Of a stretch of DNA of 40,561 bases, positions 1-40,561 are shown piece after piece. The stretch lies in the IMG/VR virus record IMGVR_UViG_3300029220_000017. The stretch is one strand, 5' to 3'. The DNA comes from a virus. The notes under the pieces are model-generated. The model ran no database searches, was not told the DNA's origin, and saw nothing but the letters and a program-made list of their open reading frames with translations. The first letter of the stretch is position 1. Each line of letters opens with the position of its first letter. Both the position numbers and the translations under genes were made by a program.

Positions 1-99
1 TCTCTCGATATAGACAGACCACTGGGAGCAGCAGATTTTTTATTTTTCTTTGCCATTATGCCATTTTCACCTGCCTTCTAAGCTCACTTGCCATCCTTC
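1..99. repeat. 99-bp exact terminal direct repeat, copy 1 (circular-contig overlap)
   Basis: Bases 1-99 are letter-identical to 40463-40561. On the minus strand the tape-measure stop (TAA, 56-58) and the ATG of the next tail gene (54-56, same as 40516-40518) form TAATG. The two ends are therefore one continuous locus. Confidence 0.95.
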
Positions 100-2380
100 T
101 TCCCCATTCTTCTGGGTTATCTGCACCGTTTACAGTTACATTAATAGTTACATCATTTTTCGTTCCCTGTGTTGCCTCTTTGATATCGCTCATTAACCTA
201 CTACGACCGTACAGCATCTCGTCTCCTGCTTCTCCTGCTCCAAACAATGTGGCGTCAGAAAATACATACGGGCTTTCCATAGCCTTTTTATACCAGCTAA
301 TGTGGAATGATGGTAGTGAGCCCTTTCCGCCAATACCGAACGGAGCTTTTCCGCCGGAAACACTCAGGTGCGGTAGGTTTAGGTGCGGAAGAGACCAGCT
401 AAACTTTAAGGCATTCTTAAACCGTCCAGGGAAGCTTTTTACAAGGGATACTGCCTTAGTAAAGATGCTCTTTACAGCTGACGGTATCTTAGTAAACGCC
501 CCTTTAACAGCGGATAAAATGCCGTTGCCCTTAAACGCCCCTTTGAATCCGTTTACGGCATTTTTAGCAGCAGTCTTTAAGAGCGATGGGAGATTTTTGA
601 CCCCTTTTATTATGCCAGTAACAATGTTTTTACCAAGCGAAAACCAGTTGAACGCTGTAAATATACTTACAATGGCTGTGATAATTTTAGGCAAATTAGC
701 AATTAACAACGGAATCGCACGAACTAGGCCAATCGCTAAATTTGTTATGATCGTTACTCCTGTCGCAAGGATTTTTGGCGCGTTATCGTTAATGATACCG
801 GCTAAATTTGTTATGATCGTAGGTACATATGCAATCAATACAGGGATAGAGTTAATCAACCCTTGCGCGATATTTTGGATAAGAGCCAAACCTGCATTTA
901 TTAGTTTTCCTGCATTGCTTCTCAGTGATTCCGTAAATTGCGTCAACATCGGCAACGCCTGTCCTAAAAAGGTTGGGATGCCCTGAGTCATGCCGCTGGC
1001 AATAGTCGTCAGCAAATTAACTCCGACCGAAGTAAATACATTTAGTCCTACGGAAATCGTAGAGGCGAGATTATTTAACAGTTGGCCGACAGCAGTTGTA
1101 ATACTGCCAGAATTTTGAGTAACACTCGAAATTAAACCGTTTATGAGGTTGCCGCCGATTTTTATCAGCCCCGGCAACTGACCACTAAAATTAATCGCAT
1201 CTTGCGCCAGTTTGGAAAAAGCGCCGCTTATGCCGCCGGATTCCATCGCCTCAGCTAATCCACTAACCTCGCTTGTTATACCTTTGATGGCACCACGGAT
1301 AGCGCCTGAAAAAGTATTGTAAAAACCCAGTTCTAAGCCCTCTGTAGCACTAGATAGTAAGGTTATGTCACCTTTTAGATTGTCTAGCTGTGTAGCCGCC
1401 TGCTGTGCCGCGGAGCCGGAAGAATCCTGTATTCCTTTCCAAAATTTTTGCACAGTCGCATCACTTGATGCGGTCATTTTGTTAAATGCCTGCAAACCTT
1501 GCGTTGTAAAAATCGTAGCAAGAGCGTTGTTTTTTTGTTCCGCTGTCATACCCTGTAAAGAGCCATTCAGCTCGTCTACGAGGTCGTTAAAGTCCTTTGC
1601 ATCTCCGTTGGCTTCGTAGACAGATACTCCTAACTGGTTTAATGCTTTTGATGCATCATCAGTCGGAGTATATAAATCTGCCATTGCCCTATTTAACGCT
1701 GTAGATGCCTCGGAGCCTGTCACGTTCTGCTCTGCTAAGCGGAGCAAGGAAAGCGTGACACTGTCCGCCGCTTGGCCGTAGTTTTTCGCTGTGGCAGCAG
1801 AACCAGAGAAAGCTTCTCCAAGACCTCTTACGTTCGTATTAGCAAGAGTAGCACCCTTTGCCATTAAATCAGCATAATAAGATGCGTTGCCCATCGAGTC
1901 GCCAAAGCCCTTTACAGCTCCGGCGGTATACGATGCCGATTCTTCCAGACTCATAGCACCGGCAGAAGCAAGGTTAAGTACCGTTCCGATGCCACTAATC
2001 TGCTCATCCGCTGACAAGCCGGCTTGGGCAAGAATGTTCATGCCTTCCGCTGCTTCCGTCGCGGTGTACTTTGTAGTGCGCCCCATTTCCTCAGCCTTGG
2101 CTTCAACATTCCCTATCTTATCTACGGTTGTTCCCATGGTAGCTGCTACCTGAGACATCGCAGTATCAAAATTCATTCCGGAATCTATTGACGTTTTTGT
2201 AAATGCAGCGGCGGCGGCAGAACCAGCCGCCATGGCTGTTTTAGCCGCCTTCCCGACTGTTTTAAATGCCCCGCCGATTTTTGATGTGGACGAGCTGGCG
2301 TTACCTTCTGCGTCTTTCAACCCCTGCTTATATGCGGTGTCTTTGATTGCCAGAGTGACAAACAATTCCATTACATTCAA
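56..2380 (-). CDS. Tail tape measure protein
   Basis: 774 aa, located between the chaperone pair and the tail-tip genes. TP901-type core motif GMNFDTAMSQVAATMG. The C-terminal half is rich in G/A/S/I/L helical repeats. The start at 2380 is TTG preceded by GGTGGTGGA; an alternative ATG lies at 2371. Confidence 0.9.
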   Translation of the reverse strand: MNVMELFVTLAIKDTAYKQGLKDAEGNASSSTSKIGGAFKTVGKAAKTAMAAGSAAAAAFTKTSIDSGMNFDTAMSQVAATMGTTVDKIGNVEAKAEEMGRTTKYTATEAAEGMNILAQAGLSADEQISGIGTVLNLASAGAMSLEESASYTAGAVKGFGDSMGNASYYADLMAKGATLANTNVRGLGEAFSGSAATAKNYGQAADSVTLSLLRLAEQNVTGSEASTALNRAMADLYTPTDDASKALNQLGVSVYEANGDAKDFNDLVDELNGSLQGMTAEQKNNALATIFTTQGLQAFNKMTASSDATVQKFWKGIQDSSGSAAQQAATQLDNLKGDITLLSSATEGLELGFYNTFSGAIRGAIKGITSEVSGLAEAMESGGISGAFSKLAQDAINFSGQLPGLIKIGGNLINGLISSVTQNSGSITTAVGQLLNNLASTISVGLNVFTSVGVNLLTTIASGMTQGIPTFLGQALPMLTQFTESLRSNAGKLINAGLALIQNIAQGLINSIPVLIAYVPTIITNLAGIINDNAPKILATGVTIITNLAIGLVRAIPLLIANLPKIITAIVSIFTAFNWFSLGKNIVTGIIKGVKNLPSLLKTAAKNAVNGFKGAFKGNGILSAVKGAFTKIPSAVKSIFTKAVSLVKSFPGRFKNALKFSWSLPHLNLPHLSVSGGKAPFGIGGKGSLPSFHISWYKKAMESPYVFSDATLFGAGEAGDEMLYGRSRLMSDIKEATQGTKNDVTINVTVNGADNPEEWGRRMASELRRQVKMA

Positions 2381-2381
2381 A

Positions 2382-2636
2382 TTATTCCACCACCAATCCG
2401 GCTTTTTTAATGACGTCCGCGGCTATTTCTTCGCCAGTCTTTGTTGCTGTTTGCTTTTTATCGCTATTAATCAAATCAAAAAATGATACATAGAGATATT
2501 TCCCACCGAACGCCTGCGAAATGCTTTCGGTTACATATTTCAGCCCATCGGCCATGTATCGCTTGTAAATTAATTCCTCTGTATCGTCTAAAATCTTAGC
2601 TTTGACATACAGCAGGAAGCCTTTTACGCTTTTTCC
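2382..2636 (-). CDS. -1 frameshift extension of the tail assembly chaperone (gpGT-like product)
   Basis: An 82-codon frame with no start codon fills the entire gap between the chaperone stop (2624-2626) and the tape-measure start. It is reached by a -1 slip on G GAA AAA G (2629-2636) and ends at TAA 2382-2384. Confidence 0.55.
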   Translation of the reverse strand, partial: GKSVKGFLLYVKAKILDDTEELIYKRYMADGLKYVTESISQAFGGKYLYVSFFDLINSDKKQTATKTGEEIAADVIKKAGLVVE

Positions 2637-3022
2637 TCTGTATTCTCCTGCGCATCGCCAGAGGGTTCTTCTGTTGCGCCTGTTGGCGCTGAGAAAAAAA
2701 GCTGACGTACCTCCGGTTCGTTGACAAGGTCAACCATACCCTTGATAACATCCATTAATTTGTGCTTTTTCTTGTATTCCTCAACTGTCTGTAATTCAAA
2801 CGCCGCTAAGATTCCAATTACGTCATCTTTGTGTGTTTTTAACAGTCTAGGGGCTGTTTTAGCGCCCCTGGCAAAGACTTTGATGTATTTCTCACCTTCC
2901 CGCGGCACAAGTTCCTGGCACAGCTTAAGCGCGTCATCATCGTCTGCAATGTTTCCGATATGTTCAAGAGAATTCGCAATCGCTTCTAAGCCCTGTTCTG
3001 CTGTTAATTCTGATAATCTCAT
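2624..3022 (-). CDS. Tail assembly chaperone (gpG-like)
   Basis: 132 aa with an acidic C-terminus. It sits immediately between the major tail protein and the tape measure and is followed by a frameshift-accessible extension. Confidence 0.7.
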   Translation of the reverse strand: MRLSELTAEQGLEAIANSLEHIGNIADDDDALKLCQELVPREGEKYIKVFARGAKTAPRLLKTHKDDVIGILAAFELQTVEEYKKKHKLMDVIKGMVDLVNEPEVRQLFFSAPTGATEEPSGDAQENTEEKA

Positions 3023-3032
3023 GCTTTACCTC

Positions 3033-3608
3033 CTACGCCGCTTCGCCTGTTTTGATATAGACCTCGTAAGGTACTGTCTCTGCGTTCTTAATGCTGTAGT
3101 GCCCTGTGTATTCAAAATCAAAATTTCCTTTGGATTTATCATCTGATTTAATCTTAAATCCGCCCGTTGAGAGGGCATTCATAATTTTAATCGCGATAAA
3201 TCCGGCGGAATCCCCGGAATTTTCGTCCGAATAGTCACCGATCCACCAAATATCCTTAAAATCTTCTGCTTTTAAATCTGCCCTTGGTGTTACTTTGTTT
3301 CCTGCTACGTCTGCCGCCGCCATAAAGCTTTTAGCCTGTGTGGTATCCATAGTAACGGCTGTACCTGATAATTTTACTTCAATAGATTCAATTTCCTTGA
3401 GTTCCATCGTGTTTTTTGGTACGTTGTCAATATCTTCCCCGAAATCCGTAAAGGACGGCTCTGCGCTAAAACTACAACCGCCGCTGGTTGCCATGAGGAT
3501 GTTAGTTGCTGTTATGGCGCCCGTTTCTGGCTCAAAAGCTGATACAATAATACCGGCATTAATCTGTATTTTTTTGAAAAGGTCAGAAGGTACCTGTGTA
3601 TACTTCAT
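3033..3608 (-). CDS. Major tail protein
   Basis: 191 aa and beta-rich, in the canonical position upstream of the chaperone and tape measure. No sheath gene is present, so the phage is a siphovirus. Confidence 0.7.
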   Translation of the reverse strand: MKYTQVPSDLFKKIQINAGIIVSAFEPETGAITATNILMATSGGCSFSAEPSFTDFGEDIDNVPKNTMELKEIESIEVKLSGTAVTMDTTQAKSFMAAADVAGNKVTPRADLKAEDFKDIWWIGDYSDENSGDSAGFIAIKIMNALSTGGFKIKSDDKSKGNFDFEYTGHYSIKNAETVPYEVYIKTGEAA

Positions 3609-3620
3609 TTGCTCACCTCG

Positions 3621-3986
3621 TTAAATAGTTATAAATTGCATAGTTATTACTGTGTATCTGCGTACTATTGACGAGTCGGCTTCATCGACCAAAGGAGTCC
3701 ACGGTTGGTCCTGTGATAAAAAAATGATTCCATCATCGCACTTGACCGTGGTTCCCCCTTGTAATTTGTCGCTGATTTCTTTTACCTTTTTGTTCGGAAT
3801 TGCCTCTGATTCTGTGTGGTACCATACGTTTACAGTGCTGGCGGCGGCCGCGCCTGTCCACCAGTTTGCTATAATCGGCTCATATGTGATAAAAGGGAAA
3901 GTGGCGTCCTCCGGCACCCTGTTAGACGGATATGCAGTTATGCCGAAGGATGACCAGAATTGATACAGTGCCGCCGTTGGGGTCAT
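3621..3986 (-). CDS. Tail completion / tail terminator-like protein (DUF3168-like)
   Basis: Positioned just before the major tail protein. The preferred start is ATG 3986, which forms an ATGA overlap with the upstream stop and follows GGGAG. The ORF-track start at 4001 is GTG. Confidence 0.5.
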   Translation of the reverse strand: MTPTAALYQFWSSFGITAYPSNRVPEDATFPFITYEPIIANWWTGAAAASTVNVWYHTESEAIPNKKVKEISDKLQGGTTVKCDDGIIFLSQDQPWTPLVDEADSSIVRRYTVITMQFITI

Positions 3987-4330
3987 GACGTTAACTCCCA
4001 CTTTTCCGCCATGACCTGTGCTATGTCTAAATTGGACGATACAGGGGTTTCTTTTTCTCCTGCATTTGATGTAACTCTAAAAATTTTTCCGTCTTTTGTT
4101 TTTAATACATCATGATAGCTCAGCTTTACTGTTTTAGCTGTAGTGATTGTATATGTTGCTGTTACACCCTCTTTTTCTGCCACTCTGGCAGACATGGAGG
4201 TATCTCGGACTATTGCCGCCTGTATTTTAGCGCCCTCGACCCATTCGGTGATAAATCCACCCTCGCCGTCAGAAGTGCGCTTTTTATCCATGAGTATACA
4301 ATCCTGTAAAAATTCATTGATTAAACTCAT
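3983..4330 (-). CDS. Head-tail adaptor / head closure protein (Phage_H_T_join-like)
   Basis: 115 aa counted from ATG 4330, which follows a GGAGG site 8 nt upstream and forms an ATGA overlap with the upstream stop. Position and size fit SPP1 gp16-type adaptors. Confidence 0.55.
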   Translation of the reverse strand: MSLINEFLQDCILMDKKRTSDGEGGFITEWVEGAKIQAAIVRDTSMSARVAEKEGVTATYTITTAKTVKLSYHDVLKTKDGKIFRVTSNAGEKETPVSSNLDIAQVMAEKWELTS

Positions 4331-4806
4331 GCCATTTTCCTCCATGGGTTTAGGCGCGCCCTAAAGGCATCTTGCCATGTGTAGGTCTCGCCCTTGCTAT
4401 TTGTTGCTCTGCTGTACGAATAGCCGCCAAATGACTCCGACTGATACGCTCCTAAATTGCCGTTTTTCGCTTGCCACTCGCTGATTTCGTCCACCAGTGA
4501 CAAAAACGGTTTAGGGATAGCCAGTGGAACCACTACACCGTCAAATGTCTCCTCCTGTAACGGGGCAGTATCGCCTTTGTGATACTGATAAACCCCGTCA
4601 TTAAAAATAGAGCCGCTTATCAAATAATACTGCCCGTCCTGTAGTGGGAGGCGAATCGCAGTGTCAAAATAACGTAGGTCTTTGGTGTCTGCCGTTGCAT
4701 CTATATGCGTGTCAAAAATCCATTCCCCGATTGTTATTTTTCCTGTGATCGCCGCCCCCTTGACCGGGAAGAAATTGTGAATGTGATTCATGATTTCATA
4801 AAGCAC
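4327..4806 (-). CDS. Putative head-tail connector protein
   Basis: 159 aa, directly downstream of the capsid gene and translationally coupled to the adaptor. The call rests mainly on position. Confidence 0.4.
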   Translation of the reverse strand: MLYEIMNHIHNFFPVKGAAITGKITIGEWIFDTHIDATADTKDLRYFDTAIRLPLQDGQYYLISGSIFNDGVYQYHKGDTAPLQEETFDGVVVPLAIPKPFLSLVDEISEWQAKNGNLGAYQSESFGGYSYSRATNSKGETYTWQDAFRARLNPWRKMA

Positions 4807-4820
4807 TCAATCAACCCCTT

Positions 4821-5759
4821 TTATTTTCCGCTTAAACTTGATACTTCCGGGATAGTTTCTGTAGTTCCAACGGTAACTACACAAACACCGTCAAGGTATT
4901 CTGCCCACAGTTTCATGCCCATAATGGCGTATGTTTCGCCTGTGGCGTTTGTATAGTTGCCGCCTGCGTGAAATCCAATCAGATTTGTTTCGCCAGATGT
5001 CGTGTAGTCAAGCCCAAGTTTTTTAAAATCGCTGTCGCCGGGATCAATATAATATAGATCAATATTTTCCACCGGTGTTGCAATGACGGTTTTTGCCGGA
5101 ATATAGTCGTCAGGGAGAAGGAACAGCGTGGAGAAACCGAAGAAATTTTTGATATACTGTAAACCAAACATTGTCTGCACAGTAATCTCTTTATCACCTA
5201 ACCAGTCGTAAAAATCCATTACGTTTGCAAATCCTACGACTTCGGTTACATTTCTGTTCATTCCTGCGAATTTATTAAGTACAGCACCTTTTGCGATTGC
5301 AAGTGCTTTCTGCCATTTCTTCTGTGTTCCTTTTAATGTTCCGGTTTTTAAAAATGTGTAAAAATCCTTTAAAACCTTGTTCTGCAGCTCAACCATAAAG
5401 GCATCATCTGTTTTTTCAATCGCAACGGTTGCGCCCCATTTTGCCACAGACTCAAGAGTTAAAGATTTAGCGTATTTTTCTACGACAATATCTTCTCTCT
5501 TACTTTCCACAACTTTAAACTGCGTAAAAGGGATTGCCTCTCCCTCGCCCACACTTGCGCCGCCCTGTAAAGCTTCATCTTCCATCTGCGCTTCGTAGGT
5601 TACTAAGCTAGTGCCCGGCTCTTTTCTAATAGGTCTAACGATTCCCAAGATGGTTCTTAATGCATCCCAGTTTTTTTCAAATCTTGTTACAAAATCAATT
5701 TCTCTCGCTTTGAGGGTGCTATCTGTATTTAATACAGTGCTAGTAGTTACTCCTGGCAT
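4821..5759 (-). CDS. Major capsid protein
   Basis: 312 aa, directly after the scaffolding gene in a portal-MuF-scaffold-capsid order. No prohead protease is present, as in SPP1-like phages. Confidence 0.8.
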   Translation of the reverse strand: MPGVTTSTVLNTDSTLKAREIDFVTRFEKNWDALRTILGIVRPIRKEPGTSLVTYEAQMEDEALQGGASVGEGEAIPFTQFKVVESKREDIVVEKYAKSLTLESVAKWGATVAIEKTDDAFMVELQNKVLKDFYTFLKTGTLKGTQKKWQKALAIAKGAVLNKFAGMNRNVTEVVGFANVMDFYDWLGDKEITVQTMFGLQYIKNFFGFSTLFLLPDDYIPAKTVIATPVENIDLYYIDPGDSDFKKLGLDYTTSGETNLIGFHAGGNYTNATGETYAIMGMKLWAEYLDGVCVVTVGTTETIPEVSSLSGK

Positions 5760-5771
5760 TGTTTACTCCTT

Positions 5772-6356
5772 TCAAAATCCAAAAAGTTCGTGATTTTCCG
5801 CAATCGCTTTCTGACGTTCGCCTGCATCTTTAATTTCCATGATTTCTTTCTTGGTCATTTTCCCCGGTTCTCCTCCCGGTGGATTTGATACATTAGCGCC
5901 CTGAGTTTTTTCAGTTGTAATATAATCGGCATACGCTTCTTTGATGCCTTTTTCTACTTCTGCTGCATTCTCAAATTTGCCGTCAGTTCCGATTTTTAAA
6001 TTATCAATAGTCTCTTTTGATGCTTTTAATGCAAGGTTAATTACTTTACTGGACACGCCGGACTCCTCAAGCATCTTCTTATACGCGGCTTCTTTCGCGC
6101 TGTAGGACGCTTTCTTGTCCTGTTCGGCTTTGTAGTTCTCAAAACCTGCGTGTTCTTTTTCATACTTGCCTTTCCAATCATCTTTTTCGTAGTCCTCCAA
6201 TTTCTTCTGGAGGTCTAAGACTTTCTCCGCATCTTCTTTGTATTTACTAATCTCACTCTTGAGACCCGTAACGGTTGCAGAGTGTTCTTCGATAATCGCG
6301 GAAACCTGTTCGTCTGTAAGTGTCATGCTCTTTAAAAAAGCCCTTGTTAATGCCAT
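5772..6356 (-). CDS. Scaffolding protein (DUF4355 / GP20-like)
   Basis: 194 aa, highly charged coiled-coil sequence (KYKEDAEKVLDLQKKLEDYEKDDWKGKYEKE) immediately upstream of the capsid gene. Confidence 0.75.
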   Translation of the reverse strand: MALTRAFLKSMTLTDEQVSAIIEEHSATVTGLKSEISKYKEDAEKVLDLQKKLEDYEKDDWKGKYEKEHAGFENYKAEQDKKASYSAKEAAYKKMLEESGVSSKVINLALKASKETIDNLKIGTDGKFENAAEVEKGIKEAYADYITTEKTQGANVSNPPGGEPGKMTKKEIMEIKDAGERQKAIAENHELFGF

Positions 6357-6427
6357 TTGATTACTCCTTTTCTTCGAGGGATTTCTTTCCCTAAATGACT
6401 TTATATGTAAATCACAGTACTTCGTGA

Positions 6428-7372
6428 TTACTTTCTAAACATTTTTGCGGCTTTAAGGGATTTCACCCCAAATTTGCCGTCAATTTTTAATTTACATTTC
6501 GACTGGAAAATGCTAACCGCATCTTCCGTCTTTTCGCCGTATTTGCCGTCAGTATCTAATTTTGAGCCAATAGCCCAGTTTAAAAACTTCTGCAATTTTT
6601 CAATTTCCCCTTTTGCGTTTTTTAGCACTGTAATACCGTCTAAAAACGCATAGTAGCCTCTTGGTGGCAATTTGGGGAATCCCCCGGTGTATTTAACCTT
6701 TTTTGTTGTTTCTTCCTTCTGCGCCTTCGCCGGGAAGTCGTGATACAAAATATTTAAATCAAAATTTCCACCGTTGCCGGTTGAAACCTTAGTCGGAAAT
6801 ACGCCAGAGCTGGTATACTGCCATGCCATGAGGTCGGTTACGCTTGCAGGCTTGTAAGATTTGTTCGGCGTTGCCTTAAACGCCATGCGGTTATAGCCTT
6901 TGTAATAACGTGCAACCCACCAGTTTTTACACTTGACCTTGTTTTTATTAATATGCTCTGAAAAATACGACATCCCAGTGTAAACGCCAAATTTATAGCC
7001 CCTTGACTCAACGACAGTCTGTGCCGCGTTGATAATCTCAGCAATCTTTGCTTTACTCAGCCCTGCCTGGACTTTGTCCTCAATATCAAACCAAACGCCG
7101 TATTTAAAATGCTTTTTGCTGACTTTGTCGAGGATGTCACATATAAGCTCCATGTCCGACTTAGCTTTTGCCGCTGTGGTAGCGTATGTGTAGTTGTATA
7201 CGCCCCATGAAATACCCAATTTCTCACACTTTTTATAGTTCTCCTCAAATTTTTTATCTTTGCCTAAATCCTTGCGGATAATCTTAATGATCGCACCATC
7301 ACAACCGTATTTCTTTACTTTTTTCCAGTCGATCGTGCCATTGTATACCGACACGTCAATAATTTTCTTCAT
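6428..7372 (-). CDS. GH25 muramidase with C-terminal peptidoglycan-binding repeat (endolysin-type architecture)
   Basis: The N-terminus IIDVSVYNGTIDWKKVKKYGCDGAIIK...WGVYNYTYA...GVWFDIED is a typical GH25 lysozyme. The C-terminus LQKFLNW...LDTDGKYGEKTEDAV..FQ...LKIDGKFG is PG_binding_1-like. The start ATG 7372 forms an ATGA overlap with the upstream gene. Confidence 0.8.
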   Translation of the reverse strand: MKKIIDVSVYNGTIDWKKVKKYGCDGAIIKIIRKDLGKDKKFEENYKKCEKLGISWGVYNYTYATTAAKAKSDMELICDILDKVSKKHFKYGVWFDIEDKVQAGLSKAKIAEIINAAQTVVESRGYKFGVYTGMSYFSEHINKNKVKCKNWWVARYYKGYNRMAFKATPNKSYKPASVTDLMAWQYTSSGVFPTKVSTGNGGNFDLNILYHDFPAKAQKEETTKKVKYTGGFPKLPPRGYYAFLDGITVLKNAKGEIEKLQKFLNWAIGSKLDTDGKYGEKTEDAVSIFQSKCKLKIDGKFGVKSLKAAKMFRK

Positions 7373-7776
7373 CCCATCGCTCCTTTCAATTCGTCCGCAA
7401 TGATTGCTGTGTATTCTTTTGCGTAATTTGCCGCCGCTGGTTTCAAATATGGCTGCGCCCTCTGACCGTTTGTGATATGCCACTGTCCCTTATCATCCTG
7501 ATAAGTCCATGGAGTCTTCCGCCCGCCCTTGTAGTACACGCCAGTTCCTAATTCGACGTAGGCGGCGTACTCTTCGTTGCTACCAATTATCTCTGTGAGA
7601 TTTTCCAAGTCGGTTTGATGTGTGATGCTGTTTCTCAGCGCACCCGTATCGACCGGGCAGAGGTCTTTAGCATGCCCTTCTGCGGCGGCTCCTGCCTGTT
7701 CTAACGCTCTTGCAAGCGCCATGGTGGTCTTTAAAATTACTTCGTCCACGTGGCTTACAACATCAATATCTGCCAT
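7369..7776 (-). CDS. HK97 gp10-family neck/tail-completion protein
   Basis: Motifs PVDTGALRNSI, YAAYVELGTG and AQPYLKPA. The start ATG 7776 forms a TAATG overlap with the MuF-like stop. The longer ORF-track N-terminus is rejected. Confidence 0.75.
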   Translation of the reverse strand: MADIDVVSHVDEVILKTTMALARALEQAGAAAEGHAKDLCPVDTGALRNSITHQTDLENLTEIIGSNEEYAAYVELGTGVYYKGGRKTPWTYQDDKGQWHITNGQRAQPYLKPAAANYAKEYTAIIADELKGAMG

Positions 7777-8768
7777 TATATTCGCCCCCTTTGCGTCGCT
7801 AACCATTCGTAATAGGTCATGTCTTCTATGACTTCGTTTCTGCCTGTTTCCAGATTTTTGACACGTATCATTCGCGGTTGTGCCATTTCGGCGGGTAGCG
7901 CAGTTCTCTGCGTACATCGACAGTTATAAACTTCTGCCGGAATCCCACTTGGGTCGCCCGGATACATAAGGCCGTTTGAGTAAGCCATGTTAAACGGTAC
8001 TTCCTCACCGTCTAATGTTCTGTGACTGTCTCGTGTCCTCAAGTCCTTTGTTGCTGTCCAGTGTTTCACCACATCAATTCCCATCTGGTAGGCTTCCTCG
8101 TATGCCGCCTGCCTGCCCCCGTTTTGCGCTCCTGTAAACGCTGTGCGGGCGTTTCTGATTGCGGCAGTATGATTCATGCCCGTAACGTCCTGGAATCGCC
8201 CCGCGAGCTTTTTTATGCTGTCACCCTGTAAAATTCCTTGCAGCAGTGCATTTTGCAATTTCTTCTTGTTCCAGTGCACATCCTTGCTTTTTAGTACCCT
8301 ACGCGGTGGAAGAATCTTCTGTTTTCTGATTGTCAGCCGCTTAACTGTATGCTCGTCAACCAAATTAAAAGCAATATCTCCAATCTCTTTTATCTGTCTG
8401 TCAGGTACAAGAGATTTAATCATGTATGCCTCGAAATTACGATTGAGGGCAATAACAAGAGGGGTCTTTTCGTTGATATACGCCGCGGCAATCTGGTTTG
8501 ATTCTGCCAGCCGCCGCGCCATGTCCTCGCGCAGTGCTTCCCACCTCTGCCCTCTGCCATACTGATTCATCAGCCATGCTTCAAATTCTTTTTTCGTGTA
8601 CTTCCCTGCCTGGTATGCCGCATATTCTTTGGCATACCGGTTGGCAAATTGCTTAAAATAACTTCTCGCTTTGCCGTCAAGTTCCTTTTCGGCCTGTTTA
8701 TATACGTCTGTCAGCCGTTTTTCTAACTTTTGTAGCTCCTGCTCTGTCCACTTGTCGGATGGATACAT
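7776..8768 (-). CDS. Head morphogenesis protein (Mu F / SPP1 gp7 family)
   Basis: Motif WTATKDLRTRDSHRTLDGEEV...YNCRCT, located directly after the portal gene. Confidence 0.85.
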   Translation of the reverse strand: MYPSDKWTEQELQKLEKRLTDVYKQAEKELDGKARSYFKQFANRYAKEYAAYQAGKYTKKEFEAWLMNQYGRGQRWEALREDMARRLAESNQIAAAYINEKTPLVIALNRNFEAYMIKSLVPDRQIKEIGDIAFNLVDEHTVKRLTIRKQKILPPRRVLKSKDVHWNKKKLQNALLQGILQGDSIKKLAGRFQDVTGMNHTAAIRNARTAFTGAQNGGRQAAYEEAYQMGIDVVKHWTATKDLRTRDSHRTLDGEEVPFNMAYSNGLMYPGDPSGIPAEVYNCRCTQRTALPAEMAQPRMIRVKNLETGRNEVIEDMTYYEWLATQRGRI

Positions 8769-8770
8769 GT

Positions 8771-10138
8771 TTATTCATCCCCTTCCGGGTTATCTTCCGG
8801 CGTATCTGGTTCAGGTGGCTCTGTGTAGCGGTTATATGATTCCTCGTCCAACTTTGCCAAAATGTCCGGCACTTCCTCCGGTGCAACAAACGGTAATTTT
8901 TTGAGGATGGTTTCTTCGTCCAGATAATTAGCCGCCTCAAGAATCATGTCTGTTCGTTCCTTCTCGTTGCTGATTCTGTTTCGCTTAAATTGTGGTTCGT
9001 CATCAATCCCTGCAAGCTCCAGAATCTTCTCGATCGCATCGCCTACGAAGTACTCAAAATCATCTGCATTGTCGTCTAGCGGCTGGTATGCGGCGTCTAT
9101 ATGGTCATTTGTTGCTCCGGCGGCTATGGTGTGTACATCCAACGCCCCGAAGTCCTCATAAATTTCTGACCGCATCTGCGTGAGAAACTCTTTTCTAGCG
9201 GTATATGGCGGCTCTTGTGTGTATGCCTGTACCTGCCCCTCCTCGGCCTTTGCGATGTGCTGAAATTTGAGCCGATCCCTAAACTCTGCCAGCTCATCGT
9301 CTGTCATACCGTCAGCGTTGGAAATTAGCCAGTACATCTGTGCACAGTCGTCCAGATCATTGGCAAAACCACTTTGCACCGCGTCGTAGGCGTCAATCTT
9401 TGGCTGCATCCCTCTCAAAGTGCTTATATGTCGTTTATTCCCAAACATCGGCACGATGGGGAGGCTGCTATAATTTTCCTCTCCGATAATTTCGGGCTCC
9501 AAATTATTAGCAACTTCCACCCTTTGCCTGTACGCCCGTTTGGGAGCGGTCTCTTTTAATTCTCCAAATTTGCTTTCTGCACTGTAAGTTGTGTAGCCAT
9601 CTACTTCATACAGTACAACCTTAAACGGTTTCTGCTCGTCTAACTGCCAGAATCGTATACCCGCCATCAACGCCCCTGTGTCCTCGTCCCACATTGGGGC
9701 GAACTGCGTAAATGGAAATTCGTGCACGTGGTCCACATTCCAAAAAAGGAAGGACTGGCCATGGATTAATGCGTTGTATGCCGCCTCTTTAATCCGCCTG
9801 TCGAATTGTTTGCCCAGTTTTTTCTTAACATTCATGTCATTAAAAAAGACACCGTTTCCTAGGCTGTACGAACAGCGTTGTGTATTTAATTTGTGAAAAA
9901 AATTAGAGCATATCTGTGCATTGGATGAGAAATTGTCCACTTTTTTCTGACCCAATAAAGTGTAGTAAACACGCTGAAACTGCAGGATAGTCTCGTTTTC
10001 CTGTGCGTCATACTTGTCCGCCCTTAACGCCTCTTTGTATGCTCCTGTGCTCTCGTGGAATTTTATAAACTGATTTATAAATTGCCCTTTGTCTTTTGCG
10101 GCAACGAAATCTTGATATGATAGATACATTGTTATCAC
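8771..10138 (-). CDS. Portal protein (SPP1 gp6-like)
   Basis: 455 aa with an acidic C-terminal tail, immediately downstream of terL with a 4-nt overlap. Confidence 0.85.
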   Translation of the reverse strand: MITMYLSYQDFVAAKDKGQFINQFIKFHESTGAYKEALRADKYDAQENETILQFQRVYYTLLGQKKVDNFSSNAQICSNFFHKLNTQRCSYSLGNGVFFNDMNVKKKLGKQFDRRIKEAAYNALIHGQSFLFWNVDHVHEFPFTQFAPMWDEDTGALMAGIRFWQLDEQKPFKVVLYEVDGYTTYSAESKFGELKETAPKRAYRQRVEVANNLEPEIIGEENYSSLPIVPMFGNKRHISTLRGMQPKIDAYDAVQSGFANDLDDCAQMYWLISNADGMTDDELAEFRDRLKFQHIAKAEEGQVQAYTQEPPYTARKEFLTQMRSEIYEDFGALDVHTIAAGATNDHIDAAYQPLDDNADDFEYFVGDAIEKILELAGIDDEPQFKRNRISNEKERTDMILEAANYLDEETILKKLPFVAPEEVPDILAKLDEESYNRYTEPPEPDTPEDNPEGDE

Positions 10139-11364
10139 CCTAGAATTGATTTGTATTGTCTTGTTCGGCTGCGCTTGACGAGTTTTAATGTTTTTACAAA
10201 ATACCTGATAGCGTCCATTGCGTGGTCTGACTGTTTTATAACTTCGTCCCTTCCCTTTTCAGCCGCTGTTGGGTCCCATGCATAGATACCAAACTCCTCA
10301 ATCGTGTGTGTGCAAGATGGGTCAAACGATAATTTGTCTTGTGCCAACATCGTCTCAACGTCTGCTATCCCATCGTTAACAGTGTTATCTGCTTTTTTGA
10401 CTTTATGCCCTTTACTGCGTAACTCCACGATGAGAGCGGCGGCGGATGGGTCAACAATCACTAAATCATCTTTCAGCCCGTTTAGCGTGTCCTCTAGTCC
10501 TTTTACTAGCTTACTGACTGGTTTCATGCGGTTGTTCTCTCTGCCTGAGTAATAATACTCTCGTAGGCAGTGCCAGTTGCCAGTATCTACTCTTTTCTGC
10601 CAGACGAGGAAGACGGTAGCGTTCTGCATACCAAAGTCGGAGCTAACAATTATCTCTCCGCTAGTCTCTGCCTTGCAGACGTGTCTTTCCTCTGAAAACA
10701 TATCGTACACAAGACCTTCTGCCACTGCCCAGTTGCCCAATATGTAGCGTTGATACCTGTGTGTCCCGGAGTACTCTTTTATTAGCTCGTCCACTACCGC
10801 CGGAGGCAGGCATCCATCATGTATGTTGTAAGCCTGCTGAAATATATCGGCATCCGAATCCAGAAAACTTTTAAACCAATGCTTCGGCCCCGCCGGGTTG
10901 CAAGTGCCATCAAAATGGCTGTGTGACGTTCTGAGACGGGATTTCAACATTTCGAAAACTTCTTGATTCCACGTCGTCACCTCATCGCCGTATGCATACT
11001 CAATCGTTGCTCCCTGTATCCTTGCAACGTGTTTCTTATTGTCAGCACCTAATGCATATACCTTTTTGCCAAATAGCTGCACTGTATTGTCACTGCGTAT
11101 CTCGCCAACTAGCTCCTCGCCCCAAATCTCCCGCATGGGGTCAAGTATGTTACGTTGTAGCGTGCCGCGGGTGTTGCCAAGCATCACAGCCAACCCTAAT
11201 CCTTTTAGATGTGTCAGGCGTTGAGGAATTACGATCGCGTAGTCAACAAAGGATTTCCCGGAGCCTGTCGCCCCGGTCTTTACGTTCCAACGGTGGTTAC
11301 AGCCTTGCAGGTATTCTGCCTGCTTGCTAGTCAATGGCACTATCGACACCCCCAAGGATTTCAA
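10135..11364 (-). CDS. terL: Terminase large subunit (PBSX-type)
   Basis: Walker A motif KTGATGSGKS and a C-terminal nuclease-like region with acidic motifs. The start is uncertain: 11364 is TTG, and GTG 11340 follows GGGGGTG. Confidence 0.9.
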   Translation of the reverse strand: MKSLGVSIVPLTSKQAEYLQGCNHRWNVKTGATGSGKSFVDYAIVIPQRLTHLKGLGLAVMLGNTRGTLQRNILDPMREIWGEELVGEIRSDNTVQLFGKKVYALGADNKKHVARIQGATIEYAYGDEVTTWNQEVFEMLKSRLRTSHSHFDGTCNPAGPKHWFKSFLDSDADIFQQAYNIHDGCLPPAVVDELIKEYSGTHRYQRYILGNWAVAEGLVYDMFSEERHVCKAETSGEIIVSSDFGMQNATVFLVWQKRVDTGNWHCLREYYYSGRENNRMKPVSKLVKGLEDTLNGLKDDLVIVDPSAAALIVELRSKGHKVKKADNTVNDGIADVETMLAQDKLSFDPSCTHTIEEFGIYAWDPTAAEKGRDEVIKQSDHAMDAIRYFVKTLKLVKRSRTRQYKSILG

Positions 11365-11788
11365 TAGCTTTTGCTAGTGCTTTATCACTTGCACTCTCTG
11401 ACTGTGGCTTATCACGCCATTGTTCTGGCTTCCTGTTCTTTAGCCAAAATATCTGCGCTGTTGTATCCGGCGGAATGTGCTTCTTTGTTACTTTTCGCTC
11501 CGTCATTACTCCGCCTTCGTACTTTTCGCTCGTCTCCTCGTAGCTGTACCCTAGCGCCCGTTGTAACAAACTTTTTTCCACCTGCCTGTCCACAACATCT
11601 TTCCCCTTTTTTAAGGTATCGGCTAAAATTGGAAATTTTTTCTTCCATGTATACAAGGTATCTGGGTTGATGCCGATGTTTGCCGCAATCTCTTTGTCTG
11701 TGCATCCATCTCGTGCCCATCCCTCTATTTTTAGCAACCCTTCTTGGGTCAGCCACTCCTGGTATTTACTTATCCCATTTTGGGTCAC
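11327..11788 (-). CDS. terS: Terminase small subunit
   Basis: 153 aa with an N-terminal HTH (TDKEIAANIGINPDTLYTWKKKF) and the conserved IFWLKNRKPEQWRDK motif. Directly upstream of terL. Confidence 0.75.
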   Translation of the reverse strand: MTQNGISKYQEWLTQEGLLKIEGWARDGCTDKEIAANIGINPDTLYTWKKKFPILADTLKKGKDVVDRQVEKSLLQRALGYSYEETSEKYEGGVMTERKVTKKHIPPDTTAQIFWLKNRKPEQWRDKPQSESASDKALAKAIEILGGVDSAID

Positions 11789-11803
11789 CTCCTAAATACA
11801 ACC

Positions 11804-11835
11804 ATAACCCCGTAATGGATTGTTTACGGGGTTAT
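11804..11835. other. Perfect 11-bp stem hairpin 16 nt upstream of the terS ribosome binding site
   Basis: ATAACCCCGTA, a 10-nt loop, then TACGGGGTTAT. There is no U-tract on either strand, so it is not a classical terminator. Confidence 0.6.
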
Positions 11836-11875
11836 ATGAAAGGAAAGAAAATATGAAAAAAATCGTTTACACCAG

Positions 11876-12133
11876 TTGCATAGCACAACTAGATACAAGT
11901 ATAAGGAATTGCACCTTAACAGCCGCCGGGGTAAGACTAATAAGCGGCTGGTCTCTAAACACTTGTAGGTCCGCAACCTGTATGGGACACAAGGCACCGT
12001 GGGATAGGCGTCTTATGTACTCTCTTTTACGCGGGTGAGAGTTTACACTTTTACCACAAAAAGATAGAGGAGGTTATGTCTCACAAAAAGTTACCAGTAC
12101 TCGTCCGTACAAGTGTATTGTACGGCATTTTTT
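11876..12133 (+). ncRNA. Candidate plus-strand transcription unit (sRNA or micro-ORF) in the early/late intergenic gap
   Basis: Promoter-like TTGCAT (11876-81), 18-nt spacer, TATAAG (11900-05). A plus-strand-specific intrinsic terminator lies at 12105-12133: CCGTACAA, gtgta loop, TTGTACGG, then CATTTTTT. GC-rich stems lie in between, for example CAGCCGC...GCGGCTG. Confidence 0.35.
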
Positions 12134-12152
12134 AAGCCGTGTTAGACAAACA

Positions 12153-12184
12153 TAAAAAAGAGAGGGAGATAATTCTCCCCCTCT
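12153..12184 (-). terminator. Intrinsic terminator ending the early/middle transcript
   Basis: On the minus strand: AGAGGGGGAGA, attA loop, TCTCCCTCTCT, followed by TTTTTT. It starts at the stop codon of the 100-aa regulator gene. Confidence 0.75.
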
Positions 12185-12485
12185 AATATCCTGCATATTT
12201 CCCAGCCAAATTGGCGAAAGCACTAAGCCATCTGCGTATAGTCATTTCTGCATATCCGAGCTTATCCGCCGCCCCCGCTATCGTGTATCTATCCTCAAAA
12301 TACACCAGCTGTACAGCTTTCATTCTGTCCAATCCGTTGTCCATGCCCTCTGTTTGCTTTATCGCCTTGTTAATAGCGTACATCCATAGGGCTGACTGTG
12401 CTGTATTTTCTGCAATCAGTTTGTCTGGGTATTTTTTCACCTGCTTTACTGCGTGTCCGTACCAGTCGTGTTTAGGATTGCTCAT
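12183..12485 (-). CDS. Putative late-gene transcriptional activator (RinA/ArpU-like, sigma region-4-like HTH)
   Basis: 100 aa with C-terminal HTH TIAGAADKLGYAEMTIRRWLSAF. It is the last gene before the terminator and the terS late operon. Confidence 0.45.
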   Translation of the reverse strand: MSNPKHDWYGHAVKQVKKYPDKLIAENTAQSALWMYAINKAIKQTEGMDNGLDRMKAVQLVYFEDRYTIAGAADKLGYAEMTIRRWLSAFANLAGKYAGY

Positions 12486-12799
12486 CGTTCTATCTCCCCG
12501 TTTCTTCCAACTTTTTTAAACCTTACTCTTTGTAGCGCGTCAGGGTACTTTGTTGTATCGACTCCCGAAAAAAATTGTTTTAAATCTCTACTCCATGTAA
12601 GTTGGGAAGGTGTAAAGTCTTTGTATATTACTTCTATCTCAAGAGACTCGGAATTTACTACAACGTCCGTTACGATATATAACTCTCCTTTGAAATGCCT
12701 GTATATACAACCAGTCATTTCTTCTTTCAAATATTGAGCATCCTTCTGAATTTCCATTACGTCGGTAGAACGCCTTGTATCATATACAGCAGTTAACAT
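12482..12799 (-). CDS. DUF1653-like protein
   Basis: The core YRHFKGELYIVTDVVVNSESLEIEVIYKD matches the DUF1653 signature (YRHFKG..Y.V......E....V.Y). Confidence 0.55.
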   Translation of the reverse strand: MLTAVYDTRRSTDVMEIQKDAQYLKEEMTGCIYRHFKGELYIVTDVVVNSESLEIEVIYKDFTPSQLTWSRDLKQFFSGVDTTKYPDALQRVRFKKVGRNGEIER

Positions 12800-12902
12800 C
12801 TTTCTTCCTCCTTTTAAATATACTCATTTCTTTTTTCCTTTCTTGTCTTCATGCTTCTATACGTTTTTTCGCTTTACAAATAAACTTGCTATTTCCTCCT
12901 AT

Positions 12903-13100
12903 TTAAAAATATGTGAGTGTATCCGCGGCGTTGCTTGCCATCAACTCGACTCGTTTTAAATATCTTAACTGATTCTGGATGTATGTATCAGAGTCTTTGC
13001 CTCCGGCTGCTCTCCAGTCAGCTATTCGCTTATCTACATCCTGCAGAACATTAATCGGAATCATATCAAGATTGATATCTTCAAGGCTAAGCTGTTTCAT
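12903..13100 (-). CDS. Hypothetical protein (65 aa)
   Basis: An ORF with an AAAGGAG ribosome binding site, in the same orientation as its neighbours. No recognisable motif. Confidence 0.5.
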   Translation of the reverse strand: MKQLSLEDINLDMIPINVLQDVDKRIADWRAAGGKDSDTYIQNQLRYLKRVELMASNAADTLTYF

Positions 13101-13127
13101 ATAGTTTTATCACTCCTTTATATATGC

Positions 13128-14582
13128 TCATGCGCCGTTTTGCCTTTGCAATGTTCGTGATTTCGTGTATCCATCTCTTTCGCCTAATTTTTCTGCAATA
13201 GCTCTTATTACATTTACAGTTACGCCGTTTCCTGCTTGCTTATATAATTGACTATCAGAATTAACAAACTCTGCTTTTTCAAAATAGTCATCTGTCCAAC
13301 CTTGCAGCCTAAAGCATTCTTTCGGTGTCAGCTTTCTGATTGCTATGTAGCACTGGTATTTTTCATACCAGACAGCATATATGGTCAACTCTTCTGAAAC
13401 TTGCACAAAAATCCCTTGATTGCAACTGGTATCTAATGTATTTGCAACATCACGTCCAACTCGTCCTCTTCTTGTTTTACTTCCTGGAACTGATAAATTC
13501 ACGCTATCAATGCCTACTCTACACTCGGAATAGCCTTGCTTTGTTGCTTCGGCTACTTTTATTCCCTGCGAATCAATAACTCCAATCGGTTCAATCGCCA
13601 CTCCGTGTCTATCCTGTCCAGTAAGTGTAAACATCGGCTCACCATCTTCTTTGAATCTCCGTCCATTCTGACGCTTTTCTGCTCGGTCAGGTGTTAAAAC
13701 TGGAATTGCAATACCGCTATTTTGCGCTTTATACGTTCCACATCCTTTTTGATATCTTGCTTGCAAGCATCTGGCAATGCTAGTTGTTTCTGTTCCACTG
13801 TTGCACAAATCTATAAAACACGGCAATGCTACATGATGCCCTCGCCCACCACCTTGACCAGTATCAAGAGTTTCTGTAATTCCATCAGGTGCAAATACCT
13901 GCGTATTTTTTCTGTATCCGTCTTTGTGATCAATTATTTGAATACTATTTTCTCCGTCTGTTCTTTCGACAGGAAATACTTTTGCGGTACTTCTCCCTCT
14001 AAGATGTCCGATAATGAAGCACCTTTCTCTGTTCTGTGGCACTCCAAAATCTTTGGAGTTGAGCACCTGCCATTCTGCATCATACCCCCTCTGCTCCATT
14101 TCAATGAGCAGTCTGGCGAAATCCCATCCTCCATTAACACTAAGCAAATTCTTAACGTTCTCAACGAAAAGGTAAGTGGGTCTATTTTCTTCTTCGAGTT
14201 GTCCGATAAGGTACATAACTCTAAAAAACAAGCTTGAACGGTTCCCTTGAAATCCAAGCTGTTTTCCTGCAACTGAGATGTCTTGGCACGGGAATCCGAA
14301 ACACCAGCAATCTGCTCTTGGAATGTCTCCGGCATATACTCTTCTAATGTCATTTGCGTACCACTCTCCATTTCTGTATTCCTCCTTTAGTATTTCTTTT
14401 TGTCGCTGTTTCAACGGCATTTTATTTAAACGTTCTCTTTGCTCTAATGTAAGCAGGTGCATTGATGTGTAACTTGCGGTTGCAAATTTATCAAATTCGC
14501 AAAACCCGACGCATTCATGCCCCGCTAATTCCATGCCTCTGCGGAACCCTCCGATTCCGGCAAACAAATCAATAAACTTCAT
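13128..14582 (-). CDS. DNA (cytosine-5)-methyltransferase with an unusually long variable region
   Basis: Motif I FAGIGGF, IV GFPCQDIS, VI ENVKNL, VIII QNRERCFIIG, IX RKLTPKECFRLQGW, X YKQAGNGVTVNV. About 220 aa lie between motifs VIII and IX. Confidence 0.95.
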   Translation of the reverse strand: MKFIDLFAGIGGFRRGMELAGHECVGFCEFDKFATASYTSMHLLTLEQRERLNKMPLKQRQKEILKEEYRNGEWYANDIRRVYAGDIPRADCWCFGFPCQDISVAGKQLGFQGNRSSLFFRVMYLIGQLEEENRPTYLFVENVKNLLSVNGGWDFARLLIEMEQRGYDAEWQVLNSKDFGVPQNRERCFIIGHLRGRSTAKVFPVERTDGENSIQIIDHKDGYRKNTQVFAPDGITETLDTGQGGGRGHHVALPCFIDLCNSGTETTSIARCLQARYQKGCGTYKAQNSGIAIPVLTPDRAEKRQNGRRFKEDGEPMFTLTGQDRHGVAIEPIGVIDSQGIKVAEATKQGYSECRVGIDSVNLSVPGSKTRRGRVGRDVANTLDTSCNQGIFVQVSEELTIYAVWYEKYQCYIAIRKLTPKECFRLQGWTDDYFEKAEFVNSDSQLYKQAGNGVTVNVIRAIAEKLGERDGYTKSRTLQRQNGA

Positions 14583-14593
14583 TTTCTCTCCTC

Positions 14594-14722
14594 TTAAATA
14601 TGCTCATGCGGTTCGACCGGTTCCCAGTGTTTTTCAGCCTCCTGCTCAATCAATCGGTTATACTGCTCCACAAATTCGTCCTCGCTTATTTCACCCTGCA
14701 TGAATTTTTCTGATATGATCAT
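14594..14722 (-). CDS. Small acidic ORF (42 aa) coupled to the HsdS-like gene
   Basis: ATGA start/stop overlap with the upstream gene. It ends 12 nt before the C5-MTase start. Below the ORF-track cut-off. Confidence 0.4.
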   Translation of the reverse strand: MIISEKFMQGEISEDEFVEQYNRLIEQEAEKHWEPVEPHEHI

Positions 14723-15177
14723 GTAGGTGTCTGGTTTTGTTGCGCCATCATCTTTGCAAGATACCATTTCTTCATCTCTTTCTCTTTTTCTATCTGCATT
14801 TCGGTAAGTTCTATTTCATTATCCACCGCCTTGACTGCATTTACAACATACCTCTGTTCTTCCTCCTTTTCGTGCCAGTCAAGTACGAAATGTTTTAATG
14901 TTTCAAATTGTAAATTAATTGTTGTCCGGTATTTTCGCAAAAACTCAGGAAACTTATTGCAGATAGCAATGTGCAAGTAATCCGCGCAAATTCCTTCGTT
15001 TGGTTCAAACACTGCGTATCTTGTATCCAGTGTATTGTCATTTTTTAATTGGCCTACATACTCATCCGCAGCACTTAATTTTACATAGCAACTCCCTGCC
15101 GTATATATTTTTCCAGCCACCGCACGTTCTACTTTGCATATCTCAAAAATATTGACTTTTTTACATTGCATTTTCAT
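14719..15177 (-). CDS. Half-size Type I specificity subunit (single TRD HsdS-like)
   Basis: 152 aa. One target-recognition-domain-like segment is followed by the conserved EQ..I and a coiled-coil tail (EEEQRYVVNAVKAVDNEIELTEMQIEKEKEM). It overlaps the MTase gene end. Confidence 0.65.
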   Translation of the reverse strand: MKMQCKKVNIFEICKVERAVAGKIYTAGSCYVKLSAADEYVGQLKNDNTLDTRYAVFEPNEGICADYLHIAICNKFPEFLRKYRTTINLQFETLKHFVLDWHEKEEEQRYVVNAVKAVDNEIELTEMQIEKEKEMKKWYLAKMMAQQNQTPT

Positions 15178-16399
15178 AATCCTCTAATGTCATTTGCCTG
15201 AAAGTATTTCTTGTATTCTGCGGCTTCAGCAATTTTCTATGTTCTTTCATAACGTTCATATCCCCCTTGCTACCTACCAGTTCCCCCAGCATTTCGTACA
15301 GTTCTTTTCTAGTTTTCCTCTCTTCATTTTCAATTTTTTGCAGTTCTTTAAGAATCGCTTCCGCGTCTGGTAGAGGCTCTGGTTCAAACATATCTACATA
15401 TCTTGGGATATTTAGATTGTAATCATTATATTTTATTTCCTGATAAGATGCTACGTAAGCATATTTTTCTGCATCTTTACGTGTAAAAAAAGCATCGGCG
15501 ACATCTCTTATCTGCTCCTGCGACATGTCGTTTTGTGCTGATTTCTTTTCAAATCGTCTTGATGCGTCAATGAAAAGAATATCTGGGGAATTTTTTTCTA
15601 AAATTAGTAAAAATACTGGGATTGCTGTATTTAAAAATAACTTATCCGGTAATCCAATTACAGCACTAATCCAGTGCTCTTTAACAAGCCATTCTCTAAT
15701 TTTTCCTTCTGCCGCTCCTCGAAAAAGGACACCATGCGGAAGTATCGCAATCAGTCGTCCATCATCTTTTAAATGTTGTACACCGCGCAGTATAAATCCG
15801 TAATCGGCTTTGCTTTTCGGAATTTTATGTCCCATGATTGGCATCTCGTCCGCTTCTGGGAATTTCATAGAGTATGGTGGATTCATAATTACATTATCAA
15901 AGCATCCCATTTCTTCCGGTTCTACTTGTTTTGGGATACTTATATCATTATTTTTTTCTAAATGATATGTTTGCATTATATTTCCCCGTAAACAATCCGC
16001 CCGGCTAATACTTCCTTCCAATCCATCAATGCAGGCATCTAGTAAGGCAAATGGAATCGTACGCTCACTAAATTCCTGTTCGCATATTTTTATGCCATGC
16101 TCTTTTGCGGCTGCCTTGCTTAATGCTCCCGTTCCAGAGCACATATCCAGTACACTGCCCGGCTTCATCATTTTTGCGACCATGGCGCAGATGCAATCCG
16201 GTGTAAAATCCTGTTTTAAAGTTTTTCTGTCTCCCTGCTCTTGCTGGAATATATCCCGGATGTCATCGTGCGTACTTTTTTTCACTAGCCTTATGATACT
16301 TTCTGCATTATCAGACAGTAATGCATCCATAATTGCATCTGGAAGCTTATATGATTCGGATACATGAAATATATCAAGTAAGGTTCTCTTCGAGTCCAT
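15161..16399 (-). CDS. N6-adenine DNA methyltransferase, Type I HsdM-like
   Basis: Motif I VLDMCSGTGAL, catalytic NVIMNPPYS, and the LPHGVLFRG...IREWL...AVIGLPDKLF block. The start ATG 16399 follows AAAGGAG; the ORF-track start at 16420 is GTG and contains the ribosome binding site. Confidence 0.9.
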   Translation of the reverse strand: MDSKRTLLDIFHVSESYKLPDAIMDALLSDNAESIIRLVKKSTHDDIRDIFQQEQGDRKTLKQDFTPDCICAMVAKMMKPGSVLDMCSGTGALSKAAAKEHGIKICEQEFSERTIPFALLDACIDGLEGSISRADCLRGNIMQTYHLEKNNDISIPKQVEPEEMGCFDNVIMNPPYSMKFPEADEMPIMGHKIPKSKADYGFILRGVQHLKDDGRLIAILPHGVLFRGAAEGKIREWLVKEHWISAVIGLPDKLFLNTAIPVFLLILEKNSPDILFIDASRRFEKKSAQNDMSQEQIRDVADAFFTRKDAEKYAYVASYQEIKYNDYNLNIPRYVDMFEPEPLPDAEAILKELQKIENEERKTRKELYEMLGELVGSKGDMNVMKEHRKLLKPQNTRNTFRQMTLEDYENAM

Positions 16400-16428
16400 A
16401 AAACCACTCCTTTCTTGCACGTTTCAAT

Positions 16429-16737
16429 TTATCTATTCCCCCTTATTCTTCCGCACGCTTTCGTCCACTCCCTCGCAAATCTCTTTTCCGCCAAGTCGCT
16501 TGGGAAAAACTTTGTTTTTTTATTTTTGTATCCTCTGTTTCTCAACTCCCTTTCTACGGCTTCAATTTTCCCCCTCGATTTGGGTGTTTTGCGTAGTTCG
16601 GTCATTGCTTCCCTTAACTCTTGTTCTGTGCATCCCATCAGAAATGCGGCTCGGTCAAGGCTTGGTATTTCATATAGTTTTTTCGCTATTTTGTTTTGTA
16701 TTTTGTCAAAATCTTCGTCTTTCAGCCCGTATGGCAT
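16429..16737 (-). CDS. Hypothetical basic protein (102 aa)
   Basis: An ORF in the operon orientation, preceded by a purine-rich ribosome binding site. No confident family. Confidence 0.55.
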   Translation of the reverse strand: MPYGLKDEDFDKIQNKIAKKLYEIPSLDRAAFLMGCTEQELREAMTELRKTPKSRGKIEAVERELRNRGYKNKKTKFFPSDLAEKRFAREWTKACGRIRGNR

Positions 16738-16834
16738 TTTCTTTCCTTTCCCCTCCGGAATAAATCCGGAGGAATCAATGGCATATAGCTCCTCATGGAA
16801 CCGTTAACGTGTTGCGTGTAATATGTATCTATCC

Positions 16835-17002
16835 TTAACCCTTGGAGGGTGTCCAGCTTTTCCATCTGCATGGTACAATGTTTAGCAAACTGCATACATA
16901 TTCTTCTGCAAAAATACAGTTTTCGCAATATTCATGCTGGTTGCAATATTTTTTGAGTGTCTCCGCCGCTTTTCTTGCTTCTAAGTCTCCTGTTTTTCCC
17001 AT
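16835..17002 (-). CDS. Small Cys-rich ORF (55 aa), translationally coupled to DUF1064
   Basis: TAATG overlap with the DUF1064 stop. Sequence MGKTGDLEARKAAETLKKYCNQHEYCENCIFAEEYVCSLLNIVPCRWKSWTPSKG, with five Cys. Below the ORF-track cut-off. Confidence 0.45.
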   Translation of the reverse strand: MGKTGDLEARKAAETLKKYCNQHEYCENCIFAEEYVCSLLNIVPCRWKSWTPSKG

Positions 17003-17343
17003 TACGCCACCTCCCTGATCGTGATACCATACCGTTCAAGCATCAGTTTTCTCTTGATGATATATTCCGGATTTTTTCTTGTGCGCGGGGATTTTACGTC
17101 CTCGACAACAATCTTCCCTTCCTTGTCTGTGTAGCGGAAATCTGCTGTATAGGATACAGGGCGTTCTGTGGTGCCATCCTCTCGTTTCTGGCTGCCCACA
17201 AGGATGTATCTAGCCTGTCGCTCTAATCCTGTAATTTCTCCCGCTTCTTGCATTGCCGCAAGCTCTAAATAGCGATGCATTTCTCTCTTGCTGTCAAACT
17301 TTCCGGCTGTCGTAAAAATCTTTTTATTTCTAAATTTGTTCAC
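17002..17343 (-). CDS. DUF1064 protein (endonuclease-fold, resolvase-like)
   Basis: Signature FRNKK...FDSKRE..RY..L......G.I..LERQ...L......YTADF.Y......VVEDVK......EYIIKRKL. The start GTG 17343 follows GGGAGGA and forms a GTGA overlap. The long ORF-track N-terminus is rejected. Confidence 0.7.
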   Translation of the reverse strand: MNKFRNKKIFTTAGKFDSKREMHRYLELAAMQEAGEITGLERQARYILVGSQKREDGTTERPVSYTADFRYTDKEGKIVVEDVKSPRTRKNPEYIIKRKLMLERYGITIREVA

Positions 17344-17627
17344 AGGTAATTCCTCCCAAATGTTTTGATAAATTCTTCCCTCGTTCCGTTGTTCTCTTCC
17401 CAGTACTTCTGCGCTAGCTCCTTGAGATACCTGTCTAGTGGTCCGTTGGGGTTGCGATGTACTGCCTCGCCGCCGTTGGTATGGTGGTTCAGGCACAAAT
17501 AAACTGTAAAACCATACTTTTCGGCTTGTTTTCTGTTGCTACTGCCATACAAGACGTGATGCCTATGCAGATTTCTAGTCGTTTTGCAGAAGAAGCACTC
17601 TTTTTTTGTTTGTAGTACGCTATTCAT
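17340..17627 (-). CDS. Zn-finger / HNH-motif protein
   Basis: Motif CFFC...LHRHHVLYGSSNRKQAEKYGFTVYLCLNHH. The start ATG 17627 forms an ATGA overlap with the upstream stop. Confidence 0.55.
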   Translation of the reverse strand: MNSVLQTKKECFFCKTTRNLHRHHVLYGSSNRKQAEKYGFTVYLCLNHHTNGGEAVHRNPNGPLDRYLKELAQKYWEENNGTREEFIKTFGRNYL

Positions 17628-18190
17628 TTCTCTTCTTCCTTTCTTGGCTTCCATTTTCCTAGCATTTGTTCCAGTTCTCTTGGTGTTAGCGTTTCAATTC
17701 CTAAGTCTTCTGCTTCCTGTATCGTTCCTTTGATTAGCTCACTCATTTCCCGGCTGTCGTAGGTGTGTGAGCCCCTCATGAGCCTGTAAAACACTACCTC
17801 TTTGCCTTTTTCTAGCCGCCGTCCTATCGCAACTGTGTGAACGTCCTCTTTTTTGTACATGATGTCGGTTGGGACATTGGTTTTTAAAACTGCTATGTCC
17901 CCTTTTATCAGCTCCGGCTGTCCATATCTGCCTATCATCAAATTTTTGGCTTCCGCCTTGCTCGTGCCGACTTTCTCCGCTATTTTGGTGACCAGGACGT
18001 GGAAATAGGCGTTTGCCGACAGGCTTCTTTTCTTGCGGAACGGTTTAATTATTATGGACAACTTTTCCAGCTTTTTCAGTTCGTCCACGCCTTTTATAAA
18101 CCGCTCCGCCTCGTTGATCTCCAGAGTAACTGTTATCTTTTTGCTAAAATAATCCACTGCTAAGTTTTTTATTTTTCCAGTTAAGTCCAT
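17624..18190 (-). CDS. Recombination-module protein (HNHc_6 / NinB-like)
   Basis: 188 aa with KKRSLSANAYFHVLVTKIAEKVG and a C-terminal IETLTPRE motif. Adjacent to ERF. The family name is from memory. Confidence 0.45.
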   Translation of the reverse strand: MDLTGKIKNLAVDYFSKKITVTLEINEAERFIKGVDELKKLEKLSIIIKPFRKKRSLSANAYFHVLVTKIAEKVGTSKAEAKNLMIGRYGQPELIKGDIAVLKTNVPTDIMYKKEDVHTVAIGRRLEKGKEVVFYRLMRGSHTYDSREMSELIKGTIQEAEDLGIETLTPRELEQMLGKWKPRKEEEK

Positions 18191-18191
18191 G

Positions 18192-18761
18192 CTATTTCAG
18201 TCCTAATTCCTTCATGGCTTCGGCATATTGTTGTTGTGTCGTCTGATACAGTGATTTTAAACCTCTTTGACTTGCCCATTCTTTAATCTGGGCTTCCGTC
18301 ATTCCTTTTTTTTGCATCAGATCATAGAGCCGTTTTGCCTCTTTCTCTGTGATAACCTCGTTGCGTTTATATTCGTCTGTATCCGCGTCTTTCGAGTCGT
18401 CCAGAAGAAACAAGCTATTTAAGGCGTATTTTCTCGCATAGCTCGATGCTGAGCCGGTAACTTGTGCTGCATCCATCTTTTTTTTGCTTTCTTCTTCTCT
18501 GGCGTATGCTGTAGTGCAAAAACTGCCCTCACTTTCTATGTCTTTTAAAATTGCTGTCGCCTTTATGTAAAATCGGTTGCCCAGCATAATAACTTCGTCG
18601 TTTACGGCTAATATTAAGCCTTCCCTATCCAATAAAGGCTTTACTGCCTCGTAGATGTCCTCTAAGCTCCTGTAACTATAGCCGCCATAATCACTGTATT
18701 TACTCTTGGGCACCTTTAATTCTGCTTGAATTTTTTGTAACTTTGTGTAAACATCTCCCAT
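18192..18761 (-). CDS. erf: ERF-family single-strand annealing protein
   Basis: Motif KLQKIQAELKVPKSKYSDYGGYSYRSLEDIYEAVKPLL...GSASSYARKYALNSLFLLDD. Confidence 0.8.
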   Translation of the reverse strand: MGDVYTKLQKIQAELKVPKSKYSDYGGYSYRSLEDIYEAVKPLLDREGLILAVNDEVIMLGNRFYIKATAILKDIESEGSFCTTAYAREEESKKKMDAAQVTGSASSYARKYALNSLFLLDDSKDADTDEYKRNEVITEKEAKRLYDLMQKKGMTEAQIKEWASQRGLKSLYQTTQQQYAEAMKELGLK

Positions 18762-18766
18762 TTTTC

Positions 18767-19228
18767 TTACCTCACGATCACACTCTTTGAGGTCTCAAGA
18801 TGTGCCCCTGCAACCTCTTTCCCGGCTTTAATCGCCTTCTTAATCGCTGTCTTGTCCGCCTGTGGCTCTGGAATCCTGATGTATTCCTCTGACAGACTGC
18901 CTAAATCGTCAATAGTCACAGACTCGTTGCTCTTGTAGAATACGCTTACTCTTGCCGTTTTGAGCTTTTCTCCGTCAAGAGCATGGGACAGATAGTCTTT
19001 ACACCTCTGTGCGGCGTTCTCGCAACTTCTGCGGCGTTTCGCAAGCTTTTCTTCCTCCTCTTTGATTGCCTTTGCTTCTGCGGCATAATTCTTTACCGCC
19101 AGCGCGATTCCCTCCACTTTTTTGTCTCTCTCGATGTTGAGAGCCTCAAGTTTTTCGAGGTCAATAATTTCTCCTGTCTCCTCGTCTACACAATCCATAA
19201 TTGTGCTGTCAATCTCGTATAGTGTCAT
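18767..19228 (-). CDS. Siphovirus Gp157-like protein
   Basis: 153 aa: an N-terminal acidic helix, then a coiled coil (NYAAEAKAIKEEEEKLAKRR), then a beta-rich C-terminus. Directly upstream of erf, as is typical. Confidence 0.6.
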   Translation of the reverse strand: MTLYEIDSTIMDCVDEETGEIIDLEKLEALNIERDKKVEGIALAVKNYAAEAKAIKEEEEKLAKRRRSCENAAQRCKDYLSHALDGEKLKTARVSVFYKSNESVTIDDLGSLSEEYIRIPEPQADKTAIKKAIKAGKEVAGAHLETSKSVIVR

Positions 19229-19377
19229 TGCTCTAATTCCTCCTCATATCTCTCGTATTCGTTGTAGCTCGCCGCGCCTCGTTTGATTGCTTTGTGTGCT
19301 GTTCTACACTCATATTCCGCCTCAAGGTGCTGTCTTTTTAGGTATTCCCTGACTGGGTCAACGTACCGCTCCGCCAT
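19225..19377 (-). CDS. Hypothetical small protein (50 aa from ATG 19377)
   Basis: ATG 19377 is preceded by GAGGAG. The ORF-track start at 19413 is TTG. Confidence 0.4.
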   Translation of the reverse strand: MAERYVDPVREYLKRQHLEAEYECRTAHKAIKRGAASYNEYERYEEELEQ

Positions 19378-19639
19378 ATTTCTCCTCGCTTTCTTCTCCC
19401 CATGCCGTTTCAATGCTTTTGCTCAATTCGTTGTAGCCGCGGGCAAAAGCTTCAATTTCTTTCATCCGCAAAACGCCTGTTTTTTGTACCTTGTCTTTAA
19501 ATAGCTCTAAAATAGCTCTTGCAATCGCCTTGTCCTCGACTGTGATTACAACACTTGCAGGAATCACACCTTTTTTCTCTAAGACGTCCTCATACTCTCT
19601 TTTCGCAAAGCCGTTTACGCTAATCATTGTGTTATTCAT
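19358..19639 (-). CDS. Hypothetical protein (93 aa)
   Basis: An ORF in the operon orientation that overlaps its neighbours by a few codons. No recognisable motif. Confidence 0.5.
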   Translation of the reverse strand: MNNTMISVNGFAKREYEDVLEKKGVIPASVVITVEDKAIARAILELFKDKVQKTGVLRMKEIEAFARGYNELSKSIETAWGEESEEKYGGAVR

Positions 19640-20306
19640 AACCCAATCTCTCCTTCTTTTCTGCTATCCAATCCCCCAACGCTCCACTACATTGTTCCGG
19701 GGGATAATTTTTATTATCCTGCTCTAACCGCCCAACTATTTCTCCCAGTGTGGGTAGTTCCGGCACTGTTTCTTTTCGCTCTATCGCCCCCGCCGCCCGT
19801 ATCATCTCTTGGAGCTTCGGCGGGTACTTGTCTATCTCCTTTTGTGCTTCTAGCGACGCTCTGTAGCTTCTGAGAAAGTTTGACTGCACGACTGTCTGCA
19901 TGGTCGCCATATCAACTTGACTCCAATTACGGAGCGTTTCCGGCGTTCCTACCGCCTTCTGCAAAACCTTCGGGAGTCTGTCAAAGTTTTTCTGGTAGCT
20001 GTATCCGCCTTCTATCCACTCGCCATTTGTACACGCCTTTGCCACTGTTGCCCACGCTTCCTGCTCGCTCAGGTAGCTGCTTTCTGCCTTGAGCTTGCTG
20101 GCACACTCCAAAATATCTGCTGGTGTCGGTGGAAACTTGCCGGTTGTCATGTACATCTGTGCCGCCACGCTTATCGTCTGATAGTCGTTGTTCTTACCTA
20201 CTAAGCGGTACCACATGTCTAACGCCTGTTCGTTGGGAACAAATCCCGGAGCCGTGTAAACGGTCTTTAATGCGGCTACAATTTTAGAAAACTCCGAAAT
20301 CGTCAT
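19632..20306 (-). CDS. G39P-like replicative helicase loader
   Basis: The N-terminal pattern F..IVAALKTVY......P.....DMWY..L.......I..A...Y...GKFPPTPADIL resembles the SPP1 G39P loader family. Directly downstream of the replisome organiser. Confidence 0.55.
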   Translation of the reverse strand: MTISEFSKIVAALKTVYTAPGFVPNEQALDMWYRLVGKNNDYQTISVAAQMYMTTGKFPPTPADILECASKLKAESSYLSEQEAWATVAKACTNGEWIEGGYSYQKNFDRLPKVLQKAVGTPETLRNWSQVDMATMQTVVQSNFLRSYRASLEAQKEIDKYPPKLQEMIRAAGAIERKETVPELPTLGEIVGRLEQDNKNYPPEQCSGALGDWIAEKKERLGYE

Positions 20307-21090
20307 ACATTCCGCCTCCCTCCTGTTCTTTCTGTGCTGCCCAGTGCTGTATATCTCCGTACAGTCGGTCGTTAATGTTCTTCGTGCTGTCGTTACCTGT
20401 TTTCAGCTCAAAGAATCCTAACCACTCCTTGTCCAATGACTGGTCTATGATTTTTTTCATCATTCCCAAATCTCCGCCGGACAGCTCGTGTAATTTTTTG
20501 AGTAAAGCTTTCAAAGCTCTGTCTGTCCTTACTGGCTTTCTGATTTTTTTACGCATGGCAAGGAATTCCAAAAACTTGCAGTTAAGTTCTTCGTCCTCGA
20601 AATACTGTTCTGGCTCCTTCGTGCGCACACTCTCTTTTATTCCTTTAGTACTTGATTCCTTAAGTATTTTATTATTTAAGTATTTTATTCCTTTAGTATT
20701 TAATTGCGTTGGATTTTCCTGTATGGGTTTTTCCTGTGTTGGTTTTTCCAATATAGGCTTTTCCTCTTTAGGTTCTTCCAATACAGGTTTTTCCTGTGTT
20801 GGCTTTTCGTAAATGTCGTAAACTGTACCGCTTACCTGTCCTTTTTCGTTTCTCTCACGAGTCACTCTCAGGTATCCGAATGTTTTTAACTCTTCTAATG
20901 CGGCTCTTACGCCGTCTACGCCGTCTTTATTTAGGTTTGCCAGACCTTTGACTGTAAAGTCCCAGTCTTCTGGCAAACTAAGCATAAGACTCAGTAAGCC
21001 TTTTGCTTTTAAAGACATACCCTTTTCTCTAAAATGATAATTCGACATAACGGTGTAGTCTGTCGTTTTATTTATTCTCATTATTGCCAT
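20284..21090 (-). CDS. Replication initiator / replisome organiser with an internal repeat array
   Basis: N-terminal winged-helix-like YTVMSNYHFREKGMSLKAKGLLSLMLSLPEDWDF, a central EKPxxE tandem repeat, and a C-terminal DnaD-like helical region. Confidence 0.65.
   Translation of the reverse strand: MAIMRINKTTDYTVMSNYHFREKGMSLKAKGLLSLMLSLPEDWDFTVKGLANLNKDGVDGVRAALEELKTFGYLRVTRERNEKGQVSGTVYDIYEKPTQEKPVLEEPKEEKPILEKPTQEKPIQENPTQLNTKGIKYLNNKILKESSTKGIKESVRTKEPEQYFEDEELNCKFLEFLAMRKKIRKPVRTDRALKALLKKLHELSGGDLGMMKKIIDQSLDKEWLGFFELKTGNDSTKNINDRLYGDIQHWAAQKEQEGGGMYDDFGVF
20640..20815. repeat. Iteron-like direct repeats plus an AT-rich tract inside the organiser gene (candidate ori)
   Basis: GGTTTTTCCTGTGTTGG occurs twice (20726-42 and 20787-803). 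TTCCAATA(T/C)AGG(C/T)TTTTCC occurs twice. The adjacent AT-rich tract contains duplicated TAAGTATTTTATT and TTCCTTTAGTA. Confidence 0.6.
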
Positions 21091-21161
21091 ACGTCTACCT
21101 CCTATCTTGACAAATTGCCAAGTCTTTTGTAAAATCTAGTTATGTTTTATTTGGCAAGAGC

Positions 21162-21308
21162 TTAATGGTAGGGCTCTTCCTTTTTTACCTCGTGTTCTAC
21201 ATCGTCTTTATCCGTGTAGAACACTTTGTCATACTCTACACCTTGTTGTCGTCCTAAGAGGGTGTAGAGTAATCTAATAACATACTCTTTTCTTGGAGGC
21301 TCGTTCAT
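21162..21308 (-). CDS. Small ORF (48 aa)
   Basis: MNEPPRKEYVIRLLYTLLGRQQGVEYDKVFYTDKDDVEHEVKKEEPYH. It follows the 47-aa ORF after 4 nt. Below the ORF-track cut-off. Confidence 0.3.
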   Translation of the reverse strand: MNEPPRKEYVIRLLYTLLGRQQGVEYDKVFYTDKDDVEHEVKKEEPYH

Positions 21309-21312
21309 TTTT

Positions 21313-21456
21313 TTATTCACCCCCTAACATCACGAAGAAATTATAATTGCTATAATCTTTTCCGGCGGTATGTGTTACCACACCAACCCAACTGGACGAG
21401 ATCCAGATAATTAATGCTACTGACACGATGGTCAGTAAATTGTACATAACCCTCAT
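21313..21456 (-). CDS. Small membrane ORF (47 aa)
   Basis: A GGAGG site lies 7 nt before the ATG. MRVMYNLLTIVSVALIIWISSSWVGVV... contains one hydrophobic helix. Confidence 0.4.
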   Translation of the reverse strand: MRVMYNLLTIVSVALIIWISSSWVGVVTHTAGKDYSNYNFFVMLGGE

Positions 21457-21467
21457 TTTTTTACCTC

Positions 21468-22175
21468 CTATACCTCAAATCTCTGTTGACGGTTATACTC
21501 GTCAATCTTTAACTTTGTGTTTGTTTTCGGTTCCCAGTTGTCTACATAGTCAATAGCTTCCTCATACCGTTTGCGAGGGATATTGTTCCGGCTGTTGACT
21601 TTAAATCTGTCTTGCAAGTCCCTGTTGCACTCTGCGAATACAACTTTGCTGATATATGCATATGCTTCTGTGTCCTTGCCGCCTAACGCGTTTAAAACAG
21701 CTTTATTGACGTGCTGTCGCAAGGTTTGCTGTTGACCGTAGTCAATCACCATATTACTCTCAAGGTTTTTTATACGGTCTTCGTGGTCTCCGTAGCCTGT
21801 GGCGAGTAAACCTATCTGCTCTGCTATTGTTGCAGGCTTCTGATAACCACCTGTCTTTCTGATGGACGGGAGAACTTCATCTGTTACCCAATCACTAAAT
21901 CGTTCCGCTTCTGGTTTATGGCTTCTGAAAATTAACTTGTAAACGCCGCTTTCAGTTAGAAAATTCTCGCCTGTATTGTGCAATTTCCTAAAGTGCATAT
22001 CATGCACTTTAGAATTCGTAAGCTTTACAAGCTGTTTGTCATTGAAATTTCTCGTGCTACTTTTAACATCTGCAATTCCTAAAATTTCCGCTACATGCTT
22101 AGGATTAAAAAGTACTTGTCCATCAAATTCAAACACTTCCATGCCGTGTCCTTCAAAAATCATTAAATTTTCCAT
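21468..22175 (-). CDS. ant: Antirepressor (BRO-N domain plus ORF6C-type C-terminal domain)
   Basis: BRO-N motifs FEGHGMEVFEFDGQVLFNPKHVAEILG...TESGVYKLIFRSHKPEAERFSDWVTDEVLPSIRKTG. Helical C-terminal domain. Confidence 0.85.
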   Translation of the reverse strand: MENLMIFEGHGMEVFEFDGQVLFNPKHVAEILGIADVKSSTRNFNDKQLVKLTNSKVHDMHFRKLHNTGENFLTESGVYKLIFRSHKPEAERFSDWVTDEVLPSIRKTGGYQKPATIAEQIGLLATGYGDHEDRIKNLESNMVIDYGQQQTLRQHVNKAVLNALGGKDTEAYAYISKVVFAECNRDLQDRFKVNSRNNIPRKRYEEAIDYVDNWEPKTNTKLKIDEYNRQQRFEV

Positions 22176-22199
22176 CTAGTCACCTTCCTTTTCTTGAAA

Positions 22200-22216
22200 G
22201 TTTAACATCGTTTAAC
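22200..22216. promoter_or_regulatory. Operator-like GTTTAAC pair between the cro-like gene and ant
   Basis: GTTTAAC at 22200 and 22210, 10 bp apart. The phasing and sequence match the pairs in the cI/cro intergenic region. Confidence 0.55.
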
Positions 22217-22218
22217 TT

Positions 22219-22425
22219 TTAGGTGAAAAAAAATTCGCCATATTCTTCTAATGGAATGTGAAGAAGGTTTCCCCATTCAACCATATCATTTTGAGAAAAA
22301 CCAACTTTTCCATTCATTTTTCTAGATACGGAAACATTACTTTTTTTCAAGGTTTCCGCAAATTTTTCCTGCGAGCCAAACTTCTCAACAATTCGCCCTC
22401 TTAATTTATTATATTTATATGGCAT
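22219..22425 (-). CDS. Cro-like HTH regulator (DUF739-like)
   Basis: 68 aa, divergent from the repressor gene. HTH QEKFAETLKKSNVSVSRKMNG. Confidence 0.65.
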   Translation of the reverse strand: MPYKYNKLRGRIVEKFGSQEKFAETLKKSNVSVSRKMNGKVGFSQNDMVEWGNLLHIPLEEYGEFFFT

Positions 22426-22444
22426 CTTTTAACCCTCCCTTCTT

Positions 22445-22547
22445 TTGTTGACATTTATAGTTTAACACCGTTTAACCAAAATGTCAACAAAAAAGTTTAA
22501 AATCATTTAACTTTTCTGTTGAAAGTTAAACCTTGTTATGTTATCAT
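22445..22547. promoter_or_regulatory. Divergent cI/cro switch region: promoters plus GTTTAAC operators
   Basis: Perfect 12-bp inverted repeat TTGTTGACATTT / AAATGTCAACAA at 22445-56 and 22479-90. Heptamer pairs at 22460/22470 and 22495/22505, plus an inverted copy at 22525. Plus-strand promoter: TTGAAA (22519), 17 nt, TATCAT (22542). Minus-strand promoter: TTGACA (22487-82), 17 nt, TAAACT (22464-59). Confidence 0.65.
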
Positions 22548-22575
22548 TAATATGTAGAAAGGAGGAAGAAATTTT

Positions 22576-22923
22576 GTGAAACACGAGGTTACCGCAAAAA
22601 GAATACGAGAAGCATTGTCCGACGCTAAATTGAAACCGCAAGAACTAGCAGAAAAATCTAAAGTTAGTAAATCGTCAATCAGCCAGTATGTGAATGGTTC
22701 ACATCAACCGTCTAACATAAGTAGTGGCAAGATGGCGAAAGTATTAGGTGTTGAGCCTATGTGGCTTATGGGTTTTGATGTACCAAAGAAAAAGGTATTA
22801 ACTCCCGAAGCAGCAAAAGATGATTTTAGATTCTTAGAAAAATTTTCTCTCTTAGAAGAAAGGGATAAGAAAATTGTTATGGATATGATTGAGTCAATGC
22901 TTTCAAGGAAAACAGAGAAGTAG
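22576..22923 (+). CDS. CI-like XRE-family repressor lacking a peptidase S24 domain
   Basis: HTH LKPQELAEKSKVSKSSISQYVNG followed by LGVEPMWLMGFD. Only 115 aa, so there is no autocleavage domain. GTG start after AAAGGAGG. Confidence 0.8.
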   Translation: MKHEVTAKRIREALSDAKLKPQELAEKSKVSKSSISQYVNGSHQPSNISSGKMAKVLGVEPMWLMGFDVPKKKVLTPEAAKDDFRFLEKFSLLEERDKKIVMDMIESMLSRKTEK

Positions 22924-22924
22924 G

Positions 22925-23038
22925 TCATCCCCACTTCTCCGCAAAAAGTTTTATAAAAGTATGCAGGTAAGCTAATGCGCCTGCATCTTTTATTTTGTCT
23001 AACAATGCTATTATTTCCTCTCTGTATTCTTCTCCCAT
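22925..23038 (-). CDS. Small ORF (37 aa) convergent with the repressor gene
   Basis: GAAAGGAG lies 5 nt before the ATG. MGEEYREEIIALLDKIKDAGALAYLHTFIKLFAEKWG. It contains the repressor's terminator hairpin (ATGCAGG...CCTGCAT, 22960-22985), which lowers confidence. Confidence 0.35.
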   Translation of the reverse strand: MGEEYREEIIALLDKIKDAGALAYLHTFIKLFAEKWG

Positions 23039-23072
23039 TGTTACTCCTTTCAATATAAGCGTCATGTTTTAT

Positions 23073-23101
23073 ATTATAGAAAATTTGTTCTAACTTATCA
23101 A
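23073..23101 (-). promoter_or_regulatory. Near-consensus sigma-A promoter with a LexA(Cheo)-like box in its spacer
   Basis: Minus strand: TTGATA (23101-096), 17 nt, TATAAT (23078-073). The spacer contains GAACAAATTTTC (23090-079), which matches GAAC-N4-GTTC at 7 of 8 positions. Confidence 0.6.
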
Positions 23102-23167
23102 GAGTCTTTACTATAATATTTTTTATGTTTTCGTTAAAAGAAATATGCAGATTTATTTATATTTATA

Positions 23168-23196
23168 CTGACAAATCATTTTATTTATTGTATAAT
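23168..23196 (+). promoter_or_regulatory. Promoter of the Zn-ribbon/DUF4352 moron
   Basis: CTGACA, 17 nt, TATAAT, located about 65 nt upstream of ATG 23263. Confidence 0.6.
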
Positions 23197-23262
23197 TTAT
23201 TTACAACAAACCATTTTACTAATATTTGCAATATGGTAATAATAAAAAAAGGAGAAGAAAAT

Positions 23263-23901
23263 ATGAGCAAGGAAAAAACTAAAGTTTGTAAGTACTGCAA
23301 AGAGGAAATTGACGCAAAAGCTAAAGTGTGTCCTCATTGCCAGAAGAAACAGGGTGGCAAGTTGAAATGGGTGATTATCATTATCATCGTTCTGGCTGTT
23401 TTAGGCATGGCAATGGGTGGTGGTGACGATGACAGTTCTTCCACTGATTCTTCAAAGAGTACCGCCGCAACAACAGCGGCTAAGAAAGAAACTGCCAAAA
23501 AGGAAGAAACAAAAGAGAAAGACAGCGTAAAGGTTGGCGAATCTTTTGAGAATGACGGTTTAAAAGTAACCGCTAAAAAAGCCGAATTTGGATATGATGC
23601 CGGAGAGTACTTTACTCCAAAAGATGGATGTGAATATGTAGCTGTAGACTTTACTTGTGAAAATATCGCAGAAAAAGGCGACAAATATGTATCTGTATCT
23701 GATTGCGAATGCTATGCAGATAATTCAGCTTGCGAACAGCAATACATAGGAAACAGTGATTTTGTCAACACTAATTTGTCTCCAGGAAAGAACGTAAGCT
23801 TTACAGCATATTACGAAGTGCCAAAAGATGCAAAGAAAGTGATTTTAGAATATAGCGCTTCGTTCTGGACAGACAAGAAGATAACTATTAATTTAAAATA
23901 A
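23263..23901 (+). CDS. Membrane-anchored Zn-ribbon / DUF4352-like protein (moron)
   Basis: The start ATG 23263 follows GGAGAAG. CKYCKEEIDAKAKVCPHC is a zinc ribbon. Next come a TM helix (WVIIIIIVLAVLGMAM), a Ser/Thr/Lys linker and an Ig-like DUF4352-type domain (GLKVTA....GCEYVAVDFTCENI....NVSFTAYYEVPKDAKK). Confidence 0.75.
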   Translation: MSKEKTKVCKYCKEEIDAKAKVCPHCQKKQGGKLKWVIIIIIVLAVLGMAMGGGDDDSSSTDSSKSTAATTAAKKETAKKEETKEKDSVKVGESFENDGLKVTAKKAEFGYDAGEYFTPKDGCEYVAVDFTCENIAEKGDKYVSVSDCECYADNSACEQQYIGNSDFVNTNLSPGKNVSFTAYYEVPKDAKKVILEYSASFWTDKKITINLK

Positions 23902-23926
23902 TTAGTCTGCTAATAGGATGACTAGC

Positions 23927-23960
23927 AAGAAGGAAGAATCAATTCTTCCTTCTTTTTCTT
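23927..23960 (+). terminator. Intrinsic terminator of the moron
   Basis: Perfect 12-bp stem AAGAAGGAAGAA, tcaa loop, TTCTTCCTTCTT, followed by TTTCTT. Confidence 0.85.
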
Positions 23961-23987
23961 GACTTTTTTGAAATCGCTTGTTATAAT
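23959..23987 (+). promoter_or_regulatory. Near-consensus orphan promoter
   Basis: TTGACT, 17 nt, TATAAT. No ORF with a ribosome binding site lies downstream before the terminator. Confidence 0.65.
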
Positions 23988-23993
23988 ATATAT

Positions 23994-24082
23994 GTCTGCA
24001 TATTGTATATGCGTGTGAGTAGAAATTATTTTGTTGACTATTAAGTCAATAGAAAAGGAGGCTGTTTTCAGCCTCTTTTTTC
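23994..24082 (+). ncRNA. Candidate ~90-nt sRNA
   Basis: Bounded by the promoter at 23959-87 and the terminator GAGGCTG, tttt, CAGCCTC plus TTTTTT (24058-82). Internal hairpins GCATAT-tgt-ATATGC and TTGACT-atta-AGTCAA. Its 3' end is complementary to the 3' end of the convergent 160-aa gene mRNA. Confidence 0.45.
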
Positions 24083-24550
24083 TGTGTCTAATAGCATCTT
24101 TAAATAATCTTCTCCCACATCCTCATGCGGCATTTCCCACAATTTTTCTGCCGTGTATCCTAGTTTGTGTAATTCATGCACTCTTTGTTTGTTTTCTGTT
24201 TCCTCGTCGTTGCAAGCGTACAGGAAATCATACAAATCAGGAAATTGTTTTCGCAGGGCAGCGTGAGTGTTTTTTTCTACCATGTCCGTTATCTTTCTTA
24301 CTTCGGTTTTTCTGTCAGAAACTAACGCTTCGTGAATTTTTGACAGTGCCCATGAATCTACTTCATCATGTTTTCCTTTCATCCAAAGTTTAGCCCGTCT
24401 TTCTCGCAAATCCAGCGCGAGTGATACAAAGAAAGCTTGTTCTGTTTTCTCTTTGAGTTCACAAAAGTCCTCTTTTGCAGTTCCTGTAGATTCATTTTTC
24501 TTCAAAAAATCCAACATTTCTTTTTTTGCTCTTTCTGCTTCTTTCATCAT
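24068..24550 (-). CDS. Hypothetical helical protein (160 aa)
   Basis: An ORF with an AAGGAGGAG ribosome binding site. Second gene of a two-gene minus-strand operon inside the otherwise plus-strand lysogeny region. No recognisable motif. Confidence 0.6.
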   Translation of the reverse strand: MMKEAERAKKEMLDFLKKNESTGTAKEDFCELKEKTEQAFFVSLALDLRERRAKLWMKGKHDEVDSWALSKIHEALVSDRKTEVRKITDMVEKNTHAALRKQFPDLYDFLYACNDEETENKQRVHELHKLGYTAEKLWEMPHEDVGEDYLKMLLDTEKRG

Positions 24551-24566
24551 TTTTTTCTCCTCCTTA

Positions 24567-24989
24567 TTAAAAAGTTTCCATCAATTTAGAGCTTACAAGA
24601 CTAGCATAATCATCGGCTAATTCTTCTTTTGTCATATAGTTTCCGAAGCAAATTTCAGCCTTGTAAATTTCTTTAGCAGTTATAAAAAGATTAATAAACC
24701 ACTTAGCATCACTTATTTTTTCGATGTCGATTAAATTTTTTTCTCTAATTGAAACAAAATAATTACTTCCACTTTCTTTTTCGTTTTTTAAACTGATATT
24801 CAACGCTTTGATCATGCCTTCTTTAATGTCCTGTGCCCATACAATCTGTTTTACGGAACCTTTTGTGATTTCTCCCATATGCTTTGCTTCCTTCCATGCT
24901 TTCTTTAATCCTTCGGAGATGCAAAGACCTGCCTTTTTAACTAACTCCCACGCTCTTTTCATGATTTTTGATAAATTGTATTTTTTCAT
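24567..24989 (-). CDS. Hypothetical protein (140 aa)
   Basis: N-terminal IMKRAWELVKKAG...LKKAWKEAK and a GSVKQIVWAQDIK motif. First gene downstream of the left twin promoter. Confidence 0.6.
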   Translation of the reverse strand: MKKYNLSKIMKRAWELVKKAGLCISEGLKKAWKEAKHMGEITKGSVKQIVWAQDIKEGMIKALNISLKNEKESGSNYFVSIREKNLIDIEKISDAKWFINLFITAKEIYKAEICFGNYMTKEELADDYASLVSSKLMETF

Positions 24990-24996
24990 TTCTTTG

Positions 24997-25078
24997 TATC
25001 TCCTCTCTTGATTTAATTCGATTATACACGATAATGTCTATTATGTCAAGAGAAAAATACACAAAAATATATTATTTT
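24997..25078. repeat. Left arm of the 82-bp inverted repeat (outward promoter, 5'UTR and ribosome binding site)
   Basis: Its reverse complement matches 25381-25462 at 75 of 82 positions. It carries a minus-strand promoter, TTGACA (25049-44), 17 nt, TATAAT (25026-21), and the GGAGA ribosome binding site of the 140-aa gene. Confidence 0.9.
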
Positions 25079-25082
25079 TTTC

Positions 25083-25111
25083 TTGATATTTCTTTCAAAA
25101 TAATGTACTAT
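25083..25111 (+). promoter_or_regulatory. Inner promoter of the 81-aa HTH gene
   Basis: TTGATA, 17 nt, TACTAT, about 30 nt upstream of ATG 25142. Confidence 0.55.
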
Positions 25112-25141
25112 ATATTTACAATAACAAAAGGAGGCTTTTCG

Positions 25142-25387
25142 ATGGAAACACGAGCAAAAAAAAGAAGTAACATATATAACGGAAGTATTTCATATAATAA
25201 TTTATGGGATACGTTGGAGCGCAGAGGATTAAAGCGTTCTAACTTATTAGATAAGGAAACTTTTAACCTTTCCCCGGCACTGGTCAATAAGTTGCGGCAC
25301 GACAGAAACGTGAATATAGATACAATTATGTATTTGTGCGAGAAATTGGACTGTCAAGTGTGCGATATCGTGGAATATAAAAAATAA
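25142..25387 (+). CDS. Small Cro/C1-type HTH protein (HTH_26-like, 81 aa)
   Basis: AGGAGG lies 7 nt before ATG 25142. NNLWDTLERRGLKRSNLLDKETFNLSPALVNKLRHDRNVNIDTIMYLCEKLDCQVCDIVEY matches the HTH_26 pattern. The longer ORF-track N-terminus is a translated repeat and is rejected. Confidence 0.75.
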   Translation: METRAKKRSNIYNGSISYNNLWDTLERRGLKRSNLLDKETFNLSPALVNKLRHDRNVNIDTIMYLCEKLDCQVCDIVEYKK

Positions 25388-25462
25388 TACATTTTCGTGT
25401 ATTTTTCTCTTGACATAATAGTCATTATCGTGTACAATATGATTAAATCAAGAGAGGAGATA
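25381..25462. repeat. Right arm of the 82-bp inverted repeat (outward promoter, 5'UTR and ribosome binding site)
   Basis: Plus-strand promoter: TTGACA (25410-15), 17 nt, TACAAT (25433-38). The arm starts at the stop codon of the 81-aa gene and ends 18 nt before ATG 25481. Confidence 0.9.
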
Positions 25463-25480
25463 TAGAGAGGTGAAAAAATT

Positions 25481-26149
25481 ATGAGTTTTTCAGATAGATT
25501 AAGACAAGCGCGAAAAAGGCAGGGGTTAACGCAAGAAGAGCTTGGTAAAAAAAGCGGACTTTCGACATATACCATTCAACGCTATGAATACGGGAAATTA
25601 AATCCGAAGAAAGATACAGTAGCCAAACTTGCTGCCGCTTTAAATCTTGGATATAATTACACAAAAAGCGGCGAGCCATACTTTTACACTTTCGCTGATA
25701 CCGTACCAAGTCGAGAATATGAAGGTGTCGAAGATTTTAACCAAGAACAGTGCCGAAATGCAATAGAAAAAGCATTAGAAGATGTAACTTTGTCAATGAT
25801 AGGAGAAAAAATCAAAACTGTGCGCCTACAAAAGGGAGTTTCACAGGCGGCACTTGCTAAATGTCTAGGTGTTTCAGCTGCCATGATTTACCAGTACGAA
25901 GTCGGAAAAAAGAAGCCAAAGGTAGAGACCTTATCAAAAATCGCAGGCGCTCTAGGTGTCGATTTAAAAGTTTTTTATGACGATTTGCCGCAAAAAGCTA
26001 TAGAATTAAAAAGATACGAAAACATAGCATTGGTTAACGAATTTGAAAATGCTTGTTTTCGCTTGGTTAACTTTCCGGATAGTGAAGAAATAACCGAGAA
26101 ATACGAAAAGCTTAGAAAAAAGCTAATAGACAGGCTTAGTTGTATGTAG
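25481..26149 (+). CDS. Tandem-HTH XRE-family regulator (two Cro/C1 domains)
   Basis: Domain 1: FSDRLRQARKRQGLTQEELGKKSGLSTYTIQRYEYGK. Domain 2: IGEKIKTVRLQKGVSQAALAKCLGVSAAMIYQYEVGKKKP. Confidence 0.85.
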   Translation: MSFSDRLRQARKRQGLTQEELGKKSGLSTYTIQRYEYGKLNPKKDTVAKLAAALNLGYNYTKSGEPYFYTFADTVPSREYEGVEDFNQEQCRNAIEKALEDVTLSMIGEKIKTVRLQKGVSQAALAKCLGVSAAMIYQYEVGKKKPKVETLSKIAGALGVDLKVFYDDLPQKAIELKRYENIALVNEFENACFRLVNFPDSEEITEKYEKLRKKLIDRLSCM

Positions 26150-26194
26150 ATAGCAGCACCCGCCCCGGAGGTACGAAGGCAGGAAGGGAAATAA

Positions 26195-27532
26195 ATGAAA
26201 AGAGCCGCTTTATACGTGCGAGTAAGCACGCAAGAGCAGAAGAACAGTGGATTGTCCGTTGATTCGCAGATAGATGCGCTTGAAAAATATTGTGAAGAGC
26301 AAGGATATACGGTTGCTGGTATTTATAACGATGCCGGCATATCTGCACGTAAAAAATACACAAAACGCCCTGCCCTTTTGCAGTTACTTGAGGATTGCAA
26401 GAAACACGAGATTGATGTAATACTCTTCACACGCCTTGACAGGTGGTTTAGAGCTGTTGCAGGGTATTATGAGGTACAAAGTGTCCTTGATGCGTGTAAA
26501 GTGCCTTGGAGGGCTATCTGGGAGGATTATGAGACAGAGACAAGTCAGGGAATATTTAAAGTGAATATTATGCTGTCCGTAGCGCAGGCAGAGGCAGACA
26601 GAGACAGCGAAAAAATACGGTCTGTTATGGAATTTAAACGGAACAACAAGGAATATATTGGCGGAAAAGTGCCGGTAGGTTATCGCATAGAAGGGAAAAA
26701 GATTGTAAAAGACGAAAAGACGCGAGGAATAATTGAGGATATGTTTGAGCACTATTTCCAGACCTTCTCAAAAGCAGGAACCGCCGACTATATTTTAAGT
26801 AAATACCCTGGTTTTGTAAGAACCAGGACGAGGTTGGTTAAGATTATGTCTAGCCCAGCTTATCGCGGCGAAATGTATGGAGTAAAAAACTACTGTGAGC
26901 CGTACATCACAGAGGAGCAAGCGCAAAAAATCAACGAAGTATCCAGCCAAAAAACTTGGACAGATTGCAGGAGGCGTATTTACATTTTCTCCGGCTTGAT
27001 GAAATGCCCGATTTGCGGTTGCAGGCTTTCCGGGTGTGCAATAGGCAAAAAAGGAAAAAAGTACAAAGTATATCACTGCCCCCACTCTGTCGCACAAAAG
27101 CACAAGACCTACACGCGATCAGAAAAAAAATTAGAAACATATATGCTCAATCACATCGAAGAAAAAATACAGTTAGATGTATTAAGGGCAGAAGGTCGTG
27201 TGAAGGCAGGCGGAAACGATGCGGAAAAGAGAAAGAAAAAATTATCCAGCGAGTTGGGAAGAATTAATAAAATGTTTGAAAAAGGTAGGATAACAGAAGA
27301 ATACTATGACGAAAGATATGAGGCTATATCAAAGGAATTAAAAGAACTATCCCAAACCGCCGCAACGGAAGAGTTAGAAACTAAGAAAAAAATACAAAGC
27401 AGATTTCCTGACGGTTGGAAAGATATGTATATGCAGTTAGAAGAACAAGGCAAGCAGGTGTTTTGGAAAAGTATTGTAAAAGAAATAAAAATATCCCCCA
27501 ACGAATTTGTGGAGGATATTATATTTTTTTAG
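26195..27532 (+). CDS. int: Large serine recombinase (integrase)
   Basis: Catalytic N-terminus AALYVRVSTQEQ, resolvase and recombinase domains, Zn ribbon CPICGCRLSGC...YHCPH, and a C-terminal coiled coil. Confidence 0.95.
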   Translation: MKRAALYVRVSTQEQKNSGLSVDSQIDALEKYCEEQGYTVAGIYNDAGISARKKYTKRPALLQLLEDCKKHEIDVILFTRLDRWFRAVAGYYEVQSVLDACKVPWRAIWEDYETETSQGIFKVNIMLSVAQAEADRDSEKIRSVMEFKRNNKEYIGGKVPVGYRIEGKKIVKDEKTRGIIEDMFEHYFQTFSKAGTADYILSKYPGFVRTRTRLVKIMSSPAYRGEMYGVKNYCEPYITEEQAQKINEVSSQKTWTDCRRRIYIFSGLMKCPICGCRLSGCAIGKKGKKYKVYHCPHSVAQKHKTYTRSEKKLETYMLNHIEEKIQLDVLRAEGRVKAGGNDAEKRKKKLSSELGRINKMFEKGRITEEYYDERYEAISKELKELSQTAATEELETKKKIQSRFPDGWKDMYMQLEEQGKQVFWKSIVKEIKISPNEFVEDIIFF

Positions 27533-27535
27533 TTT

Positions 27536-27591
27536 TTGTTATGCAGTAACTAGCCGTAACCACCGGGTTAAAACCAGTTACTGTATAACAA
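27536..27591. other. Candidate attP for the serine integrase
   Basis: 16-bp arms TTGTTATGCAGTAACT / AGTTACTGTATAACAA match at 15 of 16 positions as an inverted repeat. They are separated by 24 bp and begin 4 nt after the int stop. Confidence 0.5.
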
Positions 27592-27634
27592 AATATTAAA
27601 AATAAAGGAGATACACTTACATTATACAGAAAGA

Positions 27635-27667
27635 AAGAGGACGTTTCAAGCGCCCTCTTTTATTTTT
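27635..27667. terminator. Bidirectional terminator between int and the convergent cassette
   Basis: Stem AAGAGGACG / CGCCCTCTT with one mismatch. It is followed by a T-rich tract on both strands and overlaps the stop of the 105-aa gene. Confidence 0.6.
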
Positions 27668-27963
27668 CGCAAAACTGAACGATATTCTCGTGGGTACATT
27701 GCTTCTATGGCTTTCATATGTTCGTCAAGCACGCGTAACAAGTGCTCAAAGTCTGCTTTCCGGGCTACCTCTTTAAACTCAGATTCCGGCTCGGATGCAT
27801 AAGAATAATATGCTGTTTTTGGTGTTGGTTGGTTTGGTGCTTTATCTGGCTCCAAATTATTGCGTACATTGTATAAAATCGAAAGCCGTTCGCAAGTGGC
27901 GTAGGTTGTTTTTCCTGCCTCTAATGCCGCAATTTCGGCATTAATTTCGCTCATATTAATCAT
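27646..27963 (-). CDS. Hypothetical protein (105 aa), last gene of the cassette
   Basis: An ORF in the cassette orientation: helical ends around a Pro-rich middle (EPDKAPNQPTPKTAYYSYASEPE). Confidence 0.55.
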   Translation of the reverse strand: MINMSEINAEIAALEAGKTTYATCERLSILYNVRNNLEPDKAPNQPTPKTAYYSYASEPESEFKEVARKADFEHLLRVLDEHMKAIEAMYPREYRSVLRKIKEGA

Positions 27964-27980
27964 TGCGGCACCCCTTCCTT

Positions 27981-28379
27981 TTATCGGTCTAATTCTGCTA
28001 ACGCCCTGCCTAGAGCCGCCTGATCTGTGCTAGACAGATTACTGTCATGCATCATGTCTTTAATGGTCTCTTTTACCTGCATTTTTGCATCGTTGTAAGA
28101 GTAATGGCCTCTCACATAGTGCTGACCTCTACGGGCATTGCTATAGTCGCCGTAATCCATGTCAGGATAACGCCCGCGACTGTATCTTCCTGACGTGTCC
28201 CAGTCGCCGCCACGGCTGTATTCGCTACCACCTTCCAGATACATAATCTTGTCGATATTTTTAATTGTGTCTGTCAGTTTGTGGACTGCCTCCAAATCCC
28301 CGGCACTCATATCGCCTTTGTTTGAAATCTCGTCCAGCTCTCTGCACATCATCTTTTTTAATTTGTGTAATGATTCCAT
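27981..28379 (-). CDS. Hypothetical protein with an R/G/Y/D low-complexity core (132 aa)
   Basis: N-terminal helix (LDEISNKGDMSAGDLEAVHKLTDTIKNIDKI), then YSRGGDWDTSGRYSRGRYPDMDYGDYSNARRGQHYVRGHYSY. Confidence 0.55.
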   Translation of the reverse strand: MESLHKLKKMMCRELDEISNKGDMSAGDLEAVHKLTDTIKNIDKIMYLEGGSEYSRGGDWDTSGRYSRGRYPDMDYGDYSNARRGQHYVRGHYSYNDAKMQVKETIKDMMHDSNLSSTDQAALGRALAELDR

Positions 28380-28392
28380 TTTTCGCCCTCCT

Positions 28393-28815
28393 TTACGCTA
28401 CTCTCTCGGCGATTAAATTGCTATTGGCTATACTAATTGCCTGCGTAGATGTATTTTCGACTGCGATTGTTATGCAACATCCGCGCGGAACGTCAATAAA
28501 CGCCGCTGTAAATACATTAAAATATTCGCCTGCCGCCGCAGGTGTTACGATTGCTGTCGCACTATTTAATGGTTCTCCGGCGATTGCCAGGGCAATAGAA
28601 ATAGGCGTCACGGTTCCACCGGCAGGTATGGCGATATTAGCCCCGAAGCTGACCTTATAGCGTGCCCTGCACTGGTTTGTAAGTCCTCTAAGGGTCACAA
28701 TTCCTGCCCCCTCCCGGTGTGCAATACAGTTGCCGCACTTTACGGCTGTCTCTGTAAGCGGTAAATTCTGCCCCGCCGCTACGGTTACAATATTACTATT
28801 GGTAAATTCTGCCAC
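28393..28815 (-). CDS. Beta-rich, Cys-containing small protein (possible TNF/C1q-like or DUF3992-like jelly roll)
   Basis: 140 aa, GTG start after AAGGAG. Alternating hydrophobic beta pattern, Cys at CGNC, C49 and a CC pair. The resemblance to BclA-C-terminal / Ena-type folds is by eye only. Confidence 0.5.
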   Translation of the reverse strand: MAEFTNSNIVTVAAGQNLPLTETAVKCGNCIAHREGAGIVTLRGLTNQCRARYKVSFGANIAIPAGGTVTPISIALAIAGEPLNSATAIVTPAAAGEYFNVFTAAFIDVPRGCCITIAVENTSTQAISIANSNLIAERVA

Positions 28816-28834
28816 GTTATATCACTCCTTTTTT

Positions 28835-28866
28835 AAATAATAAACGGCGGAACGATTGCCCCGCCG
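28835..28866 (-). terminator. Internal terminator/attenuator inside the cassette
   Basis: On the minus strand: CGGCGG, a 10-nt loop, CCGCCG, followed by TTTATTATTT. It lies immediately upstream of the ribosome binding site of the 140-aa gene. Confidence 0.5.
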
Positions 28867-28931
28867 CTATAAGCATCATCGGCACAGGCCGAACAATCCC
28901 GTCAACGCAGGAAGCTGCTAATTATAAAATT

Positions 28932-29768
28932 TTAGCATCCGCAACCAGTATTGCATCCGCAGTTACCGTACTGATATGGTGCAGAAACTGGAAAAGCCGG
29001 CACCGGTCTAGGGTTGTAGTAAGTAAACTGTCCCTGCATATACGCCTTTAAGGTTTCGTTCTGTGATGCCTGAGAAGCCGCTAACTGTGCCGCAAATAAC
29101 TGCTGATTTTGCTCGGCAATCTTAGCGTCCTTAGCTTCGATTCTCTGCGCCGTGAGGGCATCTAGAATGGCTCTAGCGTTGTTATTCTGGTTGTCAATGA
29201 TGTCTCTTGTGTTGTTTGCATTGTTAAAGTTTGTCTGGCAAAAGCCGTTTGTAACTTCCTGCTGAATTGCATTGGTATTTATCGCCATATTGTAGTTAAC
29301 GCCCGCGATAGCCTGTTTGTTATCACAACAGCACTGTGCTAACTGCGCCTGCAAAGCGTTGAAACTCTGCATATCTGCGATCTGTCCCTGCTGGATTGCG
29401 TTTCGTGTATCGTACCCGTTCTGCTGGATTGTGCTATTTGTTCCTGCAAATCCGTTGAGAAGAGAGGTATTCACCGCATAAAATCCGTCACAAATACCGC
29501 TATTGATGGTGTCGCTCTTGCGCTCAAGGGAGGAAATGCCGCTATCAATCTGGCGCTGTAAGGTTGCGAAATCAGAAGCTAATACATAGTTATCTGCCAC
29601 TCCTCCGCCACCATTATTCCATCCATTTCCGTTTCCCCATCCACAGAAGATAAAGAGGAAAAGAATGATAATCCACCAAGCACCGTTACCCTCGCCAAAT
29701 GCGCCGTTGTTGTTGCCTGTGACTGCCGCCAAATCTGCCGGGCTCATTCCGTCTGTTGTTAATCCCAT
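28932..29768 (-). CDS. Membrane-anchored N/Q/G-rich, Cys-rich protein (278 aa)
   Basis: A Gly/Asn tract, then a TM helix (WWIIILFLFIFCGW), then GNGNGWNNGGGG. This is followed by a long N/Q-rich helical region with a CCC triplet, and a C-terminal GNCGCNTGCGC. Confidence 0.6.
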   Translation of the reverse strand: MGLTTDGMSPADLAAVTGNNNGAFGEGNGAWWIIILFLFIFCGWGNGNGWNNGGGGVADNYVLASDFATLQRQIDSGISSLERKSDTINSGICDGFYAVNTSLLNGFAGTNSTIQQNGYDTRNAIQQGQIADMQSFNALQAQLAQCCCDNKQAIAGVNYNMAINTNAIQQEVTNGFCQTNFNNANNTRDIIDNQNNNARAILDALTAQRIEAKDAKIAEQNQQLFAAQLAASQASQNETLKAYMQGQFTYYNPRPVPAFPVSAPYQYGNCGCNTGCGC

Positions 29769-29868
29769 GAAATCACTCCTTTTTATTTATTTAAAACCCT
29801 TTAAAAGGTTTTGAAACTGTGTCGCCATCCCTTGTAACTGGTTATACTGTTGCTGGCTCATTTGCCCG

Positions 29869-30375
29869 CTATTTAGTAGGTTTTGCACTTCCTGCTTCGG
29901 GTCCCCTTGAAACTGCTGCCTGAACTGTTGAAACTGCTGTATCATCTGCATTGGATTGAGATTCATTCAATACCCTCCTTCTTAATGTCTCCATTTGCCT
30001 CTCTAAGGCTTTTAAGCGTTCCTCGTAGTTGATTGGTTGGCTAGATTGTGAAAGCTCCGCTGTGGGCGAATCCGAGCCCTTACGCTTATACTCAAACACC
30101 TCTAAAAACGGTCTGCCCGTCTGGTCTGCTCTTTTTTCGTAAAAAATTGGTGCCTGGCTGTCCCACAAACGGACAAAAGAATTTGGTGCTACTAAATACG
30201 CCTCCGCCGCGCCCTGCCCCTGTACCCAAATCCGCTCATCGGGATTAGATTGTTGTTGCATCTGTTGGGGTGGTGCTTGCTGTTGTTTTAGTCGATTTAA
30301 CTGGTCGAGATAATCCGGCTGTGGATATTGTGCGTACTGTGGATACTGTTGTGGATATTGTGGATAACCGAACAT
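29869..30375 (-). CDS. Q/P/Y-rich protein with a globular core and coiled-coil tail (168 aa)
   Basis: N-terminal YPQYPQQYPQYAQYPQPDY...QQQAPPQQMQQQ. Core IWVQGQGAAEAYLVAPNSFVRLWDSQAPIFYEKRADQTGRPFLEVFEY. The start abuts the upstream stop (TAAATG) and follows GAAGGAGG. Confidence 0.6.
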   Translation of the reverse strand: MFGYPQYPQQYPQYAQYPQPDYLDQLNRLKQQQAPPQQMQQQSNPDERIWVQGQGAAEAYLVAPNSFVRLWDSQAPIFYEKRADQTGRPFLEVFEYKRKGSDSPTAELSQSSQPINYEERLKALERQMETLRRRVLNESQSNADDTAVSTVQAAVSRGPEAGSAKPTK

Positions 30376-30753
30376 TTATTTTCCTCCTTCCCTCCAGTAA
30401 TATATTGGTGTCATTGCTCCACTGTCCCACGTATCGTAGTAATTGCCATCAATTACCGCTATAACGTGTCCTGACAATGCTAAAATATAACTCCCTTCTG
30501 GGTGGTTGTTTGCAAATTCCGAGACGGTACAGGTCATGTATTCGTCTGGGATTATATAACGGCTAAATCCATTGTCTTTGAGGTATGCGCCCCATACTGC
30601 GTTAGCCGAGGGCATATCTGACAATATCAAACCGTACAGTGCAAGCTGCATATATGTTTCTTCCCACGTCTGACCCATAGCCTTTGAGATAGCGCGCACG
30701 GTGCAATCCCCCACTTTTGCCGCCGCTGGATTAGGATTCCAATATTGATACAT
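30376..30753 (-). CDS. Putative papain-fold (Cys/His) peptidase-like protein (125 aa)
   Basis: A candidate nucleophile in VGDCTVRAIS and a downstream LSGHVIAVIDGNYYDTWDS segment. The fold assignment comes from the motif pattern only. Confidence 0.35.
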   Translation of the reverse strand: MYQYWNPNPAAAKVGDCTVRAISKAMGQTWEETYMQLALYGLILSDMPSANAVWGAYLKDNGFSRYIIPDEYMTCTVSEFANNHPEGSYILALSGHVIAVIDGNYYDTWDSGAMTPIYYWREGGK

Positions 30754-30786
30754 CTTTTTCGCCCTCCTTATAGTTTTATTATCTCA

Positions 30787-30825
30787 AAAAAATAAGCGTG
30801 TCACCACGAAGGCAACGCGCTTATT
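30787..30825 (-). terminator. Strong intrinsic terminator separating the late operon from the downstream cassette
   Basis: On the minus strand: ATAAGCGCGT, a 13-nt loop, ACGCTTAT, followed by TTTTTTT. A possible extended -10 (TGAGATAAT, 30787-30779) follows directly. Confidence 0.8.
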
Positions 30826-30858
30826 TCTCGCATAATTTTTAAATCATCTTTAGTTTTC

Positions 30859-31110
30859 TTAAAGGCTGTCTATGTATGGGATCGTGCCGGGAACTAATAA
30901 AATTTTTTCCACGGCGCAGCTCCACAGCCCCTGTAATCCTCTCGTGCTTATATTCATTTTCTCGGCGGCTTGCTCCTGCGTTAATCCGTCAAAAAGCAAG
31001 TACTGTACAGTTTCACGCTCCCGCAAAGTTAAACGGGCGCATGACAAGGCGTAATCAATAAATTGTTTATCGCCTAATCTCCAGAGTTTTTTTATCAAAC
31101 TTCTGTTCAC
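30859..31110 (-). CDS. Sigma-70 region-4-like / LuxR-type HTH protein (83 aa)
   Basis: LTLRERETVQYLLFDGLTQEQAAEKMNISTRGLQGLWSCAVEKI matches the region-4 pattern (L..rEr.v..l...G.tq.e.A..m.is.r.v). GTG start after GAGGTGA. Confidence 0.6.
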   Translation of the reverse strand: MNRSLIKKLWRLGDKQFIDYALSCARLTLRERETVQYLLFDGLTQEQAAEKMNISTRGLQGLWSCAVEKILLVPGTIPYIDSL

Positions 31111-31144
31111 TGCATCACCTCAAACACGCAAAAATTACGTAAAT

Positions 31145-31492
31145 TTATTTCATTTTGTCCAGTCCCAAAATTGCTCTAACTTTGTCTGGCAATAAATCTG
31201 GGTTGATTTTGCCGATGTTTTCCACGATGGAACCAAGCTCCATCAGAATGATGTAGACGCACACGCCTGCGGCAATAGGCACCTGAAATCCTAAGTCTAC
31301 ATATTTCTGGGCGTAGTCAATAAGATACGCAAGAACCACAAGCATAATAGAACCAAATTTATGGTACAATCCTTTCCTCATTTCTGAGGATTTCCACTCA
31401 TGGTTAGCGCAGGCAGCTACTCCGCCACTAGCCAAGTCAAAAACTACAAAAATACACGTCATTAAGGGCAACATAATATCACTCATCTCCAT
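31145..31492 (-). CDS. Holin (toxin-secretion/phage-lysis holin family, TcdE-like Phage_holin_4_1)
   Basis: Three hydrophobic segments and the family pattern D..SG...A......SS....G...K ... ELGSIVENIG...P. Confidence 0.8.
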   Translation of the reverse strand: MEMSDIMLPLMTCIFVVFDLASGGVAACANHEWKSSEMRKGLYHKFGSIMLVVLAYLIDYAQKYVDLGFQVPIAAGVCVYIILMELGSIVENIGKINPDLLPDKVRAILGLDKMK

Positions 31493-31497
31493 TCCTC

Positions 31498-32022
31498 CTA
31501 TTTCACAATTACTATTCCTCTGTACTTTTCATTTTTACATCTTCTTTTGTTCTCTTTTTCGACTGTTGTTACGTTCTTTTTCCCGTCCGAGAATCTCCAT
31601 ACCCTGCCCGTCTTGCTGTCTTTGAGCAAAATGACTGTGTGAATAGGTGAACCTTCTTCAAACAAAATCATGTGTCCCTTTTTCAAGTGTGATTCGATTT
31701 TGTCATTGCTCATAATTTTGTGATAGACTGCCGGCTTTCCAGGGCAGATCTGGTTGATTCCCTTTACGATTTCTGTCAACGGATATTTGGCGCCACATTT
31801 TAATTTTCTTCTGGCGTACTGTAAACACTGCTGCATATTTTTTTTAATGCCTTTGTAGCGCAACGCCATATAAAAAGCTACCAGACTACAGCCGTGCGTG
31901 CGAATAAATGGGGATTTAAAATTATACTGGCTTGGTACCGGGATTTTTCGCCCGTTATCCAATATGATTCTCCACGGATATTTCTTCTTGCTGGTCTTAT
32001 TTTTATTTGCTACTATTCTCAC
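31498..32022 (-). CDS. Putative C39-like / papain-fold peptidase (candidate lysin)
   Basis: THGCSLVAFYMALRYKG is a Cys-nucleophile-like motif and GSPIHTVILL a His motif. The basic N- and C-termini are notable. The start GTG 32022 follows GAGGTGA. The ORF-track start at 32073 is TTG and overlaps the upstream small ORF. Confidence 0.4.
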   Translation of the reverse strand: MRIVANKNKTSKKKYPWRIILDNGRKIPVPSQYNFKSPFIRTHGCSLVAFYMALRYKGIKKNMQQCLQYARRKLKCGAKYPLTEIVKGINQICPGKPAVYHKIMSNDKIESHLKKGHMILFEEGSPIHTVILLKDSKTGRVWRFSDGKKNVTTVEKENKRRCKNEKYRGIVIVK

Positions 32023-32026
32023 TGCT

Positions 32027-32170
32027 TCACCTCGTGTTTCGCTCAGCCACAAGTTTCTCGTGCCCGGACTCAATCAGTATTTTTTTGACTTCGATTTTTA
32101 ATAACCTTGGCACCTCGTCAAAAGTCTTTTTACCGTCAATGATTCTCTTGGCATATAACTGCGCTATCAT
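32027..32170 (-). CDS. XkdX / CD1375-like small protein (47 aa)
   Basis: GGGAGG lies 6 nt before the ATG. MIAQLYAKRIIDGKKTFDEVPRLLKIEVKKILIESGHEKLV resembles small proteins that follow tail-fibre genes in Firmicutes phages. Confidence 0.45.
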   Translation of the reverse strand: MIAQLYAKRIIDGKKTFDEVPRLLKIEVKKILIESGHEKLVAERNTR

Positions 32171-32182
32171 ATGTTCGCCTCC

Positions 32183-32455
32183 CTACGCATAAATTGTATC
32201 AGACAGCTCCAGCAAGCAATCTGTGAGCATCTCGTTTTGTTTCGTAAGCTCTTCTATTTTTTTATTCAGTTCTGGTATAGATGGTGTATTATCGTTAAAT
32301 AAGTGTTCCGGTTCTTCTCGGTCAACATTTTCAACGATTTCATACTTTCCTTCTTCATTTGCCTCTATATGACATGTACCGTTTTCGTTACACCACTGTG
32401 CAGCTTTTGGAGGGTATAAACCGTCAAATGTGTATCCAATATAATATTCTTCCAT
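32183..32455 (-). CDS. Hypothetical protein after the tail fibre (90 aa)
   Basis: An ORF that starts 3 nt after the fibre gene stop, with a C-terminal coiled coil. An XkdW-like position. Confidence 0.5.
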   Translation of the reverse strand: MEEYYIGYTFDGLYPPKAAQWCNENGTCHIEANEEGKYEIVENVDREEPEHLFNDNTPSIPELNKKIEELTKQNEMLTDCLLELSDTIYA

Positions 32456-32457
32456 AA

Positions 32458-35400
32458 TTACACTCCTAACACATATCTTAATACAAAACCTTGATTATTA
32501 ACGCCTATTCCATTTTGAGCGTTGTTGGACTGATTTACGTCAGCACCCTGTATAAATGTATCACCTATATATATATATTTGTTTAATCCGTAATATGGGT
32601 TACACATTAACATACCATCTCCCGGTCGCCAGGCAACGTGCTGTTTAGGTACGAAGAACGATGACCACCACCAATTATCAACAGAATGTTTGTTAGTATC
32701 ATAGTGACTCCAGACAAATACCGCACCGGTTAACTGTTCCGATATCGGTTGATCGAGTGTAAATTTATGACTACTGTTCATCCAGTATCCTACGCCATTG
32801 GCATCCCACAAAATGTTATTTACACCTAATTCACATTTTGCATTTTTAGATATAATTTTTATGGTATTAGCCACAAGTTCCATATATTCGCCGCCATCCA
32901 CGAGTATACGGTTGTAGGCGTAAATATCAAGTTTATCACCATTTAATATCGTATAATCGTTATCAACATATAACCCTTTTCCTACACTCTCATATAGGTC
33001 AGTATATGTTGACCCGTTTTTGACGGTCAAAGAAAGTCCTGTGACATCTTTGGTTTTATCATAATACAATTCCAGAGCTGCTTTTCCACCTTTGTGAACA
33101 TCGTTCGGGTCATTTGTTTGTTGCGTAGAAACAATGATGTTGCGGTCGGATTGCATGACAGAACCGGAACCGTCATAAGTTTTATCGCCGTCCGTGTTGG
33201 TAATCACGATAGGCGCTGTACCAAACCGTACAATCTCATCATTACCTTTTCGCACAGCCATTCCGCTACTGTCCAATAATGTATTTTGACCTAGGGTATC
33301 TCCACGCATATCGCCGACTATTAATCCTGTTCCGTCTTCATATTTCATAAAGTTGGTTGCGGTTTTGGCGGCTTCTTGCTTAGCTTCATTTACAGCTGTC
33401 ACATCTATACAGCTAATGTTGGCAACATACCATTTTGTTCTTCCGTCATTATTTCGATCTATCTGAAAATATACACATCCCTTACGTTTACCTTCGGGAA
33501 CAGTAACATCATACACTGCTTTTTCCCAGCCATCGGATATAGCCGACGTATAACGTGGACTGATGTTATACGAATCCCATGAGTGACCGGAAGACATTTC
33601 CAAGTACCAAATACTAGCGTGTAATTCCAAGTCTCCAGATATACGCTTTCTATCTACGTAAATTGTATATGTATGATCTGGGAATACTGGAAAGCCAGTT
33701 GAATTATTAAAATTATCTGTGGTTTTTATTATATTTACTTTGGATCCATTTGGTGCGGTAACTCCATCTACAAGCGTTGTTATCTGTGGTTTATCAGCGT
33801 CAAATAATGGATTTATCCATAAATTGGTGCCATTTAATCCATCTTCACCTTTTTCTCCTTGTGGCCCCTGTGGTCCAGTTGCGCCAATCTGTCCGTTAAG
33901 TACTATTCCTGAGCTTGTATAATAAGCGGTTATCACCCGTGTTCCAGATTTTCCAAGGGCAAAAGCTTCATACGCGTTTCCTTTTGCTAAACCTTTCATA
34001 CCGATAAATACATGAGTGGCTCTAATACCATTCCATGTATTAGTCATTGCAGAACCGCATTCTAATAATATTTTTCTTGTGCCTGAACTTAGTCCACTTG
34101 CATCGGCAGTAAACAAACATATAATCTTTCCAGTTTTGACTGCATTTAATGGTTCTTCTAATAGGTTGCTTAGTTTGTATGTGTCATAGCTTTTTATGCT
34201 TTCTACGGTGCTATTAGATGGATTTATAACAGCTAATGTATGACCTCTTCCTAGAGAAAAAGAATATTTTGTTCCGTTTATAATAATATATGACACGGTT
34301 GAGCTAAGGTCTGCTAACGTATCATAGTTAGTTCCAGATACAGTAATATACATTGCATTTCTTCCGTCCGCTCCTTGTATTCCTTGTGGACCCCGTGGAC
34401 CAGTGTCGCCTTGCGGTCCAGTTGCACCCTTTATCAACGTCCACTTGTATTTTGACGGGTCTGTAGAATCATTTGGTGAAAAATCAGTATATTGTCCGAT
34501 AAACATCTTATTTGCACTGTCGCCAACACTGAAACCGGTTTTACCATCAGAACTATTTGCATACGCTATGTGTAAATAACTAGTCTTACCGTCAACTCCA
34601 ATACCTGGAATACCCTGTTCTCCTTTCGGACCCTGCGCACCTACGAACCGACTCCAAGTATATTTTTTAGGGTCCGTAGAATCATCTGGTGTAAAATCAA
34701 CGTATGTACCTATATAGGTGCTTGGTGTCTCGGTTAGCTGAGAACTGGAAGTAGGGTTAGCGACCGATGAATACTTGATGTGAAAGTAAGATGTCGCTCC
34801 CGAAGCACCGGTAGCTCCTCTTGGTCCTTGTATTCCCTGCTCGCCTTTCTCACCTTGTAAGCCTTGTAAGCCTCTAGGACCAGTATCACCTTTGTCACCT
34901 TTTTCGCCCTTTTCTCCTTGGGCTCCTTGAGGACCTTGAGCGCCTGTTGCACCCTTATCACCTTTAACACCCTGTGGACCAGTGTCTCCTTTTTGCCCTG
35001 TAGCGCAGATACCTTCTGTCCTTTTTACCGTATTGTCGGTATAGGTGATAACCGACCTTGTCCAGATGTATTTACCGTCAACCCATGTAGGCGGTGTAGT
35101 AGACCACGAGCCCCCAGACAACGTTGTGGCAGATGTGGATTGGTAGTATTCTTCAACGATTGATGCTATGCCTTTTCCAGATGAGCCAGTAGCACCAGTT
35201 GCGCCAGTAATACAGGTACCGTTTTTATCCGGTGAATATGTTACATTACCCGCGCCATCCGTAATTTTAGTTCTCATCCACATGTATTTGCCGTTGGTCC
35301 ATGTGGGCGCTGTGGTAGACCACGAGCCCCCGGAAAGTGATGTGGCAGACGTGGAAAGATAATATTCAACGTCAACTGTCTCAATTTTAGATTCGATAGA

Positions 35401-36381
35401 TGTTTTTGTTTCTTCCCATGCTTCTTCCAAATTTTGATTAGAACCAAATGTAACACTTTTGGCAGATATTGCAAGCTTGTAAGTCCCGTCTTTCGCTTTG
35501 TAGTATCTTAAAAAGTTTTCTGCATCTCCTAAATATAACTGGCCGCTTTTATCCACATAAAATCCCTGTGTGGTGTTATTGATAGAGTCTTTTACTCCGG
35601 AATATAACGAGCCGTCTGTGATATTTAACCCACCAATAGTTGCGCCAAATGCCACTAAATCTTTAACAGACACTTTTTCTGCGGTAACTGATTTGGCAAT
35701 TATTACAGAGCCATCTAATCCATTTTGATACTTTACGTCAGACGAAGCCACTGCTTCGCCAAGCGCATTTACATTTAGTTTGTAGTACAGACCATCTTCG
35801 CCTAACACTACAAGTTTCTCGGCCTTAACCGTATTACCCTCAATAAGGTCTCCGCTAATGGTTACACCGATAAGGTGCCCGGTGATTTTTTGATCGCCAA
35901 CAACAACATCTTTAATCAAACCGGACTGGGCGTAGAAATATTCCATTGCGGCCTTGCCGATGTTGGAAAAATCAATATTTGCAAATTTTATGTTTGCGCT
36001 TTCCGCATCAAGTTTTTTGGTATTTAGGTTTTCGATATCAGCATTAACTGCCTTAAAATTTTCAGCTGTTAAGCCTACAAATTCACCGTAGGACTTCGCT
36101 ACCGCATTTACTGCTCTTTGTGCTACTTCTGCGGCAGAGTCGTCTGTTGGTGGTGCCGTAATGTTTCCGGTAATCCACGCTTTCCCGCCACTGACACGAA
36201 TTTTTACTGTGTCACCTGTCTTACAATTAATCGCCATCTGTGCGGGGGTTTCGTCTGCTCCACCGTCAATGTGGACATATGCCGTTTTTTCGTCAATTCG
36301 GAGGACTTTTGCAACCGTATCATATGCTTTTGTCTTGCTTTCTTTCATCGCCGAGGCGATTTCTTTTACAAATTCATTCAA
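32458..36381 (-). CDS. Tail fibre / receptor-binding protein with collagen-like repeats
   Basis: 1307 aa with four Gly-X-Y blocks. The largest covers residues 462-528 (34798-34998); the others are at 34600-34641, 34363-34428 and 33832-33897. Two internally duplicated modules are present. Confidence 0.85.
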   Translation of the reverse strand: MNEFVKEIASAMKESKTKAYDTVAKVLRIDEKTAYVHIDGGADETPAQMAINCKTGDTVKIRVSGGKAWITGNITAPPTDDSAAEVAQRAVNAVAKSYGEFVGLTAENFKAVNADIENLNTKKLDAESANIKFANIDFSNIGKAAMEYFYAQSGLIKDVVVGDQKITGHLIGVTISGDLIEGNTVKAEKLVVLGEDGLYYKLNVNALGEAVASSDVKYQNGLDGSVIIAKSVTAEKVSVKDLVAFGATIGGLNITDGSLYSGVKDSINNTTQGFYVDKSGQLYLGDAENFLRYYKAKDGTYKLAISAKSVTFGSNQNLEEAWEETKTSIESKIETVDVEYYLSTSATSLSGGSWSTTAPTWTNGKYMWMRTKITDGAGNVTYSPDKNGTCITGATGATGSSGKGIASIVEEYYQSTSATTLSGGSWSTTPPTWVDGKYIWTRSVITYTDNTVKRTEGICATGQKGDTGPQGVKGDKGATGAQGPQGAQGEKGEKGDKGDTGPRGLQGLQGEKGEQGIQGPRGATGASGATSYFHIKYSSVANPTSSSQLTETPSTYIGTYVDFTPDDSTDPKKYTWSRFVGAQGPKGEQGIPGIGVDGKTSYLHIAYANSSDGKTGFSVGDSANKMFIGQYTDFSPNDSTDPSKYKWTLIKGATGPQGDTGPRGPQGIQGADGRNAMYITVSGTNYDTLADLSSTVSYIIINGTKYSFSLGRGHTLAVINPSNSTVESIKSYDTYKLSNLLEEPLNAVKTGKIICLFTADASGLSSGTRKILLECGSAMTNTWNGIRATHVFIGMKGLAKGNAYEAFALGKSGTRVITAYYTSSGIVLNGQIGATGPQGPQGEKGEDGLNGTNLWINPLFDADKPQITTLVDGVTAPNGSKVNIIKTTDNFNNSTGFPVFPDHTYTIYVDRKRISGDLELHASIWYLEMSSGHSWDSYNISPRYTSAISDGWEKAVYDVTVPEGKRKGCVYFQIDRNNDGRTKWYVANISCIDVTAVNEAKQEAAKTATNFMKYEDGTGLIVGDMRGDTLGQNTLLDSSGMAVRKGNDEIVRFGTAPIVITNTDGDKTYDGSGSVMQSDRNIIVSTQQTNDPNDVHKGGKAALELYYDKTKDVTGLSLTVKNGSTYTDLYESVGKGLYVDNDYTILNGDKLDIYAYNRILVDGGEYMELVANTIKIISKNAKCELGVNNILWDANGVGYWMNSSHKFTLDQPISEQLTGAVFVWSHYDTNKHSVDNWWWSSFFVPKQHVAWRPGDGMLMCNPYYGLNKYIYIGDTFIQGADVNQSNNAQNGIGVNNQGFVLRYVLGV

Positions 36382-37390
36382 TACTTTCTACCCCTTCTTT
36401 CGTGCGGCAACCATGTTCTAGAGAGAGTGATTGTGATGTTATTCTAAATTTTCCGGTAAGGTTATGCCGTGGATAATTCAAAAAGACCACGTCACCCAAA
36501 AGTACATCCTCAAAAAACCGCCGGCTGTACTGTATCGTTCTGGCAGGGTTCTGCAATTCTTTTAGTTTTCTAACGGCGTAAGCCGCTATGTTTTCCCCAG
36601 AGGACAATTCAACACCTGTTTCTGATTTCCACACTTCCCTGCCCCGGCTGACGGTTGATAGATAACTATCCGGACTATCATCCCGCGCGATGGCTGCTCC
36701 GTAATCGTCATGTATTGCCATAAAACAGTTTGGTGTGTCATACCAATTAAATGTGTCTGTTACGTCACACTCCACGATGTCATTTGCGTTAATTCCCACC
36801 GTAAGACTGCTATTATTATCATTTGCGCAGATAACAATACTTCCATCGCCAAGTATTCGCATCCGCCAACCAATAGCATCTAAAATATGCAGTGCCATCG
36901 TGAGCCTTGTTTCCCCGTCTTCCGCAACGATGTTATCTGTAGTTATCGGCGATGTTCCCTCGACATACACGGGGGCAGGGATGCAATCATTGAGCAGATT
37001 TTTAATCTGTTTTGCTCCGCTACCGGCTGGTACATAATAGCCACGCGGTAAGATCACATCGTCTGCTGGCTTAAGGACAGAATAACAGTCAATATTGTAG
37101 TTTTCCCTAACACCATCAAGCTTTCTTTCCGGGAAGGCGGTCAAGCCAGTAAACAGTGCTACTTTTACTCCTGACCCTCCTTGTCTGGCTTGCAGGTAAA
37201 TGCGGACCCAACACTCATTGTCTGCTATCTTTTCCGTCATTGTGACAGAGGCAGATTCCCTTAAATCTGACGTGCTGTCCCGGTCAATACTGCCCTCAGT
37301 AAATTCAAATTCTTGCTGATCTGTCCACGTCTTGGGGTCAACCGTTGTCAAAATATATCTTGCTGAAAATCCTTTGCTCCAATCCATCAC
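36374..37390 (-). CDS. Baseplate hub / Tal-like N-terminal-domain protein
   Basis: 338 aa, between the post-tape-measure protein and the fibre. Its size and beta-rich pattern fit gp27/Tal-N-like hubs. The call is mainly positional. Confidence 0.5.
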   Translation of the reverse strand: MMDWSKGFSARYILTTVDPKTWTDQQEFEFTEGSIDRDSTSDLRESASVTMTEKIADNECWVRIYLQARQGGSGVKVALFTGLTAFPERKLDGVRENYNIDCYSVLKPADDVILPRGYYVPAGSGAKQIKNLLNDCIPAPVYVEGTSPITTDNIVAEDGETRLTMALHILDAIGWRMRILGDGSIVICANDNNSSLTVGINANDIVECDVTDTFNWYDTPNCFMAIHDDYGAAIARDDSPDSYLSTVSRGREVWKSETGVELSSGENIAAYAVRKLKELQNPARTIQYSRRFFEDVLLGDVVFLNYPRHNLTGKFRITSQSLSLEHGCRTKEGVESIE

Positions 37391-40300
37391 ATCACCTCGT
37401 TAGGATGTTCTGCGCTCCACTGCTCTTCCGTCACAGCGTCCAGTTCTTCCGAATCCACTTTTTTAATCGTTAGTGAGAAATCTGCCCTCATTTTATTATC
37501 GTGGTCTTTTTTCTCTGATACCTGTATATCGCAGGAAAAAGACGAACCGTCCGGCGTCCTAACGTGACATATTCCGGGATACGTTGCGAGGCGTCTCATT
37601 TGCTCAATCATCGTTGGTTCTGTTAGTGAGATACTTACCGCATCAATTTTTAAATCACGAGTGACTGCAGGGTTCCAGTCGCCTTGCACAGAGCCACCAA
37701 GGTATACTGTCCTCTCAAAATCTTTATCCCATGAGTTATCTAAATCAAGGTTATACTGGATTTCGATAGATTCACTGTCAAAATCAATGATTGCCTTTTC
37801 GTGGGCTATCGAAAATTCGTTGTATAACCATGCAAACGAGCTATCTACTGTTATATAGTCGCCGTTGGCGGTTTTATTTACAACCAATATGCCTCCGTAT
37901 TCGTTTAGCGCAGGGTATGGGTCAACATATTTCTGGCCATAGATTCCGTTCCCCAGAATCAATTCTGCTCTGTCTACGCTCATCCGGTACAAATCAAACG
38001 TATCCCCATCAGCATATGTAGTTGGTTTAGTAACAACAATACTTGCTGTTTTATTGTCTGCAATCGTATTTACAGTGGCCGTTGGCACTTCCGGCTGATG
38101 TTTCCACCGCACAACAAACGGTATCTTTTTTTCTGCCACATGGTCATAAATATCTGTAAATGCAATCTGTATACTGTACCTTGCACCGTCATCCATCTGC
38201 CCGATCAGGTCGCCCAAGGCAATACTGTAGTTATCTGTTTCACTACCGGTAAAACTGGCAATAATTTCGCCGGCAAAATGCTGTTCCTTTAATCCGTCCG
38301 GGCGCAGAATATAATAATCCTCGTCTCTGACAACCATTACTTTTGCTGTGCCAGCAGAATCCCCGAAGGAAGGGGCTATTGTTAGTGGTAGCTGCTCTAA
38401 GTAGTTTGTTGTGCCTTCCGATGATTCTGGTACTGTCTGGTCACTTGCTTCTGTGGTAACATCGCCAGAATTATATGTAGTTGCTTCCGAAACAAGATTT
38501 GTTGAAACGCTGTCTATTGCAGGTTTTGCAACAATTTCGACAGCCACAGAATCTGACCATGCCCCCTCTTTACCTCCCTGTGCTGTAACCATTGCTTTTA
38601 AATAATGGATTTCTCCTACATTCCACAGATTGCTCAAAAGACCACTTGCAGTATAGATTTTATTAATGTTTTCAATAGTTTCCGATAATGTCTCCATGCC
38701 GGAAGACATCATTAAAACAACGACGTTTCCATCTTTGCCTTTAACCGGCTCATCGTTAACCGCTTCTGCTATTTTTATGCTCGCTTTGCTGTTTCCGGTG
38801 TAACCGACACTGCAAATAACTGTGTCGTCCATGGCAAGATAATTTTCTGTCGTTGCAAGCGTAGGAGTCGTTGGGGTCTCGCTCAGCGATACGGAAACCG
38901 TATCAGACCAAGGAGATAACACTTCCTCATCCCCGGACGTATCCCGCAATCTTACGCGGAAATAATATGTTTTTGCCGATTCCAGGGACCCGATATGCCA
39001 TGTGGTCTCCCTGTCCTCCACGTCATAAGTAGTTGGGGCGTCCGTACTAATCCATGCGTCCTCATGGTCTGCCCATGATATAGTAGCCGCATCTGCGTTT
39101 TTCCATGACCAATCCCACGTTAATTCTACGGTATCAGATGCTACCGCCATTGCAGTTATATTTTTCGGCGGAACCGCAATTTTTCTTGTCTCTGAGTAAA
39201 TCCACCCTGACTGCATGAGGGGGCTAAGTTTGTAGGTAATGCCAGGCGCTCCATTCTGAGGCGTAGAAGTTCCGGTAAAATTCTTGAGGGCAATCTGGTA
39301 TTCAGCGCCGCCGGAAACGTCCGGACACGTAACCGTGATCGTCCCCTCTTTGTCGGTGATTGCAATAATACCTTTTTCTTCATTGTCTATTTTCATCCAG
39401 ACGGCTGTTTTAGCGTCAGGCACTTCCGTGTTGCGCTCAATGCTGTTAATTGTCAGTGTTGTTCCTGTCGCTGATACCGTATCAAATGACGGGGATTTTA
39501 GGGCTCCTCGTGCCGCTACTCGTGGCTCAGAATACGCATATTTTTTATCGTGCGTACTTTGCACCCTTGTCCACATAATCTGGTCTTCCGCTATGCCGTC
39601 GTCTGTATTAAAATCTGCCGATACCGTGTAGTCATGGTATGCAACGGTTACTCCTGTGCTCCATGAGGTGCCGGTATACCTCTCTCCGCTTTCCGGCGTG
39701 TCTATGGCATATTGTAGCTCCATGGAATCCACAGGGCGGTCTTGTGGCGATGCCTGCACCCAGTTTGCCCATACATACCGGCTAGAGGAACCTATCTCTT
39801 TGCTCCCTGTGTTCTGTATGTTTGGACGTTCCGGGATGCTGTAATAATGGTACGCATAACCCCAACCGGAATCTCCGGCACATCCTCTCGACTTTACCCT
39901 TACAATGCGGCAGAATGTCATACTCTGTGTTGGGGAACCATCCTCTGTTATTTCCCATGTACCAGAAGCCCCTGTATAAGCCGAATTGGCAAAGCGAGCG
40001 TTCGCAATGGCGCCCTTATAGTTTGCCATTAATGCAGTCTGTACCTGTGTTTTTGCGAAATGTCTCGCATCATTCGCCTCGTATGATGTGCTCCAAGTAA
40101 AGGCACCTTTATTTGCGCCAGTATCATCAAGAGAATAAGAAACGGAAGGGGCATTTGGTGCATAAATGGTAAATGTCTTTGTGGAATGTGCGGCTGTATA
40201 GGTATGCTTTTTATCACTTTTTGTTTTGCCCTTTACCTTAAACTCTATCGCATTTAATAATTTTGATGAGACAGGATAATAATTTTTTGCATCAAGTGCT

Positions 40301-40518
40301 ACTGTTTTTTTGGTTGCTGATTTTCCCACATCTATTTTCTTCCACTTTGTCCAATCCCATTTGGATGCACCGGCGTTTTTTGTATGTAGACGATACCACA
40401 GCCACTGTCCATCCTCATATTTTTTCGCCGGTATTTTCCAAGATATTGTAAATTTCAGATTGTCTCTCGATATAGACAGACCACTGGGAGCAGCAGATTT
40501 TTTATTTTTCTTTGCCAT
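37387..40518 (-). CDS. Large tail-tip protein at the Dit position with FN3-like repeats
   Basis: 1043 aa, starting 1 nt inside the tape-measure stop (TAATG across the circular junction). There is a clear FN3-like module at residues ~449-545 (38884-39174: PPKNITAM...TVELTWDW...YYFRVRLRD...SPWS) and another at the N-terminus. Confidence 0.55.
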   Translation of the reverse strand: MAKKNKKSAAPSGLSISRDNLKFTISWKIPAKKYEDGQWLWYRLHTKNAGASKWDWTKWKKIDVGKSATKKTVALDAKNYYPVSSKLLNAIEFKVKGKTKSDKKHTYTAAHSTKTFTIYAPNAPSVSYSLDDTGANKGAFTWSTSYEANDARHFAKTQVQTALMANYKGAIANARFANSAYTGASGTWEITEDGSPTQSMTFCRIVRVKSRGCAGDSGWGYAYHYYSIPERPNIQNTGSKEIGSSSRYVWANWVQASPQDRPVDSMELQYAIDTPESGERYTGTSWSTGVTVAYHDYTVSADFNTDDGIAEDQIMWTRVQSTHDKKYAYSEPRVAARGALKSPSFDTVSATGTTLTINSIERNTEVPDAKTAVWMKIDNEEKGIIAITDKEGTITVTCPDVSGGAEYQIALKNFTGTSTPQNGAPGITYKLSPLMQSGWIYSETRKIAVPPKNITAMAVASDTVELTWDWSWKNADAATISWADHEDAWISTDAPTTYDVEDRETTWHIGSLESAKTYYFRVRLRDTSGDEEVLSPWSDTVSVSLSETPTTPTLATTENYLAMDDTVICSVGYTGNSKASIKIAEAVNDEPVKGKDGNVVVLMMSSGMETLSETIENINKIYTASGLLSNLWNVGEIHYLKAMVTAQGGKEGAWSDSVAVEIVAKPAIDSVSTNLVSEATTYNSGDVTTEASDQTVPESSEGTTNYLEQLPLTIAPSFGDSAGTAKVMVVRDEDYYILRPDGLKEQHFAGEIIASFTGSETDNYSIALGDLIGQMDDGARYSIQIAFTDIYDHVAEKKIPFVVRWKHQPEVPTATVNTIADNKTASIVVTKPTTYADGDTFDLYRMSVDRAELILGNGIYGQKYVDPYPALNEYGGILVVNKTANGDYITVDSSFAWLYNEFSIAHEKAIIDFDSESIEIQYNLDLDNSWDKDFERTVYLGGSVQGDWNPAVTRDLKIDAVSISLTEPTMIEQMRRLATYPGICHVRTPDGSSFSCDIQVSEKKDHDNKMRADFSLTIKKVDSEELDAVTEEQWSAEHPNEVM

Positions 40519-40561
40519 TATGCCATTTTCACCTGCCTTCTAAGCTCACTTGCCATCCTTC
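40463..40561. repeat. 99-bp exact terminal direct repeat, copy 2
   Basis: Identical to 1-99. Confidence 0.95.

Follow-up and report, generated by a model that had tools for sequence, protein, structure and literature searches.

The window, that is, the whole stretch of 40,561 nucleotides of phage DNA analysed here (IMG/VR record IMGVR_UViG_3300029220_000017), carries a genuine operon of seven genes, which are closely packed on the minus strand between positions 27646 and 30753 and are flanked by a strong terminator hairpin and by attP (Table 1). All ORFs of the tight, same-strand cassette proposed in a preliminary description of this DNA were found, and hairpins with low z scores at both ends agreed with its view of a terminator-bounded unit. 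A 24-aa Gln-rich peptide that it had placed at 29787-29861 is the C-terminal part of a longer product, the 59-aa g59. The host is Anaerobutyricum hallii.

Table 1. Features of the seven-gene block and its surroundings, in window coordinates (block ORFs as confirmed by the ORF check; PHROG matches with E values).
Feature	Position	Strand	Remarks
g83	30859..31110	minus	directly upstream of T1; Pfam Sigma70_r4 1.4e-4, GerE 7.5e-3; PHROG 'sigma factor' 1.4e-5
Terminator T1	30787..30829	minus	upstream of the cassette; -22.1 kcal/mol, z = -5.64, followed by a U7 run
Candidate extended -10 promoter TGAGATAAT	30778..30786	minus	between T1 and the g125 ribosome-binding site; read from the sequence
g125	30753..30376	minus	phrog_3754, 3e-29
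g168	30375..29869	minus	phrog_21718, 5e-20
g59	29966..29787	minus	phrog_22984, 2.7e-20
g278	29768..28932	minus	phrog_16490, 1.7e-40
Structured RNA element	28816..28931	minus	g278-g140 spacer; g140 ribosome-binding site follows
RNA element, hairpin A	about 28912-28897	minus	by folding
RNA element, motif (A/T)TG(T/G)TC	between hairpins A and B	minus	invariant
RNA element, hairpin B	about 28893-28878	minus	by folding
RNA element, hairpin C	28868-28843	minus	terminator-like, U-rich run; -18.3 kcal/mol, z = -4.5
g140	28815..28393	minus	phrog_20016, 2e-60
g132	28379..27981	minus	phrog_28802, 1.9e-8
g105	27963..27646	minus	homologues in 10 loci, each time after g132
Hairpin T3	27634..27660	minus	terminator-like, closes the cassette; -13.4 kcal/mol, z = -3.4
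Promoter-like site	27649-27621	outward-facing	TTGAAA-17-TATAAT, 11/12, top score in the region
attP (serine recombinase)	27522..27604		imperfect inverted repeat around the crossover AACCCGGTGG (27569-27560)
Recombinase gene	26195-27532	plus	Resolvase, Zn_ribbon_recom

Six of the seven proteins matched PHROG families (E values from 2e-8 to 2e-60), g105 being the exception, and PHROGs labels all six families "unknown function". Sequence searches of Pfam, NCBIfam, PADLOC and the PDB gave no family assignment for any of the seven. In line with the earlier impression that the products resemble neither virion nor lysis proteins, no known virion, spanin or lysis family was recovered with Pfam, PHROG, PDB or PADLOC. 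Sequence analysis detected no export signal in any product and a hydrophobic segment in g278 only; low-complexity sequence of the Q/N/Y/G/R kind predominates in four of the products.

The first product, g125, is a candidate papain-fold thiol enzyme with a putative Cys17-His96-Asp107 triad. N8, P9, D16, C17, R20, H96, D107, W109 and S111 were invariant over 67 sequences, and in the AF2 model (pLDDT 95.3) C17 opens a helix (17-26) and H96 a strand (96-101). This Cys-on-helix, His-on-strand topology speaks for the papain-like character first attributed to g125, with Foldseek matches that were weak throughout (Josephin-2, E = 0.034, TM 0.51), and in profile and structure searches the protein fitted no characterised enzyme family. 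Bacillus Tsamsa-like phages and Geobacillus GBK2 phages carry solitary homologues in their early regions, and others occur in Lak megaphages. Since such lone homologues lie in early phage regions, g125 may well function independently of the rest of the block.

The composition of g278 (13% N, 10% G and 9% Q, with 10 Cys residues) bears out its description as an N/Q/G-rich protein with a CCC triplet, the latter (C146-148) being invariant in the alignment together with G43, G91, Q236, N237 and P255. Behind an acidic N-terminus lie a Gly-flanked hydrophobic segment of 13-15 residues (29-43) and a helical region rich in N and Q; the C-terminal tail (GNCGCNTGCGC) is rich in Cys. Over 25 sequences, the N-terminal flank of the hydrophobic segment held 6 K/R residues vs. 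41 in the C-terminal flank; the predicted membrane topology has the positive-inside rule as its sole basis, and the stretch is short for a membrane helix. Neither Pfam, NCBIfam nor the PDB yielded relatives of g278. The likeness to YjcZ that had been suggested for this segment was not supported, as none of 18 family members gave an NCBIfam or Pfam match.

Gln-rich sequence characterizes the two products encoded between g125 and g278. Thus, g168 (14% Q, 9% P) combines a YPQ-rich N-terminus with a small conserved beta-rich core (W50, V51, L70, D72 and G87), a 'YVTRxELDAL' helix and a charged tail, as judged from the alignment; it matched no Pfam family, and its sole PDB signal was a short motif match to VP5 of an archaeal virus (E = 7e-4). 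The g59 gene, whose product is 31% Gln, overlaps the 3' end of g168 out of frame; it is conserved in 18 loci, and its exact sequence occurs on 538 contigs. At the other end of the block, g132 (8% R, 9% G, 7% Y) immediately follows g140 in 27 loci and shows, in the alignment, helical terminal segments around an R/G/Y/S-rich centre with a 'HYVRGHYS' motif; a PDB search returned no relatives. The optional end gene of the module, g105, encodes a small helical protein with invariant E6, I11, E15, L27, D80, E81, M83, R92, Y94, R99 and K100, for which no match was found in PHROG, Pfam or the PDB.

The strongest conservation in the module was that of g140, with invariant H33, R34, C113 and C114. Its all-beta AF2 model (pLDDT 92.4, pTM 0.83) allows us to predict with confidence a stand-alone TNF/C1q-type jelly-roll protein resembling BclA-CTD and ExsFA/BxpB, the Bacillus exosporium proteins that are the nearest solved structures to this fold. 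In the PDB, the top Foldseek matches were the F-BclA CTD (9h38), ExsF (9h3d), ExsFA (7r1m), BxpB (8d02) and BclA (1wck), with E values from 3e-7 to 4e-6 and TM scores of 0.69-0.78, followed by TNF ligands and C1QL1; in BFVD, g140 matched stand-alone gut-phage proteins of 130-145 aa, part of them named 'BclA protein'. The TNF/C1q half of the fold first proposed thus stood, whereas the Ena-type alternative found no support, with neither a DUF3992 match nor an Ena structure among the top Foldseek matches.

A hairpin previously noticed at 28835-28866 is real and forms one of the three stems in a conserved RNA element that fills the spacer between g278 and g140. All three hairpins fold in at least 15 divergent loci (MFE from -37 to -60 kcal/mol). 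For hairpins B and C, compensatory changes were found at 9 of 14 pairs, with 97.7% of cells paired, a value that none of 500 shuffles equalled and that compares with 39-65% in slid controls. All of 19 sequences had hairpin A, with stems that are unrelated in sequence, and 20 of 36 loci have the (A/T)TG(T/G)TC motif at most 160 nt upstream of g140, where about 0.35 would be expected. The element matched no family in an Rfam scan, and it is absent from Butyrivibrio phage Ceridwen and from loci L085, L111 and L112.

Upstream of the block, the stability of T1 was reached by none of 200 shuffles, and T1 looks bidirectional because its A-tract pairs with its U-tract; terminator-like hairpins also precede the block in L002, L085, L088, L089, L110 and L125. 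The candidate extended -10 box behind T1 was passed over by a consensus scan because it has no -35 element; L110 carries TGTGATAAT at the equivalent position. On the other side of T1, g83 encodes 83 aa that consist solely of a sigma-70 region-4 / LuxR-GerE-type HTH, and L085, L106 and Dulem virus 35 have similar small region-4 ORFs upstream of the block. Phages whose g191 is 70-82% identical and whose holin, where found, is 78-81% identical carry neither g83 nor the block; g83 is thus a candidate regulator travelling with the module.

The block moves as a unit among thousands of phages whose hosts are Clostridia of the gut and rumen. The order g125-g168-g59-g278-g140-g132 was kept in 16 of 33 genome loci, at 30-80% identity, so the co-occurrence asked after in the preliminary description is genuine; the same order recurs in Dulem viruses 33 and 35 and, limited to the first five genes, in Ceridwen. 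Within 8 kb on each side, these loci had nothing besides the block in common, and the lysis, integrase and structural genes of the phages that carry it are unrelated to each other. The reading we prefer, at a probability of about 0.4, is that of a self-contained mobile operon, of the cargo or moron type, in siphophages that infect gut and rumen Clostridia, neither core virion or lysis equipment nor spore-specific, whose products would form a membrane-tethered complex in the late phase.

It is possible, if somewhat unlikely, that the block is instead expressed from the prophage under its own promoter and serves lysogenic conversion, or superinfection exclusion or anti-phage defence, with g278 as membrane effector or anchor and g140 as sensor or binder. 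The terminator-bounded layout with a candidate -10 box after T1 is consistent with this, as is the presence or absence of the block among close relatives. Further, the slot is filled by Lamassu (LmuA/LmuB) in one block-less relative, and the block adjoins attP and the integrase in the window phage, L002, L084 and L089. The slot had been taken for an attP-adjacent conversion or cargo site; it is a hotspot in this lineage, but proximity to attP is not required. However, PADLOC matched none of the products, four of which are of low complexity, and beyond g125 they show no enzymatic or NTPase domains typical of defence. Ceridwen, moreover, carries the block without an integrase. What lies downstream was examined for Dulem virus 35: there the block runs straight into the scaffold and major capsid genes, with no terminator found in between, so a constitutive block promoter would express capsid genes in the lysogen.

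That same arrangement argues for a virion-associated accessory set (capsid decoration, fibres, or packaged or injected proteins, with g140 as a trimeric decoration or knob), a reading that we consider unlikely. The gene upstream of the block is Phage_min_cap2 (MuF-like) in Dulem virus 35, L098 and L101, a head-gene-cluster placement is shared by Dulem virus 35 and a Lachnospiraceae prophage lineage, and the capsid and scaffold of Dulem virus 35 are related to those of the window phage. TNF/C1q-type jelly rolls are frequent as viral fibre-knob and receptor-binding domains, and collagen-like fibres, the natural partners of BclA/BxpB-type proteins, are encoded by the window phage and by Ceridwen, although not by Dulem virus 35. 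Yet the block is swapped among phages with unrelated structural genes and is missing from close relatives, and g140 has no similarity to the tail fibre of the window phage. Its conservation is far above that usual for receptor-binding proteins, and the best 150 of the 897 clusters of its family (at 50% identity) are all short, shaftless single-domain proteins of 83-196 aa.

A role as lysis accessory, in which g278, acting like a spanin or holin partner, completes envelope disruption or times lysis with the holin and endolysin, appears improbable. The block does follow diverse holin/endolysin cassettes in the window phage, Ceridwen, Dulem virus 33 and bajarodcaudo virus 5, as well as in 7 of 10 genome loci tested, in which the upstream neighbours are non-homologous endolysins (Amidase_3, Amidase_2, NlpC/P60, CHAP). 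The N-terminal hydrophobic anchor, long helical region and conserved Cys residues of g278 may recall i-spanins by analogy, and the window phage lacks, by sequence recognition, the GH25-like lysin that its relatives carry after the holin. Against this, the hosts, as monoderm Clostridia, lack an outer membrane that could be fused, reading of the block products revealed no o-spanin-like lipoprotein signal peptide, and the block of Dulem virus 35 lies about 15 kb from the real lysin gene; the end of a late operon simply collects cargo.

Likewise improbable, finally, is the spore-coat, exosporium or surface-appendage module first put forward (an anchor, a polymerising jelly roll and a cross-linking or processing Cys enzyme, expected only in temperate phages of spore-formers), for which the exosporium structures nearest to g140, the lack of export signals, as in mother-cell-assembled proteins, the Cys/Tyr/Gln/Gly-rich compositions and the GerE-sized HTH protein upstream can be cited, but which has no sequence-level tie to coat, exosporium, Ena or YjcZ families, draws on a TNF fold just as typical of viral fibre domains, and meets the block both in a head-gene cluster and in Ceridwen, an integrase-less phage of Butyrivibrio fibrisolvens observed to grow only lytically. 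B. fibrisolvens is not known to sporulate, and the preliminary description had itself named an occurrence in strictly lytic phages as evidence against its hypothesis. The host genus of the window phage is described as non-spore-forming (PMC13303155); because A. hallii has nevertheless kept 10 engulfment orthologues, unusually many for a "non-sporulating" species (PMC7924749), the spore idea is weakened but still standing.

Under the mobile cargo reading, the products probably form a Cys-rich cytoplasmic complex tethered to the membrane. Anchored through its short Gly-flanked hydrophobic segment, g278 would display its N/Q-rich helices, CCC cluster and Cys tail on the cytoplasmic side, where the other proteins would assemble with it. 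Trimers of g140 would dock on g278, perhaps via a shared metal or the vicinal Cys pair of g140, while the thiol enzyme g125 might process or cross-link the Gln-rich g168 and g59, and g132 and g105 would act as helical accessory factors. The RNA element, as an attenuator, would tune how much g140, g132 and g105 is made relative to the upstream products, and g83 and T1 would gate transcription into the block.

Production in the late lytic phase is most likely, as suggested by the gene order, with an endolysin or Phage_min_cap2 gene upstream, and by Ceridwen, which has no integrase and has been observed in lytic growth only. T1 with its possible extended -10 box and the defence/cargo hotspot would, on the other hand, suit expression from the prophage at least equally. 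We favour a host-directed or release-stage role over one confined to the lysogen.

As the preliminary description held, the cassette adjoins attP in this phage, which we mapped from five integrated copies: the switch from phage to host sequence falls within AACC(C/T)GGTGG at the crossover, and the Rfam scan picked up the inverted repeat around it as a long hairpin. The prophage interrupts the rpoD gene of its host. The loop of T3 holds the -35 hexamer of the outward-facing promoter-like site, which is conserved in the integrated copies.

The phage proved to be a siphophage with a circular genome of ~40.5 kb, and its recombinase and cassette genes were found to be identical on contigs of 40.4–40.6 kb. 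Lytic transcription proceeds along the minus strand, on which seven cassette genes, named here by the length of their products in amino acids (g125, g168, g59, g278, g140, g132 and g105), cover 3.1 kb, or ~8% of the genome. The three hairpins of the cassette had folding energies of -22.1, -18.3 and -13.4 kcal/mol (z = -5.6, -4.5 and -3.4, respectively, by RNA folding). Terminators were confirmed at the cassette, while its promoter side showed a candidate extended -10 box alone. When composition was recomputed, the descriptions of the cassette proteins in the preliminary description turned out to be accurate. The 24-aa Gln-rich peptide listed there is indeed coding, not as a standalone product but as the C-terminal part of g59, a conserved protein with 31% Gln whose gene overlaps the end of g168.

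Coordinates of the features discussed in the text (locations are those of the window unless a comparison locus, L001–L134, is named; L125 is Dulem virus 35)
Feature	Location	Strand	Remarks
Tail fibre with collagen repeats	36381..32458	minus	First in lytic order, followed by small ORFs and g191
47-aa CD1375-like (XkdX-type) ORF	32027-32170		After the tail fibre
g191, conserved Cys/His protein	31498-32073	minus	Upstream of the holin
PF05105 holin	31492..31145	minus
g83, sigma-70-region-4/LuxR-type HTH, 83 aa	31110..30859	minus	Followed by a strong hairpin and U7 run
Cassette g125, g168, g59, g278, g140, g132, g105	30753..27646	minus	Tightly packed
RNA element between g278 and g140	28816-28931	minus	5'-3': hairpin A, invariant (A/T)TG(T/G)TC motif, hairpin B, GC-rich hairpin C with U-run, g140 ribosome-binding site; also L002:5881-5997, L084:7861-8003, L125:7568-7707 and others
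TATAAT version of the CATA(A/G)C motif	28926-28921		After the g278 stop
Promoter-like site TTGAAA-17-TATAAT	27649-27621		Sigma-70 type
3' side of the cassette			Closing hairpin, attP, then convergent large serine recombinase gene
attP and phage end	27522-27660		Integrated copies L116:11171-11798, L023, L040, L052, L074
Extra 45-60-aa ORF before g125	L001:3867-4073; L002:3207-3356		Also L084, L086, L089, L091, L093, L094
Extra genes between g125 and g168	L125:4940-5672		Head-cluster version; also L095-L102
Lamassu system in the cassette slot	L134:9784-14072		IMG/VR contig 2833376260_000002

Upstream of the cassette, the 1307-aa tail fibre combines collagen triple-helix repeats and an ILEI domain with BppU-like and Big_13 segments. 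No endolysin domain was recognisable in this phage in Pfam and PHROG scans. The 191-aa protein g191, which had neither a Pfam nor a PHROG match, may be its lysin. Directly after the holin, relatives encode a GH25-like lysin (assigned by sequence, not by a profile test) at the place that g83 and the cassette take here.

Gene order was compared across 33 loci, drawn from MAGs and bacterial genomes that included Oscillospiraceae, Lachnospiraceae, Acutalibacter and Butyricicoccus. In 16 of them, the order g125-g168-g59-g278-g140-g132 was kept at 30–80% identity, and most of the others were truncated contigs or retained a g278-g140(-g132) core. The same order was seen in bajarodcaudo virus 5 and in Dulem viruses 33 and 35 and, for the first five genes alone, in Butyrivibrio phage Ceridwen, so the expectation that the genes recur together as a block was borne out. 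A comparison of every ORF of the window with these loci revealed the block as the sole shared part. Conversely, g83 and the whole block were absent from phages with a 70–82% identical g191 (40 loci), whose holin, where found, was 78–81% identical; in them, the slot is filled by the GH25-like lysin followed by an integrase, other cargo or a Lamassu system. Being shared alone across unrelated loci and missing from close relatives, the block is accessory cargo rather than core machinery.

With regard to its position, the block follows the lysis genes in most genomes. Its upstream neighbour was an endolysin in seven of the ten loci tested, and these endolysins are mutually non-homologous (Amidase_3, Amidase_2, NlpC/P60 with SH3, CHAP). 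In two loci of a Lachnospiraceae prophage lineage (L098 and L101) and in Dulem virus 35, the neighbour is instead Phage_min_cap2. Dulem virus 35 is temperate, with its own lysin and integrase 15 kb from the block; a 66-aa region-4 HTH ORF and a strong terminator lie just upstream of its g168 homologue, and the scaffold and major capsid genes, both related to those of the window phage, come directly after the block, with no terminator found from the block to the scaffold gene. The Ceridwen genome lacks an integrase, and this phage has been seen in lytic growth only and is considered probably virulent by its authors (PMC7372960). Hence, neither proximity to attP nor a temperate lifestyle is required. 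The attP-adjacent slot claimed in the preliminary description is therefore true of the window phage, while the block sits inside the head cluster in the three loci just named, and the supposed restriction to temperate phages is contradicted by Ceridwen.

Versions of the block also differ in small additional genes. Many have an extra ORF directly upstream of the g125 homologue, with the pattern xxRL(I/V)xxG(I/F)xxxxAxxxxxxYxxxGxxxxLExY, and a tiny Cys-rich or zinc-ribbon peptide (e.g., MEPNTSENKTAAPCPCGRETCCPDCGLCEKK) precedes g125 in L100, L109, L110 and Dulem virus 35. One of the extra genes of the head-cluster version encodes a coiled coil that has a membrane segment at its C-terminus and resembles XhlA on visual inspection, without confirmation from Pfam, and another a 93-aa membrane protein, after which the region-4 HTH ORF and strong terminator are found. 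In L095–L102, extra ORFs set g278 and g140 apart by 0.6–1.4 kb.

The spacer between g278 and g140 is occupied in most divergent loci by a three-hairpin RNA element of 100–140 nt. The "second hairpin" noticed earlier is thus real; it is not a lone structure, however, but the last stem of this element. Hairpin A folded in 19 of 19 sequences, with a stem sequence that differs in every lineage. For hairpins B and C, compensatory changes were detected at 9 of 14 pairs and 97.7% of cells were paired, a level reached by none of 500 shuffles, and slid controls were 39–65% paired. Further, 20 of the 36 loci had the (A/T)TG(T/G)TC motif no more than 160 nt upstream of g140, compared to ~0.35 expected. 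Loci in which other genes separate g140 from g278 still have a terminator-like hairpin directly 5' of g140. No Rfam family matched the spacer element. With its two hairpins, GC-rich stem and U-run before the next ribosome-binding site, it resembles intrinsic-terminator attenuators and riboswitch-like leaders, from which it differs in falling outside the Rfam families. From these sequence features, we read it as a putative attenuator or processing element that would separate expression of g140, g132 and g105 from that of the upstream genes. An antiterminator pairing of the 5' side of B with the 5' arm of C was not supported: it was possible in 83% of cells, no better than in shuffles, and lacked covariation support. 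A leader peptide starting at the invariant ATG/TTG is unlikely, because the compensatory changes favour RNA structure and neither a peptide nor a ribosome-binding site is conserved. After the g278 stop, at a fixed distance upstream of hairpin A, there is a CATA(A/G)C motif that could be a candidate promoter -10 box (possibly of sporulation type) or a processing site.

Six of the seven cassette products matched PHROGs at 2e-8 to 2e-60, every one annotated as of unknown function, g105 being the product without a match. Neither Pfam nor NCBIfam scans gave a match for any of the seven, so that, as the preliminary description had supposed, none was assigned to virion, spanin or lysis families. Profiles of g125, g140, g132, g105 and g278 retrieved nothing from all PDB sequences, and for g168 the same kind of search hit archaeal virus VP5 through a short coiled-coil motif, which was not accepted as homology. 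Member-by-member scans of the g278 (Pfam and NCBIfam) and g168 (Pfam) families yielded nothing recurrent, and relatives of known structure or function were not detected for g168, g59, g132 and g105. The individual families are thus already catalogued but uncharacterised. Since none of the seven proteins has a characterised relative, function is not inferable by homology. The families are large: profile searches with g140 and g125 each found at least ~8000 related proteins, the window g125 falls in a 90%-identity cluster of 1298 sequences, and the g140 family comprises 897 clusters at 50% identity, the best 150 of which are all short single-domain proteins of 83–196 aa. Among multi-gene units that lack characterisation, the block is one of the more widespread in phages infecting the dominant butyrate-producing Clostridia of human, mouse, lemur and ruminant guts. 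In the literature searched, neither the module nor its RNA element nor its mobility was described.

The most informative fold was that of g140. Its AF2 monomer model, built from a 70-sequence alignment, was all beta with 11 strands (pLDDT 92.4, pTM 0.83). The best Foldseek matches in the PDB were exosporium proteins, namely the F-BclA C-terminal domain, ExsF/ExsFA, BxpB and BclA (E 3e-7 to 4e-6), with a probability of 1.0, TM of 0.69–0.78 and RMSD of 2.5–3.8 Å over the whole protein. These were followed by the TNF ligands 4-1BBL and EDA-A1 and by C1QL1 (all at probability 1.0), and by some phage receptor-binding domains. In a viral structure library, the nearest entries were stand-alone 130–145-aa proteins of gut-phage MAGs, some labelled "BclA protein". 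The TNF/C1q-like superfamily is defined by a ten-stranded jelly-roll beta sandwich, on which TNF ligands, C1q heads and the BclA C-terminal domain can be superposed. By its predicted fold, g140 belongs to this superfamily, in agreement with the TNF/C1q jelly roll proposed from the sequence, and does not belong to the ExsFA/BxpB family. Thus, g140 shares the jelly roll of the BclA C-terminal domain and ExsFA/BxpB (PDB 1wck, 3twi, 7r1m, 8d02, 9h38, 9h3d) and, like ExsFA/BxpB, stands alone, is ~140 aa long and has no export signal. In contrast, its identity to the Bacillus exosporium proteins is only 10–15%, with 11–12% to ExsFA/BxpB in the structural alignments, its profile found nothing at E < 0.7 among all PDB sequences and hence no sequence link to ExsFA/BxpB, it lacks the disordered N-terminal extension of BxpB, and it has invariant motifs of its own (HR at 33-34 and CC at 113-114). 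Moreover, it is phage-encoded, in hosts described as non-sporulating. The alternative Ena-type fold was not recovered, with no DUF3992 match at E <= 1 and no Ena among the top 50 Foldseek matches; Ena subunits join a DUF3992 jelly roll to an N-terminal Cys-rich connector, an extension that g140 lacks.

ExsFA/BxpB anchors the N-terminal domain of a collagen-like BclA-type partner, whereas such a partner does not always accompany g140: genes for collagen-like fibre proteins are present in the window phage and in Ceridwen, and not in Dulem virus 35. This weakens the idea of g140 as an adaptor for collagen-like fibres. That it is a soluble copy of the phage's receptor-binding domain was ruled out, as it showed no similarity to the tail fibre.

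The g125 model (pLDDT 95.3) placed C17 at the start of a helix (17-26) and H96 at the start of a strand (96-101). C17, H96 and D107 were invariant in 67 sequences, with His and Asp on strands after the Cys helix. This predicted Cys-His-Asp arrangement is that of a papain-like fold, as had been suspected, and marks g125 as a putative thiol enzyme. Josephin-2 was the best structural match (E = 0.034, probability 0.92, TM 0.51), none falling below 1e-3. As in papain-like cysteine peptidases and deubiquitinases of Josephin type (PDB 6pgv; BpJOS 9f5t), Cys lies at a helix N-terminus, His at the start of a beta-strand and Asp thereafter; nevertheless, the structural match is weak and there is no sequence relationship, with no Pfam (MEROPS-type families) or PDB sequence match. 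In Bacillus Tsamsa-like phages, where an ocr-like gene is nearby, and in Geobacillus GBK2, lone g125 homologues occupy early regions; Lak megaphages have lone homologues as well.

The N-terminus of g278 is acidic, without K or R, and leads into a hydrophobic stretch of 13–15 residues between Gly-rich flanks, after which come a region rich in N and Q, presumably helical and containing an invariant CCC, and a Cys-rich tail. Across 25 sequences, the flanks of this stretch held 6 K/R on the N-side vs. 41 on the C-side, a charge bias that, under the positive-inside rule, makes a cytoplasmic location the more likely one for most of the protein. No export signals were detected in the other cassette proteins. 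A relationship to YjcZ was not supported, as 0 of 18 family members matched YjcZ/tiny-TM models (NCBIfam and Pfam, E <= 0.05), and the resemblance is confined to the Gly-hydrophobic-Gly composition. About half of the family opens with LSxxD(V/I)AA(V/L)(T/S)GNN, which looks like a double-glycine leader. The notion this start prompted, g125 as a C39-type leader peptidase, was dropped, since the fold search retrieved no C39 domains and the remaining members of the family start differently.

Taken together, seven "hypothetical proteins" become one unit with parts, boundaries and a regulatory RNA. The operon is self-contained, is exchanged horizontally and has boundaries of its own as well as an internal putative regulatory RNA. 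Its predicted products are a protein with a TNF fold, a thiol enzyme with a papain fold, a Cys-rich protein associated with the membrane and four further proteins that are helical or of low complexity. Morons and cargo hotspots, defined in lambdoid phages, are autonomous transcription units between core phage genes. Like morons, the block is bounded by terminators, present or absent among close relatives and inserted at different positions, and its slot behaves as a cargo hotspot in holding Lamassu in a relative. It differs from typical morons in its unusually large size, wide distribution, conservation as a multi-gene unit and internal regulatory RNA, and any expression from the prophage is hypothetical. 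Cargo operons as such are familiar from phages, and among them this one stands out by its size, spread, composition and internal regulation; there is a small chance that it represents a categorically new kind of system.

As to function, we favour, with a probability of roughly 40%, a membrane-tethered complex that the cassette products would form in the cytoplasm, mainly in the late phase, and that would act independently of any particular virion or lysis system. Relatives without the block provide natural knock-outs, and A. hallii lysogens and the plaque-forming phage Ceridwen are tractable systems.

A less probable explanation, which we nonetheless take seriously, is conversion or defence cargo expressed from the prophage. 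The relative with Lamassu in the same slot (g191 and holin 81% and 79% identical to those of the window phage) encodes there LmuA (2e-30), an unassigned 246-aa protein and LmuB (2e-51). On the other hand, PADLOC models gave no match at E <= 0.1 for any of nine proteins, and a defence or exclusion function, if true, would be of a new type without the usual enzymatic domains. It is unlikely that the products are a virion-associated accessory set, a reading that the head-cluster location in some phages would suit. A role as lysis accessory, in keeping with the usual position after the lysis genes, appears improbable: no cassette product carries a PHROG lysis annotation, spanins belong to diderm hosts and require a partner outer-membrane lipoprotein with a lipobox, and here the hosts are monoderm Clostridia and, on reading the sequences, 0 of 7 products start with a lipoprotein-type signal peptide.

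The spore- or surface-layer assembly module of the preliminary description would be compatible with a g140 that folds like exosporium proteins, with compositions resembling those of coat proteins and with the absence of export signals. The host of Ceridwen, Butyrivibrio fibrisolvens, is a non-sporulating rumen bacterium. Integrated copies of the window phage are flanked by genes whose exact products bear the name Anaerobutyricum hallii in public records, and Anaerobutyricum is described as non-spore-forming (PMC13303155), at odds with the suggested restriction to spore-formers. Nevertheless, A. hallii keeps ten engulfment orthologues, which is unusual among "non-sporulating" species (PMC7924749). 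Given non-sporulating hosts and the head-cluster location, a spore-layer function is improbable as a general role, and we regard the module as originally proposed as very unlikely. Just as doubtful is a variant in which an exosporium-like cross-linked protein layer or matrix would be built in the cytoplasm of the infected cell and released at lysis with the progeny. A BxpB/BclA-type trimer, a Cys-rich rod, Gln/Tyr-rich substrates and the thiol enzyme would make up this material, which would serve as a protective or adhesive coat, as an occlusion-type virion matrix or, where the host sporulates, as an outer spore layer supplied by the phage. To our knowledge, no such transferable "coat-building kit" with its own regulatory RNA has been described for bacteriophages; if true, it would tie phage cargo to bacterial surface or spore architecture.

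Finally, the integrated copies revealed that the prophage inserts inside rpoD (sigA), the host gene for the principal sigma factor, for which we found no report in the literature searched. Recombination maps to the TGG TGG codons within YATWWIRQ, a conserved motif of region 2.3/2.4. The N-terminal half is predicted to terminate in ...WWLRLVTA*, whereas immediately downstream of g105 come a 158-aa C-terminal fragment (RpoD model 214-370 of 370, E = 3e-80), trmK and hisJ, in this order. The split fragment was found on at least 1000 contigs of up to 1.56 Mb, and intact alleles exist too. The phage encodes no replacement sigma factor; one possibility is that lysogens tolerate the split gene through a second sigA copy. 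The best sigma-70-type promoter-like site of the region faces outward, into the 3' fragment of rpoD.
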